DNA of 64,000 nucleotides from a virus. The stretch covers positions 1 through 64,000 of IMG/VR virus record IMGVR_UViG_3300045131_002907. One strand, given 5' to 3'. Position numbers and translations under genes: made by a program. Each line of letters starts with the position of its first letter. Within the stretch, counting starts at the first letter, position 1. Under the pieces are notes generated by a model. That model ran no database searches, had not been told where the DNA came from, and saw only the letters and a program-made list of their open reading frames with translations. This document shows positions 1 through 64,000 of the stretch, piece by piece.

Positions 1-622
1 GCCAACCCAGTGGTTCAAGCCAACCCAGTGGTTCAAGCCAACCCAGTGGTTCAAGCCAACCCAGTGGTTCAAGCCAACCCAGTGGTTCAAGCCAACCCAG
101 TGGTTCAAGCCAACCCAGTGGTTCAAGTCAACCCAGTGGTTCAAGCCAACCCAGTGGTTCAAGTCAACCCAGTGGTTCAAGTCAACCCAGTGGTTCAAGT
201 AACCCCAGTAAGCCCAGTGGTTCAAGCCAACCCAGTGGTTCAAGCCAACCCAGTGGTTCAAGCCAACCCAGTGGTTCAAGTAACCCCAGTAAGCCCAGTG
301 GTTCAAGCCAACCCAGTGGTTCAAGTAACCCCAGTAAGCCCAGTGGTTCAAGCCAACCCAGTGGTTCAAGTCAACCCAGTGGTTCAAGTAACCCCAGTAA
401 GCCCAGTGGTTCAAGCAACCCCAGTAAGCCCAGTGGTTCAAGTAACCCCAGTAAGCCCAGTGGTTCAAGTAACCCCAGTAAGCCCAGTGGTTCAAGTAAC
501 CCCAGTAAGCCCAGTGGTTCAAGTAACCCCAGTAAGCCCAGTGGTTCAAGTAACCCCAGTGGTTCAAGCCAACCCAGTGGTTCAAGTAACCCCAGTAAGC
601 CCAGTGGTTCAAGTGGCTCAAG
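1..622 (+). repeat. Coding tandem repeat of 18-nt (SQPSGS) and 27-nt (SNPSKPSGS) units
   Basis: Direct tandem copies of agccaacccagtggttca and agtaaccccagtaagcccagtggttca with no unique spacers. Confidence 0.95.
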
Positions 623-1883
623 CGATCCATACAGCAATCCGTATAGTCAGCCGTGTGAATGTATTTGTGAACCCATGAAGGAAATTGTGCTGAGTGAGTT
701 CAAGTTTAACTGCGATACCATGGAGTGGGAGCTAGAAAGCAGCACTGTGTTAGCTGGACCGTTTCAAGATGTTCCAGATGGGTGGTATCCGGGAGGCCTG
801 CTTCATGTGTTGAATAAGTTTACATTTACGAGCACTGATACTCGTATTAGATGTGTTGGCAAATGCGTCACTTGTTATCATTTTGGAGGGGAGGGGATAC
901 ATGTTAATAACGTCACCATAGAACCCACAGCCCCGCCTGACGACCCCTGCAAGTTCGTATATGTCAAATCAGTCATAGTGGACCCCTGCACACAATTTGA
1001 TTGCGTGGCGTTAGCCATGCGTGAGGTCGACCCTGCACAGGGAGAACCGCCAAACCCAAATACCAATCCACCTCCGGGGTGGGACCCAGTTAGAAGTGGT
1101 TGTTGTGAGAGTGGCCCCAGTGGCTCCAGTAATCCAAGTCATCCCAGTAATCCAAGCCATCCCAGTGGCTCCAGTAATCCAAGTCATCCCAGTAATCCAA
1201 GCCATCCCAGCGGCTCTAGTAACCCAAGTCATCCCAGTAACCCAAGTCATCCCAGTAACCCAAGTCATCCCAGTAACCCAAGTCATCCCAGTAACCCAAG
1301 TCATCCCAGTAACCCAAGTCATCCCAGTAACCCAAGCAGTGGTTCCAGTGGTTCCAGTGGTTCCAGTGGCTCCAGTGGCTCCAGTGGCTCCAGTGGTTCC
1401 AGTGGTTCCAGTGGCTCCAGTGGCTCCAGTGGCTCCAGTGGCTCCAGTGGCTCCAGTGGTTCCAGTGGTTCCAGTGGTTCCAGTGGTTCCAGCACCCCAT
1501 ATGAAGAATGTGGGTGTGACGTGTGGACCGATCAGTTTGTTGACTTCCACTTCGTCATCACAGATATCCCCGTGATAGAGAGTTGCTCCCTCAACCTGCG
1601 GCTCATCCAGTCAACTGACCCCAGACGATATATCCTTACCACGGGATCATTTGATAGAACATGTGAAGGTCTGGAAGGTGGTGGAACAGTCAATAACGCC
1701 AGCTTGACGTTTGATGACACCAATGATTGCATTGCCACCCTGACCACCATTATCAGAGGGAAGTCGACTACGTGGGGCCTCAAGCGAGACAGCACGGATT
1801 GTGCGTCATTCTACACTACTACCCCCGGATCGGGGTTGCCTGGAAACCCCCTACTGGGTACATCAGTTACCCAACTGCATTAA
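3..1883 (+). CDS. Ser/Pro/Gly-repeat, Cys-rich putative virion protein (5' partial)
   Basis: Frame 3 is open from base 3 (caa ccc agt ggt tca agc = QPSGSS) and runs into the track ORF 675..1883, which carries the same kind of SNPSHP/SSG repeats. It lies at the start of the fibre cluster. Confidence 0.75.
1110..1493 (+). repeat. Coding tandem repeat of 18-nt (SNPSHP) and 9-nt (SSG) units
   Basis: Arrays of agtaacccaagtcatccc and tccagtgg(c/t). Confidence 0.95.
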
Positions 1884-1905
1884 TCTTAGCCAACTGGATG
1901 GGATC

Positions 1906-4900
1906 ATGCCTCTACCCCTAGCAAATAATGCGCTGACGAAATTGATCTCCGTGCTCGACACAGGTGACACCATTGTGCATCTCGGTGACACCACGAAGTT
2001 CCCGGCGCAAGGCGCCGTGGTCATCGCGACGGCGATTCCTGGGGTAGTAGAGATTGCGCGATACAGCTCTAAAACAGATCACACTCTCCTGCTATCTGCG
2101 CGTGGTATCATGGGAACCACAGCAGCCCTTCACCCCGTGGGGGCATACTGCGGTCTCAGCATCTTGGCGGAACACTTCATTGAACTCCAAGTCGGTGAGG
2201 GGGACGAGATCGAGCGTATCCTGATGGGGAATACACTGGGTCCCCAAGACGTCGGGAAGACCTGGTTCGATACCTACTTCAACGAGTTCTTTGAATGGAC
2301 GGGGTCTGAGTGGATGGTTCCACTGCTTGATCGAGTCTCGGGTACTGGGGTTGCTGTTCAGGAGTTCATCGGGGGTGTCACTGAGATCCTGGCAAGCGCG
2401 GACTACAATGGTGGTGACCGCTGGATCAACACGGATACAGGTGAACTCCTGCGTTGCGTGGTATCCCCGCGCACACGAACACTTGCAGACTGGATTCCGA
2501 TTTCAGGAGCCACGGGATCTCAGGGGCCAACCGGTGAACCTGGACCACGTGGAATCCAGGGTGTCGCCCCTGCCAGCGGGATCCAGGGTCCGCAGGGCCC
2601 CGTTGGACCACGTGGGGTCCGTGGTGCCCAGGGTGCCGATGGCATCCCAGGTGTCACGGGTCCACAGGGAATTACTGGCCCCATCGGACCCATGGGACCA
2701 CGGGGAGCCGAGGGTGCACGTGGACCCACTGGCTCCACGAGTACGACACCGGGTCTGCAGGGCATCCCTGGGATAAGTGGTCACACGGGTCCACAGGGCA
2801 CACAAGGCCCCGCGGGTCCCCGAGGTGGTACCACGGCGAGTGCGACATCAGTTGATGGTCCCCGTGCGAATTACGACTCCCAGCCCGTAGGATTCATGTG
2901 GTGGGATATCGCGCTGGATCAGGTCTGGTTCCGGTCAGCTGCAACGCTCAGCTACGAAGGCAAGATTAACGCGAACTTACATAGACAGAACACAGTAGCC
3001 GTGCTCCCCAGTGGTGGTGTTCTCTTCGCAGGAACAAGTACATTTACCGAACCCACATGCGTGACGTGGATAGAGGTTAAGGCGATATCCGCGAATGGTG
3101 ACCACGTCCTTGGTTTGAAGACCAATGGTACCGTGCTTGCCGTTGGCGGTAACTATTATGGTGAGCTCAATGTCGCCGGGTGGTCGGAGGTCATTGCAGT
3201 TTCAGCTTCGTACAACTTATCTGTTGGACTCCGCGCCGACGGCACACTGGTGAGCGCCGGGGATACCTCTCAAGGGCGGCGTGGTCTAAATGGGTGGTTG
3301 TTGGTCAACCAGGTCGCCGCTGGAAACCAGAGCACAGTTGGTATCAAAGATGATGGCACCGTGGCCACCAAGGGGCGCAACGTCAATGGTCAGCTGAACA
3401 CCACGGGGTGGTCAAATATCTCTCAACTCGCCTGCGGTTACGAGTTCACGGTTGGGCTTCACCCCGACGGCACCGCCATTGGTACAGGATACAATGTCAA
3501 CGGTGAATACAATGTTTCGACATGGGAAACCCTTACCCAGATCGCGTGTGGGTACAACCACACGCTGGGGCTCAAGGTAGATCAAACCGTGGTTGCCACG
3601 GGGTTAAATACATCTGGGCAGTGTGATGTCTCATCATGGCTAGGTGTCACCAAAGTTCGTGGTGGTGGTGCACACTCACTGGGGCTCCTCACCGGCGGCA
3701 CAGTGGTTGGTGCCGGCAGTAACGCCAATAACCAGATCGCGGTCTCGGGGTGGAATGGGATCGTGGACATCGCATGCGGGGAGCTCCACAGCCTTGGGGT
3801 TCACACCGATGGTACAGTGGTGGCCACTGGAGACGACACCTACGGGCAGTCCTCGGTAACAGGGTGGTCTGGGATCTCACAGTTCCATGTCGCCTGCGGG
3901 TACGACAACGTCATCGCCACAGATGATTTAGGAAAGTATCACACCTTAGGGGACAACACCTACGGCCAGCTCACAGCGGTGCCAACCTGGGGGCCTGGGG
4001 TGTGGCCAATCGCAAGTGGAACCGGTCACGTCGTCGGAATCATAGCAGGAAGCGCCGTCGCGGCGGGGCTTAATGATTACGGACAATGTAATGTGTCAGG
4101 CTGGTCAAATGTCCAAAAGGTGTACTGCTGCAACTTGTCTACTATCGCCATCTACGGCGCATATGGAGAGGTTGTCGCCGTTGGAAACAATGACTACGGA
4201 CAACTCAACTTATACGATGAATGGTATGGGTACCAGTACCCGTGGATGAACATTGCAGCCATCGCGATGGGGCCCTCCCACACCCTGGCGCTTGATAGCT
4301 ACGGTGGCGTTCGTGGGGTTGGTGACAACTGGGTAGGGCAGCTCAGCTTCAGTTGGTATTATGGTTACATAGCAGTCGCAGCTGGTAGCGGGTTCTCGTT
4401 GGCGCTGGATTCATCCGGGTACGTCAGTTATGCAGGAGACACGTGGTCACCTGTCTATTATACGGTTTCCACGTGGTCAGGAATAATTGCGATCGCAGCT
4501 GGTTATTGGTTCGCTGCTGGGCTTCATGCCGATGGCACTGTATCCGTTTCAGCTACAGACCCCGCAGACCCCCTGTACGCGGCAACTGCATGGACAGGCA
4601 TTGTCGAGATCTACGCGGGCCCCAACCATCTCGTCGGACGACGTGCAGATGGCTCCGTGGTCGGTGTGCTGGGCAACTCTTACTCCGCCGACATCGGGCT
4701 TGGGAAGTTCCTACCCTGGTCCAATGTGGTCTCCGTGGCCTGTGGGCGCAATCACTCCGTGGGGCTCCATGCCGATGGTACCGTGATCGCAACGGGGCAA
4801 AACACAGATGGTCAGATTAATGTGTCGACATGGACTGGGATCATCGCAGTGGTCTGTGGACCCACGCATACCATAGGGTTGAAGCCAGATGGCACCGTCG

Positions 4901-6237
4901 TGGCCACTGGTAACAACGCAGATGGTCAAGTCTCAATTTTCCCGTTCTCGGGGATCACTAAGGTGCGGGCGAAGCAAACCTGTGTTGTCGCTCTGAAGTC
5001 CAATGGAACCCTACTGGCTACAGCGGGGTCTGACCAAAGTTACTATCAGCCAGGTGGAATGCTTGATCTCGGATCCTTTGTAGACGTCGTAGATTTTGAT
5101 CTCGCAGATCACCACTTGGTTGCCGTGTTCTCAGATGGTACTGCGAGATCTACTGGGCTATCCAACCCATACGGGGAGATGAACGTCTCGACCTGGGATA
5201 ACCTCGCCTCTGTAAAGTGTGGCAGATACTGCACAGTTGGTTTGAAGCGGGATGGTACCGTTGTCGCAGTAGGTGACAATAGTCGTGGTATGCTCAATGT
5301 CTCGGGCTGGAATGGGATCGTCGCGATTTCAGTGGGGTACTACGAAGTCATCGGATTAAAGTCAGACGGCACCCTCGTAGGCACCTTTGGAGGTTACTCA
5401 TCCTACTACGGTGAACTCGAGTTTAATGCTGGGTGGCACAACCTGATTGATATCGATGGGGGTTATCAATTCACTGCTGTGCTCCGCGCCGATGGGGTTG
5501 TCTTAGCCAAGGGTAACAACGACGTCGGACAATGTAACGTGGGGGCCTGGGCAGGGGTAACCCAGATTGCATGTGGTGAACAGGTCACACTGGGGAGACT
5601 GTCCACTGGAGCCGCAGTGGCCACTGGGCTTAATACCTCGGGGCAGTGCAATGTCAGCGGGTGGACAAATATCGCTCAGGTAGCCAGTGGGGCCAGTTTC
5701 TCCGTGGGTCGCAAGGCAGATGGCACCGCAGTTGGTGTGGGATCTAACGCCAACGGACAAATCAATGTGGGCTCATGGACCACCCTGATATCAATTGCTG
5801 CAGGTTACGGGGGTTCATTCACAGTGGGTCTCAAGGCAGACAATACTTGCGTGGCCACTGGATTGAACTCATCTGGTCAATGCAATGTCGGGGCCTGGAC
5901 TGGTATCATTGCGGTCGCCGCGGGGTATCAGCATTCCGTGGGGCTGAAAGCAGATGGCACCGTTGTCGCCACGGGGTCCAATGCCCAGGGTCAATGTAAT
6001 GTTGGGGCCTGGACAGGTATCGTTGAAGTCACCTGCAACAGAGTTGCAACATTCGGTCGCAAAGCAGATGGATCCCTGGTATCCACTGGAGCCTCCATTG
6101 CAGCACTTGCTCCGGCTGCAAAACTAGCAGTCGGCAACGATCACTACCTATGTTTGAAAGCGGATAACACTGCACGTGGCACAGGAGGTAACTCGAAATG
6201 GGAATCCACGCTGGTCGAATGGGATCTCATCACATGA
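1906..6237 (+). CDS. Tail fibre-like protein: N-terminal domain, collagen-like segment and a long RCC1/BLIP-II-type repeat region
   Basis: Gly-X-Y run, then many ~37-aa repeats such as IAVAAGYQHSVGLKADGTVVATGSNAQGQCNVGAWTG. Start set at ATG 1906 because MPLPLANN aligns with MALPIQNN of the paralog at 7306. Confidence 0.85.
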   Translation: MPLPLANNALTKLISVLDTGDTIVHLGDTTKFPAQGAVVIATAIPGVVEIARYSSKTDHTLLLSARGIMGTTAALHPVGAYCGLSILAEHFIELQVGEGDEIERILMGNTLGPQDVGKTWFDTYFNEFFEWTGSEWMVPLLDRVSGTGVAVQEFIGGVTEILASADYNGGDRWINTDTGELLRCVVSPRTRTLADWIPISGATGSQGPTGEPGPRGIQGVAPASGIQGPQGPVGPRGVRGAQGADGIPGVTGPQGITGPIGPMGPRGAEGARGPTGSTSTTPGLQGIPGISGHTGPQGTQGPAGPRGGTTASATSVDGPRANYDSQPVGFMWWDIALDQVWFRSAATLSYEGKINANLHRQNTVAVLPSGGVLFAGTSTFTEPTCVTWIEVKAISANGDHVLGLKTNGTVLAVGGNYYGELNVAGWSEVIAVSASYNLSVGLRADGTLVSAGDTSQGRRGLNGWLLVNQVAAGNQSTVGIKDDGTVATKGRNVNGQLNTTGWSNISQLACGYEFTVGLHPDGTAIGTGYNVNGEYNVSTWETLTQIACGYNHTLGLKVDQTVVATGLNTSGQCDVSSWLGVTKVRGGGAHSLGLLTGGTVVGAGSNANNQIAVSGWNGIVDIACGELHSLGVHTDGTVVATGDDTYGQSSVTGWSGISQFHVACGYDNVIATDDLGKYHTLGDNTYGQLTAVPTWGPGVWPIASGTGHVVGIIAGSAVAAGLNDYGQCNVSGWSNVQKVYCCNLSTIAIYGAYGEVVAVGNNDYGQLNLYDEWYGYQYPWMNIAAIAMGPSHTLALDSYGGVRGVGDNWVGQLSFSWYYGYIAVAAGSGFSLALDSSGYVSYAGDTWSPVYYTVSTWSGIIAIAAGYWFAAGLHADGTVSVSATDPADPLYAATAWTGIVEIYAGPNHLVGRRADGSVVGVLGNSYSADIGLGKFLPWSNVVSVACGRNHSVGLHADGTVIATGQNTDGQINVSTWTGIIAVVCGPTHTIGLKPDGTVVATGNNADGQVSIFPFSGITKVRAKQTCVVALKSNGTLLATAGSDQSYYQPGGMLDLGSFVDVVDFDLADHHLVAVFSDGTARSTGLSNPYGEMNVSTWDNLASVKCGRYCTVGLKRDGTVVAVGDNSRGMLNVSGWNGIVAISVGYYEVIGLKSDGTLVGTFGGYSSYYGELEFNAGWHNLIDIDGGYQFTAVLRADGVVLAKGNNDVGQCNVGAWAGVTQIACGEQVTLGRLSTGAAVATGLNTSGQCNVSGWTNIAQVASGASFSVGRKADGTAVGVGSNANGQINVGSWTTLISIAAGYGGSFTVGLKADNTCVATGLNSSGQCNVGAWTGIIAVAAGYQHSVGLKADGTVVATGSNAQGQCNVGAWTGIVEVTCNRVATFGRKADGSLVSTGASIAALAPAAKLAVGNDHYLCLKADNTARGTGGNSKWESTLVEWDLIT

Positions 6238-6270
6238 ACTATGTAATAGCGAAATCAAGGTGGTGTAGTC

Positions 6271-7305
6271 ATGGCTGATCTCTGGTTAGGCCCACTTCCT
6301 GGTAAAGGTGTCATGGGTCCAGCGGGGCCCCAGGGTCCCACGGGTCCACGTGGATCCCGGGGTCCGCAGGGCCCCCAGGGTGCATGGGGTCCACAGGGCA
6401 CCAGGGGAGTCCAGGGCGACAGGGGTCCACGTGGGGTCCCCGGAGATACGGGACCACAAGGTATTACTGGAATCCAGGGGGTCACCGGACTACCCGGGTT
6501 TGATGGCGTCACGGGACCTCGAGGCATACAGGGACCACGGGGTCCCACGGGTCCCCTGCGTCAGGGTCCACAGGGTCCCCCTGGAGACATCGGGGATGCT
6601 GGTAAAGACGGTAATCGTGGGCGCGACGGTCTCCAGGGCCCACCTGGGGACAGGGGACCGCAAGGACGCCAGGGGGCACCAGGTCCCCAGGGCCCACGGG
6701 GGCCAGATGGGGTTCCCGGACCCCAGGGTGACCAGGGCCCACGCGGGCACCAAGGTGACCCCGGCCCCAAGGGAATCAAGGGATCACCGGGGCCACGTGG
6801 GGCCACCGGGATTGGGCCGACGGGGCCCAGGGGTATCACGGGTCCGCAGGGGCCAGAGGGAAAGACCTCAACGGGTCCCCAGGGGCCGCAGGGCCCGCAA
6901 GGCAATAAGGGGCCATTGGGACCTCAGGGGCCCCAGGGGCCTCCAGGTGGACGCGGTCGCCAAGGCTTCCAAGGTGCCGACGGTGGCTTTGGGCCAGTGG
7001 GTCCCCAGGGTGACACAGGGGATACAGGGGAGCGCGGTGAACCCGGAAGAGTGATACCAGGCCCAACGGGTCCAGCGGGGGCCACTGGTCCTTGTGATCT
7101 CACGACGTGGCCAGCGCAACCTCCATGCAACCACGACCACGCCGGGGATGTCCTGTCACCCGTCCGTGTTAAAGCAGTGACCACGTTGACACCAGTTCTC
7201 GATACCACGTTGCTGCGTGCGGGGTCGCTCATAGTTGCCGGCAGGTCTGCTGGGCCTACTGTAGTCGAGACCTGCGGCGACACCAAGACTCTATTGGGGT
7301 ACTGA
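6271..7305 (+). CDS. Collagen-like fibre protein (apparent C-terminal half of a split gene)
   Basis: Almost entirely Gly-X-Y. The C-terminal C-x-H-x-H segment resembles CETHTH in the 7306 protein. Confidence 0.8.
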
Positions 7306-10300
7306 ATGGCACTGCCAATTCAAAACAACACGATTACTCGGTTGGCCACTGCGCTCCTCGCCGATGCCGAGGGCCCCGATTCCTATGTTGAAATCATGGA
7401 TGCCACGAGGCTGGATCCCCAAGGCGGAGTTGTGGCCGTGGGTACCGGCCTCGAGGGTACCCCCAGTGAAGTCATCGGGTACTCCTCGATCTCTGGCAGA
7501 TTCCTCATGGGGCTCTCACGTGGCCTCCAGGGTACCCAGGCCGTGCTCCACGCCGCCCAGGAACTCGTTGGACTCGTGATCACCGCGGGGCATGTCGCCG
7601 AGCTCCAGGTCCAATTTGGAACCACGGTTCAGCGCCTCGCGATTTCATTGAGCCGTGGTGACACCGGGTTCCGGTGGTATGACACCGACCTCAATGAACT
7701 CTACATCTGGTTCATCCATTCTTGGGTGATCGCTGCGAAGATCTACCCCAGCCCGTTTTCATCTTCGGCCCCATTCAAGGAATGGAGGTGCCCGCGGAGT
7801 TGGGTTCTCGCCCGTGAGTATTCACAGGGCGACCGCTGGATCGAGGACGCCGGAAATTTCTCTTTATGGTTGTGCACTGCGAATACACGGACGAACACCA
7901 TTGCGGACTGGACTGAGATCGGGGTGGGGGCCACGGGGCCCCAGGGTCCAAGTGGCCCCCAGGGCCCCCAGGGTATAACAGGCCCAGGTCTCCCGGGCCC
8001 ACGTGGTCCAAGTGGACCCCGGGGTCCCAGTGGCATCGCGGGTCCCCAGGGCATCCAGGGGACCCCAGGGCTACAGGGTCCCCCGGGACCCCAGGGTGAC
8101 ACCGGAGTCAGTGGTACCCCGGGGCCAACGGGGTCGATGGGTACAGTGGGTACCCCCGGTATCCAAGGTGTTCAAGGTCCCACTGGGGTAAGCCCGCCTG
8201 GCCCCACCGGAGTCGCGGGCCCCCGTGGATTCGATGGAACCAAAATACTCAATGGTGTCGGCGATCTTTCGGGGAGGCCCCCAGCGGGGAGTGTCCCCAC
8301 GGGTTATACCTATCTCGCCGTTGATGTCGCCGTGGTCTACACGCGTACGGCGAGTTCGACATGGACTTCTCAGTCCTGGGCGCCCCAGGGGCCACAGGGT
8401 CCACAGGGTATCCCGGGGACCACACCTGGTGCCATCGGGGCCACGGGCCCACAAGGATTCAGTGGTATCCAGGGAATCCCTGGTATCACAGGTGTCACCG
8501 GTGCACAGGGCCCCCAGGGGCCGCAGCAACAAGGTGTTCAGGGACCCCAAGGTGACCAGGGTCCCACTGGGGTCGCCGCTCCGGGACCCCAAGGAATCAC
8601 AGGTATAATCGGACCCCCTGGTGCCAGGGGACCCGAAGGTCTTCCTGGTGTACGTGGAATCAAGGGTGACCCCGGTATCGCCGGGCAGCCCGGGGCCCCT
8701 GGACTCGACGGACCCCAGGGTCCACGTGGCCTCCCCGGTATCGATGGTTTACGTGGTGAGCCCGGTCCCGGTGGAGTCGCCGGTGGTCTGGGTCCCAAAG
8801 GTGATGCTGGCCCCCTGGGCCCCCTGGGGCCCACTGGGGTTCAGGGACCCCCTGGAGAACCCGGTGAAACCGGGGATAAGGGGCCTCCGGGTCCCATAGG
8901 CCCCCGAGGCCCCGCGGGTCCCCCTGGACCCGCTGGTGGAAATATCAATGGTCCCATGGGACCCGCGGGTCCCCAGGGCCCCGATGGTGATCCAGGCCCA
9001 ATGGGTGGACCCGGAGGATATGGTAACCGGGGACCCCGCGGACCCCGAGGAGACCCCGGAAACATCTACCCCGGCGGGAAGGGGCCAACAGGAATAACAG
9101 GGCGACAGGGTGACCATGGACGTGACTCAGATACAGGCCCCACTGGCCCCACTGGCCCCCAAGGCCCCGCTTGTACTCCTCCTACGAATACGTGCTCGGA
9201 CTGCGAAACCCATACCCATTCTGCTTCAGATATCACGCCGACTTCATTGACAGTTAATATAGTCATTGAGGCCGAATGCACTGATGCCGGGGAAGTCGTG
9301 ACCTCAACGCTATGCGTGGGGGGTTACGAATACGCACCAGAAGAAGTCGAGCTGTGGTCCGATGGTTCCACAAGCATTGCTAGACTGTTTGTTCGCGGTG
9401 CGCCCTGTGCAGGGGGCCCCCCGGAGCCGTTGACATGCGAGTGTGATAGCACATGTGATCTGACAATCTCAGTTATTCAAATTGATACATGGGTGTGGGC
9501 GTGCACGGAATGGGTTCTGGTTCCTGAGGAGTCGGGGCGCCTGTTTTTTACCGACAACTGTTGGTATGGCGAACGTAGAGTCTGGCCCTATGTGAAGTTT
9601 ACAGGATCACTACCACCATTTCCAGGCGACATTAAAATTTGTGTGGAGTGCTGTGGCCCCGACTTCTTTAAGTGTGGGACCTGCACGGATGCCTGCAGTG
9701 TAGAGGCGATCCCAGGGCAAGACATAAGCTGTATGCAGCGCGGCGAAGTACGTATTAATCCTGGGCCTGGCACAGGTTTTGAATACAATAACTGTTATAC
9801 AACAACAATAACTCGTGTGCGAGATCGAGTAAATGTGCAGACCTTGGTAGATTGTAGTGCCAGACCGGGCCACCCGCAGTTCTATTGCGACAAGATTACG
9901 CCAGAACCCCCCACAGACGTGCCCTGGCGTTTCTGCGGGACCTTAGAAGTCACCATTCTACCTGGTCCAGACATCCCACCGTTCTATGGCACAGCATGGG
10001 TCCAGAACTACGGGCCTGGACGGGTGCAATTTAGAGTTCTTGGGTTACCCCGTCCCGAGGATAGATGCGAGGTTCTAGTGGTGGTGTACCCAGGCAATCA
10101 AGAGGGTATTTGGCCTAAGATTCTTGCGAACGCCTCAATTAATACCACGCTTTTGGTGGGGAGTGACCCAGTAACTATTGAGATCCCCTTTGAAGACTAT
10201 GTAACTAACGAGTGGGATACCATGCGCGGGGGGCCACTATCATGGGGCGCGGATGGTCACGGTGTGGTTTACGCTAGGCTACTCGGTACAGAAGGTTGGG

Positions 10301-10794
10301 ATGTTGTGCAGTTGTGGCGCCCTTTTACCGTAAAGTTGAACCCATCGCGCTGTGCAACTATACGCGGTGCTTTCATACTAGGTAATCAGCCGCCTGGAGG
10401 TGGTACACCGGCAATATATGTAAATATCCTCGACGCCGCAACTGATCAGTTGATACCGGATTTCGAGCTTACCGGGAACGGGCAGCAAAACGTCCATGCT
10501 GTGAAGGTAAGATATAATGGTATCACTTGGATCCCTGATGGGCTAGAACCCTGGTTAAATAAAGGGCCACCACCGACGGCGACTCTACGAGTTCAAGGCG
10601 AGAGAGCAAACTACCTCCATGGTCACGTCGATCCAAAAATTGTAGACGACGAGTTAGTGGAGGTCACCCAGGATCCAGGCCCGCACACTCTACCAGGTAC
10701 TTATGCAGTTCCAGATATCATGCAGTATCGTATGTATCCCAGTGGTTGGCCAGTTTATCCGATATGGGACCCGTGGGATGGTTCAGCGGGTTGA
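7306..10794 (+). CDS. Collagen-like tail fibre protein with Cys-rich C-terminal region
   Basis: N-terminal domain paralogous to the 1906 protein, two collagen blocks, HxH motif, Cys-rich C-terminus. Confidence 0.85.
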
Positions 10795-10836
10795 TTATTA
10801 TGTGGCGCAACCACACTTTTGCTAAAAGGAAATAAA

Positions 10837-12366
10837 ATGCCTACACCAACAGGGGTTACAAGTTTTCGCGCTACCAGTGATCTTGTATCCGCGATTACCT
10901 TACGTCACGATGAGCCCACAGGGGTATTCCCAGAGATTCTGGGGTACAAATACTTCCATAGCGTGGTAAGTCTGGCCGATGTCCTCGCCCAGGCCAACGC
11001 TGACATCTCAGCACATCTCGCTGCAATGACCCTGCAGCCACCCCCGGTGGACCCCGTGCTGACCCCCATGGTTCCCCCGGTGAACTACGGCGGGGTTCCC
11101 TTCAATACCAATGTCCTCATCGACGAGGCGTCTTCGCAGGTCCCCGTCGGGGAATCCATCTATGGGTTACCCCCGGTGGGCCCCACGCAGTTCAGCAGGG
11201 ACAACCTCGCCGAGGACATCTACTTCGTGCATGTCGTCGGTGCCCCGATCCCGCTGACCCCGGAAACCCATTACTACGCCGTTGTGGTCTGGAATGACGA
11301 AGGCGCCTCGGTGGCGACGACCACTGAAGTCGTCCACCGTGTTGCGGCATCCCCAGTGGTCGTCGATGTCACCTCCCGGGAAACCGAGATCGATATCACC
11401 TTCGACCAACCCATCAGATCCCCTACGGGGCGTGATGGCGAAGGCTTCCGGATCACCATCAATGGTGTCGCCGCGTATCCCGATGATGCCGTGTTCATCA
11501 CGACCTCCTTGCTCCGCCTCACCATGGCAGGGGTGATCAGCGATCGTGATACCGTGAAGGCGAGTTACGATGATACCAAGGGTGACCTCACCAATGCCAC
11601 GGGTACCTTCCCCGTGGTCACCTTCACTGATCTCGTCGCCACGAATATCTCGAATCATGCAACTCTGCAGGCCGCTGTTATCGCCTTCAGCAAGATTGAT
11701 CCCGAAGTCCTGACACTGTCGTTCTCGTTACCCGTGGTCTCCACGGATTACAACGTCGGGCTCGAGTTCACCGTCAATGGATTGATTGTCGCCCCCACAG
11801 GGATCATCGAAGGCCAGGATCCCCGCGACATCATTGTGACCTTTGCGAACTCCTTTGACTACGATGACACCGTATTGCTCACCTATGATGCCAGCCTGGG
11901 GGATTGGACCTCCAATGGCTACCCCCTGAAATCGATTCAGGATCTCGAGGTCATCAATGCCTCCAAGATTGGGACCCCGAACTCGGATTACCCGTTGTCA
12001 TCTGTGGTCCGTGAACCCCTGGAACCCAAGAAGGGTTCGGTGTGGGCCAAGGTCGGCATCGACCTCAACTTCATCGACCGCCTCCTCGTCGATCGCTATG
12101 GCCCCGCCAATGTCGACTTCGGGGGCACCTTTGGGGCGACCCCAGAGAACATCCAGGGCTGCTTCCTCTACCAAGACATCCGAAGTCTGGTCACCGGGAT
12201 GCTCGTGGAAAAAGAGTTCTCGGTACCCGGGCATCCCGATCAGGCCGCAGTCGCCGCCGCGGAATGGCTGGAAGTGGTCACCCAACGTGTTGGTCTCGCC
12301 CTGGGCATCCTGCGCACCCAAGATCGCCACGTCGTCCTCGGCCAACGCACGGCCCGTCAGGTCTAA
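10837..12366 (+). CDS. Virion protein with SwmB/Ig-like beta repeats
   Basis: Two repeats of the pattern (I/L)xF..P...G(F/L)..T(I/V)NG...DTV...YD...GD. Preceded by an aagga SD-like motif. Confidence 0.6.
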   Translation: MPTPTGVTSFRATSDLVSAITLRHDEPTGVFPEILGYKYFHSVVSLADVLAQANADISAHLAAMTLQPPPVDPVLTPMVPPVNYGGVPFNTNVLIDEASSQVPVGESIYGLPPVGPTQFSRDNLAEDIYFVHVVGAPIPLTPETHYYAVVVWNDEGASVATTTEVVHRVAASPVVVDVTSRETEIDITFDQPIRSPTGRDGEGFRITINGVAAYPDDAVFITTSLLRLTMAGVISDRDTVKASYDDTKGDLTNATGTFPVVTFTDLVATNISNHATLQAAVIAFSKIDPEVLTLSFSLPVVSTDYNVGLEFTVNGLIVAPTGIIEGQDPRDIIVTFANSFDYDDTVLLTYDASLGDWTSNGYPLKSIQDLEVINASKIGTPNSDYPLSSVVREPLEPKKGSVWAKVGIDLNFIDRLLVDRYGPANVDFGGTFGATPENIQGCFLYQDIRSLVTGMLVEKEFSVPGHPDQAAVAAAEWLEVVTQRVGLALGILRTQDRHVVLGQRTARQV

Positions 12367-12369
12367 TCC

Positions 12370-13257
12370 ATGATCGATCCCGTCGAGATCAGGCCATCAT
12401 CCAAAGCGGAGACCTGGAAGACCATTCGGTGGTTGAACGGGAGCCGCAAGCAAGTCGTCGTCCGCATCGTTGATGAGGAAGGCAGGCCTGTCGACCTCGC
12501 CAAGGAACCCGAGAATATCCCAGCGGCGAAACCTCAGTTTGGTTATCAAACCGAGGTAGCCGCGGGAACCGTGGCGATTCGACTCCTGGTCCTCGACGAG
12601 GTCCCCGGTGAACAAAGCAACCGGCTACTCCTCGATGTCCTCGGTGAACTCATCCCGAACAGCAAGGAATGCCAGGACTGCAAGGGAGTCGTCGAGTTCA
12701 AGCTCGAAGCCGGCCAGGACTTCTGCCCCGGGATCTACAAGGCCCAGATCTCCCGGTTTGTTCATGGTGGCTACCAAGTCGATGCCTACCCCGCCTACCT
12801 CGCCATTGAGCCAAATCTGCTGAGCCCATACCAGGCCAGGGGAATGATTACCTTGGCCGAGATCCGGGCTGCCCTTGGGGACTCCACGCAAGGCGAAGTC
12901 AACCTTCTCGATTCCTTTGAGTTCGATGATACCGAGATCGCCATGGCGATTCGATGGGTTGTCGACCGCTGGAATAACACGCCACCCCCAGTGGACACCT
13001 ACTCCTATTTCAACTTCCCCTTCCGGTACTGGTGGCTCAAGGGCACCTGCATCGAGCTCCTGCGCATGGCCGCGAAGCGTTACGCCCGCAACCGGCTGGC
13101 CTACCAAGCCGGGGGTATAACAATTGATGACCAGAACAAAGCAGCGGAATACCTCCAGATCGCCAACGAAGACTTCAAAGAGTTCGATGAGTGGTTCAAG
13201 ATGGAGAAGCGGCGTCAAAACATGAACCGGGCCTGGTCCACCAACTACTACCTATAA
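12370..13257 (+). CDS. Putative neck/head-tail adaptor protein
   Basis: Position before the sheath. The motifs WNNTPP and RNRLAYQAGGITIDD are of the kind seen in large-myophage neck proteins. Confidence 0.55.
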   Translation: MIDPVEIRPSSKAETWKTIRWLNGSRKQVVVRIVDEEGRPVDLAKEPENIPAAKPQFGYQTEVAAGTVAIRLLVLDEVPGEQSNRLLLDVLGELIPNSKECQDCKGVVEFKLEAGQDFCPGIYKAQISRFVHGGYQVDAYPAYLAIEPNLLSPYQARGMITLAEIRAALGDSTQGEVNLLDSFEFDDTEIAMAIRWVVDRWNNTPPPVDTYSYFNFPFRYWWLKGTCIELLRMAAKRYARNRLAYQAGGITIDDQNKAAEYLQIANEDFKEFDEWFKMEKRRQNMNRAWSTNYYL

Positions 13258-13258
13258 C

Positions 13259-14200
13259 ATGGCGAACTCCACACCTGATGTCGTCAACTACCCGGGATCC
13301 GGGGTTTCCTTTGGTGCTCTACCACCAAAGAACACGGATTCATTGTTTGACCCCATTAAACGAATGGTGGTCGAGGGGTGCTATCATCTCGCCGTGGACA
13401 AATCCATTAAGGTGTCCTGGGCGATGAAGCCTGATTTCGTGGAGCCTGGACCCTACAGGTTCGAGCTCTACCGGGGGCGTGCCATCAACGATGACAACTG
13501 GGAGAAGATCTCGGAGATCGTGGATCGCCCCTGGTTGTATGACAACCGTCCTGTGCTGCGGCCCCATGAACGCAGCATGTACTACCGTCTCAAGATCACT
13601 GATGGCAACGGGGTCATCTACTGGGGGCACCCCGTAAGTTTTGATGTCATCTGGAATCACAATGACTGGCGTCTGGTCCGCGAAATCGTCCGCAAGGAAC
13701 TCTTGATCCAAGGGGTCCGCAATGGACAGGCCAGAGCGCGTGGTGCGGGTACCAAGGGCTGGCTGATCAAGGCCCGCCAATTCGGGGACCCCTGCCCACG
13801 CTGCCTCGACAAGAACTCGGCGACGGCCACGGATTCCAATTGCCCGATCTGCTTGGGCACCGGGGTCACCAAGGGGTTCTATGACCCCCTGGAGTATTGG
13901 GTGATCCAGCAGCCCGGACTCCGTGCAGTCAAGATCGCGGAGACCGGGGAGACCCGCACCGTGGTCATCGAATCCGTGAGATGCCTGGCCCACCCGGCTC
14001 CAGAATCCGCGGATATCTGGGCGAGCACAGTCGGGGATACCCGGTACATGATTCAAGGCGACATCGAGAAGCTGGCCAGACATCGCGGCGTCGATGTCAT
14101 CCTGGGGCTCCGATTACTCGAACTCCCGACAACCCATGTTGCCTACAAGATTCCGTTGCCAAACCAGAGCACGTATGCCTCCCAAGCCAATAATTCGTAA
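13259..14200 (+). CDS. Putative head-closure/neck protein with Zn-binding CxxC..CxxCxGTG motif
   Basis: CPRCLD...CPICLGTGVTKGF, plus synteny. Confidence 0.55.
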   Translation: MANSTPDVVNYPGSGVSFGALPPKNTDSLFDPIKRMVVEGCYHLAVDKSIKVSWAMKPDFVEPGPYRFELYRGRAINDDNWEKISEIVDRPWLYDNRPVLRPHERSMYYRLKITDGNGVIYWGHPVSFDVIWNHNDWRLVREIVRKELLIQGVRNGQARARGAGTKGWLIKARQFGDPCPRCLDKNSATATDSNCPICLGTGVTKGFYDPLEYWVIQQPGLRAVKIAETGETRTVVIESVRCLAHPAPESADIWASTVGDTRYMIQGDIEKLARHRGVDVILGLRLLELPTTHVAYKIPLPNQSTYASQANNS

Positions 14201-14356
14201 GCCACGTGGGCTCGCCGCGATCCCGGCACCCCAGACCCTGGATCTCAATAGTCTCCAGCCTGGAGACTCCAGGGGTGTTGCGGAATCCCGAGGGGTCGAG
14301 AAGATCTGCACGTCCACGATGTCACGCCTCCCGATTCGATCGGTGCTCAAACTCAC

Positions 14357-15136
14357 ATGACTGCCAGCAACGCACAAACCGGCAATGAGAGCTGCTTACC
14401 CCCGATGACGGGGTTTGGTGAGCAAATCGATACGCCTTCCAGTGCGATCGAAGCGGGTACCGTACCCGATAATCCCGGTGGTGGCTGGGTGTGGCGGCAT
14501 AATCTTGAGAGAACCCGGAACCTGTGCTCAGTGGGCTTGACCCCGAGAACAATCACTGGCTTGATCATGCGTTTCCTCAAAGACCACTTCTCTGACGCCA
14601 GTTTGATCCTGACTCCAAATCTCCGGCAATTCGTGTATTCCGAGAAGGTTGCTGAATCCAAGATTCGTATTGTGAAATCAGTGATATTTGATCCCTCGGG
14701 ATCCGGGCAGTACCCCGCCTTGGTCGTCAAGCGTCTCAACCTGGAATCCATGCGACACAGCATGGATGATCGCGCACAGAGCCATAGCCTGGATCATTCC
14801 ACGGAACAAATGCAGGGGATCACGCAGCACAGCAGGTTCATCACAGGTGCCCACCGCATCTTCTGCATCGCTGATGTCGGTGGCGAAGCCGAGGATCTCG
14901 CACAAGAAGTCTTCGATTTCCTTTCGTTTATGTCCCCTGCGATCCGGGATCGCCTGCCATTTCATGACTTCGCGGTCATCGGGATGGGTGAAGAAGGTGC
15001 CTTAAATGACACCGCTGCACAGGTCGGCATCGCAGTTGACCTCAAATACACCTATGAATATGCCTGGGCACTCCAGGCTCTAGCGCCCCGTCTCAAAGCC
15101 TTTACCATCGGTGCATCACCACAAGGAGTCCAGTAA
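14357..15136 (+). CDS. Putative tail terminator/completion protein
   Basis: Immediately upstream of the sheath. YPALVVKR and EAEDLAQEVFDFL motifs. Confidence 0.5.
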   Translation: MTASNAQTGNESCLPPMTGFGEQIDTPSSAIEAGTVPDNPGGGWVWRHNLERTRNLCSVGLTPRTITGLIMRFLKDHFSDASLILTPNLRQFVYSEKVAESKIRIVKSVIFDPSGSGQYPALVVKRLNLESMRHSMDDRAQSHSLDHSTEQMQGITQHSRFITGAHRIFCIADVGGEAEDLAQEVFDFLSFMSPAIRDRLPFHDFAVIGMGEEGALNDTAAQVGIAVDLKYTYEYAWALQALAPRLKAFTIGASPQGVQ

Positions 15137-17832
15137 TGGTCGAACAAATCATGCCTCAGTGGAAGATCAACCAGCTCTTCACGGCATCTGCGGCTGCGAC
15201 AACTCGCCAACTCCGCCTCTTAGCACTGGGTCCCGCGTACCGCGTGCAATTCGCGGTCGCCTTGGGCGCCTACGCTGGAAGCCTGAAATCGTTTGCGTGG
15301 CCTCATAAACAGGCCGGTGATATCGTCGACCAAGCCTACACCAGTGTTGAACTCCGAAATGCGGCTCAGCGTTATAGCTTGATCCCGACCTCGGAAGGTA
15401 TTCGTACCATTGCTGGTGAAGCCAACCGGTTGAAAGCCAATGCGGGCACCTTCAACTGGGTCAACAATGGGTTGTTCACCCGCGATGCCGCGATCCCCTT
15501 TGACCCCGTCATTGGTGACTGGGTTCGCGTCAACAATGGTACCGCTGATTACATCACCTCGATCGTGGGATTCGATGGTGCCGCGGATCCCAACACCCCG
15601 ATCCCCGGTGTCGGTGGACCCGGTATTGTCGCCGTAGGGGGCTCCAATGTGGCCACCCAAGGCGCCACTTCGACACTGACACCACATGCGGATAACACTT
15701 CACTGGTAGTCTCCACCCCGTCCGCATTGAACTACGCCGGACAGGGTGCACGCGCGATGCACGAGACCTACCTCATCGAAGTCATCCAGGGCTCCGAAAG
15801 CAACATTCTCGCCAATGTTCGCCTACGGGTGACCTCATTGAGTGGCACTGATCCCGAACAGACCATCGCTGGTATTATCTATGAGGTACCGACTCCCATT
15901 GGTTCCCGTGGTGCCTCCATTACATTTCGCGCGGACGGCGCCACGCCCGGTGAATTCATTGACGACTTTCAAACAGGCGATTCCTGGAGCTGGGCGATCA
16001 CTCAGGCCTACACCTCCCCCACTATCACCCCCGCGGGTTCCTATCCTGAATCAGGGGCCTCGGATACCACCTACGTCGTCACGGTAACCCGTGGTGGCAA
16101 ATGGACTGACCCCGCGGCGGCCAATCGCCCCGAGATCACGGTGACCACCACTGATGCCACTGATGCCGGGGTTCCCGTTGTCGTCGGTGCCACCGCGGTT
16201 CCCATTGGTACCAAAGGCATCAGCTTCACATTCAGCGCTGGCAACGCCATCTTGGTCGCCGGGGATCAATGGACCCTGGATGCCACCGCAGGCGCCATCG
16301 GTGATGTCAACGAACTCATCCTGAGAGACACGCTGCCGCCCTCCTTCCAAGATGTCAATCTCCGTGTCGAACTCGCCATCATCGGTGATCTCGAGATCCC
16401 CGCGAATCGTTTGTCGAGTCCCCCGAACAAGAACTGGGTGACCTCGACGACTGCGCTGACCCTCCAACCCGGTATCACGACCACGCATTTACGTGGTGGC
16501 GCCCTGGCCCTGGATGTCGTCTATGGTGACGCCGTCATCAACACCCGCGCCTTGAACACTGCTATCGCAAACAAGACGTATGATGTCGCCGACGAAACCA
16601 CTGCGAATAGTCTGCTCGGCCCCGATGTCCTCGACAGTGTTCTCGGTTACGGGGTTCGCCGTAGTCTCGCCATGGCCTCCGGCATGGTTGTCAAAGTTCT
16701 TCCCATCGCAAGTGATGACCTCGCCGGGTATCAGGCCGCCTTGGCCACCCTCAAGGATCGTGACGACTTCTATCGTATTGTTCCCCAGACCCATGACGAA
16801 AGTGTTCATGACGCCGTGGTCGCCGAGATCAACCGTCGCAGTACGGCCACCGCGGGGCGCTGGGCCACTGCGATGTTTGGTAAAGCCTTGGTGACCGAGA
16901 AGGTCATCGTTGGGGGTCCCGATCAAACCCAAAGTTTCGCCACGATCACGGATCCCTTGGGTGGCACCCAGTACAACCGTCTGCACTGCGAAGACGGCCA
17001 ATTCATCACCAGGGGGGTTGCCCCCGGTGATCTCGTCCGCGCCAAGTACACCAGTGATGGCTTCGGTGGCACCACTTATTCCACGTTCACCGTGGACTCC
17101 GTGGTCTCCGAACAAGACATCGGCCTCGTGGAATCCGCGACGACTCCATCCGGTGTCCCCTCGCTCTACGAGATCTGGCATCCCCTGAGCATCGACGAAC
17201 AAGCCGACGATTACGGTCGTCGTGCGGCTCGTCACGCCAACCGCCGTGTCACCGTTGTGTTCCCTCCGAACCCCGGTCGTGGTGGTGTCAAGGTCCCCAA
17301 CTACTTCCTCGCCGATACCCTGGCGGCCTACCGTGGTGCCTCGCTGCCCCATCAAGGCCTCACCAATGCCGAAGTCGCGGATTGGGATGACTTCAGTGAA
17401 TCCACGGTCACCTTCGCAAACCAGCTCGATCGGATTGCCAATTACGGGGTCTACATTGTTACCCAGAGCCCCAGTGGTGTCCCCTTCATCCGCAAGCAGC
17501 TCACCACTGATCTCTCGGACACCAAGAAGGCTGAAGACTCCGCAACCGTCAACGTGGACTCGATCTCGTACTACTTCCTGAGTCTGCTTGGCAGATTCAT
17601 TGGGCGTGCCAACGTGGTCCCCAGCGCACTGAAGCTCATCGAGACCTCGATCAATCGTGGTATCGAACATCTCGTGACAGACACCGCCACGGATGAGATC
17701 GGTGGCCAGCTCACCGATGCGAGTATCGTGTATATCCGCCCACACGCCGTACTCCTCGATCGAGTCGTTGTACGTGTCAACGGCACTATTCCGATCCCGT
17801 TGAACAATGGTGATATGGATTTAGTGGTCTGA
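15136..17832 (+). CDS. Contractile tail sheath protein
   Basis: 898 aa with a sheath-like C-terminus (LADTLAAYRG...HQGLTN; RVVVRVNGTIPIPLNN), followed by a tube-sized gene. Confidence 0.85.
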   Translation: MVEQIMPQWKINQLFTASAAATTRQLRLLALGPAYRVQFAVALGAYAGSLKSFAWPHKQAGDIVDQAYTSVELRNAAQRYSLIPTSEGIRTIAGEANRLKANAGTFNWVNNGLFTRDAAIPFDPVIGDWVRVNNGTADYITSIVGFDGAADPNTPIPGVGGPGIVAVGGSNVATQGATSTLTPHADNTSLVVSTPSALNYAGQGARAMHETYLIEVIQGSESNILANVRLRVTSLSGTDPEQTIAGIIYEVPTPIGSRGASITFRADGATPGEFIDDFQTGDSWSWAITQAYTSPTITPAGSYPESGASDTTYVVTVTRGGKWTDPAAANRPEITVTTTDATDAGVPVVVGATAVPIGTKGISFTFSAGNAILVAGDQWTLDATAGAIGDVNELILRDTLPPSFQDVNLRVELAIIGDLEIPANRLSSPPNKNWVTSTTALTLQPGITTTHLRGGALALDVVYGDAVINTRALNTAIANKTYDVADETTANSLLGPDVLDSVLGYGVRRSLAMASGMVVKVLPIASDDLAGYQAALATLKDRDDFYRIVPQTHDESVHDAVVAEINRRSTATAGRWATAMFGKALVTEKVIVGGPDQTQSFATITDPLGGTQYNRLHCEDGQFITRGVAPGDLVRAKYTSDGFGGTTYSTFTVDSVVSEQDIGLVESATTPSGVPSLYEIWHPLSIDEQADDYGRRAARHANRRVTVVFPPNPGRGGVKVPNYFLADTLAAYRGASLPHQGLTNAEVADWDDFSESTVTFANQLDRIANYGVYIVTQSPSGVPFIRKQLTTDLSDTKKAEDSATVNVDSISYYFLSLLGRFIGRANVVPSALKLIETSINRGIEHLVTDTATDEIGGQLTDASIVYIRPHAVLLDRVVVRVNGTIPIPLNNGDMDLVV

Positions 17833-17873
17833 AGCTCAGTTCCGCACATCTTAACCCCCTAAAGGAATGAATC

Positions 17874-18401
17874 ATGGCAGAACAACAAAGTCAAGGTGAC
17901 GTTTTTGGAACCGACAGTAAGCTGGGAGGGGTATTCAAGGGGAATAAGTTCTCCATGCAAATCTCTGGCAAGGGAGGGAGTGGTCAGGAGCTCGATTTCG
18001 AGGGCGCTCTGGTCCAGAATCTACAACTCAATTACCAACGCCAGATCACCAGATTCTGGGCGCTGGGTACACAGAAACAGTATTACATTGAAGGGCGTAC
18101 CGAGGGGCAGGGCACCCTGGCGCGAATCGTGGGTCCACAAGGTCTCATCGATGAACTCGTCGAAGTCCTCTCCAACCTCTGTACCCTGAATGACCGTAAT
18201 CTCACCTTGACGGCTAACTCCAATGTACCAGGTGAATGCGTGGGCTGGAAGGGTGCGAATGGCGATTACCCACGAGTCTTGTCAATCTCCCTGTGGGGGG
18301 CCATCTCAACCGGTATCAGTTTCGGTGCAGACGCCCAGCAGTTCGTTATCAATTCATCGTTGGCTCTCATGTTCACTTCTCTGCGTCGTAATAAGTCCTA
18401 G
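17874..18401 (+). CDS. Tail tube protein
   Basis: 175 aa directly after the sheath. Contains LVQNLQLNYQRQITRFWALG...YYIEGRTEGQGTLARIVGP. SD aaagga. Confidence 0.75.
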   Translation: MAEQQSQGDVFGTDSKLGGVFKGNKFSMQISGKGGSGQELDFEGALVQNLQLNYQRQITRFWALGTQKQYYIEGRTEGQGTLARIVGPQGLIDELVEVLSNLCTLNDRNLTLTANSNVPGECVGWKGANGDYPRVLSISLWGAISTGISFGADAQQFVINSSLALMFTSLRRNKS

Positions 18402-18426
18402 GGCATCGTGGGAATTGGATTGTTGT

Positions 18427-18460
18427 GACCCCGGTCTCGTCGAGGCCGGGGTCTTTGTTT
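18427..18460 (+). terminator. Rho-independent terminator after the tube gene
   Basis: Stem gaccccggtctcg/cgaggccggggtc followed by tttgttt. Confidence 0.8.
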
Positions 18461-18487
18461 GAGCACCACCCCAGATAGGATCCCGCC

Positions 18488-20794
18488 ATGCCATTCGACG
18501 TCTACCCCGGTCGTGTCATCGAAGCCTACGCGGGCACCAACTATTATCGCCTCGCCGGACCCTACTGTACGGTTATGGCCACTTGGTTCGGAGATGGTTC
18601 GGGGACCACAGGGGTCCGGGGATCCGGTGGTCTCGCCGTGGGCACCCTGGTCCTCTTCGCCTTGGCAGTTGGCGACAACCCCTCGCGCATCATATGTGTG
18701 GATCAAATCCATACGGACCCCAGCGTTGATCTCTACCTCCCGAGATCCATCTTACAGACCCCGGTCTCCGGGTACTGGGAGGGCAGTTTATCCAAGCAAC
18801 TCCTCCAGGGTAAGATTCTACGTGGGCTCCGGGAATCTCGAAACGATGGCATCATTGACCTCGTCCCCGGGGAATGGGCGAAGTCGTCATACTTTGGTGC
18901 TGGCATCGGTGTCGAACACTTCCGGGCCTGGGTGGGCGCCGGCCCCATGGCCGAGCTGTCATTCTTCACGGATACCCAGCTTGGAAGACTCCGGGCGATG
19001 CAGTGGGAACACGACACCCTGATGTCGCAAAGCGCAGATACTTACACAGGCGCCTTCGCTGAGAAAACCTCGAAGCGGTTCTGGACCCCCGCTGAAGCCG
19101 TGGATCCCGATGCGCTACCTAGACTCATTGAACAAGCCGGACCAGGCCACCTGGGGTCACACCTCTACGGTGCCGGCCCGGGTCAACGCGAGACCCCACG
19201 GCGTGCGCTGTGGTCCGACCACGTCGACGAAAACGGGGTCAGGGTTATCTCGGCGGCCGGTGGGGTCATCCTGGAACGCCGCATCGATCTCGATGTCCCC
19301 GAGGAGATCACACCAAGTGATCTCACTGAATTAGGCAATGAACTCGTGGAATCCCTGAAGACCCCCAGGGAGCCCCTGAGCTTCGCGGGGGTCATCAATG
19401 CGGTGACCTCGGCACAGAGCGTCTTCGACATCATTGATAGTGTGACCTCTTACCGAGCCCGGAATGCAGTTGATACCGTGAAACAGAGGTGGACCCAGGA
19501 CAGGTTACCCCCGGAATCCCAGCTCGTGGGCCCCACTGGCAAGATGTGGGGGGACCTCCCCTCAACGGTCGAGATCCCTGTGGGCCCCGAGAAGACCAAG
19601 AAGTTCTACGTGGGCAGATCAGTGGTTGCCTTGCTCCCCGATGGCAACGTGATCATCGAAAACGCCCATGGGGCCCAGATCCTCGCCGCAGGTCCCAACA
19701 TCGTGCTCAGTGCTCCCGGTGACATCATCGAGCTCTGCGGGGGCTCCAAGCTCACCTATGCCGCGAAGAACGTGGTCATCCAGGGCTACGAGCACGTCCA
19801 GGTCGTCGCGAACACGGGACGCATGGATCTCAAGGCAGAACGCCAACTCAGCATCCTGGGTGGCAACGATGGTGGCGCCGAAGGTGTCCTCATCGAATCC
19901 AAGAGTACGTCGCCGACGTGTCGTGCCGGTGACGGCCTCGAGGGTTCCGTGGGCGGCGTCGTCATCCTCAGTGAGTCCGGGATCTATGCTGCGGCGAAAG
20001 CCGATGTTGGCGTATTCTCCGAGAACCGGGTCGACATCCGGGCACTCGATACCTGCATCCTCGATGCCCCCGCTCTCGCCTTCAAGGTTACCAGCCAGTT
20101 CCAAGTCTTCGCGGATTCCGATCGCCCACTTATTGAGCTGGGGGTGGATTCGACGAAGAGCGTACTCAACGTGGCCGGCGACATCATTGCCCAAGGCGAC
20201 TTCGTTGGCTTCAAGAGCATGCTGATCAATTCCAATGCTGTTATAGGTGGTCAACTCGCCACGGGGAAAACCGTGGTCGCCAATGGTGTCAGCGATGTCT
20301 CCAAGGATCCCACGGCGGCACGATCCCTGGGCACCCAGATCACCGCGAATACCACGGCGATCAAAGCCGCGGTGGCCGCCTTCGAGACCTCAGCGAAGCC
20401 ATCCCGCAAGGTGGTCGCCGAGTTCATCAACCGTGATGTCCCCATGACAACCCTGAAGCTCGATGCCTACGGGTTCTCGTTTATCCGCAGCGCTGAATAT
20501 GGGCTCCCCGGTGATTTCAATTTCGCGCTACCCGAGATGCGGTGGCAGCAACGCAGTCTTACCAGGGCGCCCTGGGAGGAACGCAAGGTGGATTCCAAAG
20601 GCGGGACCCCAACGATGGCATACCCGGGTTACGAGATCTGGTCGAACCCAGGTCAATACCTGGTGTCCCCCGAGGCCCTCTACTTTGACATCAAGACAGC
20701 AACCTCTACTCTGAGTAAACCCGGGGAGGACCCCGGTGCAGTGGTCCCCGCTGCGGAAGTCGCCAATCTCAACAAACTCGTTAGGAGCCCCTGA
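18488..20794 (+). CDS. Baseplate hub/central spike (gp5/VgrG-like)
   Basis: OB-like N-terminus, DLVPGEW motif, beta-helix-like segment (IIENAHGAQILAAGPNIVLSAPGDI), and position. Confidence 0.55.
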   Translation: MPFDVYPGRVIEAYAGTNYYRLAGPYCTVMATWFGDGSGTTGVRGSGGLAVGTLVLFALAVGDNPSRIICVDQIHTDPSVDLYLPRSILQTPVSGYWEGSLSKQLLQGKILRGLRESRNDGIIDLVPGEWAKSSYFGAGIGVEHFRAWVGAGPMAELSFFTDTQLGRLRAMQWEHDTLMSQSADTYTGAFAEKTSKRFWTPAEAVDPDALPRLIEQAGPGHLGSHLYGAGPGQRETPRRALWSDHVDENGVRVISAAGGVILERRIDLDVPEEITPSDLTELGNELVESLKTPREPLSFAGVINAVTSAQSVFDIIDSVTSYRARNAVDTVKQRWTQDRLPPESQLVGPTGKMWGDLPSTVEIPVGPEKTKKFYVGRSVVALLPDGNVIIENAHGAQILAAGPNIVLSAPGDIIELCGGSKLTYAAKNVVIQGYEHVQVVANTGRMDLKAERQLSILGGNDGGAEGVLIESKSTSPTCRAGDGLEGSVGGVVILSESGIYAAAKADVGVFSENRVDIRALDTCILDAPALAFKVTSQFQVFADSDRPLIELGVDSTKSVLNVAGDIIAQGDFVGFKSMLINSNAVIGGQLATGKTVVANGVSDVSKDPTAARSLGTQITANTTAIKAAVAAFETSAKPSRKVVAEFINRDVPMTTLKLDAYGFSFIRSAEYGLPGDFNFALPEMRWQQRSLTRAPWEERKVDSKGGTPTMAYPGYEIWSNPGQYLVSPEALYFDIKTATSTLSKPGEDPGAVVPAAEVANLNKLVRSP

Positions 20795-21612
20795 TGTCCC
20801 CCCAAATCCCATTGAATCAGCTGACCCCTGAAGAGATCGAAAGTCTCGAGGCCGCCGGCAAACTGACCCCCACGGGAGCCCAGGTTCCTCAGGCGTCGCC
20901 ACAACCCGTAGCGGTGCCCACAGGGGGAACCAAGAAGGCGGTACCCGCACCAGAGCCCACCCTGGATGTCGTCAAGCGTGCCGAGGCCAGAATCAAAGCA
21001 CAGACGGCCCTCGAGGGTTCCAGCTATGAGGTCAAGGATGCCGATGGCAAAACGGTTCTGAAACAAGGTGAAGTCCAAGAAGTGAAGCCAGTGGAACCCG
21101 TTGAAGCCGAGGTCGACAAGGTCGACAAGGCGGCGTTCCTCGCCCATGTCCTCGGTGCCCCTCGATTCCAGAAAGCATACACTTTCTTCGGAGACACCCT
21201 AACCGTTGTTTTCCAAACCCGAACTGCTGCCGAAGACGAGGCGTGTTCCCGCCAGGCATTCTATGATGAGGAAATCGATGGTTCATTTGGGACCACGGGA
21301 TCCGAGCTCAGGAATCACCTGAGAGTCCAGCGCTACTACGACTACCAGTTCGCGATCTCCTTGCACAGCATCCATCTCAAGGGGTCGACGCCTCGTGTCT
21401 TTGATGTCATGAAGACGCGGCCACCCGAAGACGTCAAGGGGATCCCGGGCCATACTCCTTTGCGGTATGCCCGACTCGCCTTACTGGATGAGCTCTCGAA
21501 TCCATTGAAGGCCACGCTGCGGGCTTCGCACTCCGGTTTTGAGTCCTTGGTCTACAGGCTCATCGCACAGGCCGAATCCCCGGATTTTTGGAAAGCCGAT
21601 TCCGCTACCTAA
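20794..21612 (+). CDS. Putative tail assembly chaperone (G-like)
   Basis: Two genes upstream of the tape measure. Ends in PDFWK, encoded over a G GAT TTT slippery site. Confidence 0.55.
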   Translation: MSPQIPLNQLTPEEIESLEAAGKLTPTGAQVPQASPQPVAVPTGGTKKAVPAPEPTLDVVKRAEARIKAQTALEGSSYEVKDADGKTVLKQGEVQEVKPVEPVEAEVDKVDKAAFLAHVLGAPRFQKAYTFFGDTLTVVFQTRTAAEDEACSRQAFYDEEIDGSFGTTGSELRNHLRVQRYYDYQFAISLHSIHLKGSTPRVFDVMKTRPPEDVKGIPGHTPLRYARLALLDELSNPLKATLRASHSGFESLVYRLIAQAESPDFWKADSAT

Positions 21613-21983
21613 TGGTTCACGCCTGCGGGGCCGGCTTCGTAGATTTCAAGTCATGGCGGGGTACACACAAGGAATGGCTGGGCCTGCGATTCAGGCTCCA
21701 GGCATTTGAGCGCACGCTCACCAACAAGATAAGTGAGATCGACACCCTGCGGCAAATCGCGGTGATGTCGATACATACGGATACGAGTCCCGATACCCTC
21801 CAGGAATACGCGATAAAAGGGGTCGAGGGGTTCAGGGGAACCCTGATGCCTTGGTATCGTCTGGGATCTCAACAGAATGCGCATGAACCAATCGACGACA
21901 TCGTGGATTGGTACCTCACGTTCCGACCCGACCTCATTGAGAAAGCCCTGAAAGATGGAAACCACCGGTCCACTCAGTCCTGA
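21588..21983 (+). CDS. Putative tail chaperone T-like ORF (-1 frame, or own ATG at 21612)
   Basis: In the -1 frame relative to the upstream ORF and immediately before the tape measure. Confidence 0.55.
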   Translation: MESRFRYLMVHACGAGFVDFKSWRGTHKEWLGLRFRLQAFERTLTNKISEIDTLRQIAVMSIHTDTSPDTLQEYAIKGVEGFRGTLMPWYRLGSQQNAHEPIDDIVDWYLTFRPDLIEKALKDGNHRSTQS

Positions 21984-24417
21984 GATGCTACAGGTGCTCA
22001 TGCGTTCCATGCAGAGCCAGGTGAACCCGAGCTTCATGCAGAATCCGGGGTCTGCATCGGGGGCCTATCAACCAAGATTCACGGCCCCCGACATCTCGAC
22101 GTCACAAGGCTTCAGTTTAGCCCAGACGTTTGGTCGTTTCGGTGAAGGCCCCGGTATGGCGGGCATGGCTGCGGACATGCTACTCCCCATGTTCTTCAAG
22201 TCTCAGGGGGGAGATGGCCTCGATTGGCAAAACTTTGTAAATCGTATGAGCCTAGCACGGGGTGTCGCTAACCCAATACGTGAAGTCCAAGCCAGGGAGT
22301 ACGCTAGGGTCAGGGCCAGTCTGGGTAATCAGGACTTGGGCAGGGCTGCGGTCAGTGCGCTAGGGATAGATCCTCAAGGCATGTTTGCCAGCACACTGAT
22401 GTCCAGTGCACCCGTGCTAGATCAACTCACAGATGGGCTGGTCTCTGACGCCGCACGCCTTATTGACCCCAATTTAATGACTACGCGTGGCAGTGACGCC
22501 CTGATGAATGCACAACGCAGTCGAAATACGATGTATCGGCTTGATAGCGCAATGGTAGGTCATCTCAAAAATACTCTACAGGAGAGGTCCAGACTTAATA
22601 CCCGTGGTGAACACTACGGAAACGTGGGTGGCGATCCCAACGATTTCAAGCTCCGGGATAACGTGTTGACGTCTGGAATGAATCTTGACGATTTCTCTGC
22701 GGTCATGGCCGCCGCCGTGGACCTCAACGCGCTGGACTACTCGGGTAGTCTAGGCGGGGACAAGCTCGATGAAAAAGCAAAGGCAGCTTTAGAAGAACGC
22801 GTAGGTAAGGGCAAATATACATCGGAGCAACTGGCTGCGGAGAAGAAGGCTATACGCCTCGCCGGTGCCACCGTGCAAGGAGGCTCCAATTTGTCACGTG
22901 TGGTTGCCACTCTGGGGTCCACACTTGGTGAGGGCATGGCAGTAGGTGAACGTGCAAATCTCGCTGCGCAACTTGGAATGGTCCCTGGCAGTAGCGCGGA
23001 AGCCTCCAACTTTCAAGACATCTTACGAAACCTGAAGGCGCTCGGAGACGCCGCAGGAATGACATCAAAACAGATGTTAGATGCAGGTACCGCAATCACT
23101 CGTCAGTACGGTGGAAACCTGCTGTTTAACACTGCTGCAGCATCGATGGCACAAACTACTATACGCCTAACCGGCCAGTCGTTAAATGATTCAGGGATAC
23201 GTGGAGGGGCGTCTGCGCTGGAAGAAGCTGGAAGTCGGCTGGCCACAGAGACCGTGCAGTCAGGGAGTTCTGATCTCACGCGTGCAATGGTGTATGGGTA
23301 TGCGTCACCAGAGCATCGCAAAGTGATCAAGGCAGCACTTCAGGACCCCCAAAACGGGGGTAGGATGATCATGGACTATCTGCGGACCCCTGAGGGGATG
23401 GGGCTCATAGCTGGTTCCCGCAATTTAACAGGCTCAATGGTAAATGATGGCATAAACACACTCAGAGCTATGGGGCATGATGTCAATTCGACTGCGTCCG
23501 ACGCTATATCAGCAGGCTACGTTGAAAATCTCAAGCGTTCCAGTCATGTCACACACGAAGGCAAGAAAATTGATCTGGTGGGTCTCTATACCAAGTTCGT
23601 TGGTATGGATCTCCCGACTTCGGAGGCACTGTGGTCTCTTGGAACCAATGCTGTGCAAACCGACGAGGCGGAGGAGAAGTTTAATAAACTCGCGAAGCAG
23701 ACCGGGCTGAATCTCACGCGCCCCCAATTATTGGCGGCTATGGTAAGTGGCGAGCAACAGTTAAGTAGCGCGGTATTCCGTTACAACGCCGCGAGAGGTA
23801 AAAGGGATCGCAAGCCGGAGCAAGAAGAAGCTGTTATCAAACAGCAGATAGCTGAGTTGGTGACTGGTACGCTGAACCAAGCCGGAGTGGGTGGGGTACT
23901 CGACCAGGTGAGAGGTGGTAAATTTGATCCCATGAAAGGGGAAAACTGGAAGGCGCTTTTGGACAAATCAAACCTCGCGCTACCCGCTGACCGTGCAAAT
24001 TTCTTAACCACGTTAGAGGGTGCTGACAGGAATCGGCTAGATCAATCGAAATCCATACTTGTCGATTTTGTAGCTGCCAGAGATGCCATGTCAGCTGCAA
24101 ATGGCAACCCTGATAAGATAACATCGCTGGCACCTGCACTCGAGAAAGCCGCCGCAAGAGTGAGGAGTGAGCTCGGATTCGAGCCTATAACTGGTTTGAG
24201 TGGACTTGGGAAACCAGGCGGCGGGGCGCAGCCTGTTTCCGGGAATGAGAAGAAGGAGAAGAAGGAGAATTATGAGATAGCGATAACTGTGCACGTTGAA
24301 GCCTCAAAACTTATAGATACATATTTGACAGCGAGTGAAACCCCCTCCGCTAATAGGGCTGATTTTACAAGTGGGTTGAATAGTGCGCGTCTTACACTAA
24401 GGCCGGGGGAGAGGTGA
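21955..24417 (+). CDS. Tape measure protein (probable)
   Basis: 820 aa, Ala/Gly/Leu/Met-rich and helical-looking, following the chaperone pair. Confidence 0.65.
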   Translation: METTGPLSPEMLQVLMRSMQSQVNPSFMQNPGSASGAYQPRFTAPDISTSQGFSLAQTFGRFGEGPGMAGMAADMLLPMFFKSQGGDGLDWQNFVNRMSLARGVANPIREVQAREYARVRASLGNQDLGRAAVSALGIDPQGMFASTLMSSAPVLDQLTDGLVSDAARLIDPNLMTTRGSDALMNAQRSRNTMYRLDSAMVGHLKNTLQERSRLNTRGEHYGNVGGDPNDFKLRDNVLTSGMNLDDFSAVMAAAVDLNALDYSGSLGGDKLDEKAKAALEERVGKGKYTSEQLAAEKKAIRLAGATVQGGSNLSRVVATLGSTLGEGMAVGERANLAAQLGMVPGSSAEASNFQDILRNLKALGDAAGMTSKQMLDAGTAITRQYGGNLLFNTAAASMAQTTIRLTGQSLNDSGIRGGASALEEAGSRLATETVQSGSSDLTRAMVYGYASPEHRKVIKAALQDPQNGGRMIMDYLRTPEGMGLIAGSRNLTGSMVNDGINTLRAMGHDVNSTASDAISAGYVENLKRSSHVTHEGKKIDLVGLYTKFVGMDLPTSEALWSLGTNAVQTDEAEEKFNKLAKQTGLNLTRPQLLAAMVSGEQQLSSAVFRYNAARGKRDRKPEQEEAVIKQQIAELVTGTLNQAGVGGVLDQVRGGKFDPMKGENWKALLDKSNLALPADRANFLTTLEGADRNRLDQSKSILVDFVAARDAMSAANGNPDKITSLAPALEKAAARVRSELGFEPITGLSGLGKPGGGAQPVSGNEKKEKKENYEIAITVHVEASKLIDTYLTASETPSANRADFTSGLNSARLTLRPGER

Positions 24418-24908
24418 TACTAATGGCAAAGGGAACCGCAATCTTTTCTTCTATGCCTGGGCGAATCATCGCCATCGATGCAGACGCCGAGGCACAGACC
24501 TTCAATCTCAGGATTGAAGGTGATGCCACGTCAGGTGGCAATTTCGAGAACTCTGGCTTCGTGACCACTGTTGAGCTCAGGGAGAAAGTGCTGGCGCAAT
24601 TCCAGACTACGCTGGACAAATCATTGTTCGCTATCCCATTTGGGGATGATGTCGGAATGATGAGTGTAGGGCTAGTCCATGGTAAGGTCTGCGGTATCAA
24701 CGGTGCAGAGAGCAGGGATACCGTGAAGTCCATTCAGGCCTGGTATGGCGCCAACAAGTTTCAAAACAGAAGGCTGAACCCGCTCATCCTCGCCATTGGA
24801 GAGAACATCTACGCGGGGTACCTCCTTGAGTTCGCCATGAACGCGCAGGGACACGATGGTACCGTGGTGCGAAGTCAGCTCCAATTCGCAGCATGGAGTA
24901 AGACATGA
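24414..24908 (+). CDS. Tail/baseplate protein (tube-initiator-like, tentative)
   Basis: Coupled to the tape measure. FAIPFGDDVG and IYAGYL motifs. Confidence 0.45.
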   Translation: MILMAKGTAIFSSMPGRIIAIDADAEAQTFNLRIEGDATSGGNFENSGFVTTVELREKVLAQFQTTLDKSLFAIPFGDDVGMMSVGLVHGKVCGINGAESRDTVKSIQAWYGANKFQNRRLNPLILAIGENIYAGYLLEFAMNAQGHDGTVVRSQLQFAAWSKT

Positions 24909-25621
24909 TAAATGACTTCCTGGCCAGGCTTGATAACATCGCGGGTTCCCCAGGGGACATCGTGTGGCCAAAGTTTACTCCACGCGTCCTAGGTGATGTG
25001 GAGGGCGCGGTAAGAAACGTAATTATAGGCTCCAACATTGGCAGGCGTGAGCACTTCCTGCGATGCGTTCAGCTCACTTACGGGCTCATGAACTCCCCAC
25101 TGTCTGAAGTCATCGTGGCAAGAGATCCACGGGTAACCTATACAGTGGATACCCTGCGTGCGCTATTTGAGGTCAGTGCAGGAATTGTCACCTCACGTGG
25201 CGTCGCCCCTGTACCCACTCTAGTTTTCGGAACATCTATACGTACCCCTGATATTGGCTCCTGGTTCATTGAGACCATTGCGGTGGGTACGGGTACCGCG
25301 GAGATCAGGATAACTGATGATCGTGGGCGGCAGTCGACCTCTGCATTCACGTACACCGACCGATCGCCGGTGATAGACCTCCCAGATCAGGGCGGGGTGA
25401 TCACCTTCTATGGTACTCAATTTCACCTCCACGACTCGTGGACCCTGACTCGCCAAGTCATCACGACCCCATGGCTCTACCAGGCAGTGTCGCGCCTTCA
25501 GACCGTCGAGACTTCATTGTTGGCGCTGATGTCACCTCGCATTGGCAAAATCTACCGGGCGGCTCCGCTAAGCCTCGACAAGTTGGCGGCAGCAGTGGCA
25601 ACTCTAGGAGGTGCTGAGTGA
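24905..25621 (+). CDS. Hypothetical virion protein
   Basis: ATGA/GTGA overlaps with both neighbours inside the tail operon. Confidence 0.6.
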   Translation: MINDFLARLDNIAGSPGDIVWPKFTPRVLGDVEGAVRNVIIGSNIGRREHFLRCVQLTYGLMNSPLSEVIVARDPRVTYTVDTLRALFEVSAGIVTSRGVAPVPTLVFGTSIRTPDIGSWFIETIAVGTGTAEIRITDDRGRQSTSAFTYTDRSPVIDLPDQGGVITFYGTQFHLHDSWTLTRQVITTPWLYQAVSRLQTVETSLLALMSPRIGKIYRAAPLSLDKLAAAVATLGGAE

Positions 25622-27453
25622 CCGACCTTACCCAGTACATGCGCCAGGGAAATCTCCCAACTGTACCCACCCCGTTTTCGGCGTGGGTGACCATCAACGG
25701 GGAATCCTATGCTGCCGTGAAAATCGTTGTGAGGTACTCTCGCATCGAAACCAGGGCAGTCGTTGATCTCGCAGTAGGAACCAACGCCAGGAAACCAGGG
25801 AGAACTAAGGGGATCAAGGCCATCCCGGCTAATTTTGTATTTGTTAAGGGAGTCCCAGCCAAAGTTGTCATCAGAATTGATTCTGATGTACACTCACTTC
25901 ATGGTCCACGCGGCGCACCAGACAAACTATTAAAAGCAGGTGACCACGATTTAATAACAGGTATAATCGACGATGGGGGCCCCAGTGATCTTGCCAACGG
26001 AAAGTTTAACTTACGCGTCGTGATCGTGTCACGACTGCTGTACCTGGCCACGGGTGCACTGCATTTCTCGAATACAACATCGGCGTATCTGCGAGACGAT
26101 GAGCTCGTGGAGACAACCAATAATAAATACGCTGGATCAATAAATCTCAACATATTTCAACGAGATTTCTGGGAGGGGATCGCAGAAGCGTTTTCGTATA
26201 TCCTCAAGCACCAAGCCAAAGACACATTCGGGATACAGAATAAGTATGTTGAGTTTCTAGCAGATGTGTCTGATGGTGGTAGCAAAGAGGGTGCAGAGGC
26301 CGTGCAGAGTTATCGGGCGAAGCCTGGAACAGTGGCAGCACAGAATGCTTTAGATTTGATTCAGGGAAAATTACAAGGTGGGATCTTTAGCTCAGACATG
26401 GCTCAAGTCATATGGGGTTACTTGAGTGTCGAGTTTCATAAAGACCTTGTTCGGCAGAGTATGTTAGCAAAAGTGCAGGCACTGGCAGATGACTTCTTTT
26501 TCGCCATAGTCGAACATGGCAACGGGATTGGCGTGGTGCCCTACACCCCATTTGCACCCACTGATATGCACAAGTCACTGTGGCCATCCACTGTGATAAG
26601 GGCAAGTTGGATTACGCAGAGTACATCGGTTGTCGCCGGATTAGTGTTTATTGATAACCCTAATGGGCCCCACGGTATAGCTGGGTCAGATAGCAAGTCA
26701 GTTACTATCCTTGGTGGGTTTAAGCGAAAAGGTGTCATCCAGGCAAAGAACACTATTGATCCGAACGGTAACTCAGTGGGGCTATTCACCACCCTTCCAG
26801 CTCCGGCATGGCTCAAGAGCCCTAAGATTGGAAACGTCACTAATGCAGATTTCCGGTACTATGGGGATCCCTACGCCAGGGAGATCGCACTGCGGCAGAC
26901 CTACATGGGGAGACTTCTCGCCGTGGACTGCCCACTGCGTATGGACATCGGGCTATGCACCCCAGTCAAACTGGTCTACCCAACTATTGCGGGGACCCCG
27001 ATCGACGAGGCCACATCGATGTACGGAGCCGTCGAAGGCATTACGCTGATCCTTGATGCAGCTGCAAAACAAGCTGGAACCCAGTTGGAGATCATGTATG
27101 TTAGGTCAAAGCAGCACCAAGACGCCGATGTCGAAGCAACCCGATTTACTAGATCTCCTGATGGAAAAAAGGGCGTCGCCTTTCAGCATCCGCTATGGGC
27201 CGAAGCCTACCGAGGACGACGACTCGACGAGCACCCCGTCGCAGGGGGAACCAGCACTCCAACAACCACAATCGCATCAACTCCAACCAAGCCGAAACAC
27301 AGTTCAAACTTCGACAGCGCGAAATACAGTTCAGACTTCATCAGCGTCGGCACAGCCCCCAAGGGCTCCGCAAAGGGGACAGGAGAAGCCACAGTCGTCA
27401 CCACAGAACGTGTGGAGTTCGTCCCGGACAACACCCCAGAAAACCTGGCATGA
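25618..27453 (+). CDS. Putative baseplate hub (gp27/gpD-like) protein
   Basis: 611 aa. The RLLAVDCPLRMDIGLCTPVKL...MYGAVEGIT pattern resembles hub C-termini; synteny supports it. Confidence 0.5.
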   Translation: MTDLTQYMRQGNLPTVPTPFSAWVTINGESYAAVKIVVRYSRIETRAVVDLAVGTNARKPGRTKGIKAIPANFVFVKGVPAKVVIRIDSDVHSLHGPRGAPDKLLKAGDHDLITGIIDDGGPSDLANGKFNLRVVIVSRLLYLATGALHFSNTTSAYLRDDELVETTNNKYAGSINLNIFQRDFWEGIAEAFSYILKHQAKDTFGIQNKYVEFLADVSDGGSKEGAEAVQSYRAKPGTVAAQNALDLIQGKLQGGIFSSDMAQVIWGYLSVEFHKDLVRQSMLAKVQALADDFFFAIVEHGNGIGVVPYTPFAPTDMHKSLWPSTVIRASWITQSTSVVAGLVFIDNPNGPHGIAGSDSKSVTILGGFKRKGVIQAKNTIDPNGNSVGLFTTLPAPAWLKSPKIGNVTNADFRYYGDPYAREIALRQTYMGRLLAVDCPLRMDIGLCTPVKLVYPTIAGTPIDEATSMYGAVEGITLILDAAAKQAGTQLEIMYVRSKQHQDADVEATRFTRSPDGKKGVAFQHPLWAEAYRGRRLDEHPVAGGTSTPTTTIASTPTKPKHSSNFDSAKYSSDFISVGTAPKGSAKGTGEATVVTTERVEFVPDNTPENLA

Positions 27454-28147
27454 CAGCTTCACGGCTTATCAGGGTGACCCCAGGCCGGAGAATCTCAGAG
27501 CAGTGGTCAATACCCTGCAGCCCACGATTCAGAAGGCGCTGACGAGCTTTGCCCCCGTACAGACCCCTGTGGTCGCCCATAGGGCCAGGCTCATCGCTGC
27601 AGAGGCCGTGAAGTCCTTTAACCCCAATGTGGGCGTCGATCTCAAGACCCACGTGTTCCGGCAGCTCCAGAGGCTCCAGCACGAGGGTCCCAAGATCACG
27701 GACCCCTTACCGATGCCGGAGCGCATGCGGAAGGACAGCCGGGCTCTCATCGATGCGATCTCCCGAGCCGGCGATGTCGTCGGCACCGAGGTCAGCGATG
27801 AACGCCTCGCCGAGATCACGGGGATCCCGGTGAAGCGAATCACCAAGGTTCGTGGTCTCATGCGCAAGGGGATCTCGTCTTCTGCATACGAAGATGGTCT
27901 CGGTGATGATGACGATGATACCCCAGAGATCGCGACATCATCCACGGATCCCTACGATGAATGGGTTGATGCGACTTACCACGACCTCGATGAAATCGAT
28001 AAGGTGATTCTAGCGTATCGTACCGGTTACCGTGGGGCCCCCAAGCTCTCCAATGGAGCCATTGCGAAACGCCTCAAGCTCACCCCTGGTGCGGTGTCTC
28101 AACGCGCCACCAGGATCCAGGAAAGGTTGGATGCTTTCCATGGCTGA
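27128..28147 (+). CDS. Phage-encoded sigma-70 family factor with N-terminal low-complexity extension
   Basis: Region 2 (AAEAVKSFNPNVGVDLKTHVFRQLQR), region 3 (EVSDERLAEITGIPVKRI) and region 4 HTH (LDEIDKVILAYRTG...SNGAIAKRLKLTPGAVSQR). Start uncertain: 27053, 27128 or 27161. Confidence 0.8.
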   Translation: MSKQPDLLDLLMEKRASPFSIRYGPKPTEDDDSTSTPSQGEPALQQPQSHQLQPSRNTVQTSTARNTVQTSSASAQPPRAPQRGQEKPQSSPQNVWSSSRTTPQKTWHDSFTAYQGDPRPENLRAVVNTLQPTIQKALTSFAPVQTPVVAHRARLIAAEAVKSFNPNVGVDLKTHVFRQLQRLQHEGPKITDPLPMPERMRKDSRALIDAISRAGDVVGTEVSDERLAEITGIPVKRITKVRGLMRKGISSSAYEDGLGDDDDDTPEIATSSTDPYDEWVDATYHDLDEIDKVILAYRTGYRGAPKLSNGAIAKRLKLTPGAVSQRATRIQERLDAFHG

Positions 28148-28562
28148 ACCCAAGATTCGTGGTATCCATAAGGACTTCGAGGCCTGGATGTCCCAGCGGC
28201 GGGAGTTCCTGGAGGCCACACGTCAAGGCCTCAACAACGGGGATTTTGCATCCCCACTTGAGCTGGATCCCAGCAAGGACCCCGATCCCGCTGGTATCCA
28301 AGCCGAGATCTGGGAGATCTATACGGTGCTTGGACAAGGCACCAAAATTGACTACCCCTTGGGGGCATACCCCCAGCTCTATCTCCTCGAGGCCGCGAAG
28401 AGAACTGCAGCAGTGGTCAGGGTGTCCAGGGCCGATGCCCTTGCGAGACTCCTGGGTGAGCTCGAAGATGGTACCCGTAGGGATCTCCAACTCGAAACTC
28501 TCGTACTCAACAACGATGTCCCCGAGGGCATCCCACCGAAGACTGAAGAAGCCACGGTATGA
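28140..28562 (+). CDS. Hypothetical protein
   Basis: ATG overlaps the end of the sigma gene; ATGA coupling to the next gene. Confidence 0.6.
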   Translation: MAEPKIRGIHKDFEAWMSQRREFLEATRQGLNNGDFASPLELDPSKDPDPAGIQAEIWEIYTVLGQGTKIDYPLGAYPQLYLLEAAKRTAAVVRVSRADALARLLGELEDGTRRDLQLETLVLNNDVPEGIPPKTEEATV

Positions 28563-28966
28563 CCACGGATCTCGCCATTTTCAGAGAACAGGGTGCGGCT
28601 ACCCAGGTGGCCTGGGCATCCCCGGGGCGCGTTCTCGAAAACTCGCCTAAGCTGATTACCCGCTTTGCTTCCATCTTCTTCTCCGACTTCAATGCCACCC
28701 GAGATCGCGGCACCGACTTCCCGCGGCTGTATCGCACTGGCCGCTTGCTCACCACGGCTAAACTACGTCAGCAATTCGCGCTGGCGGCATCTGAGGTCAT
28801 CAGGCAGCTCGGGGATCAATCCGGGTACCCAGATCATGAACAGATCGTCCGTGCAGTTCTCGAGTCAGCCACTGTCAACCCAGATTATACGACGAAGCTG
28901 GTTGTCAGACTTGTGACGCAAAACGGTGATGTCGTCATCACGTTCCCCCTTGAGAGAGTCCCATGA
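28559..28966 (+). CDS. Baseplate wedge gp25-like protein
   Basis: 135 aa, KLITRF...RGTDF, located just before the J-like gene. Confidence 0.6.
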   Translation: MTTDLAIFREQGAATQVAWASPGRVLENSPKLITRFASIFFSDFNATRDRGTDFPRLYRTGRLLTTAKLRQQFALAASEVIRQLGDQSGYPDHEQIVRAVLESATVNPDYTTKLVVRLVTQNGDVVITFPLERVP

Positions 28967-30564
28967 CAGTCCTAACCGCACCGATCTCTGCTGAAACCTT
29001 TCAGGCCGCCAAGGAGTTCGTGAAAGCAGTGCTCATCGAACGCGATCCCACCTTGGATCTCGCCGATGGTTCCGCGATCTCTGGTCTCGTCGTCGAAAAT
29101 GAAGCCCAGATGGCAGCGGTTCACGACGCCAACTTTGATGCCCTGAACAAGTCGTTTTCATTGCAGGCCATCGCTGACAACTTGGTAGATGTTGATGACG
29201 CCAAAGTGGATTCCCTGATCTCAAACTATTACATCACCCGACGCCAGGCCTCCCCGGCATCGGGTCCAGTGCGCATCGTTGTCAACCTCAACACAACTTA
29301 CGTGATCCCCTCGGGCTACCTCTTCGGTGCCAACGGGGTCACCTATCAGACCTCTGACTTCATTCGCGTCCTCCGCGCCGGCAGTGGGGTCGCCGAGACT
29401 TCAACACAAAAGATTCTGATCCCACGTGCCGATGGCAAATACGAGTTCACGGTTCCCGTGATCGCGACGACATCTGGTAGCGCTGGGCTCATCAGTGCGG
29501 GTACCGCGCTGACCATCACGGCCCCTATCGATGGCATGGAAACCGCCATGGCAGCCACGGACTTCACGGGTGGCCAGGATACAGAGACCACCGCTGAACT
29601 CTTGGCCAGGGCACAGGATGGTGTCACCGCGAAGACCTTCGGGGGTCCAGATCACATCCAGGCCGCCTTGAATGCCCAGTTCGCTGGGATCAAAACCGCA
29701 GTCATCGGCATCGGTAGTGGTCTGATGACCCGGGATCGTGGAAATGTCTTTGGGACCTCGCAGGGCTCCAAGGAAGACATCTGGTGCAAGACCTCAGCGT
29801 TTCCAGTGCAGAAGACTTTGAGAGTCATGGCTACTGCGGGGTCCACGGGGCGCCAACGCGCATTCACGATCTCGAACCCGGACTCCGCAGGGATCTATCG
29901 CGTCCAGTTCATCCGCCCAATCAAGACACCCGGGGCTCAAGGTGACGTCCCCGACAGCGTGGTCCACATGAAGCGTCAGGATCTCATCTTTACCCCGACA
30001 ACACTGAAGACCTCAGATCTCAATTACAGTGGCATCGTTGATCTCCGCGTTGTCTTCACGGACACCACGCTGACCACGGATGTCCCCGCGGGATCCTCAG
30101 CAGAGTACGACGTCGATGTCCTCTACATGCCATCGATCGATGCCGTCGGGAATTACTCTTACGCCCTCGGGGTTCGCCCCTCTGGAACCGATATCTATGT
30201 TCGCGCCGGGGTACCCTGCATGGTCGGGGTGTCTCTTGAGATCCAGATTCCACCTGGTGGGGTCTCACCGGTTATCGCAGAAGTCCAGACCGCGGTATCC
30301 AATGCAATCAATGCGTTGAACTTCGGGGTTGCCCGTCTTAGCCCCTACACGATTTACACCGCGGTATCCCCCTTGATCGCATCTGGGGAGGTCGCCGACG
30401 TTGTCCTCAACGCTACCATCTTGGCACCTGATCTCACCAACGTGATCCTCGCCAATTCATCGTTCCTCACGATCCCCACGGATTACGCCAAGGGATTCTC
30501 TCCTCTAAACACCTTCTTTACGTGCCCGCCGGCGAACGTGGGGGTAACCATTGTTTCCCGATAG
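28963..30564 (+). CDS. Baseplate J-like wedge protein
   Basis: NYYITRRQASPASG, VIATTSGSAG and FTGGQDTETTAELLAR motifs typical of baseplate J. Confidence 0.8.
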   Translation: MTVLTAPISAETFQAAKEFVKAVLIERDPTLDLADGSAISGLVVENEAQMAAVHDANFDALNKSFSLQAIADNLVDVDDAKVDSLISNYYITRRQASPASGPVRIVVNLNTTYVIPSGYLFGANGVTYQTSDFIRVLRAGSGVAETSTQKILIPRADGKYEFTVPVIATTSGSAGLISAGTALTITAPIDGMETAMAATDFTGGQDTETTAELLARAQDGVTAKTFGGPDHIQAALNAQFAGIKTAVIGIGSGLMTRDRGNVFGTSQGSKEDIWCKTSAFPVQKTLRVMATAGSTGRQRAFTISNPDSAGIYRVQFIRPIKTPGAQGDVPDSVVHMKRQDLIFTPTTLKTSDLNYSGIVDLRVVFTDTTLTTDVPAGSSAEYDVDVLYMPSIDAVGNYSYALGVRPSGTDIYVRAGVPCMVGVSLEIQIPPGGVSPVIAEVQTAVSNAINALNFGVARLSPYTIYTAVSPLIASGEVADVVLNATILAPDLTNVILANSSFLTIPTDYAKGFSPLNTFFTCPPANVGVTIVSR

Positions 30565-30583
30565 TCCCAGCCTTCGCGCCACG

Positions 30584-32074
30584 ATGACCACGGACTCCAA
30601 GGCGTTGTTCTACGCCTTGGGAGAGTTCTGGCAGCGGCAACTCAGTGACGCCGACCTCCTCGCCTTGGAAACCTTCGCGGAACTCATGGTCGAAGAGGAC
30701 GTCAATCTGAGGAACATGGATCTCACCGCAGCGATCTCAATTCATACCATTCAGCCCTATCTGACCCGGCAATGGGGACTCCTCGAACTCTTGGAGTCCG
30801 GGCTCAACGTGGAGCCCAACATCATCGTGTTTGGAGCCGAGGGTCGCAGGTTTGGTGGCAGCTTTGTCTATGGGCAAACCGAAGCCGCGAGCTTTGCCTG
30901 GCCGGCGCCATCTCAGCTCAGAAGTATCGGGATTATCACTGATAGAATCGTGACTCCAACCTATATCTGGGATATCACAAACTTTGCATTCGACGTTGCC
31001 TCCGGTGTCCTCCGTTTTAGGGAGAATCCTTTCAATGTCGTGGACTCTGAAGCCCTGTATAACCCCGATGGTTCTCATAAGACTTACACAGATGCCAAGG
31101 GGGTGATTCGGCAGGACCATCGTCTGAAGCTCTGGATGCGTAACATCGAGATCGATGAACGCACCCCATATCTACGCTTTGGTTCCGTGGTCGGCATCGG
31201 TGGAGAATCCTCGCAGGCCTACATTGACACCGTGGAGGCCACGTGGTCAATGCTTCTCCAGGGTCCAAGTGTTGAAGCCCTGGAACGCGGGCTTCTCGCC
31301 TCAGCGGGTCTCAAGTATGTCGAGGGCACAGAGGTCGTCGAAGTCGTCGAACTCGACATCGATGGTCTCGTCGTCGTCACGGATAAGACCGTGTACCGTG
31401 GCCACGCCAAGGCGACCCCTTTGGTCAGCGTTGGTGACACCCTGAAGCCAGGTGACTTCGTATTCGATACCGTGGTGGTCACCGATTTCAGCGATGGTAA
31501 CCCCGACAATATCTCAAATATCAATGGTCTCGTCTTGAGTCCTGAACTCACTGATATCACGGGAACCGTGGTGATCCCAAACCGTATGGGATCCTGGAGC
31601 GTGCTCGGCATCCGTGATGGGGAACCCGAGGTTCGCTTCGAGGTCCTGGGGAGCGATCGGGATGTCTCCGAGTTCTGGGATCGTGTTCACGCCCGAGGGG
31701 TCTCCACTGGGAAACCATTGGCAGATTTCGTGAATGCCAGTACCCCTGTGAATCCCCTGGCGTTCATACTCGATAACATCCTGGGCAGCAGCTTGGTTTT
31801 CATTGAGGTGAAACCACAGGACTTCCTGAGCCGTGAAACCGGGTTCCTGGGTAGAATAAAATCATTACTGCCCGCTGGGGTCCTGGTCATCACCCAGATT
31901 GCCCTGGACCCCGTTGAGGATAGCCTTTCCATGGCAGAAATCGGGAGTCCTGAACAAGTCTCGGCCCCCGCTGGAGGCACCAATGAAAGCGTTGCTATTA
32001 CCCCCGGAGTGCTCGCGACGGATAGTAATTCAATAACTCTCACCGCCTATGAACCGAAAGTGTGGAACGCATGA
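30584..32074 (+). CDS. Baseplate wedge protein (putative)
   Basis: Follows J. Contains GPSVEALERGL and the C-terminal RIKSLLPAG motif. Confidence 0.55.
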   Translation: MTTDSKALFYALGEFWQRQLSDADLLALETFAELMVEEDVNLRNMDLTAAISIHTIQPYLTRQWGLLELLESGLNVEPNIIVFGAEGRRFGGSFVYGQTEAASFAWPAPSQLRSIGIITDRIVTPTYIWDITNFAFDVASGVLRFRENPFNVVDSEALYNPDGSHKTYTDAKGVIRQDHRLKLWMRNIEIDERTPYLRFGSVVGIGGESSQAYIDTVEATWSMLLQGPSVEALERGLLASAGLKYVEGTEVVEVVELDIDGLVVVTDKTVYRGHAKATPLVSVGDTLKPGDFVFDTVVVTDFSDGNPDNISNINGLVLSPELTDITGTVVIPNRMGSWSVLGIRDGEPEVRFEVLGSDRDVSEFWDRVHARGVSTGKPLADFVNASTPVNPLAFILDNILGSSLVFIEVKPQDFLSRETGFLGRIKSLLPAGVLVITQIALDPVEDSLSMAEIGSPEQVSAPAGGTNESVAITPGVLATDSNSITLTAYEPKVWNA

Positions 32075-32640
32075 AGTCATCTCTCAATCTATCAAGATTT
32101 AATAGCATGGTACGTGTGTGGTGCCCAGAAAACCCATCGAAATCTGTTGTGGGTAAAAACCTGGTGACCTACCAGGGGGCAGACATCGTGGCGCACCTCC
32201 TCGCCGGGGATGCCAGGTATCGTTTGGCTCGTATGTGGTTTGAGTTCGACAACTCAGGACCAGCGCACCCAACCGCAGCACGCGCGGATACCGCTGCAAC
32301 GGTTCTGGGCGAAGCAGTGCTTTCACGTGACATAATTCGTGGACCACTGGTTGCGCAGCCGCTGCTGGAGTCATCGGACCCCACTGAAATCCCCCCTAAG
32401 TACACCTCGAATAGAGGTACCTACCATGCGATTTCTCAAGGGGTGGAGGGTGAGAAGAACCTGCTGGCTTTCTCCGCAGCCGCGGGGTCAAAAATCTTTG
32501 CCATCTGTCTTGTGGCCTCGCCTGGACCAGGTACCACAATCGCAGATGACCTCATCTATGCCAGGTTTGTTCTGGCCACACATCTCGACGTTGGCAGCTC
32601 CGGCCAAGTCGCAGCAACCTGGATGACTGAGGCCACCTAA
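32071..32640 (+). CDS. Baseplate/tail-fibre attachment protein (putative)
   Basis: KNLVTYQGADIVAHLLAG and LIYARF motifs, plus synteny. Confidence 0.5.
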   Translation: MKSSLNLSRFNSMVRVWCPENPSKSVVGKNLVTYQGADIVAHLLAGDARYRLARMWFEFDNSGPAHPTAARADTAATVLGEAVLSRDIIRGPLVAQPLLESSDPTEIPPKYTSNRGTYHAISQGVEGEKNLLAFSAAAGSKIFAICLVASPGPGTTIADDLIYARFVLATHLDVGSSGQVAATWMTEAT

Positions 32641-32641
32641 A

Positions 32642-34423
32642 ATGCTGACACCATACACCAGACTTATTCGTTTCATCGTGGACGGCGAGCCCGTGAATGC
32701 TGCGGTGGCCAATCGGCCATCTCAGGATCTCGCCTGGCGGACACAGAATCTCAAAGAGATCTTGGACGCCCTGGCGGCAGCCCAGATGATCGAGATCCCC
32801 GATGCCATCCTGCAATCCGGTGTAACCGTGGGGACCCCAGTGTACCTGGATGGGGCCACGAACACCTATAAGCCTGCGAGGTCGGCGACACGTTCTCAGG
32901 AAAACGGGAACCCCGCGCTTGCTGAGAGTTTCTTTGCCGGGATCGTGGTCAGCACTGAAGCCGGGACTCATGGAGTCATCGGTGTCACCGGCCGCTTCAT
33001 TGGGCTCACTTTAGCACAATGGGCAGCCCATATTGAAACCAGGGATCTCGTCGGCGGCATCGCGGTACCCGGGCATTATTACCTGTCATCGACTCAGGCA
33101 GGGCGCCTCACCCTGACCCCAAGTGGGCTTGGTGTCTATGTTGGCCAGCTCAGTGCCTCGGGTGCCATGGATGTCCGTGCAGGCAACCCGGATTATGCCT
33201 CGCATACCCATCACGAGTTCGTACTGAGTCCACTGCCCGCCGCGGATCTCACTAATCCACTCAGCGTTGTGGAGACCTCAGGTGAATGGTCTATCCCCAT
33301 CCACGATACCACGTATCGCGGTTGGTTACCAGCGACGACTCAACCCGCAGAGAATGTACCCACGGGGGTCACCGCGGCGTCGTCATTCTGGTATAACTTG
33401 GACCACCCCACTGATGCCGCCTTGCGTGCCCTGTTCCCACCGGTCCCCGTGGATTCCTTTGTTGTCGTCAGGGGCACCGAGATCCAACCCATTGGGCGCA
33501 TCGTGGTCAATGAGTTCGGGATCTGGTGGACCCAGAATAAGAATGATGCCACGAATGCGGCGCCGTGGTCAGAGAACGTCAAAGTAGACCCCACTCACGA
33601 AGAAAACATTCAGTTCTGGTTCTCGCGAATCATGTTGGCCACCGATGGTGGCATCGTGCGCTCCCTGAGCGTAAGCTCGACATCTGAACTCGACGCGGCA
33701 TTCTTGGACCTCGGCGGGAACCCAGCAACAGATGGCACCCTCCAACTCGCCATCAAATCTTTGAAGGAAGCCACGAATCCCAATCCTGGGGTCCAGGCTT
33801 CAGCCCTTGCTGTGAAGGGTATCACTGGAAAGCAATTCACCCGGGGGCCCGTGATCTCCAGGGTGAAAGGTACCCCAGGGATCGTGGTCACGGGAAGCCA
33901 AGGCAACGCCGCTGATGGCTGGTATGGCGATCTCCTGTTCGCACTCAGCAACACTATTCTCACTCAGGGTAACGCAGATATCGCGGATCTCAACAACGCC
34001 AAGATCGAGAGCATCTCTGGTCTCCAAGGCGTCACCTTGGTGGCCCAACGCACCGCAGCACCGGCGTGGACACTGTTCATCCCCCCAGGGCTCGTAAATG
34101 TTACGGTCAAGATCAAGTTCTGGGTGTATGCGAGCACGAACGGTACCCTGTCAACTGCGAAGCCAATACAGTTAAATTACAAAGTGGTTCCCCCTGTAAC
34201 AACGCCTACGGCGATTCCGGAATGGTCTTTTCTAGCAGCGTTCACCGATGCCAGTATGGGCATCGGTGGTGAAGGTCGCAGTGGTAAATACGAGGTCACC
34301 GATGCTATCTCGATCCTCGGGGTTCCCGGGGGATCCACTGTAGTCCTCAACCTCACCCGCAATGCCGCCGATGACTACGGTGGTAATCTCACCGTGCTCC
34401 GAGTGGAGTACGAACTCGTCTGA
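32642..34423 (+). CDS. Tail fibre protein (putative)
   Basis: N-terminal DGEPVNAAVANRPSQDLAWRTQNLK resembles a fibre attachment segment. Also YYLSSTQAGRLT. Confidence 0.6.
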   Translation: MLTPYTRLIRFIVDGEPVNAAVANRPSQDLAWRTQNLKEILDALAAAQMIEIPDAILQSGVTVGTPVYLDGATNTYKPARSATRSQENGNPALAESFFAGIVVSTEAGTHGVIGVTGRFIGLTLAQWAAHIETRDLVGGIAVPGHYYLSSTQAGRLTLTPSGLGVYVGQLSASGAMDVRAGNPDYASHTHHEFVLSPLPAADLTNPLSVVETSGEWSIPIHDTTYRGWLPATTQPAENVPTGVTAASSFWYNLDHPTDAALRALFPPVPVDSFVVVRGTEIQPIGRIVVNEFGIWWTQNKNDATNAAPWSENVKVDPTHEENIQFWFSRIMLATDGGIVRSLSVSSTSELDAAFLDLGGNPATDGTLQLAIKSLKEATNPNPGVQASALAVKGITGKQFTRGPVISRVKGTPGIVVTGSQGNAADGWYGDLLFALSNTILTQGNADIADLNNAKIESISGLQGVTLVAQRTAAPAWTLFIPPGLVNVTVKIKFWVYASTNGTLSTAKPIQLNYKVVPPVTTPTAIPEWSFLAAFTDASMGIGGEGRSGKYEVTDAISILGVPGGSTVVLNLTRNAADDYGGNLTVLRVEYELV

Positions 34424-34461
34424 CCTCTAAAAAGTCTCCACGTCGAGACTGAGGAACCCCT

Positions 34462-35340
34462 GTGACCACAATCACGAATCCCAACTGGTATGATCTCAAC
34501 TCGGATCGTGCCTTTCCATTCCTGGATTCGGCGTCACGGGCTGCAATCGAAGGCGGCTTCGTGCTCCCCGATGATCTCATCGTGGATCTCAGGTTGTCGG
34601 CGGCGGCATCCCTGGATCCCACCAAGTTCTATCTATCTCGAATCGGCGCCATTGGTGGCGGGTTGATGCTCACCTTTGCATGTGATGGCGTCGATGTCGC
34701 CACTACTGCTGCACCCTCGATTTCCACCGAGGAGTACCAGAGTTACATTGTCGCCGGGCTCACCGGGTACGCCGTCAATGGCACCATCGTGCTCGGCGGG
34801 GCCTCCGCGGTCCTCGCCGCAGGGGTCCTGGCTTACACGTTCACGCTCGCTGCAACGCGTATCATACCCACCTTGATTTCCCCCGGACAAACCGGGGTGA
34901 CCTCGCTGACCGTTGTAGATTCCTCGGGAAGAACGGTTCGCCTCGTCGGTGACATCACCATGACGCCGGGCCCCAATGCTGAGATGACCGTGGAGGAGCA
35001 GGAGATCGCGATTGGGATGGTCTCCGGGGTTGTAATCAACCCATGTGGATGTGAGGACCCCGGCGGTTTCAACCGTGCCGCGATCCGAAGTATCAACGGG
35101 GTAACCCCAGATGTCGATGGTAACCTTCAAGTGGTTACCGAGGGCTGCCCGGATCTCACCACGATTACCAATGGCCTCAAACTCACGGATCGCTGTGCTG
35201 AACCCTGCTGTGGTGACGCCGAGATCGTTGCGGTGGCCACGGCGACACGTGACCTCGACAGACTCCTCGCCGATCTCGCCAACAAGGAAGCCCAGGTTGA
35301 AAGCGCGCTTCGTGGCGTCGAAGGCTGGTTGCAACAATGA
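34462..35340 (+). CDS. Fibre/baseplate paralog 1
   Basis: WYDLNSDRAFPF N-terminal motif, IRSINGVTPDVDGN, C-terminal coiled coil. Confidence 0.65.
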   Translation: MTTITNPNWYDLNSDRAFPFLDSASRAAIEGGFVLPDDLIVDLRLSAAASLDPTKFYLSRIGAIGGGLMLTFACDGVDVATTAAPSISTEEYQSYIVAGLTGYAVNGTIVLGGASAVLAAGVLAYTFTLAATRIIPTLISPGQTGVTSLTVVDSSGRTVRLVGDITMTPGPNAEMTVEEQEIAIGMVSGVVINPCGCEDPGGFNRAAIRSINGVTPDVDGNLQVVTEGCPDLTTITNGLKLTDRCAEPCCGDAEIVAVATATRDLDRLLADLANKEAQVESALRGVEGWLQQ

Positions 35341-36650
35341 CCGCAGGGTTCCTGGAATCCAACCTGGACATCGCGTACCCCTTCGTGGACTCCACGGAGG
35401 CCATCAGTGTTGGTGCAGACCCCAATGATGTCCTGATTACTTCAGTGGTCGCCGATGCTCTTGTCGTCGGGGACCAAGATGGCCCCTATATCCTCAAGGT
35501 CTTCAATCCCAATTACGATCCCATGATCGCGGATCCCCTGAGTCTCGCCATGATCCAGGTCTCCGGGGCCACTGGGGTCTTCATCGATACCACTGTGGCG
35601 ACATCAGTCGATCTCGGTGGGGGTTTCAGAAGTCTGGATGCCGTGGGTACCGGGGGACAAATCCGGCTTATCGTGAGTACATCTGGAATCGCGGGTCTCG
35701 CCGCCCTGGCGTCTCCGGTGGAGTTCTCAGCCCGGGTGTGCTCCCGCGGGCTCCAGGGGGTCACCTCGATTGAGGGGCTCACCGGCGATGTCGTCCTACA
35801 TCTCCCCGACTACTCGACTATCAAGGATACCGGGGAGTCAGTGGAAATCGCTTTCGCGGATCCCGAGGATCGCGTGGACTGCTCGGCGACGCCTTGCGAT
35901 CACGCGTATTCACTGGGGCAGGCCGTCGCGGATTCCCAGGGAAGCCTTCACATCGAAGCCGGCCCATGCTACCGTGTTGTCCCCAGCGATAACCCAGCGT
36001 TCCCCCATCGCGTTGTCATCAAGAATTTTTGCACGCCATGTGTGGACTGTAACGACCTCGTAGTGGTCCAGGACAAACTTGAGGACCAGGCCACCTACTA
36101 CCACTCCCTGGGTGCCATCTACCACAACCAATTCAATAGGTATCAGCACGCTGTCGCCAAGGTGAATGAGAAGATCGAGGAGATCGAGGCCAGGGGTAAC
36201 ATCGTCACCCCCACGGGGCCCATCAGTGTTGTAGAACGCGTTGTCAACCGGCCCTACTTTACGCAGCTCTACCTCGCCATTGTGAATAACTCGGAACGCA
36301 AGATCCGGGTTGCCATGACTGTAACCATTACACCTGCGGGGCTCGCCGCACAGCTCCTGTCCCTGCAGGGTTCATGGCTGGTCCAGCACACCTTGAGTGG
36401 AGGCGAAGCCTTCGCTGACTTCACGGGATTCCCGGGGAGCGCCAGTGTTGACGTCGAGGCCCAGGACAGCATTGGGCTCAACTCGGAGGCCAAGCGCGTC
36501 TCGTTTGTAGGCCCAACAACGGGGCACTGGCATCTCCAGGCCACGATACACTTCATGCACGGGGCCACCGTGCAAGAACTCGCGGGCACCCTCGACATGG
36601 ATCTCACCCCCGCCATCGATCTTCTGAGTTCCCCAGCGGTGACCCCATGA
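35337..36650 (+). CDS. Fibre/baseplate paralog 2
   Basis: FLESNLDIAYPF, GVTSIEGLTGDV, CTPCVDC and a coiled coil. Confidence 0.65.
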   Translation: MTAGFLESNLDIAYPFVDSTEAISVGADPNDVLITSVVADALVVGDQDGPYILKVFNPNYDPMIADPLSLAMIQVSGATGVFIDTTVATSVDLGGGFRSLDAVGTGGQIRLIVSTSGIAGLAALASPVEFSARVCSRGLQGVTSIEGLTGDVVLHLPDYSTIKDTGESVEIAFADPEDRVDCSATPCDHAYSLGQAVADSQGSLHIEAGPCYRVVPSDNPAFPHRVVIKNFCTPCVDCNDLVVVQDKLEDQATYYHSLGAIYHNQFNRYQHAVAKVNEKIEEIEARGNIVTPTGPISVVERVVNRPYFTQLYLAIVNNSERKIRVAMTVTITPAGLAAQLLSLQGSWLVQHTLSGGEAFADFTGFPGSASVDVEAQDSIGLNSEAKRVSFVGPTTGHWHLQATIHFMHGATVQELAGTLDMDLTPAIDLLSSPAVTP

Positions 36651-37399
36651 CCTGGTACGACAACAACGAGCTGATCTCATATCCCCTGGTCGACGACACC
36701 AGTGGGCTCGACCACGACATCATCGTGGATCTCTTGCTCCATGTCCCCGGAGGCTTCGGAGATGTCGTGGTCTCCTCGATCTCGGTGACCGCCTTGGTGG
36801 TCAGTGTTGTGATCTCAGCGGGTAGCGAGGTCATCGCATATATCACCGTGGAGAACACCCCAGAGATTATCCAGACCCCCTTAGACCTCGAACCCGTGGT
36901 CTCCGGGGTCTCCGGTACCATAACCCTGGGTTCCGGGATCTCCCGCCGGCGGCTGCGCCTCGATGGCGCCTTCGCCGTACTCCCCGAGTGTGTTATAGTT
37001 TATCCCCTGGGGGCCAGTGATCCCACTGCACGGGTACATGGCATCCCCCTTGGTGGTCGGATCTCATTGGTCGCCGGGGCTGGGATCGAGATCACCGCGG
37101 AGACCATGCGGGTCCGCCGCCAAGACCTCGTGGTTGAGACCACCACGGTGGCCAAGATCGGGCTCATCGCAACAAACCGACTCGTCGCCATGAATCCCTG
37201 TCAGGTCTCCGCTGAAGCCGATGCCCTGCGGACTCCTCCGATCCGGTCTATCAACGGTGTCCTCCCCGATCTCAATGGAAACCTCGAAGTCGTCTGTATT
37301 ACCATCATGAAGGCCCCCGGGGAGCCCGTGGTCTCCATTGTCGACCCCGAAGTCGCCGGCAGGATATTCTTATCAGATCCAGGGGAAACCTGCGCATGA
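36647..37399 (+). CDS. Fibre/baseplate paralog 3
   Basis: WYDNNELISYPL and IRSINGVLPDLNGN. Confidence 0.65.
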   Translation: MTWYDNNELISYPLVDDTSGLDHDIIVDLLLHVPGGFGDVVVSSISVTALVVSVVISAGSEVIAYITVENTPEIIQTPLDLEPVVSGVSGTITLGSGISRRRLRLDGAFAVLPECVIVYPLGASDPTARVHGIPLGGRISLVAGAGIEITAETMRVRRQDLVVETTTVAKIGLIATNRLVAMNPCQVSAEADALRTPPIRSINGVLPDLNGNLEVVCITIMKAPGEPVVSIVDPEVAGRIFLSDPGETCA

Positions 37400-38103
37400 A
37401 CATCTATGGCCAACAATGGGAAGACAGTCTCAAGGGGCTCAGTTACCCCTTCCAGGCCTCGGAGCCCCCGGAATCCGAGGGTAACCGGATCCCCGTGGAC
37501 TTCATCCTCGACGCCGCTTTATTCATGAGGTCGTCGACCTCCCGTGCCGTGCTCAGCGAAATCGTGGTGACCCCGGCTCGTGGGATCACCATGGGGTTCG
37601 CGGATTCCGCTGGGGATCCCGTGGGTACCGCTGTTTTCCCGGCCGAAGGCGGGGGTCGAGTCGTCGTCAGCTTTCAAGGGATCCCCGTGGGGTTCATCGT
37701 AGCCGACCCTGTTGCCACGGAGATCGTGCGATCCTGGTTCCCGAGAACTTATGTGTTCTCGGCTCCCCTGGTCCCCCATGTCGTCGTGGTCTCAGATCCC
37801 GCGTGGCGGCGAGGAGTCACGCTTCCCGATGGCACCACGCTCACCGGGGATGTCTACCTCGTCGGTGCCAATGGCATCCACTTGGAACGCACAACCACGG
37901 GGTTCAAGGTCTCCGGTGTCGGCGATCCCTACGCCGGCAGAGTCGAAGCCCGGCGCGCCCTCAAGACCATCAACAATGTTCTCCCCGATAGTGCAGGGAA
38001 CATCTCCTTTGTTGCGATGTCACCCCATGGTGGAAACCATAGAGTCAGCGTGAGTCCCCTGGGTAGTGGTCGTGTCCGCGTCGAACTCCAGGGGGCGACA
38101 TGA
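37396..38103 (+). CDS. Fibre/baseplate paralog 4
   Basis: WEDSLKGLSYPF and LKTINNVLPDSAGN. Confidence 0.65.
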   Translation: MNIYGQQWEDSLKGLSYPFQASEPPESEGNRIPVDFILDAALFMRSSTSRAVLSEIVVTPARGITMGFADSAGDPVGTAVFPAEGGGRVVVSFQGIPVGFIVADPVATEIVRSWFPRTYVFSAPLVPHVVVVSDPAWRRGVTLPDGTTLTGDVYLVGANGIHLERTTTGFKVSGVGDPYAGRVEARRALKTINNVLPDSAGNISFVAMSPHGGNHRVSVSPLGSGRVRVELQGAT

Positions 38104-39179
38104 TCGGAGCCAATCAATTCCTTGCCGCGAATACGACACGGGATTATCCCTTTGTGTTGGCGCCAACACGTTCGGCAGCCGAACGCGCCTGGCTCGCCGA
38201 TGCCGCCTTCGTGATCACCGTGGATGCCGAGATCTACGCGCAGACCATTCCTCTTGTGCTCTCCCGCATCGTGGTCTCCACTGGGGTCGGCTTCCGTTTC
38301 GAGATCCCCAGCGGCCCCCTGGCCGGCTGGGCCTTCGTATCCAGCCCACAGGCGCTCACGGACCTCCAGAGAGTCAGCGTGGCTCTCGTGGACCCCAGCG
38401 ATGTCGCGCACCCCGAGATGGGGTATGGGTACATCATCGTGGGCATCGCCGCTGAGCTCCCCGTGGTAACCACGAACCCCAACATCGAGATGGTGGTATC
38501 AACTATCCGTCTTCTCGAGAGCTCACGTGCCCTCCGCATGTGGGTGGCGAATACGCCTTGCTTAGGGGACTCCAATTTCACCGAGGGCCCCGGGGATGCC
38601 CATGATATCACGTACACCGGGGTGGCCTCACAAACCATATCGGGTTGCGTTCAAATCGGGTTGTACCCCGCAGGGGGTCCCAGTGCGGGGTCACCCCTCC
38701 CCCAAGTCGCGGTAATCCCGGATCCCCAGGGGCACACCACTGCTGATATCCCCATTGTACCCCCTGTGGTGTCCACTGACCAGCTCACCGCAGGTGTGGT
38801 GACTACAATCAGTGTCCGCGATGCCGTCATCACGGACACCCTGCCTGGAGACCCCGGTTACGACGCCGAGGTCACCTCGGATGCCGTGGTCGGCGGTGCT
38901 GACATCTTAGAAGGCCACAACATCGACCTCGGCTATGACTCCCCGAGTGGGGTCGTCATCAAGTTCAGACTTGGGGGTGGCGAAGGTTTCTCATGTGATG
39001 CCGTCCCGGGGTGCACCCCTGGCAAAAAAGCAGTGGACACCGTAAAGTCTCTCAACGGAGTCCACGGCGAAAGTATAACTCTTGTCGCGGGTACCGCTGT
39101 AGAAGTCCTGGCGTCAGAACTCGATCACCGTCTCTACCTCGTCTTCAACGCGGAAAGGCTAAAGGGTGCGGTTACCTGA
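38100..39179 (+). CDS. Fibre/baseplate paralog 5
   Basis: FLAANTTRDYPF and VKSLNGVHG. Confidence 0.6.
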   Translation: MIGANQFLAANTTRDYPFVLAPTRSAAERAWLADAAFVITVDAEIYAQTIPLVLSRIVVSTGVGFRFEIPSGPLAGWAFVSSPQALTDLQRVSVALVDPSDVAHPEMGYGYIIVGIAAELPVVTTNPNIEMVVSTIRLLESSRALRMWVANTPCLGDSNFTEGPGDAHDITYTGVASQTISGCVQIGLYPAGGPSAGSPLPQVAVIPDPQGHTTADIPIVPPVVSTDQLTAGVVTTISVRDAVITDTLPGDPGYDAEVTSDAVVGGADILEGHNIDLGYDSPSGVVIKFRLGGGEGFSCDAVPGCTPGKKAVDTVKSLNGVHGESITLVAGTAVEVLASELDHRLYLVFNAERLKGAVT

Positions 39180-40026
39180 CCTCGATGTCATCGATTTGCC
39201 AGACCTGACGTCTGCGGCATACCCTCGAGTCAACCACAGTGCGACATGTGTTGACGCCGTGATCCCCGCACGCACGTGTTGGCCCCAAACGCTGCAAAAC
39301 ATCGTCAGAGTCCGACCCTATGCCCTGCCGACGACTCCACTGGGGCACCTCAAGTATCCCTGGATGCGGATCCGGGCATTGTTCCCGATCCCACCTGGGA
39401 TCGGCCTGCATTGTAGCACCCTGAAGTCCACGCAGACCTCGGTATCCATGGTTTCGGGGTCTCCTCCGAGTTGGAACCGAACCGTGGAGCCCTGTGATCC
39501 CACGGATCCCTGCTGCATCGACATCAAAGATATCCTCAACATCCCATGTATCTTCCCCGCGTTCGGTATCGGCAAGGTCTACATGAATGGCGCCGAACTC
39601 CTCGGCGCGAGTACAACACACCGGGTATCCGGTGCGGGGTGCAACATCGGGGTAGCCCTGGATGTCAGCCTCCCCGATCTCAGCGGGGGCACCGTGGAGA
39701 CCATGGCCCCTCTAGGGTTTCTGACCGTGGAATGCCCGGATGTCGACAAACCCACGGGGTGGAACTGGGATACCACGGGGTGCTGTAATGACGGCACCTG
39801 TGCATATGAACACGATGCCCAGATTCCGAAGGTCGTGGATACCCTGGGAGTCATTGGCCCCGCTGGGTCCGTTTATGACTCCACGGATCCCTTGTGCCCT
39901 GCTCAGTTCAAGAATGTGGGCGATGACCGCATCTATGGCGGCGACCGCATTCGCATCCAGTTAATCGTGCCACCACCCCCGCTTCCCGCCCCGCAGATCA
40001 CGATATATCACGTGGAGTCACCATGA
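39166..40026 (+). CDS. Cys/Pro-rich hypothetical virion protein
   Basis: Fills the operon and overlaps both neighbours. Confidence 0.55.
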   Translation: MRLPDLDVIDLPDLTSAAYPRVNHSATCVDAVIPARTCWPQTLQNIVRVRPYALPTTPLGHLKYPWMRIRALFPIPPGIGLHCSTLKSTQTSVSMVSGSPPSWNRTVEPCDPTDPCCIDIKDILNIPCIFPAFGIGKVYMNGAELLGASTTHRVSGAGCNIGVALDVSLPDLSGGTVETMAPLGFLTVECPDVDKPTGWNWDTTGCCNDGTCAYEHDAQIPKVVDTLGVIGPAGSVYDSTDPLCPAQFKNVGDDRIYGGDRIRIQLIVPPPPLPAPQITIYHVESP

Positions 40027-40322
40027 ACCCCGAAGCTCCCGCCCCAGTCATCGACCCCAACCTCGCCATCCTGGTTGTTCTCGATTCCCCCCAGCTCGAT
40101 GGCTTGGCCCCCGAGCTCACCCCATTGCGTGTGAAGGCCACCAAGGTCGCCGAGGGCATCAATACAGCGCGGTGTTCGTCCTGCGCCAAGCGTTCGGCGT
40201 ACCGGGCACTTCTCGCCATTGCAGTGGAGCTCCGAACCCTGGTGGCCTCGAACCCAAGTCTCCAACGCGTCATCGGGGTCCTCCAGACCGCGGCGGCCCA
40301 ACCCAAAGCAGCACTGCCATGA
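40023..40322 (+). CDS. Small CxxC protein
   Basis: ATGA coupling; CSSC motif. Confidence 0.55.
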   Translation: MNPEAPAPVIDPNLAILVVLDSPQLDGLAPELTPLRVKATKVAEGINTARCSSCAKRSAYRALLAIAVELRTLVASNPSLQRVIGVLQTAAAQPKAALP

Positions 40323-40735
40323 GCGACCCCTTACCTCTTGTACCCCCACCACCGGTGGTCTACGCCCTCAACCTCGAGTACCGCGAGAACTCCGTGGTCG
40401 TCGATGCACGTACCCAAGGCTACCGCATCGCAATTACGGCCGCGGTGAAGTCCGGATATCGGGATGCCAACATCTTTCGGTACCAACAGCTCAACGCCGA
40501 GGAAGCCCTGTTCACCGGTGTATGCAGCCCCGCTGATCTCGTCGATTATTCCCAGAACCCTTCCCCCAAGGATGGCTTCTTCCGCAGGAACCTCCTCGAC
40601 CTCGTCTTTGCCTCGCAGACCCAGGCTTATGAGATCCGCGATGAAATCCTTGAAGAGCTCAGAATCCTCAGTGAGGAGATGGCCCGGCTGGACAACACTC
40701 TAAGTGATGCCCAGACCATTGAGGTGTCTTCATGA
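40319..40735 (+). CDS. Hypothetical protein
   Basis: ATGA overlap at 40319; contains FTGVCSPADLVDY...FFR. Confidence 0.6.
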   Translation: MSDPLPLVPPPPVVYALNLEYRENSVVVDARTQGYRIAITAAVKSGYRDANIFRYQQLNAEEALFTGVCSPADLVDYSQNPSPKDGFFRRNLLDLVFASQTQAYEIRDEILEELRILSEEMARLDNTLSDAQTIEVSS

Positions 40736-41028
40736 CCGAGTCCATCATTCTGAGCAAGGAAACCCTGTATGTTCTCGTCGAGAACTCGGGGTTTAACAGT
40801 TACAATTTCCTGGCACCGATTCGGAGATGGGGGCGTACGGTTCGTGAGGTCCGCCAGGGCTGTGCGAGCTGTCCGCCACGCCGGCGGTATGGTATCTCGG
40901 ATGGCCAACAAGACGCCATCATGGCATCCCTGCAGGCCGCGTATTCCAATGAGATCCCGAGGTTGAAGCAGCAGCTTGGAGTCACCGAGCTCATACTTCC
41001 CTATACATCAGGGCAGGTCAGGATTTAG
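40732..41028 (+). CDS. Small CxxC protein
   Basis: ATGA coupling; GCASC motif; last gene of the + strand block. Confidence 0.55.
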   Translation: MTESIILSKETLYVLVENSGFNSYNFLAPIRRWGRTVREVRQGCASCPPRRRYGISDGQQDAIMASLQAAYSNEIPRLKQQLGVTELILPYTSGQVRI

Positions 41029-41410
41029 CCAGGATTTCCTGGTAGCCTTCCAGCAACTCGATGCGTTTGAAGAACGCACTGAGGGCAGTGACCTGCTTTT
41101 CGAGACTCACGAAACCACGAGACACCTCGAGGCGAACCTCGCTTCGGCGTGGTTCTGTCCGCGCAGAGATTCGTGCGAGAACCGCGGCCCTTAGCTTGGC
41201 GGCTTCAACGGCGACGTCATCGGCGGCTCCTCGCAACTCTTCCAGGATATGTGGAAAGTCGGTTACAACTGGGAGCGCTATATTTGTGCCACGTATGGGC
41301 TCACGTAAGGTGCCGCGCACGGTACGACTCGCCAGTGCCTGAGCCGCCTTGAGCGGAGACACCGCTTTGGGTTGCTTGGTAGTTTTAGATTTACTGCGTT
41401 TTGACGCCAT
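41018..41410 (-). CDS. Basic hypothetical protein
   Basis: SD aaggag and a candidate promoter upstream. Confidence 0.65.
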   Translation of the reverse strand: MASKRSKSKTTKQPKAVSPLKAAQALASRTVRGTLREPIRGTNIALPVVTDFPHILEELRGAADDVAVEAAKLRAAVLARISARTEPRRSEVRLEVSRGFVSLEKQVTALSAFFKRIELLEGYQEILAKS

Positions 41411-41431
41411 ATGATATCTCCTTGGGGGCGG

Positions 41432-41459
41432 AGTATCATATGGGTTTACAGTTAGTCAA
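41432..41459 (-). promoter_or_regulatory. Sigma70-like promoter TTGACT-N16-GATACT overlapped by an inverted repeat (atgggtt...aacccat)
   Basis: Read on the minus strand upstream of the 41410 start. Confidence 0.45.
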
Positions 41460-41473
41460 CCCATGCGGCTATG

Positions 41474-42127
41474 TCAGGGTTTAGGCGATTCAATGCCCAG
41501 GAGCTCGAGCTGCTGGGTCAGCGCCGCCATCTTGCGGGCGACATCTGCATCGAGTTCGTCGGCATGAGCAGCTGAGGACGCCATGGCGCCCTCAAATGCG
41601 GCGACATCATTGCTGGCATCCGTCGCCAAGGGTTGGTGTTCCCGATCCGCGAATCGCAGGCACTGGGGTTCACCGAGGACTCCCTCGGAATCCAAGACGT
41701 AGCCGACAACCCTGGCGATATCACGCCCCCAAGGGGATTCTGCGCGTGCTGCCAGGGGAGGTTCGGGATCATTGATGACGACCTCGGTAACCGCCCAGGC
41801 GACATCATCGGCATCGGGGGTTTCATCGAGGTCTAACGCTTTCCGGTTTAGGGCTGCCACTGTGCGCAGGAAAACCATAACAGAGTTATACACGGTATCC
41901 GTGGTCATCGCGTTGATCAGGGCTTCCAGGGATTCGTATTCCCGGCGGCCGAGGTCAACACCGAAGTCCTGTGAGATCTGGGTTCTCCGGGTCAGGGGAT
42001 CCCAATTCATGGCCCCGGCACCATAGGACTTCAAGACGATGGCGACCAAGGTGGATGCAAAAGCAGGTCTGGCGCCGCTGAGAAACTCGGCGGCGTTGCG
42101 GCGCCAATCTAGGCCTGCTTGCGACAT
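41474..42127 (-). CDS. Hypothetical protein
   Basis: 217 aa, co-oriented with and 3 nt downstream of the 42131 gene. Confidence 0.7.
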   Translation of the reverse strand: MSQAGLDWRRNAAEFLSGARPAFASTLVAIVLKSYGAGAMNWDPLTRRTQISQDFGVDLGRREYESLEALINAMTTDTVYNSVMVFLRTVAALNRKALDLDETPDADDVAWAVTEVVINDPEPPLAARAESPWGRDIARVVGYVLDSEGVLGEPQCLRFADREHQPLATDASNDVAAFEGAMASSAAHADELDADVARKMAALTQQLELLGIESPKP

Positions 42128-42130
42128 CGC

Positions 42131-43822
42131 TTAGACCCCGAGGCCGTAGGCCGCGGTTCCCGGGCCGGCGTTGGCACCCGGGGGTTGCGTAGCAGGTGCA
42201 TTCGTAGCGCCCGCGGCAGCATTGGCTACATTTCCGCTGTTGATGTTACTGCTGGGACCTACTTGCATCTGGCGGGAGTTGAGAATGTTGCCATCACCAC
42301 CGTTATCAGGAGCCGTATTATTGGGGGGAACAAGCGGGGAATCAAACAGCCTCTTTCCACCATTGGGGAGTTGGACTGCATCGGGAGGCTTGACGTTTTC
42401 ACCGGTACCACCTAGGTAAGCCCCTCCAGTGGAGTTCGGAGAACCATGTTGATCTGGTGTATCCGCTTGTCCCTCTGTTTTCTCGAACACTGAGGCATGG
42501 CCGGCGTCAGGTTTAGTCGCTTCCTGCTGGGCTGGATCCGTGGGTGCCCCGGAGAGCGAGGGTTGCCCCGTAGGACCCTGCGTGGGAGGCTGACCCATAG
42601 TACCCATAGTACCCGGAGGCATCACAGCCGGCGCCGGCATGGGGGCACCAGAGGTCTTGACCATATTGGGGTCAGTGAGGTGCTGGGGGTTCCCGAGGTT
42701 CTTGGCACCCTGGCTTACCGGAGCCTCAGACTTCGTGAGACTAAGGCGTTTATAGATATCGGCATCCAAGGGATGCGATGCCTTCTTCTGAACCCCTGCG
42801 GCCTTGCAGAGCAAGTCGGCGTCGGGTCGGGGCAGTGTGGGGAGAACTCCGGCGAGTTTGAGCTTCGACATCTTGGCGAGTTCGGGATCCACGACTTCCA
42901 GGGCTTCCTTGGTCAGGAAGTGGACATTGACTGTGCTACCATTCTGGAGGTCGACTTCACCACCACGGTGGACTTCGCCGGCGTGCTTGATCATTGGGGT
43001 TGTCAGATCCAGCATTTCCTCGGGGAGCGTGACGCCATCATCGGCATCACTGTAATGCGCCGCCAATTTGAGTTCACGATCGAAACGATCGGTGAGGGTG
43101 AGGACGTCCTGTACGAGTTCGTGGTTGTAACGGAGATGTGGGGCATCCGCGATGGCGCCAAGTGCAGCGGCGAGTTTTTCAGAGGCCACTTTCTTGGAAC
43201 CCGGGAGGCGGTTGAGACGGCATACCAAACTGTTCGTGATGGCTTCTTGGGAGGGGAACGCGTAACCCGCGGCTTTGTGCAAATAGGTGCTGACATTGCC
43301 GGGGATCTCACCGATGACTCCGAATCGAGTCGCCCGAGCAATGAGCTCTTTGGCAGTCTTTTGACGCCAGGGCAACGGATACTTGTGACGGTTGTCATAG
43401 AACGCGGAAGCCGCACGAGTCGTGGTGTCACCATCGTAGGCCGCGTACTTCTTCAACATGGTACCCTGGTGGACTTCGTTGAGTGCGAAGTCGCTGGAGC
43501 CCAGGGTTCGGGGTTCCGCGGCCGCCGCGATCTTTTTCTGTGCGGCGACGACGTCGTCGGTGATCTGCCAGAACCGAGCAAACTTCATGATGCCCTGTTC
43601 GGTTTCCGTGTTATAGGGTTTCCCGGCGGCGCGTGCCGAGGCCACTTTAGCAGCGCTCAGGAACGTGGCCTCCTTGGAATTACAGGGCAGGGTGCCCTGG
43701 ATGCCATCTGCACAGGCCTGGGGGAGCACGGGGGCATCCTCGGCGACTTGTTCAGAGGCGGCTTTCACGTAACTTGGACGCCCGGTTACACCAAGCAACA
43801 CGTGCAGATCGGTAAGTGACAT
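42131..43822 (-). CDS. KxA-motif-rich protein with disordered Pro/Gly C-terminus (possible internal head protein)
   Basis: SD AAGGAG before the ATG; many K-x-A tripeptides. Confidence 0.7.
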   Translation of the reverse strand: MSLTDLHVLLGVTGRPSYVKAASEQVAEDAPVLPQACADGIQGTLPCNSKEATFLSAAKVASARAAGKPYNTETEQGIMKFARFWQITDDVVAAQKKIAAAAEPRTLGSSDFALNEVHQGTMLKKYAAYDGDTTTRAASAFYDNRHKYPLPWRQKTAKELIARATRFGVIGEIPGNVSTYLHKAAGYAFPSQEAITNSLVCRLNRLPGSKKVASEKLAAALGAIADAPHLRYNHELVQDVLTLTDRFDRELKLAAHYSDADDGVTLPEEMLDLTTPMIKHAGEVHRGGEVDLQNGSTVNVHFLTKEALEVVDPELAKMSKLKLAGVLPTLPRPDADLLCKAAGVQKKASHPLDADIYKRLSLTKSEAPVSQGAKNLGNPQHLTDPNMVKTSGAPMPAPAVMPPGTMGTMGQPPTQGPTGQPSLSGAPTDPAQQEATKPDAGHASVFEKTEGQADTPDQHGSPNSTGGAYLGGTGENVKPPDAVQLPNGGKRLFDSPLVPPNNTAPDNGGDGNILNSRQMQVGPSSNINSGNVANAAAGATNAPATQPPGANAGPGTAAYGLGV

Positions 43823-46298
43823 GCGAATCTCCTTGACGGCTACCCTGGATCAGCTCGGCACCCATGGTGTCGGTATGGCTGCATCTTCGGTGAGATGTCT
43901 GATGTGTCAAACCGACCTCGGCCTCGCCACCCGGGGCCCCCACTACTTGGCATGCAGCCATTGTGGGTTCGTCGGCGACGCCATCCATTACTTCGCCGGG
44001 GTCCGCAAGATGTCCATCGCGGACGCCATCTCATCCCTGGAGATCGTGGAAGCCGTAACCCCGGATACCCGGCAGGAGGTCAGCGACTACCTATTCGTCG
44101 CCGAGGAACAGGCCAGGCTTCGTAGGCTCCTCAAGGCAGGCCGCAGTTACTACTCAGATTTCCCAGGAAATATCCGACAGATCTGCGAGGATTACGGGTG
44201 CTGGTTCAGCGAACCCGCGGGGCAGGCGGGATCCAACTACCACGTCGCCATGATTGCCCAGATGCTCGAGGATCACGACATCGAGATCCCGAAGTCAGCG
44301 AAATCGGCGATGCAGACCTGGGGGAAGTACGCGGCTATCGCGATTCCCGCATACTCGGAGTGGAGGATTGTGGGGTTCTGGCTTGTCCTCCCCAAGAGGG
44401 CGAACCTCGCCGATAAAACCCTGGCGACATGGACTTACCTCAGTCTCTACCCCGGTAAGGCCATGGGGTACGCCAACCTCGTCGGTGATGATCACGATAC
44501 CTCATTCGTGGTCAGGGATCCCTCGGTGGCCTTTCGGTTCAATATGCGGCAGTGGGCCGATGGTGGCATCAAGGCCCCATTCGTGGTCGCCACGGAGACC
44601 CCCTCGTTGTTCCACCTCACGGGTACCCAGCCCGTTTTTGTTCCCAGCCTCCTCGCCGAACGCGCTGAGGTCTTCCATGGTGCCCTTGGGGTTCTAGGTG
44701 CGGGGTGTCTATGGTACTCCCCGGATGCCCGGGATGCCCACATCCTCTTTGATTTCTACGAAGGCTTTGGTCGCCCCGGGCTGACCTCCTCAGGTATCGT
44801 GAACTCCATGATCCGGGCATCGCTGCCGCCGCATGAGGCCATGGGAAGACTTCTCCTCGCCCAGGACATCAAGATGGCCCAGAAGATGGTGGCCGCGTAC
44901 TCGATACCCCTGGCGCACCGCAACCAGATCCTGACCTACTTTGAGGGCGCCGATCTCCGGGATCTCAAAGCACTCTTTGTTACCGACGATGCCCCGCGTT
45001 CCGTGGACATCGATGGTAAGATTATCACGGAACGCAGCGATGGCTGGTACCACGGCAACTCCCTGATCTCATCAGTGATCCTGGTAATCAAGGAGATCAC
45101 CACGGATCCCGTGAAGAAAACCCATGTGGCCTCGGGAACCCTGACCTTCAAAGGGAAGACCTGGAATCTTGATGCAGATTACGATGCCCTCAGGAAGAAC
45201 CCGGCGAAATGGATCGAGGACTTCATCTTGCTCAGGAGTGGCAACGACATCCCGTTTATGAAGCCGGCGTGGGCGCGTGAGCTCCTCAGAATCGCAGCCG
45301 CATTCAATGCCCCGACGAGATCCACATTGGCAGCGACCTATGGGTGGCAGCGGGATTCCGGGGTGCTCTGCATGCCCCACTTCTCCGTGCTGCCCTCTGG
45401 GGTAGTCATGACGGAATCCCGGCTCAGCGGACCCCAGATCCAGGCCCCAGTCAACCTGGGATCCCGGCAATGGGCGGCCTGGGATTACGTCGAGTTCGCC
45501 ACGATGGCAGTCGTTCTCACCGGTAACCTGATGCGGACCCGTGAGGGCCTCGGGGGCACCGGGATCGTGGTCCACAGTGCCCAGCACGTCGTCGAGAAGG
45601 TTGCTGGGGTCCTCGGGATCCACGTGGTCACCGATCCCGACGCCGGCGCCCTGGCCAGGCACGCCGAGAACCCCCTGGTGATGCCGGTGACCTGGAGTTC
45701 CCAGGAAGTCATGGAAGCCGCCTTGAAGCCCCATGGTCCCAAGAACATCTTGGTCTCCGCGGATCGCCTCCAGCACAAGCTGCTCAGGTTGCATCCGGGG
45801 TGGGCATGTCTGGATATCTACGATGTCCCCTGCGTCGAGAACCTGAACACGATATTCCTACTCCTCCCCGATCTCCTCACGAAATCGAAGTCGGGGTTTG
45901 ACACCAACCCAGTTGGATTCTACAGCAGGGTCGCCGGGGATCTCGCCAATGCCTTGCGTGCCCGGAAAGTGGATCCCGCTGCGGTGCTCCAAGCGGGCTC
46001 CGACCTCGGCAGGGTGTTTGCGACCCCAGATAACTCGGGTGGGCTTGTCCTCGCCCACCTCTGGAGCGGGGTCGACGCCGGGGGGCTCCACGTCGAAACC
46101 AAAGAAGGCGTCGTCGTCTTCAACCGCACCGAGGTTTCCAGGCTGTTTATGACCCCTGGGCTGCCCAGGCTGGAAATGGCGTTCATTGAGCGCCTCCTGA
46201 TCCGGGCCAACCTCCTGGTCAAGAATACCCCCACGGAATGGGGTATCGAGGAACGCACCCTGAATATCTATTCCTCGATATTCATTGAAACCACTTAA
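43821..46298 (+). CDS. Primase-like protein with N-terminal Zn finger, apparently degenerate
   Basis: CLMC...CSHCGFVGDAIHYFAGVRKMSIADAI resembles the DnaG zinc-binding domain. No clear TOPRIM acidic motifs. Start uncertain. Confidence 0.55.
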   Translation: MRISLTATLDQLGTHGVGMAASSVRCLMCQTDLGLATRGPHYLACSHCGFVGDAIHYFAGVRKMSIADAISSLEIVEAVTPDTRQEVSDYLFVAEEQARLRRLLKAGRSYYSDFPGNIRQICEDYGCWFSEPAGQAGSNYHVAMIAQMLEDHDIEIPKSAKSAMQTWGKYAAIAIPAYSEWRIVGFWLVLPKRANLADKTLATWTYLSLYPGKAMGYANLVGDDHDTSFVVRDPSVAFRFNMRQWADGGIKAPFVVATETPSLFHLTGTQPVFVPSLLAERAEVFHGALGVLGAGCLWYSPDARDAHILFDFYEGFGRPGLTSSGIVNSMIRASLPPHEAMGRLLLAQDIKMAQKMVAAYSIPLAHRNQILTYFEGADLRDLKALFVTDDAPRSVDIDGKIITERSDGWYHGNSLISSVILVIKEITTDPVKKTHVASGTLTFKGKTWNLDADYDALRKNPAKWIEDFILLRSGNDIPFMKPAWARELLRIAAAFNAPTRSTLAATYGWQRDSGVLCMPHFSVLPSGVVMTESRLSGPQIQAPVNLGSRQWAAWDYVEFATMAVVLTGNLMRTREGLGGTGIVVHSAQHVVEKVAGVLGIHVVTDPDAGALARHAENPLVMPVTWSSQEVMEAALKPHGPKNILVSADRLQHKLLRLHPGWACLDIYDVPCVENLNTIFLLLPDLLTKSKSGFDTNPVGFYSRVAGDLANALRARKVDPAAVLQAGSDLGRVFATPDNSGGLVLAHLWSGVDAGGLHVETKEGVVVFNRTEVSRLFMTPGLPRLEMAFIERLLIRANLLVKNTPTEWGIEERTLNIYSSIFIETT

Positions 46299-47161
46299 AT
46301 AGAGTAGTCAACGCTGGGAGCATGCGACCCTGTTAGAAGTTGTGGTGGGTTGTGTTTCATATAGGCATCCCACGCGAACTGCGGGATGCCTAAAGCAATG
46401 AATAGTTCATCTACCGTTATTTTTGAACATAGTAGGAATTTACTAAAACGGTTCCTGATCCTTGTTTCTTTTTTAATGCGATCTACGTTTACTTGGCGTA
46501 ATTCTCTTTTGACACGTGCTGCCTCTCGCCGTGCCTCCCTTGTTTCTTTTTTAATGCGATCTACGTTTACTTGGCGTAATTCTCTTTTGACACGTGCTGC
46601 CTCTCGCCGTGCCTCCCTTTTAGTATTAGCGGCTTTTTTAAGCGCATCTCTTTTAATACGTGTGGCTTCTCTTAAAGCATTACTATGATACGTGCGATGC
46701 GCTGTGCGTGGGATGAGTATGCAGTTTTCGGGGCAGTAATCAGATTTCGGATCGACGCGATGAACGTCACATTCGATGTCTGCACCTTGAGACACGACCC
46801 ACCCAAGGAAGCTAACAAGTGACTCGAACTTGTTGGATATCCCCCGTTCGCCATATCGCTTTGCATGTCTATTGCTAGGGTTGCATCGAGAACAAATCCC
46901 CTGGTATCTAGCAGTCCATACACGCCTCACTTTATCATCTGGGATTATTTGCTTGGACGTGCACCCTGCTGCGTCCTTGAGGTAATCGGATCCCAGCTTA
47001 ATCCCTGCGCATGTGGCGCAGTAGTGCACCCTACGCTTAACCAGTTTATCCTTTCGATATACCTGGGATCCGCCGCAGGAATCACATTTCCCAAAAACGT
47101 ATGTCTTGTTGCCTTGTCGGTGACTCGACCCGGTTATAGTTATTCCCGAGAAAGATAGCAT
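46295..47161 (-). CDS. HNH-type homing endonuclease
   Basis: RC...YGERGI...F..W...VHRVDPKSDYCPENC matches the YGGRGI...IDRID..G.Y...NC HNH family. SD ggag before ATG 47161. Visibly more AT-rich than its flanks. Confidence 0.75.
   Translation of the reverse strand: MLSFSGITITGSSHRQGNKTYVFGKCDSCGGSQVYRKDKLVKRRVHYCATCAGIKLGSDYLKDAAGCTSKQIIPDDKVRRVWTARYQGICSRCNPSNRHAKRYGERGISNKFESLVSFLGWVVSQGADIECDVHRVDPKSDYCPENCILIPRTAHRTYHSNALREATRIKRDALKKAANTKREARREAARVKRELRQVNVDRIKKETREARREAARVKRELRQVNVDRIKKETRIRNRFSKFLLCSKITVDELFIALGIPQFAWDAYMKHNPPQLLTGSHAPSVDYSI
46460..46619. repeat. Exact 78-nt tandem duplication within the HNH gene
   Basis: Units start at 46461 and 46539; encodes REARREAARVKRELRQVNVDRIKKET twice. 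Confidence 0.95.
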
Positions 47162-47236
47162 ATAAACTCCTGTCTGCCACGCATGGCACACCAAAGATAC
47201 ATGGTTACACTGGGGCCACAACCCCCTAGGATTAGC

Positions 47237-47306
47237 CCTCCCCCCTGGGGGGAGGTCCCCCCGGGGGGTATCTAAATAAAACCCCGTTTTGTCGTATATT
47301 ATAGTG
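47237..47306 (+). promoter_or_regulatory. C6/G6 palindromes followed by an AT-rich promoter-like tract
   Basis: cctcccccc-t-ggggggagg and ccccccgggggg, then tctaaataaaaccccgttttgtcgtatattatagt, at a divergent gene junction. Confidence 0.5.
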
Positions 47307-47357
47307 ATGGAACTAAGTAGTTCTGGCTCACCCCAGACCTGCATCTCCACCACCCAC

Positions 47358-47397
47358 CAAGGAAACCCTTGCACCTCATCGTGCAAGGGTTTCCTTG
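47358..47397. other. Perfect 17-bp hairpin
   Basis: caaggaaacccttgcac-ctcatc-gtgcaagggtttccttg. Confidence 0.9.
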
Positions 47398-47415
47398 TAG
47401 TTAGGAGTCCGCGTC

Positions 47416-47446
47416 AACCCTCAATGCGCTACGCGCGCACAAAGGA
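47416..47446 (+). repeat. 31-nt leader repeat, copy 1
   Basis: aaccctcaatgcgctacgcgcgcacaaagga; 29/31 identical to 47970-48000. Confidence 0.9.
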
Positions 47447-47453
47447 GCATAAC

Positions 47454-47777
47454 GTGAAAAACCTGAAAAAACTAATGGAGGCGCATGCCGGGTTTTCCGC
47501 CGCCCTAGAATCCATTAAGGGATCTGGGGAGGAAGAGCTGGAAACCCTGGCACGAGAAGGCCAGGAGATCGCAGGACATCGAATCCAGTGGGCGCTGTGC
47601 TATACGCCCACTGCACCGGAAGCCGCCGAGGCCCGCCTGCTCGTGGCAAAGAATCGAATTGAAGAGCTCGAGGCCGAATACGATCGCCGCAGCGATCGAG
47701 GCCTCGACACCTTCGAGACCTCGGAGGAGCTGGCCAAGCTCCGCGCCGAGGTCTACCAAACCGATGTGGCGGCCTAG
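47454..47777 (+). CDS. Hypothetical small protein
   Basis: GTG after SD aaggag. Confidence 0.7.
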   Translation: MKNLKKLMEAHAGFSAALESIKGSGEEELETLAREGQEIAGHRIQWALCYTPTAPEAAEARLLVAKNRIEELEAEYDRRSDRGLDTFETSEELAKLRAEVYQTDVAA

Positions 47778-47799
47778 GCCGTCACACTGGATCAAAACC

Positions 47800-47968
47800 A
47801 ATAAGGAGGCCAGCCATGCCACCTGCCCCCTAATCCGGGGCGCACATCGAGAGCACGCCGCAAGGCGTGTAAGACCCCGGCTTCGGCCGGCCCGGTCTCA
47901 AGTCCGGGAGTCAGGGGTGGTCCCCCTGAGTCTTCGGGTTACCCCTACGCCGTTGTAGGTGGCCCCGC
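47800..47968 (+). ncRNA. Candidate structured RNA containing micro-ORF MPPAP
   Basis: Five or more consecutive hairpins, including GCAA and cUUCGg tetraloops, with a possible closing stem 47818-26/47955-63. Confidence 0.6.
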
Positions 47969-47969
47969 T

Positions 47970-48000
47970 AACCCTCAATGCGCTACGTGCGCATAAAGGA
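47970..48000 (+). repeat. 31-nt leader repeat, copy 2
   Basis: aaccctcaatgcgctacgtgcgcataaagga. Confidence 0.9.
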
Positions 48001-48007
48001 AATCACC

Positions 48008-48382
48008 ATGTCTAGTCTCGAATGCCTTTTAGCAAGTCATGAAGACCTGGTAGCCGCGCTGCCGGGATGTCCTGACATCGCCTTCCGCGAGGCTCTGTGC
48101 CTTGTTGAAGACACCGTGGCGCGCTGCGAACGCGCCGTCGGGTTGAAGCCTGGACTGAAGGGGATGCCCCACTGGGAACAACGCCTCACCTTCGCCAATG
48201 GCGTTGTTCGCGGTGCAGAGACGTCTCTGCTCCGCAAAAAAGGAACACCTGGCTACAACCAACGCAGTGAGGCCTGGGTTCGTGGTCGCAAGGCGATGAT
48301 CGCCCAGACCACCAAGGCGGTGACCCATGCGGCTCGCCTGTACATGGAAGTAGTACGCCACAACCGCGGCGTCCTCCCATGA
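48008..48382 (+). CDS. Hypothetical small protein
   Basis: ATG after SD aaagga. Confidence 0.7.
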   Translation: MSSLECLLASHEDLVAALPGCPDIAFREALCLVEDTVARCERAVGLKPGLKGMPHWEQRLTFANGVVRGAETSLLRKKGTPGYNQRSEAWVRGRKAMIAQTTKAVTHAARLYMEVVRHNRGVLP

Positions 48383-48582
48383 AAGGGACACTCATCAAAG
48401 CTGCGTACAACTGTGCTGCCATGGCAGGTATCGCAGTTGTGACCACAATCATCGCCTGCGCTGTTGTTGGCATCAATGCCGACAACAGCGCATTCACGGA
48501 TCTGGTGATCGCTGCCATTGGCGGCGGCATCACCATTGGAGGCCTCGTCACCGCATTTGGTGGCGATGTCCGCATTATCTAA
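48379..48582 (+). CDS. Small two-TM membrane protein
   Basis: Two hydrophobic segments; ATGA coupling. Confidence 0.65.
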   Translation: MKGTLIKAAYNCAAMAGIAVVTTIIACAVVGINADNSAFTDLVIAAIGGGITIGGLVTAFGGDVRII

Positions 48583-48621
48583 CCCCCTCACGGCGCCATA
48601 GCCGCGCCCAAGGAGTATATC

Positions 48622-49485
48622 ATGGAAAAGTTAATTTATACAAATTCCATCTGCCCCCGTCGTGACGACGTCGGGGCACTCCGCAGCCTCGCTGCGGAAA
48701 CCATGAAGAAGGGGCTCATCAGCCGTACCCCAGGGGTCCAGATCGGGAGTGATCTCCTGCTCCGGGCTTCCGGGGCCAAGAAGATCGTGTCCAGGCCGGT
48801 CGAATCCGGGAAGGTCAAACTCCCCAACATCGGGAAGCTGACCGTTTACAAGGTCTACGCCGATGGTGTCGACCTCGGGTACCAGGTCTCGGAGACCGAT
48901 GCCGAGGGCCATGAGACCTTGGTCGGCGAAAGGGTGCGAACCCTGGAAGCCGGCAAGGCCTTTGCCAAGAACACGGGCGCCCCCGAGAGCAATCAGTTCG
49001 TGGCCTTGTGGGCATCTCACCACATTGTCCATGCCACCCGGCGTCTACGCATCCAGCGGAGGTCTGAAGACCGGGTCTGGATCCCTGCAGTGGGTTCCGC
49101 CCTGGTCTCCAAAGGGCAACCCCTGGGATACGTCGACATCAACGACCTCCCTAAAACGGAGGAGGAAGAACGTGAAGAGGAGGCCTGCGCGCTCCTCAAG
49201 CACGTGGCTTCTTGGAAAGCCTTGGAGACACTGGGGCTCCCCGCTCTCCGGCGTATGGCCGTGGCACTGGGGGCGGCTCCGCAAAGCATCTTGGAGCCGA
49301 GGGTCATAGACCTGAATGAGCACCCCGATCTGCTGGGCCTGCGGAACAGCACTGAAAGCCAGGATCTCATGCAGGCCATCCTGCCGCGGATACAGGCTGC
49401 ATTGAACACGGGGCGTGCCCCCGCAGGGGTCATCGAAGCCCTGCGTATTTTTGCCACTCAGGGAGTTGAAGCGGGGGTCGCATGA
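48622..49485 (+). CDS. Hypothetical protein
   Basis: SD aaggag; 287 aa. Confidence 0.75.
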   Translation: MEKLIYTNSICPRRDDVGALRSLAAETMKKGLISRTPGVQIGSDLLLRASGAKKIVSRPVESGKVKLPNIGKLTVYKVYADGVDLGYQVSETDAEGHETLVGERVRTLEAGKAFAKNTGAPESNQFVALWASHHIVHATRRLRIQRRSEDRVWIPAVGSALVSKGQPLGYVDINDLPKTEEEEREEEACALLKHVASWKALETLGLPALRRMAVALGAAPQSILEPRVIDLNEHPDLLGLRNSTESQDLMQAILPRIQAALNTGRAPAGVIEALRIFATQGVEAGVA

Positions 49486-49670
49486 TTCCCCAACGCAACG
49501 TCCAATGGTCAAAAACGCAGCCCACGGATAACCCCCCGGGGTATCAGTGGGCTGCGGTCAGGGGCCCCAACGGGGAACCCCTTCGACGCAAGGGAGCCCT
49601 GAAATGGGAACTCCTGAGCGTTGATAAAAATCCAGGTCGCAAGGCCTGCCCAGCGCAAGCTGGTACATAA
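49482..49670 (+). CDS. Small hypothetical protein
   Basis: ATGA coupling. Confidence 0.5.
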   Translation: MIPQRNVQWSKTQPTDNPPGYQWAAVRGPNGEPLRRKGALKWELLSVDKNPGRKACPAQAGT

Positions 49671-49703
49671 TGAGCCCTCGGGCTTAATTATGAAAAGTTA
49701 AAC

Positions 49704-49766
49704 ACATGCCTCCTCTGATATCACGGGGTTCCCCTGTGGTATTAGAGGGGGCATGTTGTTTTCTTT
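49704..49766 (+). terminator. Long-stem intrinsic terminator (25 bp, 4 G-U pairs)
   Basis: 49704-28 pairs with 49732-56 and is followed by tgttttcttt. Confidence 0.7.
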
Positions 49767-49845
49767 ACCTATGACTAATCCAATAGTCTCGACGCTGGAG
49801 ACTATTGGGGTAGACAGTGGGCGAAAACCTGATTTACTGGGAGTC

Positions 49846-50307
49846 ATGTCGCAGCCAGATCTCATCGTGATTGGTGGAGCCGTGGGCGCCCGTTGGGGTG
49901 GCCCCGTGGGCTGGGCTGCGTTCATCATTGTCCCGAGTACCGGGGAAACCAAGAAGATCGTGGACGGCAGTGCCGAGGCCACTCAGGACGACGCCGACGT
50001 CATGCCGTTTGCCGCCGCGATTCAGTGGTGGCACAACACGCACAACACGGGTCTCAAGAAAACGAGTCCTCAGGTCCTCTGCATCACCGATGCCCCTGAT
50101 GTCATCACCGCTGGTGTGAACCCCTGGAAGCGAAACCTGGCCTCGGACTGGAGGTTCATCACCTGGTTTGAGACCCGGGGCTACGAGATCTCGTGGACCT
50201 GGGAATCCAGGTATGAACATCTCCCCATTATCCAGGAGGCCCTCCATGCTCGTCAAAAGTTCCAAGCTGTCGGAGCTTCTACCCCCGGGTGCCTTCAATT
50301 TCAGTGA
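49846..50307 (+). CDS. RNase HI-fold protein with degenerate active site
   Basis: IGGA...GPVGWAAFI, TQDDADVM..AAAIQW, CITDA and ISWTW follow the RNase HI motif order, but the first Asp and the C-terminal N..AD are missing. Confidence 0.55.
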   Translation: MSQPDLIVIGGAVGARWGGPVGWAAFIIVPSTGETKKIVDGSAEATQDDADVMPFAAAIQWWHNTHNTGLKKTSPQVLCITDAPDVITAGVNPWKRNLASDWRFITWFETRGYEISWTWESRYEHLPIIQEALHARQKFQAVGASTPGCLQFQ

Positions 50308-50689
50308 TCTCCGGTCACCCCGGGCACGAAGACCTCGCAGGGATCACGGGCTTCTCAAGATCACGAAGACGCACATCAAGATTCCATGTGAACTGTTCCC
50401 CGAATACGGGGAGCGCTTCACGGTGTCAGCTGTGTTGTATAACAACTGCATCTGGTTGGTGCCCACCTCGGATGGTCTCCTGGTGACCCGGATGAGCCCC
50501 CTTGCCTACCGGATCTATAGGAAGCCCAGTCATCCCAACATATTCAAGATCGGGGTCTACACCCCGTTCCGGGATGACATCGTTGAGGGGATCAAAGCGG
50601 TCAGGATCCCAGGTGCTGTCGCCGCGGGGGCCCGAGAAATCGACAACATGGCGCATTGGCGTCAGCGGACATCATCTGGTAACCACTGA
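50246..50689 (+). CDS. Hypothetical protein
   Basis: SD aggagg at 50234-39 before ATG 50246. Confidence 0.55.
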   Translation: MLVKSSKLSELLPPGAFNFSDLRSPRARRPRRDHGLLKITKTHIKIPCELFPEYGERFTVSAVLYNNCIWLVPTSDGLLVTRMSPLAYRIYRKPSHPNIFKIGVYTPFRDDIVEGIKAVRIPGAVAAGAREIDNMAHWRQRTSSGNH

Positions 50690-52665
50690 CGATCCGTGGA
50701 TTCCACGGTGCCATCAGAGGCCTCAATAGCCCGCATCTTATGCCAGGCCTGCGCGGTATCCGGCCACTTCCGGCAGTGATGGTATAGTGCCATGACTGCA
50801 AAGTTCACGGCATGTACGAAGTCGTCATGCCGCTTGGATATTCTGTGTACTAAGCGTAAGGCTTGACCTCTTGGGTTATCACGGACCTCCTCGAAGATTG
50901 ACAGGAAGTCGTTCATCAAGGGGACCATGGGGCCTTCATAGGCCGCGAACTTAACCTTACCACACTTGATGAGTTCGCAGAGCATGAGAAGGCTTCGGGC
51001 CTTATCGAGGGCCCAGTAATCACGGACCCCGGTTTCACCCGCAGGTGTATAGCTGACCACGTTTTTATTGGGGCATGACATATAAGTGAATGGGCACAGC
51101 ATGTCAGTAGGCCAACCCATGTGGGTCAGAATACTCTCGTGAACATTACCGGCACCACCGTAGTCATGCGCGATATAGTTGACCCCCGCGGTCACCGCGG
51201 CTTCCTTGACCATGGAGGCCTCAGCGAAGTGATCGGCGGCGTAGGGCACCGCGTATCCCCAGGACACCGTCACTGTACCATCAGCGGTGATCCCGGCGAG
51301 GGCCAGCGCAGTGTTCGAGATGAACTCATCGGCGTCTGTGGTTTTCTCACGACCCTTGCCACCCCAGTCGACACCGAGGATGCTGGCCACCCAATTATTC
51401 TTCACGTACTGCGAGGGGCGAATGTATTTCGCGGTCCCCGCCGCGGTGAGATCCTTGATGGTCATCAGCTTCTGACCGGTATCGTAGCTCTCCCCGAGGA
51501 CTTCGTTATAGAAGATGTACTTGGGTTTGTTGCGCAGGGTATCCATGATCTTATCCCACGACAACGGCGAGTTGTAGTGCATGGGAAAGACGACCTGGGG
51601 TTCATGGTATCCCGCGAAGGTCAGCCGGCGGGATGGGAATCTATGGATGAAGTAGCCGAGCCTGGAGTCCAGGGCACCCCCACACTTCGCACACATCAGG
51701 GTGCGCACGGAGCCATCCCGGCGTCTCGTGTTATCCCCGATCATGTTGAGGAGGTCACCTTCGACGCTGCACACGTTTTCGTGCTTGCAGCCTGTTTCCT
51801 GACACGGGATGTGCCAGATGCCTTGAGATGACTGTTCCCAGTATATTTCTATTGGATTATCAAATGTTTTCGGGGTCCCCGCGTACCTCTCGAGCTTGTA
51901 CGGCGAGGCGTCCAGACAGCTCTGAATAACAGGGAGAACGTCGATGTCGAAGTCCTGACATTCATCGATCGCGATTTCGTCGGCACTGGTGCCTCTTATA
52001 CGGTCAGCTGAGTTCGCGGCATAGTTGTAGAACAGGTTACTGCCGTTGCCAAGAGTGCGCTGGAGAACCTGCTGATCTCCTCGATTATCCATGAGGCGGG
52101 ACTTCACAATGGATTCTTGCAGGAAAGGTCGAATATAGTTATTCGAGAACTTTCGGATCTGCTCGAAAAGAGGAGTCACCGAGAGCAGGTTGTAATAGGG
52201 GTGGCACGCCGCTCTGATGATGCTCCCCGCAGCCTTGTTGGTCGACTTCGAGAGCTGACGACCCGCCTTATCGATTTGCCGGCGGGGAATGTTGTGCGTG
52301 GCATACTCGTGCTCGAACAGGAAATGGGTGTTCGCGATCGAGTATGGTTTTCCCTTCAATTTGAAGATCAGAGGCAGGGCAGCCGATAAGGGCATATTAG
52401 GATTGGCTTGCCTTGCCTTGCTAAGACGTCCGAGGGCATCGTTGTAACTCGGGAGGGCGGCGTCGCCCCCGAGACTCACGTTTTCCTTGGATGCAAGTTC
52501 TACCATGGTTGACTCATGGTAAATCGGCGTGGCAGAGATGCCAGCGCCCTCACCTCCTGAGGCCGAGAGGCCACAAGGAAACTGTATGGCTCCCTTCATC
52601 AAACTGCTACTGCTCGTTGCAGTCGCATATATTTTCCTCAAGTTAGTGCTTTTAGTGCTTGCCAT
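50662..52665 (-). CDS. terL: Terminase large subunit
   Basis: Walker A-like GRQLSKST, RIRG..ADEIAIDECQD (Walker B), GTP coupling motif, FYNEVLG, nuclease GVDWGG and HDDFVHA. Start may be 52506. Confidence 0.9.
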   Translation of the reverse strand: MASTKSTNLRKIYATATSSSSLMKGAIQFPCGLSASGGEGAGISATPIYHESTMVELASKENVSLGGDAALPSYNDALGRLSKARQANPNMPLSAALPLIFKLKGKPYSIANTHFLFEHEYATHNIPRRQIDKAGRQLSKSTNKAAGSIIRAACHPYYNLLSVTPLFEQIRKFSNNYIRPFLQESIVKSRLMDNRGDQQVLQRTLGNGSNLFYNYAANSADRIRGTSADEIAIDECQDFDIDVLPVIQSCLDASPYKLERYAGTPKTFDNPIEIYWEQSSQGIWHIPCQETGCKHENVCSVEGDLLNMIGDNTRRRDGSVRTLMCAKCGGALDSRLGYFIHRFPSRRLTFAGYHEPQVVFPMHYNSPLSWDKIMDTLRNKPKYIFYNEVLGESYDTGQKLMTIKDLTAAGTAKYIRPSQYVKNNWVASILGVDWGGKGREKTTDADEFISNTALALAGITADGTVTVSWGYAVPYAADHFAEASMVKEAAVTAGVNYIAHDYGGAGNVHESILTHMGWPTDMLCPFTYMSCPNKNVVSYTPAGETGVRDYWALDKARSLLMLCELIKCGKVKFAAYEGPMVPLMNDFLSIFEEVRDNPRGQALRLVHRISKRHDDFVHAVNFAVMALYHHCRKWPDTAQAWHKMRAIEASDGTVESTDRQWLPDDVR

Positions 52666-52984
52666 ATGTATGATCGTATGGGCGCTAAGAGGCTTTCGTG
52701 GTCATCCCTGGAAGGGTTAGGACCCCCAGTCGACTCGCTGATGCCGTACTCGGCGAGTCGATCCCAGATTTTATCAACAACCCAGGGAGTACACCTCCCT
52801 GGCCCAAAAGTCTCAACGCTGTAGACTGTTTCCATGTACTTATCACAGAGTCCCCGTGCGGTACTCCACCGCGCCTATCCCACCCCGAGATATCGGTCCC
52901 CGCTCTCAGATCCCACTGTGGCGTCCACGGATCGCATCCGGACCCCAAACCTGGTCTGTCGCCTGGACCCCAAAGGACGACTTG

Positions 52985-53896
52985 ATGAAACCGCAACCAC
53001 CAACCTGGGGGGCACGCAAGCACCAAAAGGGTGAGCGGAGCTCCGAGAAGAACAACCCCGAGAATGACTGTCTGCCCCTAGAGGATCCTCTAGGGGTTTA
53101 TTATGACCTCGCCGTGGACATGATTGGTAACCACCACGAAAACCTCACCCGTGAGTTCCTACGCGGGTTCTGCGCTATGCAGCAAGCCTTCAATGCCCGT
53201 GCCTTCGGCGACGTCACCAAAAAGCATTGTAGAGGCATCCATATCCTCCATGACGCCGACACCGAGGGCTATTGTCGCCACCCCCTGTGTCCGTCGTGCT
53301 GGCTCAAAAGGGAACTCGTGATCCGGGATGTCCTCACCAAGACCCCGGCGCCTCCGCGGTGGATCTACCGGGAGTCCAGCACGTTCCCATTGCGCGAGTT
53401 CGACTCCAGGGATGCCGATAAGGTCTGGGAGGCATTTCGGGCTCGCTATGTCCGCAGCCTCACCCCTTTGGTGTGGTCACTGGAGATCACCCAATTGGAG
53501 GAGGGCTACTCGGCTCCTGTGACCTACGATGAACTCACCAACCTTGGGTTCAGGTACCGTGGTATCTTCGCGGATTCCGGAGGGGGTAGATACAAGTCGA
53601 TCCCAGTGATGTGTTCGGAGTCCGGGGTAGTCCCGACTCCAATCGGGAACTACGGCTTCATCTTTGATACCCCCTGTAAGGACTCCGAGATGCTAACCGA
53701 GTGGAGGGAGCACGTGATGTCCCCAGTGAAAGTGATCAGTAATTTTATGCACCACGCCGCACTCCCCGAGATTCCTAAAAGGGTGCACATGGGAAGGCAG
53801 TTCTACGCGCTCTCCATGAAGGAGAAGAAACCCCAAAGTGTTGAAATCTTAGACACCGGAGGGGTAGAATCTCCTGAAGTTCCAGTTGTTCACTAA
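52985..53896 (+). CDS. Zn-finger protein resembling a degenerate rolling-circle Rep (pC194/Rep_1-like)
   Basis: HC...CRHPLCPSC, VWEAFR and WSLEIT; the expected HUH position reads FRYRG. Confidence 0.45.
   Translation: MKPQPPTWGARKHQKGERSSEKNNPENDCLPLEDPLGVYYDLAVDMIGNHHENLTREFLRGFCAMQQAFNARAFGDVTKKHCRGIHILHDADTEGYCRHPLCPSCWLKRELVIRDVLTKTPAPPRWIYRESSTFPLREFDSRDADKVWEAFRARYVRSLTPLVWSLEITQLEEGYSAPVTYDELTNLGFRYRGIFADSGGGRYKSIPVMCSESGVVPTPIGNYGFIFDTPCKDSEMLTEWREHVMSPVKVISNFMHHAALPEIPKRVHMGRQFYALSMKEKKPQSVEILDTGGVESPEVPVVH
53841..53870 (+). promoter_or_regulatory. Sigma70-like promoter TTGAAA-N18-TAGAAT
   Basis: At the 3' end of the Rep-like gene, pointing into the large hairpin. Confidence 0.45.
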
Positions 53897-53920
53897 GGTG
53901 AACAAAATGTTCTCAAGACT

Positions 53921-54163
53921 TGAAAAGCATCACATACGGTCCTTTAATATCTTTAACCGCCAGATAGCCAACAGCCGGACATCCGCGCCCGCTGCGCGTG
54001 GCGCCACCACCGGTGGAGGCCGTGATGTCGAAATCCTCGACGTGTGAATCTCACTGATCTGGGTCGTCACCATCGCCACCTCCGGTGGTGTCGGCGCCAC
54101 GGTTGGTGGGCTGTTGGCTGTTGGAAGTTAGATATATTAAAGGACCATATGTGATGCTTTTCA
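53921..54163. repeat. ~243-nt rod-like imperfect inverted repeat
   Basis: Outer arms 29/30 complementary (53921-50 vs 54134-63). Nested arms: agccaacagcc/ggctgttggct, gtggcgcc/ggcgccac, accaccgg/ccggtggt. Confidence 0.92.
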
Positions 54164-54195
54164 GTTTAACCATCTACTAGACAAGGAGTTCCATA

Positions 54196-55326
54196 ATGAA
54201 GCCTTCTACCATCGCCTTTATTGGGGATTTACACCTCTCGTTCACGATCTGGGAGTCTCGAAGAGAGATCACAGGTGACAGTGATCTCGGACTTTCCCAG
54301 ATCCTGGAGGTATGCAAGTCTCGGGATATCCGGGACCTCATCCTACCCGGTGATATCTTTGATTCTCCGGATCCTCATCCCGCCTTGGTCTACAAGTTCA
54401 GGGACTTCGTGGAGCGTGCTCGGGAGCAGGGGACATCAGTCTCCTTCATCCAGGGTAACCATGACAAGCGGGTGTTGTCCTGGGGCCAAGCGGTCTCCGG
54501 TGATGCCCACTGGATCGGGGATGGTCAGCTCAGGGAGATCGCGGGTACCGCAGTACGCGCCTTCGATTACACCTCACGAGATGATCTCGCCGCCAAGCTC
54601 GCCGAGGTGGGTTCCAATGGGGTCCCCAGCGACGTCATCGTCATGCACCAGGCGTGTAAGCAGTACCTGGATATCGAGGGTTGCTGGAGCCTGGATCTCG
54701 ACTGGGTCCCCGAGTTAGCCGGCGACATCGTGATGTCCGATATTCATGAGCCCTGGGGATATCCCCGATACGTGGCTCGATGGGCGGGCTACACCGGTGC
54801 GATGACCACGAGATCCATCAATGAGGCCAGGCATCCCAAGTCCGTGTTGCTTCGGCATCCCGGCGGTGTCTTTGAACGCGTCCCGATACTGTCTCGTGCG
54901 ATCACCCAGTTCGCGGTGACCGCGGATAACATCGAAGGCTTGATGCCCTCGATTCGGGATTTCATTGCCTACGCGGGTTCCATTCAGGACCTCACCAGGT
55001 TGCCTGGTGTCATCTACGTCACCTACGACAACTCAATTGTCTCCGCACCGGAGATCATCGCGGACACCATCAAGGCCGCGAAGTCAGATGTCTTCGTGGT
55101 CCCCAAGTTCACGGGATCCCAGAAGGCCGCGATCACCTTTGATCCCAGTGTGGCCGCCGAAGGCGTCCCCGAGATCACCACCTTCGTGTCTGGATTCTTG
55201 AAGCCCGAAGATGACCCCCGCGCCCATGGTCTCGCCCTCGATCTCCTCGATGGCACCCAAGGCAAAGAAGGCATCGTCGCCAAGATTGAATCCGCACGCC
55301 AACGCTTCCTCCAGGAGGTCCAATGA
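54196..55326 (+). CDS. Mre11/SbcD (gp47-like) metallophosphoesterase nuclease
   Basis: GDLH, GDIFD, GNHD, MHQ and SDIH motifs; SD aaggag. Confidence 0.85.
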   Translation: MKPSTIAFIGDLHLSFTIWESRREITGDSDLGLSQILEVCKSRDIRDLILPGDIFDSPDPHPALVYKFRDFVERAREQGTSVSFIQGNHDKRVLSWGQAVSGDAHWIGDGQLREIAGTAVRAFDYTSRDDLAAKLAEVGSNGVPSDVIVMHQACKQYLDIEGCWSLDLDWVPELAGDIVMSDIHEPWGYPRYVARWAGYTGAMTTRSINEARHPKSVLLRHPGGVFERVPILSRAITQFAVTADNIEGLMPSIRDFIAYAGSIQDLTRLPGVIYVTYDNSIVSAPEIIADTIKAAKSDVFVVPKFTGSQKAAITFDPSVAAEGVPEITTFVSGFLKPEDDPRAHGLALDLLDGTQGKEGIVAKIESARQRFLQEVQ

Positions 55327-55640
55327 AATCTGCATTCACCCTTATCGAGATCTTGATCGTAATCGCGGTTATCGCTGTTCTTGGTGTGATGCTTATCCCA
55401 GTGATACACGGGGCGGTGTCATCAAAACCAAAATCTAAAGTGGCCCTGGTTCCCGAGGAGTCCACTCGTTTCGTAGAAACACAGGTGACCCCATCAGGCT
55501 TCGGTTACCCCAACCCGGTATATCTCCTCCGGGATACCAAGACAGGGCAGGAATGGTTGCGAGCCCATCAATACGGGTTCGCGCAGGTCTCCCCCAGTGC
55601 ATCCACCCCCTTACGCTGTGAAGCCGAGGTCCCCCGATGA
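55323..55640 (+). CDS. Prepilin-type N-terminal cleavage/methylation domain protein
   Basis: MKSA-FTLIEILIVIAVIAVLGVMLIP is a class III signal peptide with Glu at +5. Confidence 0.85.
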   Translation: MKSAFTLIEILIVIAVIAVLGVMLIPVIHGAVSSKPKSKVALVPEESTRFVETQVTPSGFGYPNPVYLLRDTKTGQEWLRAHQYGFAQVSPSASTPLRCEAEVPR

Positions 55641-56470
55641 ACGATGACTCACGTTTCGCTTACTTCAGACTCCCCAATGGGACCACGTTCCATCTCCCCC
55701 GGAGTGTCCTCGATCTCGCCGCAGCCCCGGCGCGGCTGCAAGTCGACTCCCTGATCACCCTCGAAGCCCTAGCCGCCGCGATCCTAGGCGTCCCCGACGT
55801 CGATTTCCTGAAGTGGGGGGATTCCCTCTCCGAGGCCTCAAACGAGCTAGAATCGAAAATGGCGAGGTCCCAGGCCCCTGTTTTGGGGGAGTCCTATGGT
55901 GACTCCGATATCGACCGGATCATGGAGGCCACTTCCGAAATCGAGGGCTACTTCTTTTTGAGTATCAATTACGACCCCGTTGGGGGTGTCTGGGATGTCA
56001 CGGTAACCCATGGCACCATGGATTGTGGTAGCAGCACCTATGGGGGTTGCGAAACTGAACTCACCGCTGCGGTGAACTCCACGCTGCGTGCCATCGCGGG
56101 TGCGCTGGAATCCGGGAAACTCAAGAAGCGCCCACCTGCCCCGCCATTCCAGAAACCGCTTGAGATCTGGGGGTACCCCTTGGGTTCCCGGGTCTGGATT
56201 GACACCGTGCATGGCTGGCGTCTGGGTAAGCTCGATGTTGAACCCGCGTGTTCCTATAAGGAGGAGCCCTGCAGTGCCGTGGTTCGCATGGATCACGGTG
56301 AGCGCAGTTCGGATTGTATTTCTGTGTTCCCACGTTCGCCACGTGATATCAAACCCGCGCTGTGCCGGGCGTGTGGGGGCCCCCAGTTCTGGACACCATC
56401 GGGGTATTCCTGCAAGAACGGCGATGGCGGCGAGATCTCCTTGCCCCATGACCAAACCAGTATCCAATAA
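55637..56470 (+). CDS. Hypothetical protein
   Basis: ATGA coupling; C-terminal CRAC motif. Confidence 0.65.
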   Translation: MNDDSRFAYFRLPNGTTFHLPRSVLDLAAAPARLQVDSLITLEALAAAILGVPDVDFLKWGDSLSEASNELESKMARSQAPVLGESYGDSDIDRIMEATSEIEGYFFLSINYDPVGGVWDVTVTHGTMDCGSSTYGGCETELTAAVNSTLRAIAGALESGKLKKRPPAPPFQKPLEIWGYPLGSRVWIDTVHGWRLGKLDVEPACSYKEEPCSAVVRMDHGERSSDCISVFPRSPRDIKPALCRACGGPQFWTPSGYSCKNGDGGEISLPHDQTSIQ

Positions 56471-56497
56471 ACCCTGAATCCTGAAAGGATTAACGTC

Positions 56498-56968
56498 ATG
56501 GGCAAAATCAGTTCACCTGTTGAAGCCATCAAGAAGGTTCAGTTCTTTAGGTTCCCGCGCCACCCCATCCAGGCCCGCATCGCCCGTGCCGGGGATGTTG
56601 TAGTCGCGCTCTCGAAGTCCGGGAGGGTCTACACCAATGTGGCCCCGCTGTCGACGTGGGTGTACTGCGATGGCTGCGAGGACTGGGCGCCGGATCTTTT
56701 CGAGTGCATGCGTGCCCTGGATCTCCTGACCCCAGCGGACATCGAGCGCCACACCCGGTACGTCGAAGCCGAGAGCCGTCTTCAGAAGGCGATCTCCTGG
56801 CTGGGGGATACCAGGCGCTGGGCGGGTCACCACGTTTTCAAAACCTCTCTGAAGAAACGCCTCAAGGTCTGGGATTCCCTGGATCCCTGGGGTCAGGAGA
56901 AGGCGGCGCGGTACGGTTACATGCCTGAGGGGGCTGTCCAGAAACCTTTACCGAAAGGGGGTGCGTAA
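56498..56968 (+). CDS. Hypothetical protein
   Basis: SD aaagga; operon position. Confidence 0.65.
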   Translation: MGKISSPVEAIKKVQFFRFPRHPIQARIARAGDVVVALSKSGRVYTNVAPLSTWVYCDGCEDWAPDLFECMRALDLLTPADIERHTRYVEAESRLQKAISWLGDTRRWAGHHVFKTSLKKRLKVWDSLDPWGQEKAARYGYMPEGAVQKPLPKGGA

Positions 56969-57303
56969 TGGGGGCTGCATTCAAAACAGTAAGTGAGGTC
57001 CGCGCCGCCAACATCGCCGCTGGAGGTTGTTTCTTTAGCCGGCCGAACATGTTACACGTTGGCGACACCCTGAGGTCCTTCGCGCTGTGGCGGGATCCTC
57101 AGGGGGAACTCTATCTCTACCGGAAGCCTTCTGCAATCGTAAAGGGGGCTAGTTGCAGGGATGACGAACCCCAGGTACGCCAAGTCGGGTTTGACCCCAA
57201 GCTGGGCGCCTTTTGGCTCATTAGAAGCAGTGGGAGAATGGTTCCCATGGGTTCCGAGGCCACCAGAGAGTTCTACACCAGACTCAAGAAGGAGTCGTCA
57301 TGA
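56968..57303 (+). CDS. Hypothetical protein
   Basis: TAATG coupling. Confidence 0.65.
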   Translation: MGAAFKTVSEVRAANIAAGGCFFSRPNMLHVGDTLRSFALWRDPQGELYLYRKPSAIVKGASCRDDEPQVRQVGFDPKLGAFWLIRSSGRMVPMGSEATREFYTRLKKESS

Positions 57304-57575
57304 GTCCCTTTCATCGCAACAGCACCAAGGTCCTGGTCGGGGTTGAGCCCGATGGCACCCGGGTGTACCGTCACAACAACAAGATCACTCGGGTCACCCC
57401 GGATACACGTCAGTACCCCGATGTTGGATTCTACCCACCCGGGGGTCGCGCGGCACTCTATCGGGGTCGCCAGGATCCCCGGGATACCGTTGAGTTCGCC
57501 GAGGGCGTCCGGGAACTCCGGAGTCGCGGGAAACCCGCGGGGGTCCGCCCGGGGCCACAGTCATTAACTCTCTAA
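57300..57575 (+). CDS. Hypothetical protein
   Basis: SD aaggag; ATGA coupling. Confidence 0.55.
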   Translation: MSPFHRNSTKVLVGVEPDGTRVYRHNNKITRVTPDTRQYPDVGFYPPGGRAALYRGRQDPRDTVEFAEGVRELRSRGKPAGVRPGPQSLTL

Positions 57576-57591
57576 CTTAGAAAGGCACACC

Positions 57592-58029
57592 ATGCCAGGT
57601 TACACCGCAACTTTTACAGATCGTGTAAAGCGGACATATGTAATTTACGCACCCACCCTCGCCGAAGCCAAATCGAAAATCAAAACGCTTATCAGCGATG
57701 GTGCGAAGCCAGATCATGAACAAAAATATCTTTGCAAGAGGCCAGAAATCAAACTGTCGAAGTCAGTCGAAATCTCTTCAGAGAAAAAGGATATCATTCG
57801 TCAATACCCTTTCCCACAGCTCTCCTATATTGTGAAAACGCATCTTGGGGTCAAACATCCCCCAGGGATCTTCCAGGAAGATCTTGCCCTGATGCTCATC
57901 ACTGCGATGGAACAGGGTGAAATCGATGCGGATGGTATCGACGAGGCCGTCATTGCTTTCGGGAGGTGCCACCGGGCTGTACTCAACAAGATGTCACCGG
58001 AGGATCGCGCAATTCTAGGTTTCGACTAA
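57592..58029 (+). CDS. Hypothetical protein
   Basis: SD aaagg; 145 aa. Confidence 0.65.
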   Translation: MPGYTATFTDRVKRTYVIYAPTLAEAKSKIKTLISDGAKPDHEQKYLCKRPEIKLSKSVEISSEKKDIIRQYPFPQLSYIVKTHLGVKHPPGIFQEDLALMLITAMEQGEIDADGIDEAVIAFGRCHRAVLNKMSPEDRAILGFD

Positions 58030-58065
58030 GCATTCCAACCAATGCCCTTCGTTAAAGGAGGTTCC

Positions 58066-58407
58066 ATGAAAACACGTTTTCCTAATGGTACACCTTGTTA
58101 CCTCATTGCACTGAGGCGCTCCAAGCGCGGTAAACCCTCGGGGCATGCGGTCAGGAGACTGCGCCGTGAGGTCTTCTCCGAGTTCTTTGAATACGCCAAA
58201 GAATCTGTTGTTTTCGGCCACAGTGTTGGTGCCATGGTTTTCCGACTTCGTGATGGTGTCGACCCCCGGGAAGCCCTGCGGTACTGGCCGGATCACGGGG
58301 TCTGCCCGGCCTGCTTGCACCGGGCCATCACAGCGGGGACATGCTGTTTGTGTGGTGCCGACCCCGACAAGGTGGAATCACCATACAAACCAAAGGCGGA
58401 GACATGA
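58066..58407 (+). CDS. Zn-ribbon protein, tandem paralog A
   Basis: SD aaggagg; DHGVCPAC...CCLCG. Confidence 0.7.
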   Translation: MKTRFPNGTPCYLIALRRSKRGKPSGHAVRRLRREVFSEFFEYAKESVVFGHSVGAMVFRLRDGVDPREALRYWPDHGVCPACLHRAITAGTCCLCGADPDKVESPYKPKAET

Positions 58408-58706
58408 GAGTGCCACTTTGCTACGCCGAGGCCCTGAAGCACTCGCGTACAGGGAAGCCGTCTTCTGCGGTTCTCAAGAAGCTACGCGCCGCTGCTCTCG
58501 CCGAGTTCTTTGTCTTCGACCCCATCAAGTGGGTCTACCAGCTTCGCCCCGGGGTGAAGCCCAAGGAGGCCCTCAAACGTGTCAGTGATCACGGGGTCTG
58601 CCCGCACTGCCATCTCCGCTCACTCACCACGGGGTGTTGCCTGCAATGCGGGAAACGCCCCGATGAAGTCAAGAAGCCCTACAGTGGGCCCCAGGAGATC
58701 CCATGA
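58404..58706 (+). CDS. Zn-ribbon protein, tandem paralog B
   Basis: ATGA coupling; DHGVCPHC...CCLQCG. Confidence 0.7.
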   Translation: MRVPLCYAEALKHSRTGKPSSAVLKKLRAAALAEFFVFDPIKWVYQLRPGVKPKEALKRVSDHGVCPHCHLRSLTTGCCLQCGKRPDEVKKPYSGPQEIP

Positions 58707-59173
58707 AACACTGTACACCGGCGCCATCGTTTTGCTGTGTTATCACCGAGGGTCAGCGGATTCTTCGCATGAGACCCCCGCGGCGCTCGCTCCCCAAAGC
58801 CCAGATGGATGTCGCCCTCTGGAAGAAAGCCCACCCCGATTATGTCGAACGCCGAGATGGCAGCCTACCCCGTGTTGTCGCCACGCTCACGGGGTTTATC
58901 TGGGATGTCGAGGTCCCAGACCGATTCAAGTGGACCCGCTTCGTGAAACCAACGCCAGCGGTGGTCGCCCGATATCTCTCGACATATACTCAGACCCCAC
59001 AGGCGGGTCCGTTTGGGCGTTCCCAGTACCGTCTCAAGTTGAAGCGAGTTGACTGGAGGGGTTACCTGACATGTAACAACTGGCTCATCAAGGCCTGGGT
59101 GGAGTGGCCCCTGGCAGTCGATGTCAATCTGGTGACCCCGCGAGAAATCGAGTTCATCTGTCCCGTTCTCTAA
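58703..59173 (+). CDS. Hypothetical protein, probably truncated at the C-terminus by the tnpB element
   Basis: The last codons (V L stop) come from the element end; an in-frame continuation exists at 60565-60615. Confidence 0.65.
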   Translation: MKHCTPAPSFCCVITEGQRILRMRPPRRSLPKAQMDVALWKKAHPDYVERRDGSLPRVVATLTGFIWDVEVPDRFKWTRFVKPTPAVVARYLSTYTQTPQAGPFGRSQYRLKLKRVDWRGYLTCNNWLIKAWVEWPLAVDVNLVTPREIEFICPVL

Positions 59174-59320
59174 TTAGTTACCAGAATCTCACAATTCTGG
59201 GATTTCATTAGTTCCTGGTTCATCGACGGCAGTTTCGTATTTGTCCTGCGACGAATACCAGAGCTCCCAGTCTCCCCAGGCGTTGATTCCCGCACACGTG
59301 CGGTATTGAATAGATTTAAG
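59145..59320 (-). ncRNA. Predicted omegaRNA scaffold plus flanking guide
   Basis: Stems at the tnpB 3' end (ccgcac/gtgcgg, cctgg/ccagg, gtattcgtc/gacaaatac, ccagaat/attctgg), matching known TnpB locus architecture. Boundaries approximate. Confidence 0.6.
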
Positions 59321-60405
59321 CCCTGAGAACGAATGTTCTCAGCGGCGTTTTCATCCCTGTCATGGACTCTTCCACAATGTGGGCAAGCCCACTCGCGAAC
59401 TGACAGTGGTAGAGATTCCATTAGAAATCCACAACCACTGCAGGTCTTGGATGATGGAAAGAACCTATCGACTTCTTGGATGGCATCTGCCTTGTACCCA
59501 AGTTGTCTCACGATCTCACCCCAGCCGACATCGCTGATGGCCCTGGCGAGACAGTGGTTCTTCATCATCCCACTGACATTTAAGTCTTCAACACAGATCA
59601 CACTGAACCGTTTGGTTATCGCGGTTGTGATTTCGTGCTGCCAGCCCTTTCGGGTCTGGGCTACTTTCCAATGCAGCCTCGATAACTTATTGGCTGCTTT
59701 CTTACGGTTCTGAGAGCCCTTGACCTTCCGGGATAAACGACGACCCAGACGTTTAAGCCTGGTGATCGCTGATCTCAGTGGTCTAGGGGCCTCGAACTTC
59801 TCTCCAGTAGACAGTGTAATCGCTGAAGTTAATCCAAGATCGATACCAACACAGGATTCCGGGTTGGGGGTCTTTTCGATATCAGGGAGTTCGACCTGAA
59901 CGGAGATCCACCATCTCTGACCCTGGAAGGAGAGGCGTGTCGAGATTGGTCTGCCCTCGAACCTGAGTTCTTCCCGCATCTTGATCCAACCTATTTTTGG
60001 GAGCTTTATTTTATTACCATCAAAACTGAACTTATCGGGGCCATCTTCCAGCCGAGCAGACGCCTTGGAACGATGCCTGGACTTAAAGTCAGGCATTGAC
60101 ATCTTGGGGCCCTTACGTTTACCTTTAATGGAATCGAAGAAATTTTGATAGGCAATTCCAAGATTCTTAATGGCTTGCTGGACCACTGACTTCGGGACCG
60201 CATACATCCATGGAAACTCTACATCCTTAATGGAGTTTAATTCCTTTCGGAGTTCAGCTTCATTGGGCTTCTCCCCTGTATCGAAGCGTTCGCGCCATCT
60301 ATTCAGGGCCCAATTGTAGGCAAACCGAGCAGTGCCCACGCAACGCCGGAAGAACTCTTCCTGGGCATCCGTTGGGTCTAGCTGGATGACGTGGGATCGA
60401 ATCAC
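59170..60405 (-). CDS. tnpB: RNA-guided endonuclease TnpB
   Basis: GTARFAYNWAL, RuvC motifs GIDLG, VEDL and DRDENAA, and Zn finger CSGC...CPHC. Confidence 0.95.
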   Translation of the reverse strand: MIRSHVIQLDPTDAQEEFFRRCVGTARFAYNWALNRWRERFDTGEKPNEAELRKELNSIKDVEFPWMYAVPKSVVQQAIKNLGIAYQNFFDSIKGKRKGPKMSMPDFKSRHRSKASARLEDGPDKFSFDGNKIKLPKIGWIKMREELRFEGRPISTRLSFQGQRWWISVQVELPDIEKTPNPESCVGIDLGLTSAITLSTGEKFEAPRPLRSAITRLKRLGRRLSRKVKGSQNRKKAANKLSRLHWKVAQTRKGWQHEITTAITKRFSVICVEDLNVSGMMKNHCLARAISDVGWGEIVRQLGYKADAIQEVDRFFPSSKTCSGCGFLMESLPLSVREWACPHCGRVHDRDENAAENIRSQGLNLFNTARVRESTPGETGSSGIRRRTNTKLPSMNQELMKSQNCEILVTN

Positions 60406-60530
60406 TTCTTATCCATCTCACGCTGAATGAACGTACGTATGACTTCGGAGACCGAGACGCCCCTACGGGTAGCCTCGGCGCGGAGCCACTCCAGCATAGC
60501 TGGTGGGAAAAATATCTGTGATCGTATCAT
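60402..60530 (-). CDS. Ribbon-helix-helix (CopG-like) protein, 42 aa, not in the ORF track
   Basis: MIRSQIFFPPAMLEWLRAEATRRGVSVSEVIRTFIQREMDKK; GTGA overlap with the tnpB start. Confidence 0.85.
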   Translation of the reverse strand: MIRSQIFFPPAMLEWLRAEATRRGVSVSEVIRTFIQREMDKK

Positions 60531-60534
60531 GTGT

Positions 60535-60564
60535 AGTATCCTACCCCTGTACGGTGTATGTCAA
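60535..60564 (-). promoter_or_regulatory. Promoter TTGACA-N18-GATACT, probably giving a leaderless RHH-tnpB mRNA
   Basis: Perfect -35 box; the ATG is 4 nt after the -10 box and has no SD. Confidence 0.55.
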
Positions 60565-60656
60565 CCCACCACGATGACAGGAAACCGGGTGGTGGTGAAT
60601 GGCGTGATCTGGTAGTAAACCCAACACCGTTACTCTACCTTCTAAAGGACCCAATC

Positions 60657-61025
60657 ATGGAAGTCTCAGCTCCCGTTGTTGCAGTTGTATCCGGGAAGCC
60701 CAATAGGGTTCCCCTCCCCATACGCCCCACGATTTGGGGTCTGGTCCGCGCAGGTGTCGACTTTGATCATAGTGGACCTGATATCGCCGAACTATTCAAG
60801 AGGGGGTTCACTGAAGACGACCTCATTGAATCCGGGATCTGGCAGCGTGCCAGCAGGGGGCGTCTGGTCCGCACTTTCGGTGGGTTCGTGCAGCAGTGCT
60901 ATGAGCGCTGTGATTCCAATAGCACCGCGGTCCTCGAACTCGCCTCGTTGAACTGGAACCATGGAAACCGAACAATCAACACAGTTAGGAAAGAGCATGG
61001 CGTCCATCAAAATCGAAGAAACTAG
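60657..61025 (+). CDS. Hypothetical protein
   Basis: SD aaagga before ATG 60657. Confidence 0.55.
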   Translation: MEVSAPVVAVVSGKPNRVPLPIRPTIWGLVRAGVDFDHSGPDIAELFKRGFTEDDLIESGIWQRASRGRLVRTFGGFVQQCYERCDSNSTAVLELASLNWNHGNRTINTVRKEHGVHQNRRN

Positions 61026-61902
61026 CATCAAGCTGAGCGCGAGTTTCGCGCTCGGTGCAGCACCACTGTCCTATGACCAAGACGATGGCTTTGCCAAATC
61101 GTCTACCAGGGTTCATTACGATGTCGGCCGCCAACCCCGCCGGATCGATTTCGATGTCGCCTCTGATCTCCTCTCCGAGATGTTGCTTGGTGTCGCCGGC
61201 AAGTCTCTCCCCGCGGACCTCATGCTCAGGGGGGTCGATGAAGTCTATATCAACCCCACGTCTAACTGGAGGGATGATGTACTCGTGAGCATTCAGGCAT
61301 CAGTGGGAGACGCCGGAGAAATCTACGGCCCCTGTTGGAAATCATTGATCGCGGAGAAGATGAAGGGGGTCATCACGCGATTCATCGCGATGACGCAGAC
61401 CCCAGGAGCCCTGAAGTGGTGGGAACGCCGTACAGAACTCGAGCGCCGGCTGAAGGCACATGACAATGCCCACCGGGGGTACATGGCCAGTGATGAGTTC
61501 TACAAGCAGCAAGCCGAGATCAGAGAACACCCCGATTTCGACAACACTGAACCCCCTGACTTCATCGGAGATGTTCTCTTGGCCACCAAGTTCGCCGAGC
61601 TCGATATCGCGATTACGGGGAAACAGGTCCAGGGTTGGAAAGAGTACCCGCTTCGGTTCGAGGACATCGTGGGATCCCAGGATCTCATCTACCTCAACGA
61701 TGGGGGCTACTCCCGCATGGGGCTCTTCATCAACACCGATGATACCATACGGATTGTCATCTGCATGAATGAGAAGTCAGACCACCATGGTCGCCAGCAC
61801 GACGACGACGTCACCGCGAAGATGCGGGAGATCCAGGAAGCCGCGACGACGTGGTACCGTGCTGCCCTCAAGGAAGCCGGAGTGGATGCGTCATGCCGCT
61901 GA
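60997..61902 (+). CDS. Hypothetical protein
   Basis: Long ORF with an SD-like aggaaag. Confidence 0.7.
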   Translation: MASIKIEETSIKLSASFALGAAPLSYDQDDGFAKSSTRVHYDVGRQPRRIDFDVASDLLSEMLLGVAGKSLPADLMLRGVDEVYINPTSNWRDDVLVSIQASVGDAGEIYGPCWKSLIAEKMKGVITRFIAMTQTPGALKWWERRTELERRLKAHDNAHRGYMASDEFYKQQAEIREHPDFDNTEPPDFIGDVLLATKFAELDIAITGKQVQGWKEYPLRFEDIVGSQDLIYLNDGGYSRMGLFINTDDTIRIVICMNEKSDHHGRQHDDDVTAKMREIQEAATTWYRAALKEAGVDASCR

Positions 61903-62177
61903 CCTGGGTAGACAATACCAGAGTGGTCAATCAGGCACGTGAGGTTCGAGAGCGCCGTGCCCCAGGGTACCACTCGCACTCCAAGATCCTGCATGGGTAC
62001 ACGAACCCCCGGAGCTTCATGGCCCTCAGCCATGGGGTTTTCGTTGAAGCCGTCGCCGCAGGCAAAGATGGCTTCAGTGCTGTCCAGGATTTCCTGGATG
62101 GCACTGAACTCAAACATGGGCACCCGATAAGAAACCTCATTCTCGCGCGAATCGCGAAGGAGCACCCCAGTGGCTAA
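61893..62177 (+). CDS. Hypothetical protein
   Basis: Overlaps both neighbours; SD-like ggag. Confidence 0.55.
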   Translation: MPLTWVDNTRVVNQAREVRERRAPGYHSHSKILHGYTNPRSFMALSHGVFVEAVAAGKDGFSAVQDFLDGTELKHGHPIRNLILARIAKEHPSG

Positions 62178-62436
62178 GAAAGCGAAGAAGACCAAGAAGA
62201 AGAAGTCCAACATTGCGACGTTACGAGAGACCTTGTTGGTCCTCGAGGATGACGCCGCATTCTCGGGTACCGAGGGGTTCATCCGGCAGTGGAAGGATGT
62301 CTCGGATTCCGATTTTGATCTCCTGGAGAATGGGCATCTCCCCGATGCCTCTCCTGATGTCGAGATCAGCATTATGACCTTGCTTAATGAAGCCAAGGCA
62401 GCCGGTCTCCCCTGTGTTAAAAACCTGGTTTATTGA
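62170..62436 (+). CDS. Hypothetical protein with Lys-rich N-terminus
   Basis: SD aaggag. Confidence 0.65.
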   Translation: MAKKAKKTKKKKSNIATLRETLLVLEDDAAFSGTEGFIRQWKDVSDSDFDLLENGHLPDASPDVEISIMTLLNEAKAAGLPCVKNLVY

Positions 62437-62448
62437 GGAGGGATTACA

Positions 62449-62949
62449 ATGTTCGATGCCACTACATTAGCCAAAATTTGTTACTACGCCCAACAACATG
62501 TCAGTGATCCTCAGGCCTGGGATCACTCAAAAGAACACCTGGATCACATCTTTCAATGCACATCTTTTACCATTGCTTGCTTCCTTGCAAACAATACTGT
62601 AGAGGGAGGTGGCGGTGTCGATTGGGACATTGTTCAAGAAGAGCTTTGTCAAATGCCCGCAAAGTCTCTCAAGCAGTGGGAGAGAATCATTAAAAAGAAG
62701 ATTAAGGTTTTCGGAGGCTTAACGAAAAAGGCACCAACCGCAGCCCTACGTGACTCCATGATTAACATGGTGAACGAGTTGTTAGCCAATGACACCGGTG
62801 TTCGTGAGTCCACGTATAACGAACTCATCCATCTCGTCAGTCTGATCTTGACAGTTGATGAGGTCGGTTTGCTCAAGAAGCATGTGGAAGCCACCGATGG
62901 ACAATTCTACTTACCGGAGGGCACCTACTTTGATCCACCTAAGGCATAG
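62449..62949 (+). CDS. Hypothetical protein, paralog of 62964
   Basis: SD gaggagg; shares AKI...TS..IA...GV...V...S..QWE with the next gene. Confidence 0.7.
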   Translation: MFDATTLAKICYYAQQHVSDPQAWDHSKEHLDHIFQCTSFTIACFLANNTVEGGGGVDWDIVQEELCQMPAKSLKQWERIIKKKIKVFGGLTKKAPTAALRDSMINMVNELLANDTGVRESTYNELIHLVSLILTVDEVGLLKKHVEATDGQFYLPEGTYFDPPKA

Positions 62950-62963
62950 ACCAGGAGGTACCA

Positions 62964-63305
62964 ATGCCACGTAAACCCAACTCTGAATCGCTAGAGCGTC
63001 TTGGCTGTCATCACTATAAATCGATTTCTGTTCCTGTGATGGCAAAGATAGTTTCTGACTGTGTGGGCTGGTATTCCCACCAGTTGTGTGGGGATAGTTT
63101 TCAGCGCGCCGCGGCGCAAGCCCAGGTGCGCCTGACATCGCAACTCATCGCAGCCTGGGTAGCCCAGCGTTGCCACACCGGGGTTAATCCAGATGACGTC
63201 AATCAGGTCTTGGTGCTGGATCAGCAATACCCCCAGCGCAGTTTTGCCCAATGGGAGTCAAACCTCCGTTTCCTCATCAGCAAATACAAGAGGAGTCCCA
63301 AATGA
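62964..63305 (+). CDS. Hypothetical protein, paralog of 62449
   Basis: SD aggaggt. Confidence 0.7.
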   Translation: MPRKPNSESLERLGCHHYKSISVPVMAKIVSDCVGWYSHQLCGDSFQRAAAQAQVRLTSQLIAAWVAQRCHTGVNPDDVNQVLVLDQQYPQRSFAQWESNLRFLISKYKRSPK

Positions 63306-63814
63306 GTAATGAACCCGATTTGTTCAAGGCCCTCGAGGCCACCCACACCCAACGCACCTCAATCATTGTCGCGAACCCTGAGACCGGGGCGATGTGGGCG
63401 TTTACCCCACTGCGTGCCCACGAAAAGTTCCTGGTCGCCGAGTGGGATCCCGTTACCGCGAAGTATGCACGGAGCACAGAGCAGCTCTCATTTCGAGCCG
63501 TCATCGAACTGATTTACGATAAGTGCAAGTGCTGGCGCATCGTCGCGGATTGCTCGCTCCCCGGAAAGATTGAGACCGTTGCGGTTCATCACGCCGATGG
63601 TACGGCGACATGGTACGTCGATGCCCCCGAACATGGCCTCGCCCTACCCCAGGGGTATTCGGTGCACCCCTGCCCCATGCAGGGCGGCCAGGGGACCCCA
63701 CGCTGGTATGTCAAGGGTCCCGATGATCGCGAAGACGGCGATCGCATCATCGAATGTGTTCACACCAGTATTGAAGATGCCGTGGATGCCGCCTGGGATG
63801 AGGTGGAGTCGTGA
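63302..63814 (+). CDS. Hypothetical protein
   Basis: SD aggag; ATGA coupling. Confidence 0.65.
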   Translation: MSNEPDLFKALEATHTQRTSIIVANPETGAMWAFTPLRAHEKFLVAEWDPVTAKYARSTEQLSFRAVIELIYDKCKCWRIVADCSLPGKIETVAVHHADGTATWYVDAPEHGLALPQGYSVHPCPMQGGQGTPRWYVKGPDDREDGDRIIECVHTSIEDAVDAAWDEVES

Positions 63815-64000
63815 CCAGAACCCGAAACCTATTCCCGAAGAAGTCTGAGCGCGAGTACAGTATCACGACTCAGGCCGAGCTCCGCCGGGCCTTCTGGGAG
63901 TCGAACCCAGAGTTCCAGCGCAAGGGCAATCAAGGCCAGAACTCCTACAACGCCACGATCCGTTCGGCGTGGTGCTTCTTCGTCGACGCCATGCAAAAGG
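63811..64000 (+). CDS. Hypothetical phage protein (3' partial)
   Basis: GTGA coupling; MTRTRNLFPKKSEREYSITTQAELRRAFWE... stays open to the window end. Confidence 0.6.
   Translation, partial: MTRTRNLFPKKSEREYSITTQAELRRAFWESNPEFQRKGNQGQNSYNATIRSAWCFFVDAMQK

Follow-up and report, generated by a model that had tools for sequence, protein, structure and literature searches.

A probable type-P5 twister ribozyme between two genes of like orientation in a freshwater jumbo phage

What kind of RNA is encoded in the 230-nt spacer that separates two plus-strand open reading frames (47454-47777 and 48008-48382) of a viral contig, where stable hairpins stand back to back behind a strong ribosome-binding site, is the question raised by this locus. 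The window, that is the whole stretch of DNA analysed (64,000 nt), comprises positions 1-64,000 of the 75.4-kb IMG/VR record IMGVR_UViG_3300045131_002907, for which CheckV gives a completeness of 35%. Metagenomes containing DNA of the locus came from lake water and freshwater, and the virus is a freshwater jumbo phage. The upstream gene (47454..47777, +) encodes 107 aa, the C-terminal part of which is conserved in two jumbo-phage contigs, L003 (171.6 kb) and L004 (216 kb, with direct terminal repeats and rated 100% complete); the downstream gene (48008..48382, +) encodes 124 aa and has orthologues with 76-78% identity in both contigs. The flanking proteins had no family match in Pfam, PHROG, NCBIfam or the ESM Atlas, the sole exception being an HNH endonuclease on the opposite strand. 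No deposited phage genome matched the locus by BLAST, and a scan of 46200-49000 for sigma-70 promoters and terminators left the spacer empty.

A preliminary description of this DNA had listed a Shine-Dalgarno (SD) sequence, a micro-ORF, six local hairpins and a 9-bp complementarity, and a check of the sequence found every one of these in place. Its impression of dense, stable folding was borne out as well, since the 169-nt stretch concerned folds at -80.6 kcal/mol (z = -2.65), a stability reached by only 2 of 200 shuffles. We consider that 47847-47908 (+) is a type-P5 twister self-cleaving ribozyme with an optional P3 helix, situated between two co-directional genes and processing their transcript (probability about 0.8). 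It is highly probable that selection maintains the element as an RNA with the twister fold, and the functional part of this reading, namely that the element cleaves and serves intercistronic processing, is somewhat favoured. The features of the spacer are as follows.

47803..47833, +: SD AAGGAGG (47803-47809) and micro-ORF ATG CCA CCT GCC CCC TAA (47816-47833, MPPAP), with an SD-AUG spacing of 6 nt
47825..47841, +: hairpin GCCCC-CUAAUCC-GGGGC, overlapping the micro-ORF stop
47853-47870, +: hairpin GCACGCC-GCAA-GGCGTGT, containing the proposed twister P1
47877-47890, +: hairpin CCGGC-TTCG-GCCGG, the proposed twister P3
47891-47908, +: hairpin CCCGG-TCTCAAGT-CCGGG, the proposed twister P4 and L4
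47911..47929, +: hairpin UCAGGGG-UGGUC-CCCCUGA, its sequence conserved in L003 and L004
47944..47959, +: hairpin CCUAC-GCCGUU-GUAGG, with one compensatory change (U-A to C-G) relative to L003 and L004
47969..48002, +: 5'-UTR box consisting of CUAACCCUCA, the hairpin AUGCGC-UACGU-GCGCAU and AAAGGA (SD), conserved in L003 and L004

At the gathering threshold, an Rfam scan of the window gave no match. Comparison with Rfam by Infernal under E-value thresholds, a check that had been proposed at the outset, returned Twister-P5 (RF02684, full model) at 47846-47907 (+) with 35.0 bits, 2.6 under the cut-off of 37.6, which is an operational threshold and not a structural feature. The E-value was 2.3e-5 on 1 kb and 1.4e-3 on the whole 64-kb window, in which Twister-P5 was the sole Rfam family with E <= 0.1, and the match occurred on one strand only. 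The score is lowered because the Rfam P5 model treats the P3 hairpin as an insertion. Aligned to the model, the element has P1 (6 bp), P2 (2 bp) and P4 (5 bp) in the P5-permuted order, and it retains the core nucleotides: UAA at 47870-72, GAGNG at 47849-53 and GGUCNCAAGNCC at 47894-47905. This alignment explains three of the five hairpins to which the preliminary description had drawn attention: the one with the GCAA loop is P1, the one with the UUCG loop is P3, and the one called T-loop-like is P4 with L4. The resemblance to a T-loop did not survive the comparison, the hairpin being the conserved P4/L4 of the twister and not tRNA-like (ARAGORN found zero tRNA or tmRNA genes in the window). 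An undescribed noncoding RNA or ribozyme acting on the downstream genes had also been suggested; the ribozyme kind holds, and undescribed must be dropped, the element matching the known twister class, type P5. What is new here is one more member, in a subgroup that straddles the curated Rfam threshold. The parts of the element are listed below.

47847..47908, +: type-P5 twister core with optional P3, from RF02684, the orthologous matches in L003 and L004, and covariation
47847..47848, +: 5' strand of P2 (U, C), pairing with A47874 and G47873
47849..47853, +: L1 strand GAGAG, in which G47849 is the conserved guanine at the base of P2
G47851-A47852-G47853 with C47899-U47898-C47897, +: pseudoknot T1, from the model alignment
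47854..47869, +: P1 hairpin of 6 bp with a GCAA loop, all six pairs varying on both sides across members
47870..47872, +: UAA at the invariant UAA position of the Twister-P5 model, with the predicted scissile bond between U47870 and A47871
47873..47876, +: GACC, of which G-A is the 3' strand of P2 and the remainder are T2 candidates
47877..47890, +: optional P3, CCGGC-UUCG-GCCGG, an insert in the model alignment that covaries with the relatives and with other members
47891..47908, +: P4 (CCCGG/CCGGG) and the conserved loop L4, UCUCAAGU, from the model alignment and covariation

The role of the conserved guanine at the base of P2 has been reviewed (PMC6154101), and the cleavage site of twisters is a U-A dinucleotide (PMC6154101); it is from this published site and from the place of the UAA in the model that the scissile bond is predicted at U47870-A47871.

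Both relatives carry a Twister-P5 match directly upstream of the orthologue of the 48008 gene, with scores of 28.8 and 30.5 bits across the two. The helices differ between the phages in ways that are compensatory: P1 is CACGCC/GGCGUG in the window and CAACUCA/UGAGUUG in L003 and L004, P3 is CCGGC-UUCG-GCCGG in the former and UCCAC-GAAA-GUGGA in the latter, and the second pair of P2 is U-A in the window where the relatives have C-G. The pseudoknot T1 also shows a compensatory change, in that the window has GAGAG/CUC against the consensus GAGGG/CCC and pairing is kept.

Pattern scans of viral and metagenome contigs yielded dozens of type-P5 twisters with the same L1 and L4 variants. A covariance model trained on UGCA-type members without P3 (R1) misaligned the window (19.6 bits) and gave way to a second (R2), built from four P3-bearing members, with which 24 matches were aligned (alignment A8). 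In A8, 98.4% of the pair cells were standard, both sides had changed in 17 of 21 pairs, and the covariation score was 0.693 compared with 0.169 for shuffled partners and at most 0.121 for slid partners, figures that lean towards the model because the nested helices had been fitted to it; T1 lies outside the model and is nonetheless 100% paired, with a middle pair that is AU in 13 members, GC in 10 and GU in 1. Covariation, the absence of which had been put forward as grounds for rejecting a selected structure, is thus present in P1, P2, P3, P4 and T1.

These data bear on the simplest alternative, that the stretch contains unrelated GC-rich hairpins, arising as terminators or by chance, or a decayed protein-coding or tRNA gene. 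The region has 68-70% G+C, at which stable hairpins form easily, and its antisense strand folds well too, if less exceptionally (z = -2.0). However, the spacer contains no terminator-like site and no tRNA, the covariance-model match is specific and confined to one strand, covariation extends to the pseudoknot, and the conservation is syntenic, so that this explanation is very improbable. The decayed protein-coding gene, which the preliminary description had itself raised as a possible undoing of its proposal, is contradicted by the Twister-P5 match, the synteny and the covariation.

The two-base-pair P2 is a property of a whole subgroup, in which UAA is followed only by GRCC (the GRCC subgroup) and which, with the window, numbers 13 sequences from several lineages. 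In all 13, the R of GRCC and the pyrimidine that precedes GAGNG by two nucleotides covary (three U-A, nine C-G and one U.G), from which it follows that P2 has 2 bp in this subgroup; in A8, the corresponding pair (2-56) is CG in 17 members, UA in 4, and AU, GC and UG in 1 each. L4 of the GRCC subgroup always reads AAGU, although the search pattern had left that base free, and T1 is matched in 13/13. Most members of the AAGU type have a P2 of 3-4 bp followed by AC, which is able to pair with the GU of L4 as T2. The options for T2 in the window are a C47875.U47903 mismatch together with C47876-G47902, or the pairing of A47874-C47875 with G47902-U47903 at the cost of the covarying P2 pair, and a canonical T2 is therefore incompatible with P2 at the GRCC spacing. 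No convincing P5 stem closing the ribozyme was found; the helix between 47818-26 and 47955-63 has the right topology for P5 and was rejected in this role, being at chance level and unconserved. The same GRCC layout was not seen in type-P1 or type-P3 twisters among the viral matches.

It is unlikely, although some features of the locus would suit it, that the element is a decayed or dead twister relic, or a twister-shaped structural RNA whose only role in the spacer is that of a stable structure or a site of protein binding. Such a reading would accommodate the score under the Rfam cut-off, the 2-bp P2 with its non-canonical T2, and the rearrangement of the locus relative to the relatives (ORF and terminator absent, HNH endonuclease gene nearby). 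Yet all core nucleotides are retained, two subgroup members (L202 and L155) score above the Rfam cut-off, with 38.2 and 38.0 bits respectively, and the compressed layout of P2 and T2 is shared by 13 members of several lineages, whose compensatory changes imply that the fold is under selection. As the subgroup lies at the edge of the Rfam threshold, GRCC-type twisters are probably under-annotated in viral metagenomes. On L202, a viral contig, a pistol ribozyme (54.8 bits, cut-off 34.5) was observed approximately 700 nt upstream of the GRCC-subgroup twister (coordinates 2011-2074 and 2731-2781).

The preliminary description had favoured a translation-coupled switch, in which ribosomes on the Met-Pro-Pro-Ala-Pro micro-ORF, slowed at Pro-Pro, would choose between the pairing of 47818-26 with 47955-63 and the local hairpins. 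The strong SD, at a spacing of 6 nt, and the AUG are conserved in all three phages, as a switch would lead one to expect, and in this type of twister the upstream stop codon generally abuts the ribozyme. Behind the leader AUG, L003 and L004 have first a hairpin with a GAAA loop, then a terminator-like one with a U-run, and last an 85-aa ORF, the stop of which abuts the twister; since the relatives' leader ORF crosses the terminator-like hairpin, termination there could depend on translation. Against this, neither the frame nor the peptide is conserved: the ORF has 5 codons in the window and 26 codons in another frame, with no Pro-Pro, in L003, while that of L004 is in a different frame owing to an indel and reads into the next ORF. 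No peptide or stalling motif and no alternative pairing is conserved among the three phages. As for the long-range helix, the complementarity exists but its significance does not hold, because a long-range helix of at least 9 bp arose in 52% of 300 dinucleotide shuffles, and it has no counterpart in L003 or L004. Furthermore, the hairpins on which the switch was built are fully accounted for by P1, P3 and P4 of the twister. We regard a switch of this kind as quite improbable, and nothing supports Pro-Pro stalling as a selected feature. The window has neither the terminator nor the 85-aa ORF of the relatives, and because their leader ORF runs through the terminator that is missing here, MPPAP, which lies outside the ribozyme, looks like a stump and, on comparison of the three leaders, is most likely the truncated relic of a longer leader ORF. 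The hairpin at 47825..47841 may be a left-over of the terminator stem found in the relatives.

Several further observations were made on the sequences around the ribozyme. A 26-nt stretch just 3' of it (47911-47936, UCAGGGGUGGUCCCCCUGAGUCUUC) is near-identical in all three phages despite diverged neighbouring sequence, and occurs once per genome in each. The hairpin that it contains (47911..47929) showed no covariation across the three phages and has one A.C mismatch in L003. The 5'-UTR box is present in three copies (47416-47448, 47969-48001 and 48580-48621), which precede the consecutive genes starting at 47454, 48008 and 48622, and each copy is laid out as CUAACCC(CC)UCA, a hairpin, YAAAGGAG, approximately 7 nt and the start codon. 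The stem covaries: two copies have UGCGC/GCGCA, the remaining one GGCGC/GCGCC. Paralogy of the genes flanking the spacer was considered as the source of the repetition and discarded, as their proteins have no similarity. Its confinement to a small gene cluster argues against a genome-wide promoter, and the box may be a translational operator or a DNA operator.

Upstream, the HNH endonuclease gene (46295-47386; PHROG, E 1.9e-9) lies on the minus strand within a run of genes that is otherwise on the plus strand, and L003 and L004 have different content upstream of the orthologous region; its orientation, together with the differing content in the relatives, suggests a mobile insertion or replacement. 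The loop of a further hairpin, CGGCC-UA-GGCCG (47768-47783), contains the stop codon of the 47454 gene, and the L004 version, CAGCC-UA-GGCUG, differs by one compensatory change. Both relatives contain a second twister, of type P1 (L003 886-954, L004 1124-1192; 63.5 bits, cut-off 67.2), situated right after a terminator-like hairpin and approximately 35 nt before a 141-aa gene; a search of the 75-kb record to which the window belongs turned up neither this twister nor the 141-aa gene. L004 also has 565 nt (1653-2218) with no convincing ORF, ending in a very strong 28-bp hairpin with a U-run (2083-2163), for which an Rfam match to a microRNA precursor was dismissed as spurious.

The position of type-P5 twisters relative to genes was counted for regex-defined members in the fetched loci, with an ORF taken as at least 35 codons. 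An SD, a start codon and an ORF lie downstream in 41 of 44, the start at a median of 31 nt after L4, and in 36/42 the stop of an upstream open frame is found, at a median of 4 nt before GAGNG. The stop and start spacing across this set points to a sense-strand, stereotyped intercistronic element. The window's own spacing is atypical, since its start codon lies 102 nt after L4, across a stretch comprising two hairpins and the repeated 5'-UTR box, and the window lacks the ORF by which the ribozyme is directly preceded in the relatives.

Arrays of type-P5 twisters at a spacing of approximately 300 nt were observed on five contigs (L086, L052, L089, L097 and L121), with about nine twisters on the first of these, a 3.1-kb metagenome contig; within an array, every twister follows the stop codon of a small ORF and precedes the ribosome-binding site of the next one. 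In addition, IMGVR_UViG_3300037067_027684 (246.7 kb) has eight Twister-P5 matches, four of them above the Rfam cut-off, and seven are clustered in approximately 12 kb (214.8-226.3 kb).

A sequence of events consistent with the proposed twister can be outlined. A polycistronic mRNA would be transcribed with the spacer included, and P1 (the GCAA hairpin), the 2-bp P2, P3 (the UUCG hairpin) and P4 would fold. L4 (UCUCAAGU) would then dock on GAGAG, forming T1, and on the nucleotides after P2, forming T2, upon which the 2'-OH of U47870 would attack the phosphate before A47871. The 5' product, closed by the P1 hairpin and a 2',3'-cyclic phosphate, would stay on the mRNA of the 47454..47777 gene as its 3' end. 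The other product, the message for the 48008 gene, would carry a 5'-OH on A47871, and P3, P4, two more hairpins and the ribosome-binding site would precede the start codon. Cleavage would in this way separate the fates of the two cistrons, in stability and in translation. The match in sequence and structure, the covariation, the syntenic conservation and the stereotyped intercistronic position are observed, and the most likely role of the twister is to cleave the common transcript shortly before the downstream gene, with a presumed effect on expression. In three metatranscriptome runs, all from a single freshwater sample, RNA contigs extend over 47702-47853 and from 47922 onward and leave a gap over the ribozyme core, which a DNA contig spans, but at a depth of 2-5x, with many other gaps and in assembled form only, so that RNA ends are invisible, these contigs were not counted as evidence of transcription or cleavage.

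Whether ribozyme action is gated by translation of an ORF ending just upstream may also be asked. In this type of twister the upstream stop codon is so close (median 4 nt) that ribosomes terminating there would sit over P2 and L1; in the window that ORF would have shrunk to the five-codon minigene with its strong SD, the stop of which lies 15 nt ahead of the ribozyme, and we hold such gating to be unlikely. Were it true, cleavage, and with it a separate downstream mRNA with a 5'-OH, would depend on ribosome traffic, and the RNA excised between the two twisters of the relatives could be circularised by a host RtcB-type ligase. No phage-encoded RtcB ligase was found in four phage records.

Compared with known systems, the element shares with type-P5 twisters (RF02684, clan CL00120) the succession of parts, namely the 5' strand of P2, GAGNG, P1, UAA, the 3' strand of P2, T2 nucleotides and P4 with GGUCNCAAGNCC, as well as T1, the optional P3, the U-A cleavage dinucleotide and a position near phage genes. 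It differs from them in its short P2 of 2 bp, in having CC after P2 where the consensus has GC, and in having AAGU in L4 where the consensus has AAGC; T2 is in consequence either non-canonical or built with a nucleotide of P2. Type-P1 twisters (RF03160) share the fold and catalytic core but are circularly permuted in another way and are cut near the 5' end; the copies in L003 and L004 lie 1.0-1.7 kb upstream of the P5-type copy, and none was found in the window or the rest of the 75-kb record. Hammerhead, pistol and hatchet ribozymes are likewise small intergenic self-cleaving RNAs, often near each other and near phage genes (PMC6765202), but their folds and active sites differ from those of twister, and none of the three scores in the window.

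An arrangement of this kind has also been engineered, RiboJ being an example of a synthetic ribozyme insulator. In synthetic ribozyme insulators and ribozyme-assisted polycistronic expression (PMC9872166), a ribozyme likewise stands between cistrons or before a ribosome-binding site, and the upstream RNA is cut off to leave a defined 5' end with a hairpin, whereas the arrangement here is natural and its effect on expression presumed.

The biological role of twisters in bacteria and phages is still open, and for bacterial hammerhead and twister ribozymes, the latter of which are associated with phages, processing of polycistronic transcripts has been suggested but is unproven (PMC6765202). The instance in our window adds little by itself, and the comparison set is more useful. 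Its layout in phage contigs, a stop codon, approximately 4 nt, the twister, approximately 30 nt and a start codon, repeated many times over in some contigs, amounts to a concrete, testable model in which ribozymes would serve as natural intercistronic processing sites.

Follow-up and report, generated by a model that had tools for sequence, protein, structure and literature searches.

An uncultured jumbo phage carries, directly after a gene for a putative Rep-like protein (gene X) and ahead of an Mre11/SbcD-like nuclease gene, a 243-nt hairpin that is real, is under selection and matches no catalogued element. The explanation preferred here, tentatively and with less than even confidence, is that X may be a non-catalytic Rep-like binding protein and that the hairpin would be a clade-specific element of the sense strand, probably in the form of RNA, through which the transcript running into the nuclease gene is processed or attenuated.

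According to this explanation, X, predicted to be a non-catalytic nucleic-acid-binding protein in which a Rep_1-type Cys4 knuckle precedes a ferredoxin-like domain with the layout of rolling-circle initiators, would be encoded at the start of a replication/recombination operon that is read rightward, with the Mre11/SbcD-like gene as its conserved neighbour. The 243-nt repeat would constitute a separate, clade-specific cis element, present once per genome and working in a single-stranded form of the sense strand, most likely as an RNA segment of the transcript that runs from X into mre11. In processing or attenuating this transcript, it could serve as an RNase III-type site, as a terminator-like stop or as a 3' stabilizer of the X message, and a role of this type, which we infer, would set the amount of nuclease message. 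Direct contact between X and the hairpin is possible, but on balance doubtful. Both components are small, well defined and amenable to testing at the bench, and are presented as a lead rather than as a result.

The DNA analysed (the window) makes up the initial 64 kb of an IMG/VR virus record of 75.4 kb that was judged to be 35% complete. Its close relatives are a complete 216-kb phage contig (G001, holding locus L003) and a 171-kb phage contig (G002, holding locus L004), which identifies the window as part of an uncultured jumbo phage; its terminase is only 22–29% identical to those of isolated large myophages. In the complete relative, nearly all genes share one strand, and the genes flanking the hairpin are all on the sense strand. 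To the left of gene X, and divergent from it, lies the large terminase gene (50662–52665, minus strand; PHROG 675, E = 2.6e-40; Pfam GpA_ATPase). To the right of the hairpin, a metallophosphoesterase gene of the Mre11/SbcD type (54196–55326, plus strand) was recognized by Pfam Metallophos (E = 7.2e-8, over the cut-off) and by PHROG 100/1649 (SbcD-like), and its calcineurin-like phosphoesterase motifs (DxH, GDxxD and GNH[DE]) are intact as GDLH, GDIFD and GNHD. The location of gene and repeat between terminase and Mre11, as proposed in an earlier sequence-only reading of this DNA, is thus borne out by the Pfam and PHROG assignments of both neighbours. The ribosome-binding site of the Mre11-like gene (AAGGAG, 54183–54188, plus strand) is outside the hairpin and unpaired in the fold. 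A Rad50/SbcC-like AAA_23 frame is found 11 kb downstream, at 66.6 kb of the record. A TnpB mobile gene (59170–60405) and an HNH gene (46295–47386) are also located nearby.

Gene X and its resemblance to Rep_1 initiators

Gene X (52985–53896, plus strand; ATG at 52985, TAA stop at 53894–53896) encodes a protein of 303 amino acids with a zinc knuckle and a ferredoxin-like domain, arranged in a Rep_1-like layout devoid of both the HUH motif and the catalytic tyrosine. Its close homologues (n = 3) also have 303 residues and start with MKP or MKK. The motifs to which the sequence-only reading had drawn attention are all present in the translation: HC-x14-CRHPLCPSC, contained in KKHC-RGIHILHDADTEGY-CRHPLCPSCW (HC-x14-C-x4-C-x2-C), WSLEIT at residues 164–169 and FRYRG at residues 189–193. 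The Cys4 zinc knuckle is encoded by 53228–53302 (plus strand) and aligns with C37, C60, C65 and C68 of pC194 RepA. The ferredoxin-like domain (residues 123–254, codons at 53351–53746, plus strand), delimited by a structure model and structure searches, has strands at residues 125–131, 159–170 (including WSLEIT), 187–197 (FRYRGIF), 216–220 and 224–231, and helices at residues 142–152 and 233–243 (TEWRE).

The X family is very rare. When 1.84 billion representatives were searched exhaustively with HMMER, eight proteins were retrieved, all of 252–303 residues, and the addition of loci from viral and metagenome contigs produced an alignment of 14 sequences (A4). No relatives were found in 185,579 prokaryote genomes by a search for the knuckle pattern, nor was there any match to X in 50,697 isolated-phage records; one family member, P0004, was not found in viral contigs. 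Searches with X of Pfam, PHROGs, NCBIfam, PADLOC and the sequences of the PDB returned nothing significant. The only residues invariant among the 14 sequences are C82, C97, C102, P103, C105, W106, G193 and P247, a set that points to a zinc site and to structural residues rather than to an active site.

The knuckle of X resembles that of Rep_1 proteins. With pC194 RepA as the query only near-identical copies were retrieved, and for this reason the Rep_1 alignment (A5) was assembled from RepA and ten diverse plasmid Rep_1 proteins from PLSDB, 11 in total. C37, C60, C65 and C68 are invariant in this alignment, and all four have counterparts in X, in the shared pattern C-x(14-22)-C-x4-C-P-x-C followed by W or R. 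Rep_1 (PF01446) is also the sole Pfam family that recurs in the X family, in three of the 14 members at model positions 5–33, with weak matches (E = 0.08–0.65) to a model whose cut-off is 33 bits; X itself gave no match to PF01446 at E ≤ 0.1, or at E ≤ 10 in a six-frame search. Comparison by hhalign of the X profile with the 11 Rep_1 proteins was not significant (E = 0.086, with only 19 confident columns); a permissive run placed the WIYRES strand of X over FLTLT and WSLEIT over RKLEIT. Among the nearest named ESM-Atlas clusters to residues 75–280 of X, 27 of 30 carry Rep_1, REP_ORF2-G2P or Zn_Tnp_IS91.

The catalytic residues of HUH initiators have no counterpart in the X family. In the Rep_1 alignment, H155 and H157 (the HUH pair) and Y214 and K217 (the YxxK motif) are invariant, whereas A4 contains no conserved histidine pair, its central strand reading FRYRGIF with G193 invariant and F195 nearly so, and no conserved tyrosine column, the corresponding helix (TEWREHV) being followed by the invariant P247. 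The proposed loss of HUH and YxxK thus extends across all 14 sequences. Without the metal-binding histidine pair and the nucleophilic tyrosine, X would be unable to nick DNA as HUH enzymes do, and the alignments clearly predict that it does not belong to the nicking enzymes of this type.

An AlphaFold model of X built from the 14-sequence alignment (mean pLDDT of 69, pTM of 0.72; pLDDT of 31 from the single sequence) displays helices and the knuckle, followed by the order strand–helix–strand–strand–strand–strand–helix. Ferredoxin-like folds are common, and ribosomal protein S6 and ACT domains score as well as Reps in fold matches to X; a Foldseek search of the model against the PDB gave no match and the VIA structure search was dominated by S6. 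The resemblance to Rep_1 put forward in the sequence-only reading is therefore upheld by the cysteine knuckle and its alignment, by the layout and by the ESM-Atlas neighbours, but not by the profile comparison, the empty Foldseek search or a fold that fits Reps no better than S6. X is probably a descendant of Rep_1; homology between the two is not statistically established.

In another explanation, X and the hairpin are two unrelated, ordinary features, X being a generic zinc-ribbon regulator that resembles Rep_1 by convergence and the hairpin an oversized terminator or insulator. As far as X is concerned, this explanation draws on the hhalign result and on the equally good fit to S6 and ACT domains, both of which, together with a model of pLDDT 69 derived from 14 sequences, also count against a Rep-like X; on the other hand, the language-model neighbours indicate the same family, as do the spacing of the four cysteines (Cys4) and the order in which the elements follow one another. 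It is considered unlikely, also in view of the properties of the hairpin described below.

The 243-nt hairpin

The large inverted repeat is located at 53921–54163 and begins 24 nt after the stop codon of X, confirming the length and spacing given in the sequence-only reading; no other local inverted repeat in the window comes close to it in size. Its outer arms (42 nt, 88% complementary) correspond to an A/T-rich left segment at 53921–53962, which is 74% identical to that of L004, and to a right segment at 54122–54163, which ends in GCTTTTCA and is followed by GTTTAAC. They enclose an inner, sequence-conserved part (53963–54121) composed of middle arms of 20 nt (53966–53985/54100–54119, 80% complementary), inner arms of about 31 nt (53997–54027/54071–54101, 74–77% complementary) and an irregular apex of ~43 nt (54028–54070) with small local stems. 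A small 8-bp hairpin across the stop codon of X, TTGTTCAC-TAAG-GTGAACAA (53886–53905, plus strand), is part of the RNA fold; it is identical in L003 and altered in L004.

Folded as RNA, the repeat adopts the shape of a rod with an energy of -149.2 kcal/mol, compared with -89.7 +/- 5.4 kcal/mol for shuffled sequences (z = -11.1; none of 200 shuffles as good). The opposite strand as RNA gives z = -12.8, and the repeat folded as DNA gives z = -11.9 (-78.7 kcal/mol). No match to Rfam 15 was obtained at E ≤ 1 within 52000–56000 on either strand, and a scan for tRNA and tmRNA called none. In ssoA single-strand origins, the loop of a strand-specific hairpin carries the consensus CS-6, TAGCGT/A, which is absent from 53921–54163.

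The hairpin occupies the same junction in L003 and L004, whose X proteins are 95% and 69% identical to that of the window, respectively, and its conservation is assessed from these three sequences. Between the window and L004 the repeat has accumulated 49 differences, yet the L004 copy folds at -143.5 kcal/mol, whereas the introduction of 49 random changes into the window repeat gives -88.7 +/- 9.2 kcal/mol and none of 400 such mutants reached the L004 value. Four double compensatory changes are found in the outer stem (53930/54154, 53941/54143, 53945/54139 and 53946/54138), and several single changes in the outer arms yield G-U pairs; the outer arms are only 69–74% identical to those of L004 yet still paired. 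The inner 159 nt, on the other hand, are 87% identical to L004, compared with 74% for the coding sequence of X, and the noncoding gap as a whole is better conserved than that coding sequence (98% versus 94% relative to L003; 83% versus 74% relative to L004). Selection has been shown to maintain both the rod-shaped pairing and the inner and apical sequence, and the conservation of the latter is not explained by pairing alone. The possibility that the repeat is coding was considered and rejected: frames are open on both strands, but they change non-synonymously and shift between phages, as expected of a sequence that does not encode protein.

The element is present as a single copy in the complete 216-kb genome. 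A 20-mer from its conserved core, sought in 2.9 million viral contigs, retrieved only the two known relatives and three chance matches in an unrelated gene, and the hairpin had no match in 50,697 isolated-phage records. This bears on the notion of a selfish insertion, in which a MITE-like element, or what is left of a mobile element, would have inserted between two genes to give the repeat. The mobile TnpB and HNH genes in the vicinity are in line with such an origin, as is the occurrence, in a distant phage (locus L005, described below), of a different insert, a 156-residue ORF, at the same junction. A single copy in 216 kb with no target-site duplication seen, no match outside the clade in the viral contigs or isolated phages, and strong purifying and compensatory selection all contradict it, making an insertion of this kind highly improbable.

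The base of the hairpin, GCAUCAC.../...GUGAUGC followed by UUUUCAGUUU, is terminator-like, with the difference that the stem spans 243 nt, and the GAAAAGC...GCTTTTC flanks and T-rich tails resemble a bidirectional terminator, as the explanation by two unrelated features would have it. However, a terminator requires neither 243 nt nor an interior that is 87% conserved, and a scan for consensus terminators called none at the hairpin.

The distribution of G-U pairs gives an indication of the strand on which the hairpin acts. In L004, the sense strand contains nine G-U pairs and folds at -143.5 kcal/mol, while the antisense strand contains one and folds at -122.9 kcal/mol, a difference of 20.6 kcal/mol in favour of the sense strand. 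The window has seven sense and four antisense G-U pairs with nearly equal energies, and in L003 the count is four on each strand, with the antisense strand folding 5 kcal/mol better (-156.4 versus -151.4 kcal/mol). The strand bias is thus clear in only one of the three genomes, that with the most diverged copy, where it is real, and it points to a single-stranded form of the sense strand. G-T is the best-tolerated mismatch in DNA, and for this reason a single-stranded DNA hairpin would show the same bias; an action as RNA rather than as single-stranded DNA is modestly favoured because the preferred strand is the one that is transcribed.

The preferred reading of the hairpin as an RNA element is weakened by the restriction of a clear bias to one genome of three and by the slightly better folding of the minus strand in L003, as well as by the lack of a corresponding Rfam family. 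A sigma-70-like promoter candidate upstream, inside the end of X (53841–53870), is not conserved in L003 or L004. Moreover, 243 nt far exceeds the size of known terminators and RNase III sites, and pairing alone does not account for the conserved inner sequence.

Inheritance of the locus and distant homologues

The segment at 52799–55929 is 94–98% identical to L003, while the terminases are 79% identical; relative to L004 the pattern is reversed, with 88% identity for the terminase, 74% for X and 83% for the gap. This contrast between block and terminase indicates that the block has been exchanged between lineages. The exchanged block is not limited to X and the hairpin but also includes the Mre11-like gene and a pilin-like gene; inheritance and exchange as one block have been shown for X, hairpin and nuclease gene.

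The co-occurrence of X with a hairpin was evaluated at two distant loci, L005 and L006. The former belongs to a 179-kb phage (96% complete) whose terminase is 50% identical to that of the window; its X protein is about 20% identical overall and 38% identical over the knuckle segment aligned by tblastn and BLASTP, and its Mre11-like protein is 32% identical. The gene order at L005 is X, the 156-residue ORF and the Mre11-like gene, and the X locus lacks both a hairpin (z = -1.1) and an inverted repeat. The only large palindrome of this phage (146 nt, AT-rich, 89% self-complementary, z of about -15 on both strands) is located 34 kb from X, between genes of unknown function. At L006, X lies near a tyrosine integrase gene, with no Mre11-like gene, no rod hairpin and no long inverted repeat nearby. 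Since L005 retains the X–Mre11 pair without a hairpin, the conserved adjacency is that of X with the nuclease gene and not that of X with the hairpin.

The sequence-only reading had regarded the repeat as the cognate site of the adjacent gene, and had held that homologues lacking a downstream inverted repeat would speak against it. The two elements are indeed co-inherited in the window, L003 and L004, but neither L005 nor L006 has any such repeat, and the reading as a cognate pair is therefore only partly supported. In its full form, X would be a domesticated Rep that recognizes the adjacent palindrome as a cruciform or single-stranded DNA hairpin serving as an origin, loading or packaging site. 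A site that starts 24 nt past the gene, is exchanged with it as a block, and occurs once per genome at the head of replication and recombination genes would be in keeping with this role, as would the stable DNA fold, the Rep_1-like layout of X and an inner part that is conserved beyond the needs of pairing and holds sub-palindromes of the CCACCGGTGG type. The origin-binding domains of SV40 large T antigen and papillomavirus E1, which derive from the HUH fold and do not nick, provide an analogy for such a protein. Besides the distant homologues without a long inverted repeat and the remote position of the sole large palindrome in the L005 phage, several observations are at odds with this role: in the complete relative, cumulative GC skew does not change direction at the hairpin, and hence gives no hint of an origin; neither the sub-palindromes nor the outer-arm motifs recur in the rest of the window as additional sites; and the strand bias of L004 argues against a symmetric double-stranded or cruciform site. 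A cognate protein–DNA pair is accordingly judged rather unlikely.

The proximity of the nuclease gene suggests another role, in which the hairpin, folding on one template strand, would be a programmed substrate of the phage Mre11–Rad50, cut by an SbcCD-like complex, and the resulting break would initiate recombination-dependent replication or the processing of concatemers, possibly with X aiding recognition. In E. coli, an interrupted palindrome of 246 bp is cleaved by SbcCD on the lagging-strand template, a reaction observed only when the palindrome exceeds the length of those that occur naturally in bacteria (PMC3315005). The phage palindrome lies directly upstream of the Mre11/SbcD-like gene, the Rad50/SbcC-like frame follows 11 kb downstream, and the strand bias fits a hairpin that forms on one template strand. 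However, arms of only 74–88% complementarity and an irregular centre disfavour extrusion, an adjoining nuclease gene is no evidence that the hairpin is its substrate, and L005 retains the X–Mre11 pair without the palindrome; a substrate role is for these reasons quite improbable. A combination of both roles, in which a Rep devoid of its nuclease centre would bind the genome-unique palindrome and hand it to Mre11–Rad50, the resulting break or origin would start recombination-dependent replication of the 216-kb phage and the three parts would move as a cassette, is likewise given little credence, but such a coupling of Rep, hairpin and nuclease would, if true, be of high interest.

The absence of the hairpin from the distant X loci also favours the explanation by two unrelated features; in the preferred reading, X and the hairpin would be separate elements, of which the latter is confined to one clade.

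Significance and comparison with known systems

Palindromes as long as this one are cut by SbcCD and are for that reason avoided in bacterial genomes. That the phage keeps such a palindrome by compensatory evolution beside its own SbcD-like gene implies that it must use it for something, the candidates being a new family of structured RNA and a DNA site that serves replication or recombination. If X descends from Rep_1 and has kept only the binding function, it would represent a parallel in bacterial viruses to the origin-binding domains of eukaryotic DNA viruses, and would imply that large tailed phages take over components from small replicons.

As an imperfect, strand-specific hairpin located between or after genes, with a strand specificity that is only partly seen here, the repeat resembles RNase III hairpins, retroregulatory hairpins and the sso of rolling-circle plasmids. 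It is four to five times longer than the RNase III sites of T7 or lambda, and it differs from the sso in lacking the ssoA loop consensus and any Rfam match. In size and interrupted form it is similar to the palindrome cut by SbcCD in E. coli (PMC3315005), with the addition of an adjoining SbcD/Mre11-like gene, but the phage repeat is natural, under selection and far less perfect (74–88%).

Among viral initiators, SIRV1 ORF119 (PDB entry 2X3G), the Rep of an archaeal virus with a linear, hairpin-ended genome, and the initiators of microviruses match X with scores no higher than that of S6, and both keep the catalytic tyrosine that X lacks. SV40 T antigen and papillomavirus E1 may be similar to X in concept, as Rep-type folds that have lost catalysis and only bind; the parallel is by concept only, no sequence or structure match to X having been obtained.

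A further comparison is with the Rep_1 initiators of plasmids such as pC194 and pUB110. X departs from them in the replacement of the HUH histidines (by FRYRG in the clade of the window and by variable residues elsewhere), in having a W-R-E helix in place of a conserved tyrosine and no residues equivalent to E210 or K217, in residing in a 216-kb tailed phage instead of a small replicon, and in that no nick-site motif was identified at its locus. On the other hand, the long imperfect hairpin beside gene X recalls the origins of Rep_1 plasmids, and the two proteins have in common the N-terminal Cys4 knuckle (C...C-x4-C-P-x-C, then W or R) and the subsequent order of strand, helix, xLE[IV]T strand, central strand and helix. 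Measured from the last cysteine, these elements are similarly spaced in X and Rep_1, with about 22 and 29 residues to motif I, 62 and 74 to LEIT, 87 and 88 to the central strand, and 134 and 146 to the helix, respectively.

The block around X and its flanks

The block at window positions 52799-55929, which comprises the gene for the Rep_1-like zinc-knuckle protein (X), the hairpin, the Mre11-like gene and a pilin-like gene, displays 90-98% identity to the X locus of the complete 216-kb relative, whereas the terminase, at 79%, falls below this adjoining block. Against the 171-kb relative, the identity pattern of block and terminase is reversed. These opposite contrasts in sequence identity point to a recent exchange, in which the module would have been swapped by recombination.

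To the left of X, a 65-aa ORF (52638-52835, minus strand) shares 28 nt with the beginning of the terminase gene and could be a small terminase-associated gene; it leaves only about 150 nt of divergent intergenic region ahead of X. An HNH endonuclease (46295-47386, minus strand; PHROG 374/3377) is encoded a few kilobases from the terminase. To the right of the hairpin, a small protein (55323-55640) carries a prepilin-type leader (FTLIEILIV...), a style frequent in Planctomycetota and Verrucomicrobiota and a hint as to the host. The Mre11-like gene and its partner do not adjoin: a Rad50/SbcC-like AAA_23 domain, part of an open frame of 829 aa, is found about 11 kb farther downstream, beyond the window (G000:C1:66629-67081, in the whole record).

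The distant phage

In the 179-kb phage with a distant X homologue, the spot held by the hairpin in the clade of the window is filled at the X-Mre11 junction by a 156-aa ORF (L005:6632-7102) with its own AGGAGG site and no family match. A single AT-rich, 146-nt palindrome (L045:9738-9882; G003:129738-129882), 89% self-complementary and folding with a z of about -15 on either strand, lies 34 kb from X, inside a gap of ~770 nt bordered by unknown genes, and may be an origin or promoter region.

Other genes and repeats of the window

A TnpB/IS605 OrfB-type gene (59170-60405, minus strand) displays OrfB_IS605, Cas12f1-like TNB and HTH domains; the ORFs scanned included no TnpA. Two tandem, overlapping 121-aa ORFs (58042-58407 and 58341-58706), neither with a family match, are clearly paralogues and share a C-terminal cysteine cluster (DHGVCPxC...C-x2-CG). 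Palindromic GGN-CCN-rich repeats at 6300-9000, within the long ORFs 6271-7305 and 7306-10794, suggest collagen-like Gly-X-Y repeats, and the products are perhaps fibre proteins.

What the first reader, a model, noticed from the sequence alone, without database searches (positions are those of the whole stretch)
59163..60615. Transposase-less RHH + TnpB element whose empty target site can be rebuilt exactly
Seen: a 42-aa RHH gene coupled (GTGA) to an intact tnpB, with a promoter filling the ~35-nt left end and no room for tnpA. CCC (GGG on the element strand) occurs at both junctions, 59162-64 and 60565-67. Joining them gives ...EIEFIC-P-TTMTGNRVVVNGVIW-stop, an in-frame C-terminus for gene 58703. 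Known: IS607 elements recombine at a GG dinucleotide using a serine recombinase and end in ...CGG. Inference: an autoregulated RHH-TnpB cassette that moved with a trans-acting TnpA, or that now spreads by TnpB-driven homing alone.
Basis: partly seen in the sequence, partly recalled or inferred. Interest (0 to 1): 0.7.

Follow-up and report, generated by a model that had tools for sequence, protein, structure and literature searches.

The report
Transposase-less Arc-TnpB element in phage
A 1.47-kb selfish DNA element carrying a small repressor-type gene and an RNA-guided DNA cutter (TnpB) sits between two genes of a large freshwater phage.

Summary
The parts are real: a 42-aa ribbon-helix-helix (RHH) gene overlaps by GTGA an intact 411-aa tnpB, a sigma70-like promoter precedes it, and there is no room for tnpA.

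A complete 216-kb sister phage and a second contig carry the empty site. There gene 58703 ends ...EIEFICPYY*, 9 nt before the next gene.

The right-end junction at 59164/59165 is correct. The left end is not at 60565-67 but about 70 nt further out, at 60627-60639. My preferred position is the GG core at 60638-39.

- The nearest genome-borne TnpBs have an overlapping serine-recombinase tnpA.
- The right end stops in ...AACGG, as in five relatives and in a second copy.
- The tnpB 3' end folds into a conserved guide-RNA scaffold containing a sub-threshold RAGATH-18 match at the expected distance.

The predicted guide matches the sister phage's empty site perfectly over 22 nt, next to TAGG.

Neither phage genome encodes a serine recombinase. 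The element most likely arrived by a trans-acting TnpA and spreads or persists by TnpB homing, with the RHH as an Arc-like autorepressor. These last steps are inferred.

Arc-TnpB elements were described in 2023-2026, and this scan has noted similar phage cassettes on other DNA. It is a new member of a known kind.

The parts
58703..59173 (+). Phage gene interrupted two codons before its stop. The element's right end supplies the new end ...CPVL*.
   Evidence: occupied alleles end CPVL, empty alleles CPYY. No Pfam family.
59143..59162 (-). Flank that the guide part of the omega/reRNA would be copied from (GACAGATGAACTCGATTTCT on the element strand).
   Evidence: It lies directly after the conserved ...AACGG scaffold end. 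A 22-nt identical stretch is present at the empty site of the sister phage. The 16-mer has one perfect hit in that 216-kb genome.
59163..59164 (-). GG (CC on +) that ends the right end; the IS607 core dinucleotide.
   Evidence: AACGG directly follows the stop codon in L084-L087 and L141, and in a second copy in run X2. Each is followed by unrelated DNA.
59163..59350 (-). Predicted guide-RNA scaffold (omega/reRNA), wholly inside the tnpB 3' coding region. It includes a RAGATH-18-like core at 59212-59280 and a terminal hairpin at 59181-59200.
   Evidence: RAGATH-18 scores 24.7 bits, cut-off 44.9, E 0.02-0.1. The fold has z -3.5. 23 of 61 consensus pairs show compensatory changes against IS607 relatives. 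The core ends 49 nt before the scaffold end, as in ISFba1 (PMC11061315).
59170..60405 (-). tnpB, 411 aa, GTG start, catalytic residues intact.
   Evidence: E 2e-67 to ISDra2 TnpB structures.
60402..60530 (-). 42-aa ribbon-helix-helix (Arc-like) gene; its stop overlaps the tnpB start (GTGA).
   Evidence: Homologous RHH genes stand in the same place before TnpBs in L005/L006/L019 and L010.
60535..60564 (-). Sigma70-like promoter TTGACA-18-GATACT, which would give a near-leaderless RHH-tnpB transcript.
   Evidence: 10 of 12 matches. It is not more than chance on its own; the placement is the argument.
60531..60637 (-). Left end, about 107 nt. It holds two 13-nt direct repeats GTGKTGGGTTKAC (60560-72 and 60615-27, the inner one over the -35 box), a 7-bp palindrome CCACCAC/GTGGTGG (60566-95), and TACCAGA inverted against the right end.
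   Evidence: The whole segment is absent from empty alleles.
60627..60637 (-). TAGAGTAACGG, a near-copy in direct orientation of the right-end terminus TAGAGAACGG.
   Evidence: A similar left-start/right-end likeness is seen in the serine-recombinase-bearing relative L086.
60638..60639 (-). Preferred left-junction GG core (model C). The alternative is 60627-28 (model B).
Evidence: Model C gives the empty site ...tgtcCC ttc TAA agga..ATG (CPF*). Its flanking motif AAGG differs from the right end's ACGG at position -3, the rule found for IS607 (10.1101/2023.11.20.567912).
60657..61025 (+). Downstream phage gene (MEVSAPVV...), which keeps its own AAGGA ribosome-binding site in the flank.

Best explanation
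This is a non-autonomous IS607-family element of about 1,475 bp (59165-60639). In place of the serine-recombinase gene tnpA it carries a 42-aa Arc-like RHH gene, followed by an intact tnpB whose last ~190 nt also encode the guide-RNA scaffold.

It is inserted at a GG two codons before the stop of a phage gene, in a ~216-kb freshwater jumbo phage. It is present in some sibling phages and absent from others.

Shown:
- The parts listed above.
- The insertion polymorphism and the right junction.
- The IS607-type right end and scaffold.
- The absence of a serine recombinase in the phage.

Inferred:
- A single promoter in the left end drives RHH-tnpB-scaffold and reads out into the flank, giving a guide GACAGATGAACTCGAT...
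- The RHH dimer binds repeats over that promoter and keeps expression low, as shown for Arc in IS605-family elements.
- TnpB plus guide cuts element-free sibling genomes at TAGG + protospacer during co-infection, and repair from the occupied genome copies the element in (homing).
- The first arrival in the phage needed a serine-recombinase TnpA supplied in trans by a host IS607.
For: - Empty site in relatives: L002, a 216-kb complete genome, and a 174-kb contig end CPYY*. Five contigs in three sequence variants end CPVL* with the element.
- A run from another study (X2) holds a ~95% identical phage with contigs bridging both junctions, plus a second, diverged copy elsewhere.
- IS607 type: the nearest genome-borne TnpBs (L085, L086, L153; 50-52% identity) have an overlapping serine-recombinase gene, and L087 has an internally deleted one.
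- The AACGG terminus is conserved across independent insertions.
- RAGATH-18-like core and compensatory pairs in the scaffold. RAGATH-18 RNAs are the guides of IS607 TnpBs (PMC11061315).
- TnpB is intact.
- RHH family assignment.
- The guide has a perfect, unique match at the empty site of the sister genome.
- No resolvase-family gene in G000 or in the complete G001, with a positive control in 12 of 14 genomes.
- Element GC is about 0.50, against 0.55-0.61 in the flanks.
- Arc binding and repression of transposon promoters, including arc+tnpB-only elements: 10.64898/2026.09.24.754181.
Against: - The left boundary is not fixed. The 17-26 nt between it and the next gene's ATG align poorly with the empty allele, and models B and C each have support.
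- The motif next to the target (TAGG or AAGG) differs from published IS607 motifs (TGGG, AGGAG, GAGGG), so cutting of the empty site is unproven.
- The promoter match is not above chance, and the candidate operator repeats are no more than chance would give.
- The RAGATH-18 match is below Rfam's cut-off.
- No read or contig in the four runs laid showed the empty form in the same sample.
- On a 200-kb sibling contig only a 137-aa TnpB piece was called, so the nuclease may be decaying in some lineages.
Confidence: 0.72

Rival explanations
1. The element moves only as a passenger. It is cut out and pasted by a serine-recombinase TnpA from an autonomous IS607 in the host. TnpB serves only to restore the element after excision, and the presence/absence pattern among phages reflects one insertion followed by descent and ordinary recombination, not homing.
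For: - The clade is full of autonomous IS607 copies and deletion derivatives.
- The ends keep IS607 features: the GG terminus, a ~100-nt left end with direct repeats as in IS1535 (PMC6188088), and TACCAGA inverted between the ends.
- A second diverged copy at another site in X2 shows transposition in this community.
Against: - No serine recombinase in the phage genomes, and the host is unknown.
- An intact nuclease and guide scaffold are kept in a lytic-type genome, where there is no sister chromosome to restore from other than co-replicating phage genomes. That amounts to homing.
Confidence: 0.3
2. The cassette is mainly a weapon in competition between phages. TnpB cuts the genomes of related, element-free phages that infect the same cell and so excludes them. 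The RHH limits self-damage, either as a repressor or as an antitoxin-like inhibitor of TnpB.
For: - Perfect protospacer in sibling phages.
- Homing endonucleases of phages are known to interfere with competitors (PMC11620839).
- RHH/MazE-TnpB pairs in archaea were proposed to be toxin-antitoxin pairs (PMC10691335).
Against: - Flanks about 96% identical on both sides would allow repair by copying, so exclusion and homing cannot be separated.
- The archaeal pairs have a rearranged RuvC-III site, which is not the case here (D351 kept).
Confidence: 0.2
3. It is an IS200/IS605-type (IS1341-like) single-strand element inserted cleanly 3' of an AGTA-type motif. Its boundaries would be 59165-60630, with no shared dinucleotide (model A).
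For: - Joining ...tgtccc to tactctacc... gives CPYSTF*, sharing 'tact' with the empty allele's 'tactatt'.
- The best solved relative is ISDra2 TnpB, an IS605 member.
Against: - Only 7 of about 150 related loci have a Y1 transposase match (one marginal, E about 3e-4), and all are distant, while dozens have a serine recombinase.
- The ...AACGG terminus and the RAGATH-18-like scaffold are IS607 marks.
- The hairpins in the two ends are unlike each other.
- Edit distance to the empty allele is 13, against 9 for model C.
Confidence: 0.08
4. One reading: the left end is the GGG at 60565-67, the left arm is a bare ~35-nt promoter, and gene 58703 originally carried a 16-aa tail PTTMTGNRVVVNGVIW.
For: - The join is in frame.
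- TGGG|TT at that point resembles the left junctions of L086, L087 and L153 and the published TGGG motif (10.1101/2023.11.20.567912).
Against: - No allele of the gene has that tail.
- The 70 nt are missing from both empty contigs.
- The proposed empty-site string has no hit in viral contigs.
- The segment contains a second copy of the 13-nt repeat, a copy of the right-end terminus, and the TACCAGA inverted repeat.
- Edit distance is 71.
Confidence: 0.03

Closest known systems
IS607-family TnpB systems with RAGATH-18-derived guide RNA (ISFba1 and relatives, Cell Res 2024, PMC11061315; CboIStron IS607, 10.1101/2023.11.20.567912)
   Same: - TnpB lies in the serine-recombinase-linked clade.
- The right end and scaffold end in ...CGG.
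- The target carries GG.
- The RAGATH-18-like core lies about 50-118 nt before the guide.
- The motif beside the target differs from the element's own end at position -3.
   Different: - No tnpA; an RHH gene stands in its place.
- The tnpB reading frame runs through the whole scaffold, whereas the ISFba1 scaffold is described as separate from the coding sequence.
- The flanking motif would be (T/A)AGG, not TGGG, AGGAG or GAGGG.
- The carrier is a phage.
Arc (RHH) repressors of IS605-family transposons, including arc+tnpB-only elements (Moon, Zedaveinyte, Wiegand & Sternberg, bioRxiv 10.64898/2026.09.24.754181; Arc-like ORFs first noted in 10.1101/2023.11.20.567912)
   Same: - A micro-protein of the RHH family lies inside the element next to tnpB.
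- A promoter lies directly upstream.
- The expected role is repression of the element's own promoter.
   Different: - Many of those elements have arc divergent from tnpB with a two-way promoter. Here arc and tnpB are co-directional and translationally coupled.
- The backbone is IS607-type, not Y1-type.
- Binding was not tested here.
IS1341-type tnpB-only elements and internally deleted IS607 copies
   Same: - They are non-autonomous and keep both ends and tnpB.
- L087 shows the deletion route within this very clade.
   Different: Here the tnpA slot is filled by an unrelated, conserved small gene rather than a remnant.
Archaeal RHH/MazE-TnpB pairs (clade RIIIr-4; Altae-Tran et al. 2023, PMC10691335)
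   Same: A small RHH gene stands directly upstream of tnpB.
   Different: - Those are archaeal, reported as immobile, and have RuvC-III Asp replaced by His.
- Here the canonical D-E-D is kept and the unit is an insertion polymorphism.
Free-standing homing endonuclease genes of phages (T4 seg/mob)
   Same: - It lies between two conserved genes and is present or absent among close relatives.
- Spread is expected by cutting the empty allele during co-infection.
   Different: The target is read by a guide RNA copied from the flank, not by the protein.

Membership tests
IS607 family | Encodes a serine-recombinase TnpA (MerR-type HTH + resolvase domain) | tested here: not met
   There is no space in the element. 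No PF00239 match in G000 or the complete sister genome G001, with a positive control. It can therefore be at most a non-autonomous derivative.
IS607 family | TnpB belongs to a serine-recombinase-associated lineage | tested here: met
   The sister group in the tree (L085-L087) and most of the wider clade carry an overlapping serine-recombinase gene. Y1 transposases occur only on distant branches.
IS607 family | Ends terminate in GG, insertion at a GG, no inverted terminal repeats and no target duplication | tested here: inconclusive
   - Right end: met. AACGG is conserved in seven independent insertions, and the empty allele has GG at the junction.
- Left end: a GG is available at 60638-39 or 60627-28, but which one is used could not be fixed.
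IS607 family | RAGATH-18-type guide RNA downstream of or overlapping the tnpB 3' end | tested here: inconclusive
   Rfam RF03064 scores 24.7 bits against a cut-off of 44.9. The position relative to the scaffold end and the compensatory changes support it.
Arc-containing TnpB elements | RHH-fold gene inside the element boundaries, next to tnpB | tested here: met
   RHH_1 hits 5 of 5 homologues, and RHH antitoxins VapB26 and CdbA are found in the PDB. The gene lies between the left end and tnpB.
Arc-containing TnpB elements | Arc binds the element's promoter and represses it | not testable with these tools
   Only candidate repeats over the -35 box were found; they are not above chance.
IS200/IS605 family | Y1 (HUH) TnpA, or similar subterminal hairpins at both ends recognised by it | tested here: not met
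   No Y1 gene is present. The hairpins of the two ends (CCACCAC... and CCAGAAT...) are unrelated. Relatives with Y1 are distant.
Archaeal RHH/MazE-TnpB (RIIIr-4) | RuvC-III Asp replaced by His; immobile | tested here: not met
   DRDxNAA is kept with D351. The unit is an insertion polymorphism.

The most novel reading that the evidence does not exclude
In uncultured jumbo phages, IS607-derived Arc-TnpB cassettes have given up transposition altogether. They live as RNA-guided homing elements, or gene drives, that pass between co-infecting sibling phages. They use a (T/A)AGG flanking motif not yet reported for IS607 TnpBs, and the repeated swap of tnpA for the same small RHH gene on three separate TnpB branches marks this change of lifestyle.
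Probability: 0.3. Interest if true: 0.6.

Novelty: new member of a known kind. Interest (0 to 1): 0.35.

Why it matters
It gives a natural, well-bounded case in which a TnpB element without any transposase is polymorphic among nearly identical phage genomes, and the guide still matches the empty allele perfectly. That is the situation predicted by the view of TnpB as a homing endonuclease.

It extends Arc-TnpB pairing from Y1-type to IS607-type backbones. It also offers a compact 411-aa nuclease with a possibly new flanking motif.

It does not open a new category. The pairing, the repressor role and the homing idea are all in the literature of 2023-2026, and the scan has met similar phage cassettes before.

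Tried and rejected
The contigs of the 60-91% identical TnpBs (P0002-P0063) and of the 76% identical RHH (P0132) could not be fetched. This blocked the cleanest way to fix the left end.
Left-end and second-copy right-end strings also gave none.
- A word-based homologue search with the 42-aa RHH found only two clusters, too few to test co-occurrence.
- Complex prediction of TnpB with two RHH copies gave no answer (score 0.00). This says nothing either way.
- I tried to find the empty site of the second X2 copy in G000 from its 7-nt flank. Matches were at chance level and the position was off by about 300 nt, so I dropped it.
- Fragments in the Planctomycetota genome that holds the closest genomic TnpB (58%) are cut by contig ends or belong to other TnpB types.
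- Read laying showed no contig joining across the element in four runs. Contigs drop rare variants, so this is no evidence of absence.
- CT-rich loose ends in X4 look like artefacts.
- I considered a domesticated, nuclease-dead regulator (TldR-like) and rejected it, because D-E-D and the zinc finger are intact.
Full report
**What is there.** The window is part of a 75-kb IMG/VR virus record, estimated 35% complete. On the minus strand, 59170-60405 encodes a 411-aa TnpB. Pfam OrfB_IS605 (E 6e-28), the Cas12f1-like TNB domain and HTH_OrfB_IS605 are all above cut-off. ISDra2 TnpB structures match at E 2e-67. In an alignment of 36 homologues the RuvC residues D189, E273 and D351 and the zinc-finger cysteines are invariant and present here.

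Directly upstream, 60402-60530 encodes 42 aa whose stop overlaps the tnpB GTG start as GTGA. Alone it scores below Pfam's RHH cut-offs. RHH_1 hits all five members of its small family (best E 1e-6), and a profile of the family finds the RHH antitoxin VapB26 and CdbA among solved structures.

A TTGACA-18-GATACT site ends 4 nt before the RHH ATG. One such site is what shuffles give, so only its placement speaks for it. There is no room for a transposase gene.

**The empty site.** Gene 58703 has one close relative in viral contigs, on a 216-kb genome with terminal repeats, judged complete.
- There the gene ends ...EIEFICPYY*, and the next gene (MEVSAPVV..., window 60657) starts 9 nt later.
- That genome has no TnpB.
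- The protein cluster of gene 58703 holds alleles ending CPVL on five contigs, in three sequence variants. This is the ending the element creates.
- It also holds alleles ending CPYY on two contigs (174 and 216 kb). Nothing else is present.
- Nucleotide identity to the sister is about 96% up to ...tgtccc (59164) and stops there.
- On the other side it resumes cleanly only at about 60655, just before the ATG.

The proposed empty-site string has no hit.

A run from a different study (X2) holds a ~95% identical phage.
- Its contigs bridge both junctions.
- It also holds a second copy, about 85-88% identical, elsewhere. That copy's right end reads ...CTAATAGAGAACGG followed by AGTTC.
- One 14.6-kb contig carries both copies in opposite orientation, about 13 kb apart.
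- G000 has only one copy.

**Which family.** About 150 loci with related TnpBs were collected.
- The nearest genome-borne ones are from Competibacteraceae (L085, L086, L153; 50-52% identity). They have a 190-aa serine-recombinase gene overlapping the tnpB start.
- L087 has the same gene with an internal deletion.
- Across the set, dozens have a serine recombinase. Only seven loci, all distant, match a Y1 transposase, one of them marginally.
- Directly after the stop codon, L084-L087 and L141 read (A/G)CAACGG followed by unrelated DNA. The window reads AGAACGG. This is the IS607 hallmark of ends terminating in GG (PMC6188088), and of a scaffold ending ...CGG (10.1101/2023.11.20.567912).
- Rfam gives one match in the region: RAGATH-18 at 59212-59280(-), 24.7 bits against a cut-off of 44.9.
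- RAGATH-18 RNAs are the guide RNAs of IS607 TnpBs. In ISFba1 the motif lies at -51 to -122 from the guide (PMC11061315). Here it lies at about -50 to -118.
- The 3' 240 nt fold better than shuffles (z -3.5). A consensus fold with five IS607 relatives keeps the RAGATH-18 outer stem and inner stems through compensatory changes, in 23 of 61 pairs.

I therefore file it as a non-autonomous IS607-family derivative. The membership table shows that the defining transposase is absent.

**The left end.** Three placements were weighed.

Model C puts the GG core at 60638-39.
- The empty site becomes ...tgtcCC ttc TAA agga cccaatc ATG (CPF*).
- It accounts for all the extra DNA.
- It gives a flanking motif AAGG. 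Like the sister's TAGG, this differs from the element's own ACGG at position -3, the self/non-self rule found for the Clostridium IS607 (TGGG against TCGG).
- The same rule holds in a multi-copy control family I aligned (flank GGAG against end GCAG).
- It makes the left end start with TAGAGTAACGG, a direct near-copy of the right terminus TAGAGAACGG. A comparable likeness exists in L086.

Model B puts the core at 60627-28.
- It places the 13-nt repeat GTGTTGGGTTTAC right at the boundary.
- It puts the TACCAGA inverted repeat at equal distance from both termini.
- Its flanking motif would equal the element's own end.
- The ancestral gene would run on into its neighbour.

Model A is a clean join at 60630/60631. 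It fits no 2-bp exchange.

My odds are C 0.55, B 0.25, A or other 0.2. All three reject 60565-67.

**How it probably works.** The first four points are inference from the literature. The last two are observations here.
- The left-end promoter would transcribe RHH, tnpB and the embedded scaffold and run into the flank.
- TnpB processes its own mRNA into the guide RNA (PMC10278001).
- The guide would be GACAGATGAACTCGATTTCT.
- Arc-type RHH proteins of IS605-family elements, including arc+tnpB-only elements, bind the element's promoter and repress it (10.64898/2026.09.24.754181).
- Here the inner 13-nt repeat and a 7-bp palindrome flank the -35 box, but such repeats are not above chance.
- The sister's empty site keeps 22 identical nucleotides of protospacer next to TAGG. 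The 16-mer has a single perfect hit in that genome.

With about 96% identical flanks, a cut would be repaired from an occupied genome in a mixed infection. This is homing, as proposed for TnpA-less TnpB elements (PMC13565253).

No resolvase-family gene exists in G000 or the complete sister genome. The first insertion therefore needed a host-borne IS607 transposase. The element's GC (0.50 against 0.55-0.61) fits a foreign origin.

**RHH association.**
- Homologous RHH genes (40-76% identity) precede TnpBs in L005/L006/L019, which include a 217-kb phage contig, and in L010. They also occur on P0132's contig.
- On the TnpB tree these sit on three separate branches among serine-recombinase-bearing relatives. 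The swap of tnpA for this RHH has therefore happened repeatedly, or the RHH module moves.
- Other relatives keep only the MerR-type DNA-binding head of TnpA (L016, L054).

**Novelty.**
- Arc-like ORFs next to TnpB were reported in 2023 (10.1101/2023.11.20.567912) and shown to be repressors in 2026.
- RHH-TnpB pairs in archaea were described in 2023 (PMC10691335).
- IS607 TnpB guide RNAs were characterised in 2024.
- Earlier notes of this scan list several phage-borne Arc-TnpB cassettes with sister-phage empty sites on other DNA.

New here are the IS607-type backbone, the co-directional coupled arrangement, a coding frame running through the entire scaffold, and a possible (T/A)AGG motif. Verdict: a new member of a known kind, and an instructive but not surprising one.

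**Limits.**
- The complex prediction gave no answer.
- The left boundary, the flanking motif, RHH binding and homing remain untested.

Noticed in passing
window 14-575: A long array of a unit repeated every 18 nt (GGGTTGGCTTGAA... on the minus strand), seen as a by-product of a motif search.
   Followed up: no
window 58042-58407 and 58341-58706: Two neighbouring ~120-aa genes are paralogues. Both have ...RxGKPSxxxxxxLR... and a C-terminal GVCPxC...CCxxCG zinc-ribbon-like motif, and neither matches a Pfam family. Both are also present in the sister phage.
   Followed up: no
run X2, contig of 14.6 kb (corresponds to about G000 73.5-75 kb): The ~95% identical phage in another study carries a second, inverted, ~85% identical tnpB copy about 13 kb to the right of this one. 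G000 has no such copy, so this is another insertion polymorphism.
   Followed up: partly
P0128 (200,634-nt JGI contig): On one sibling phage contig only the C-terminal 137 aa of this TnpB were called as a gene. tnpB may be broken in that lineage.
   Followed up: no
L087:2418-2510: A Competibacteraceae IS607 copy whose tnpA is reduced by an internal deletion to a ~30-aa remnant fused in front of an intact tnpB. It is a direct example of how non-autonomous copies arise in this clade.
   Followed up: partly
L016:2334-2504 and L054:129-371: TnpB relatives preceded by only the MerR-type helix-turn-helix head of the serine transposase (56 and 80 aa), without the catalytic domain. This may be another route to a DNA-binding regulator in the tnpA slot.
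   Followed up: no
L095-L109, L158 (one beta-proteobacterial MAG): At least 11 near-identical full IS607 copies. Aligning them gives exact ends (AG|GCTGACTC ... GATAGCAG), an invariant GG before the left junction, and flank GGAG against own end GCAG. This matches the published AGGAG motif of IS607 TnpBs.
   Followed up: partly
window 59181-59200 (+): The complement of the scaffold's terminal hairpin scores as a terminator-like site just after the new stop of gene 58703. It may end transcription coming from the phage gene.
   Followed up: no
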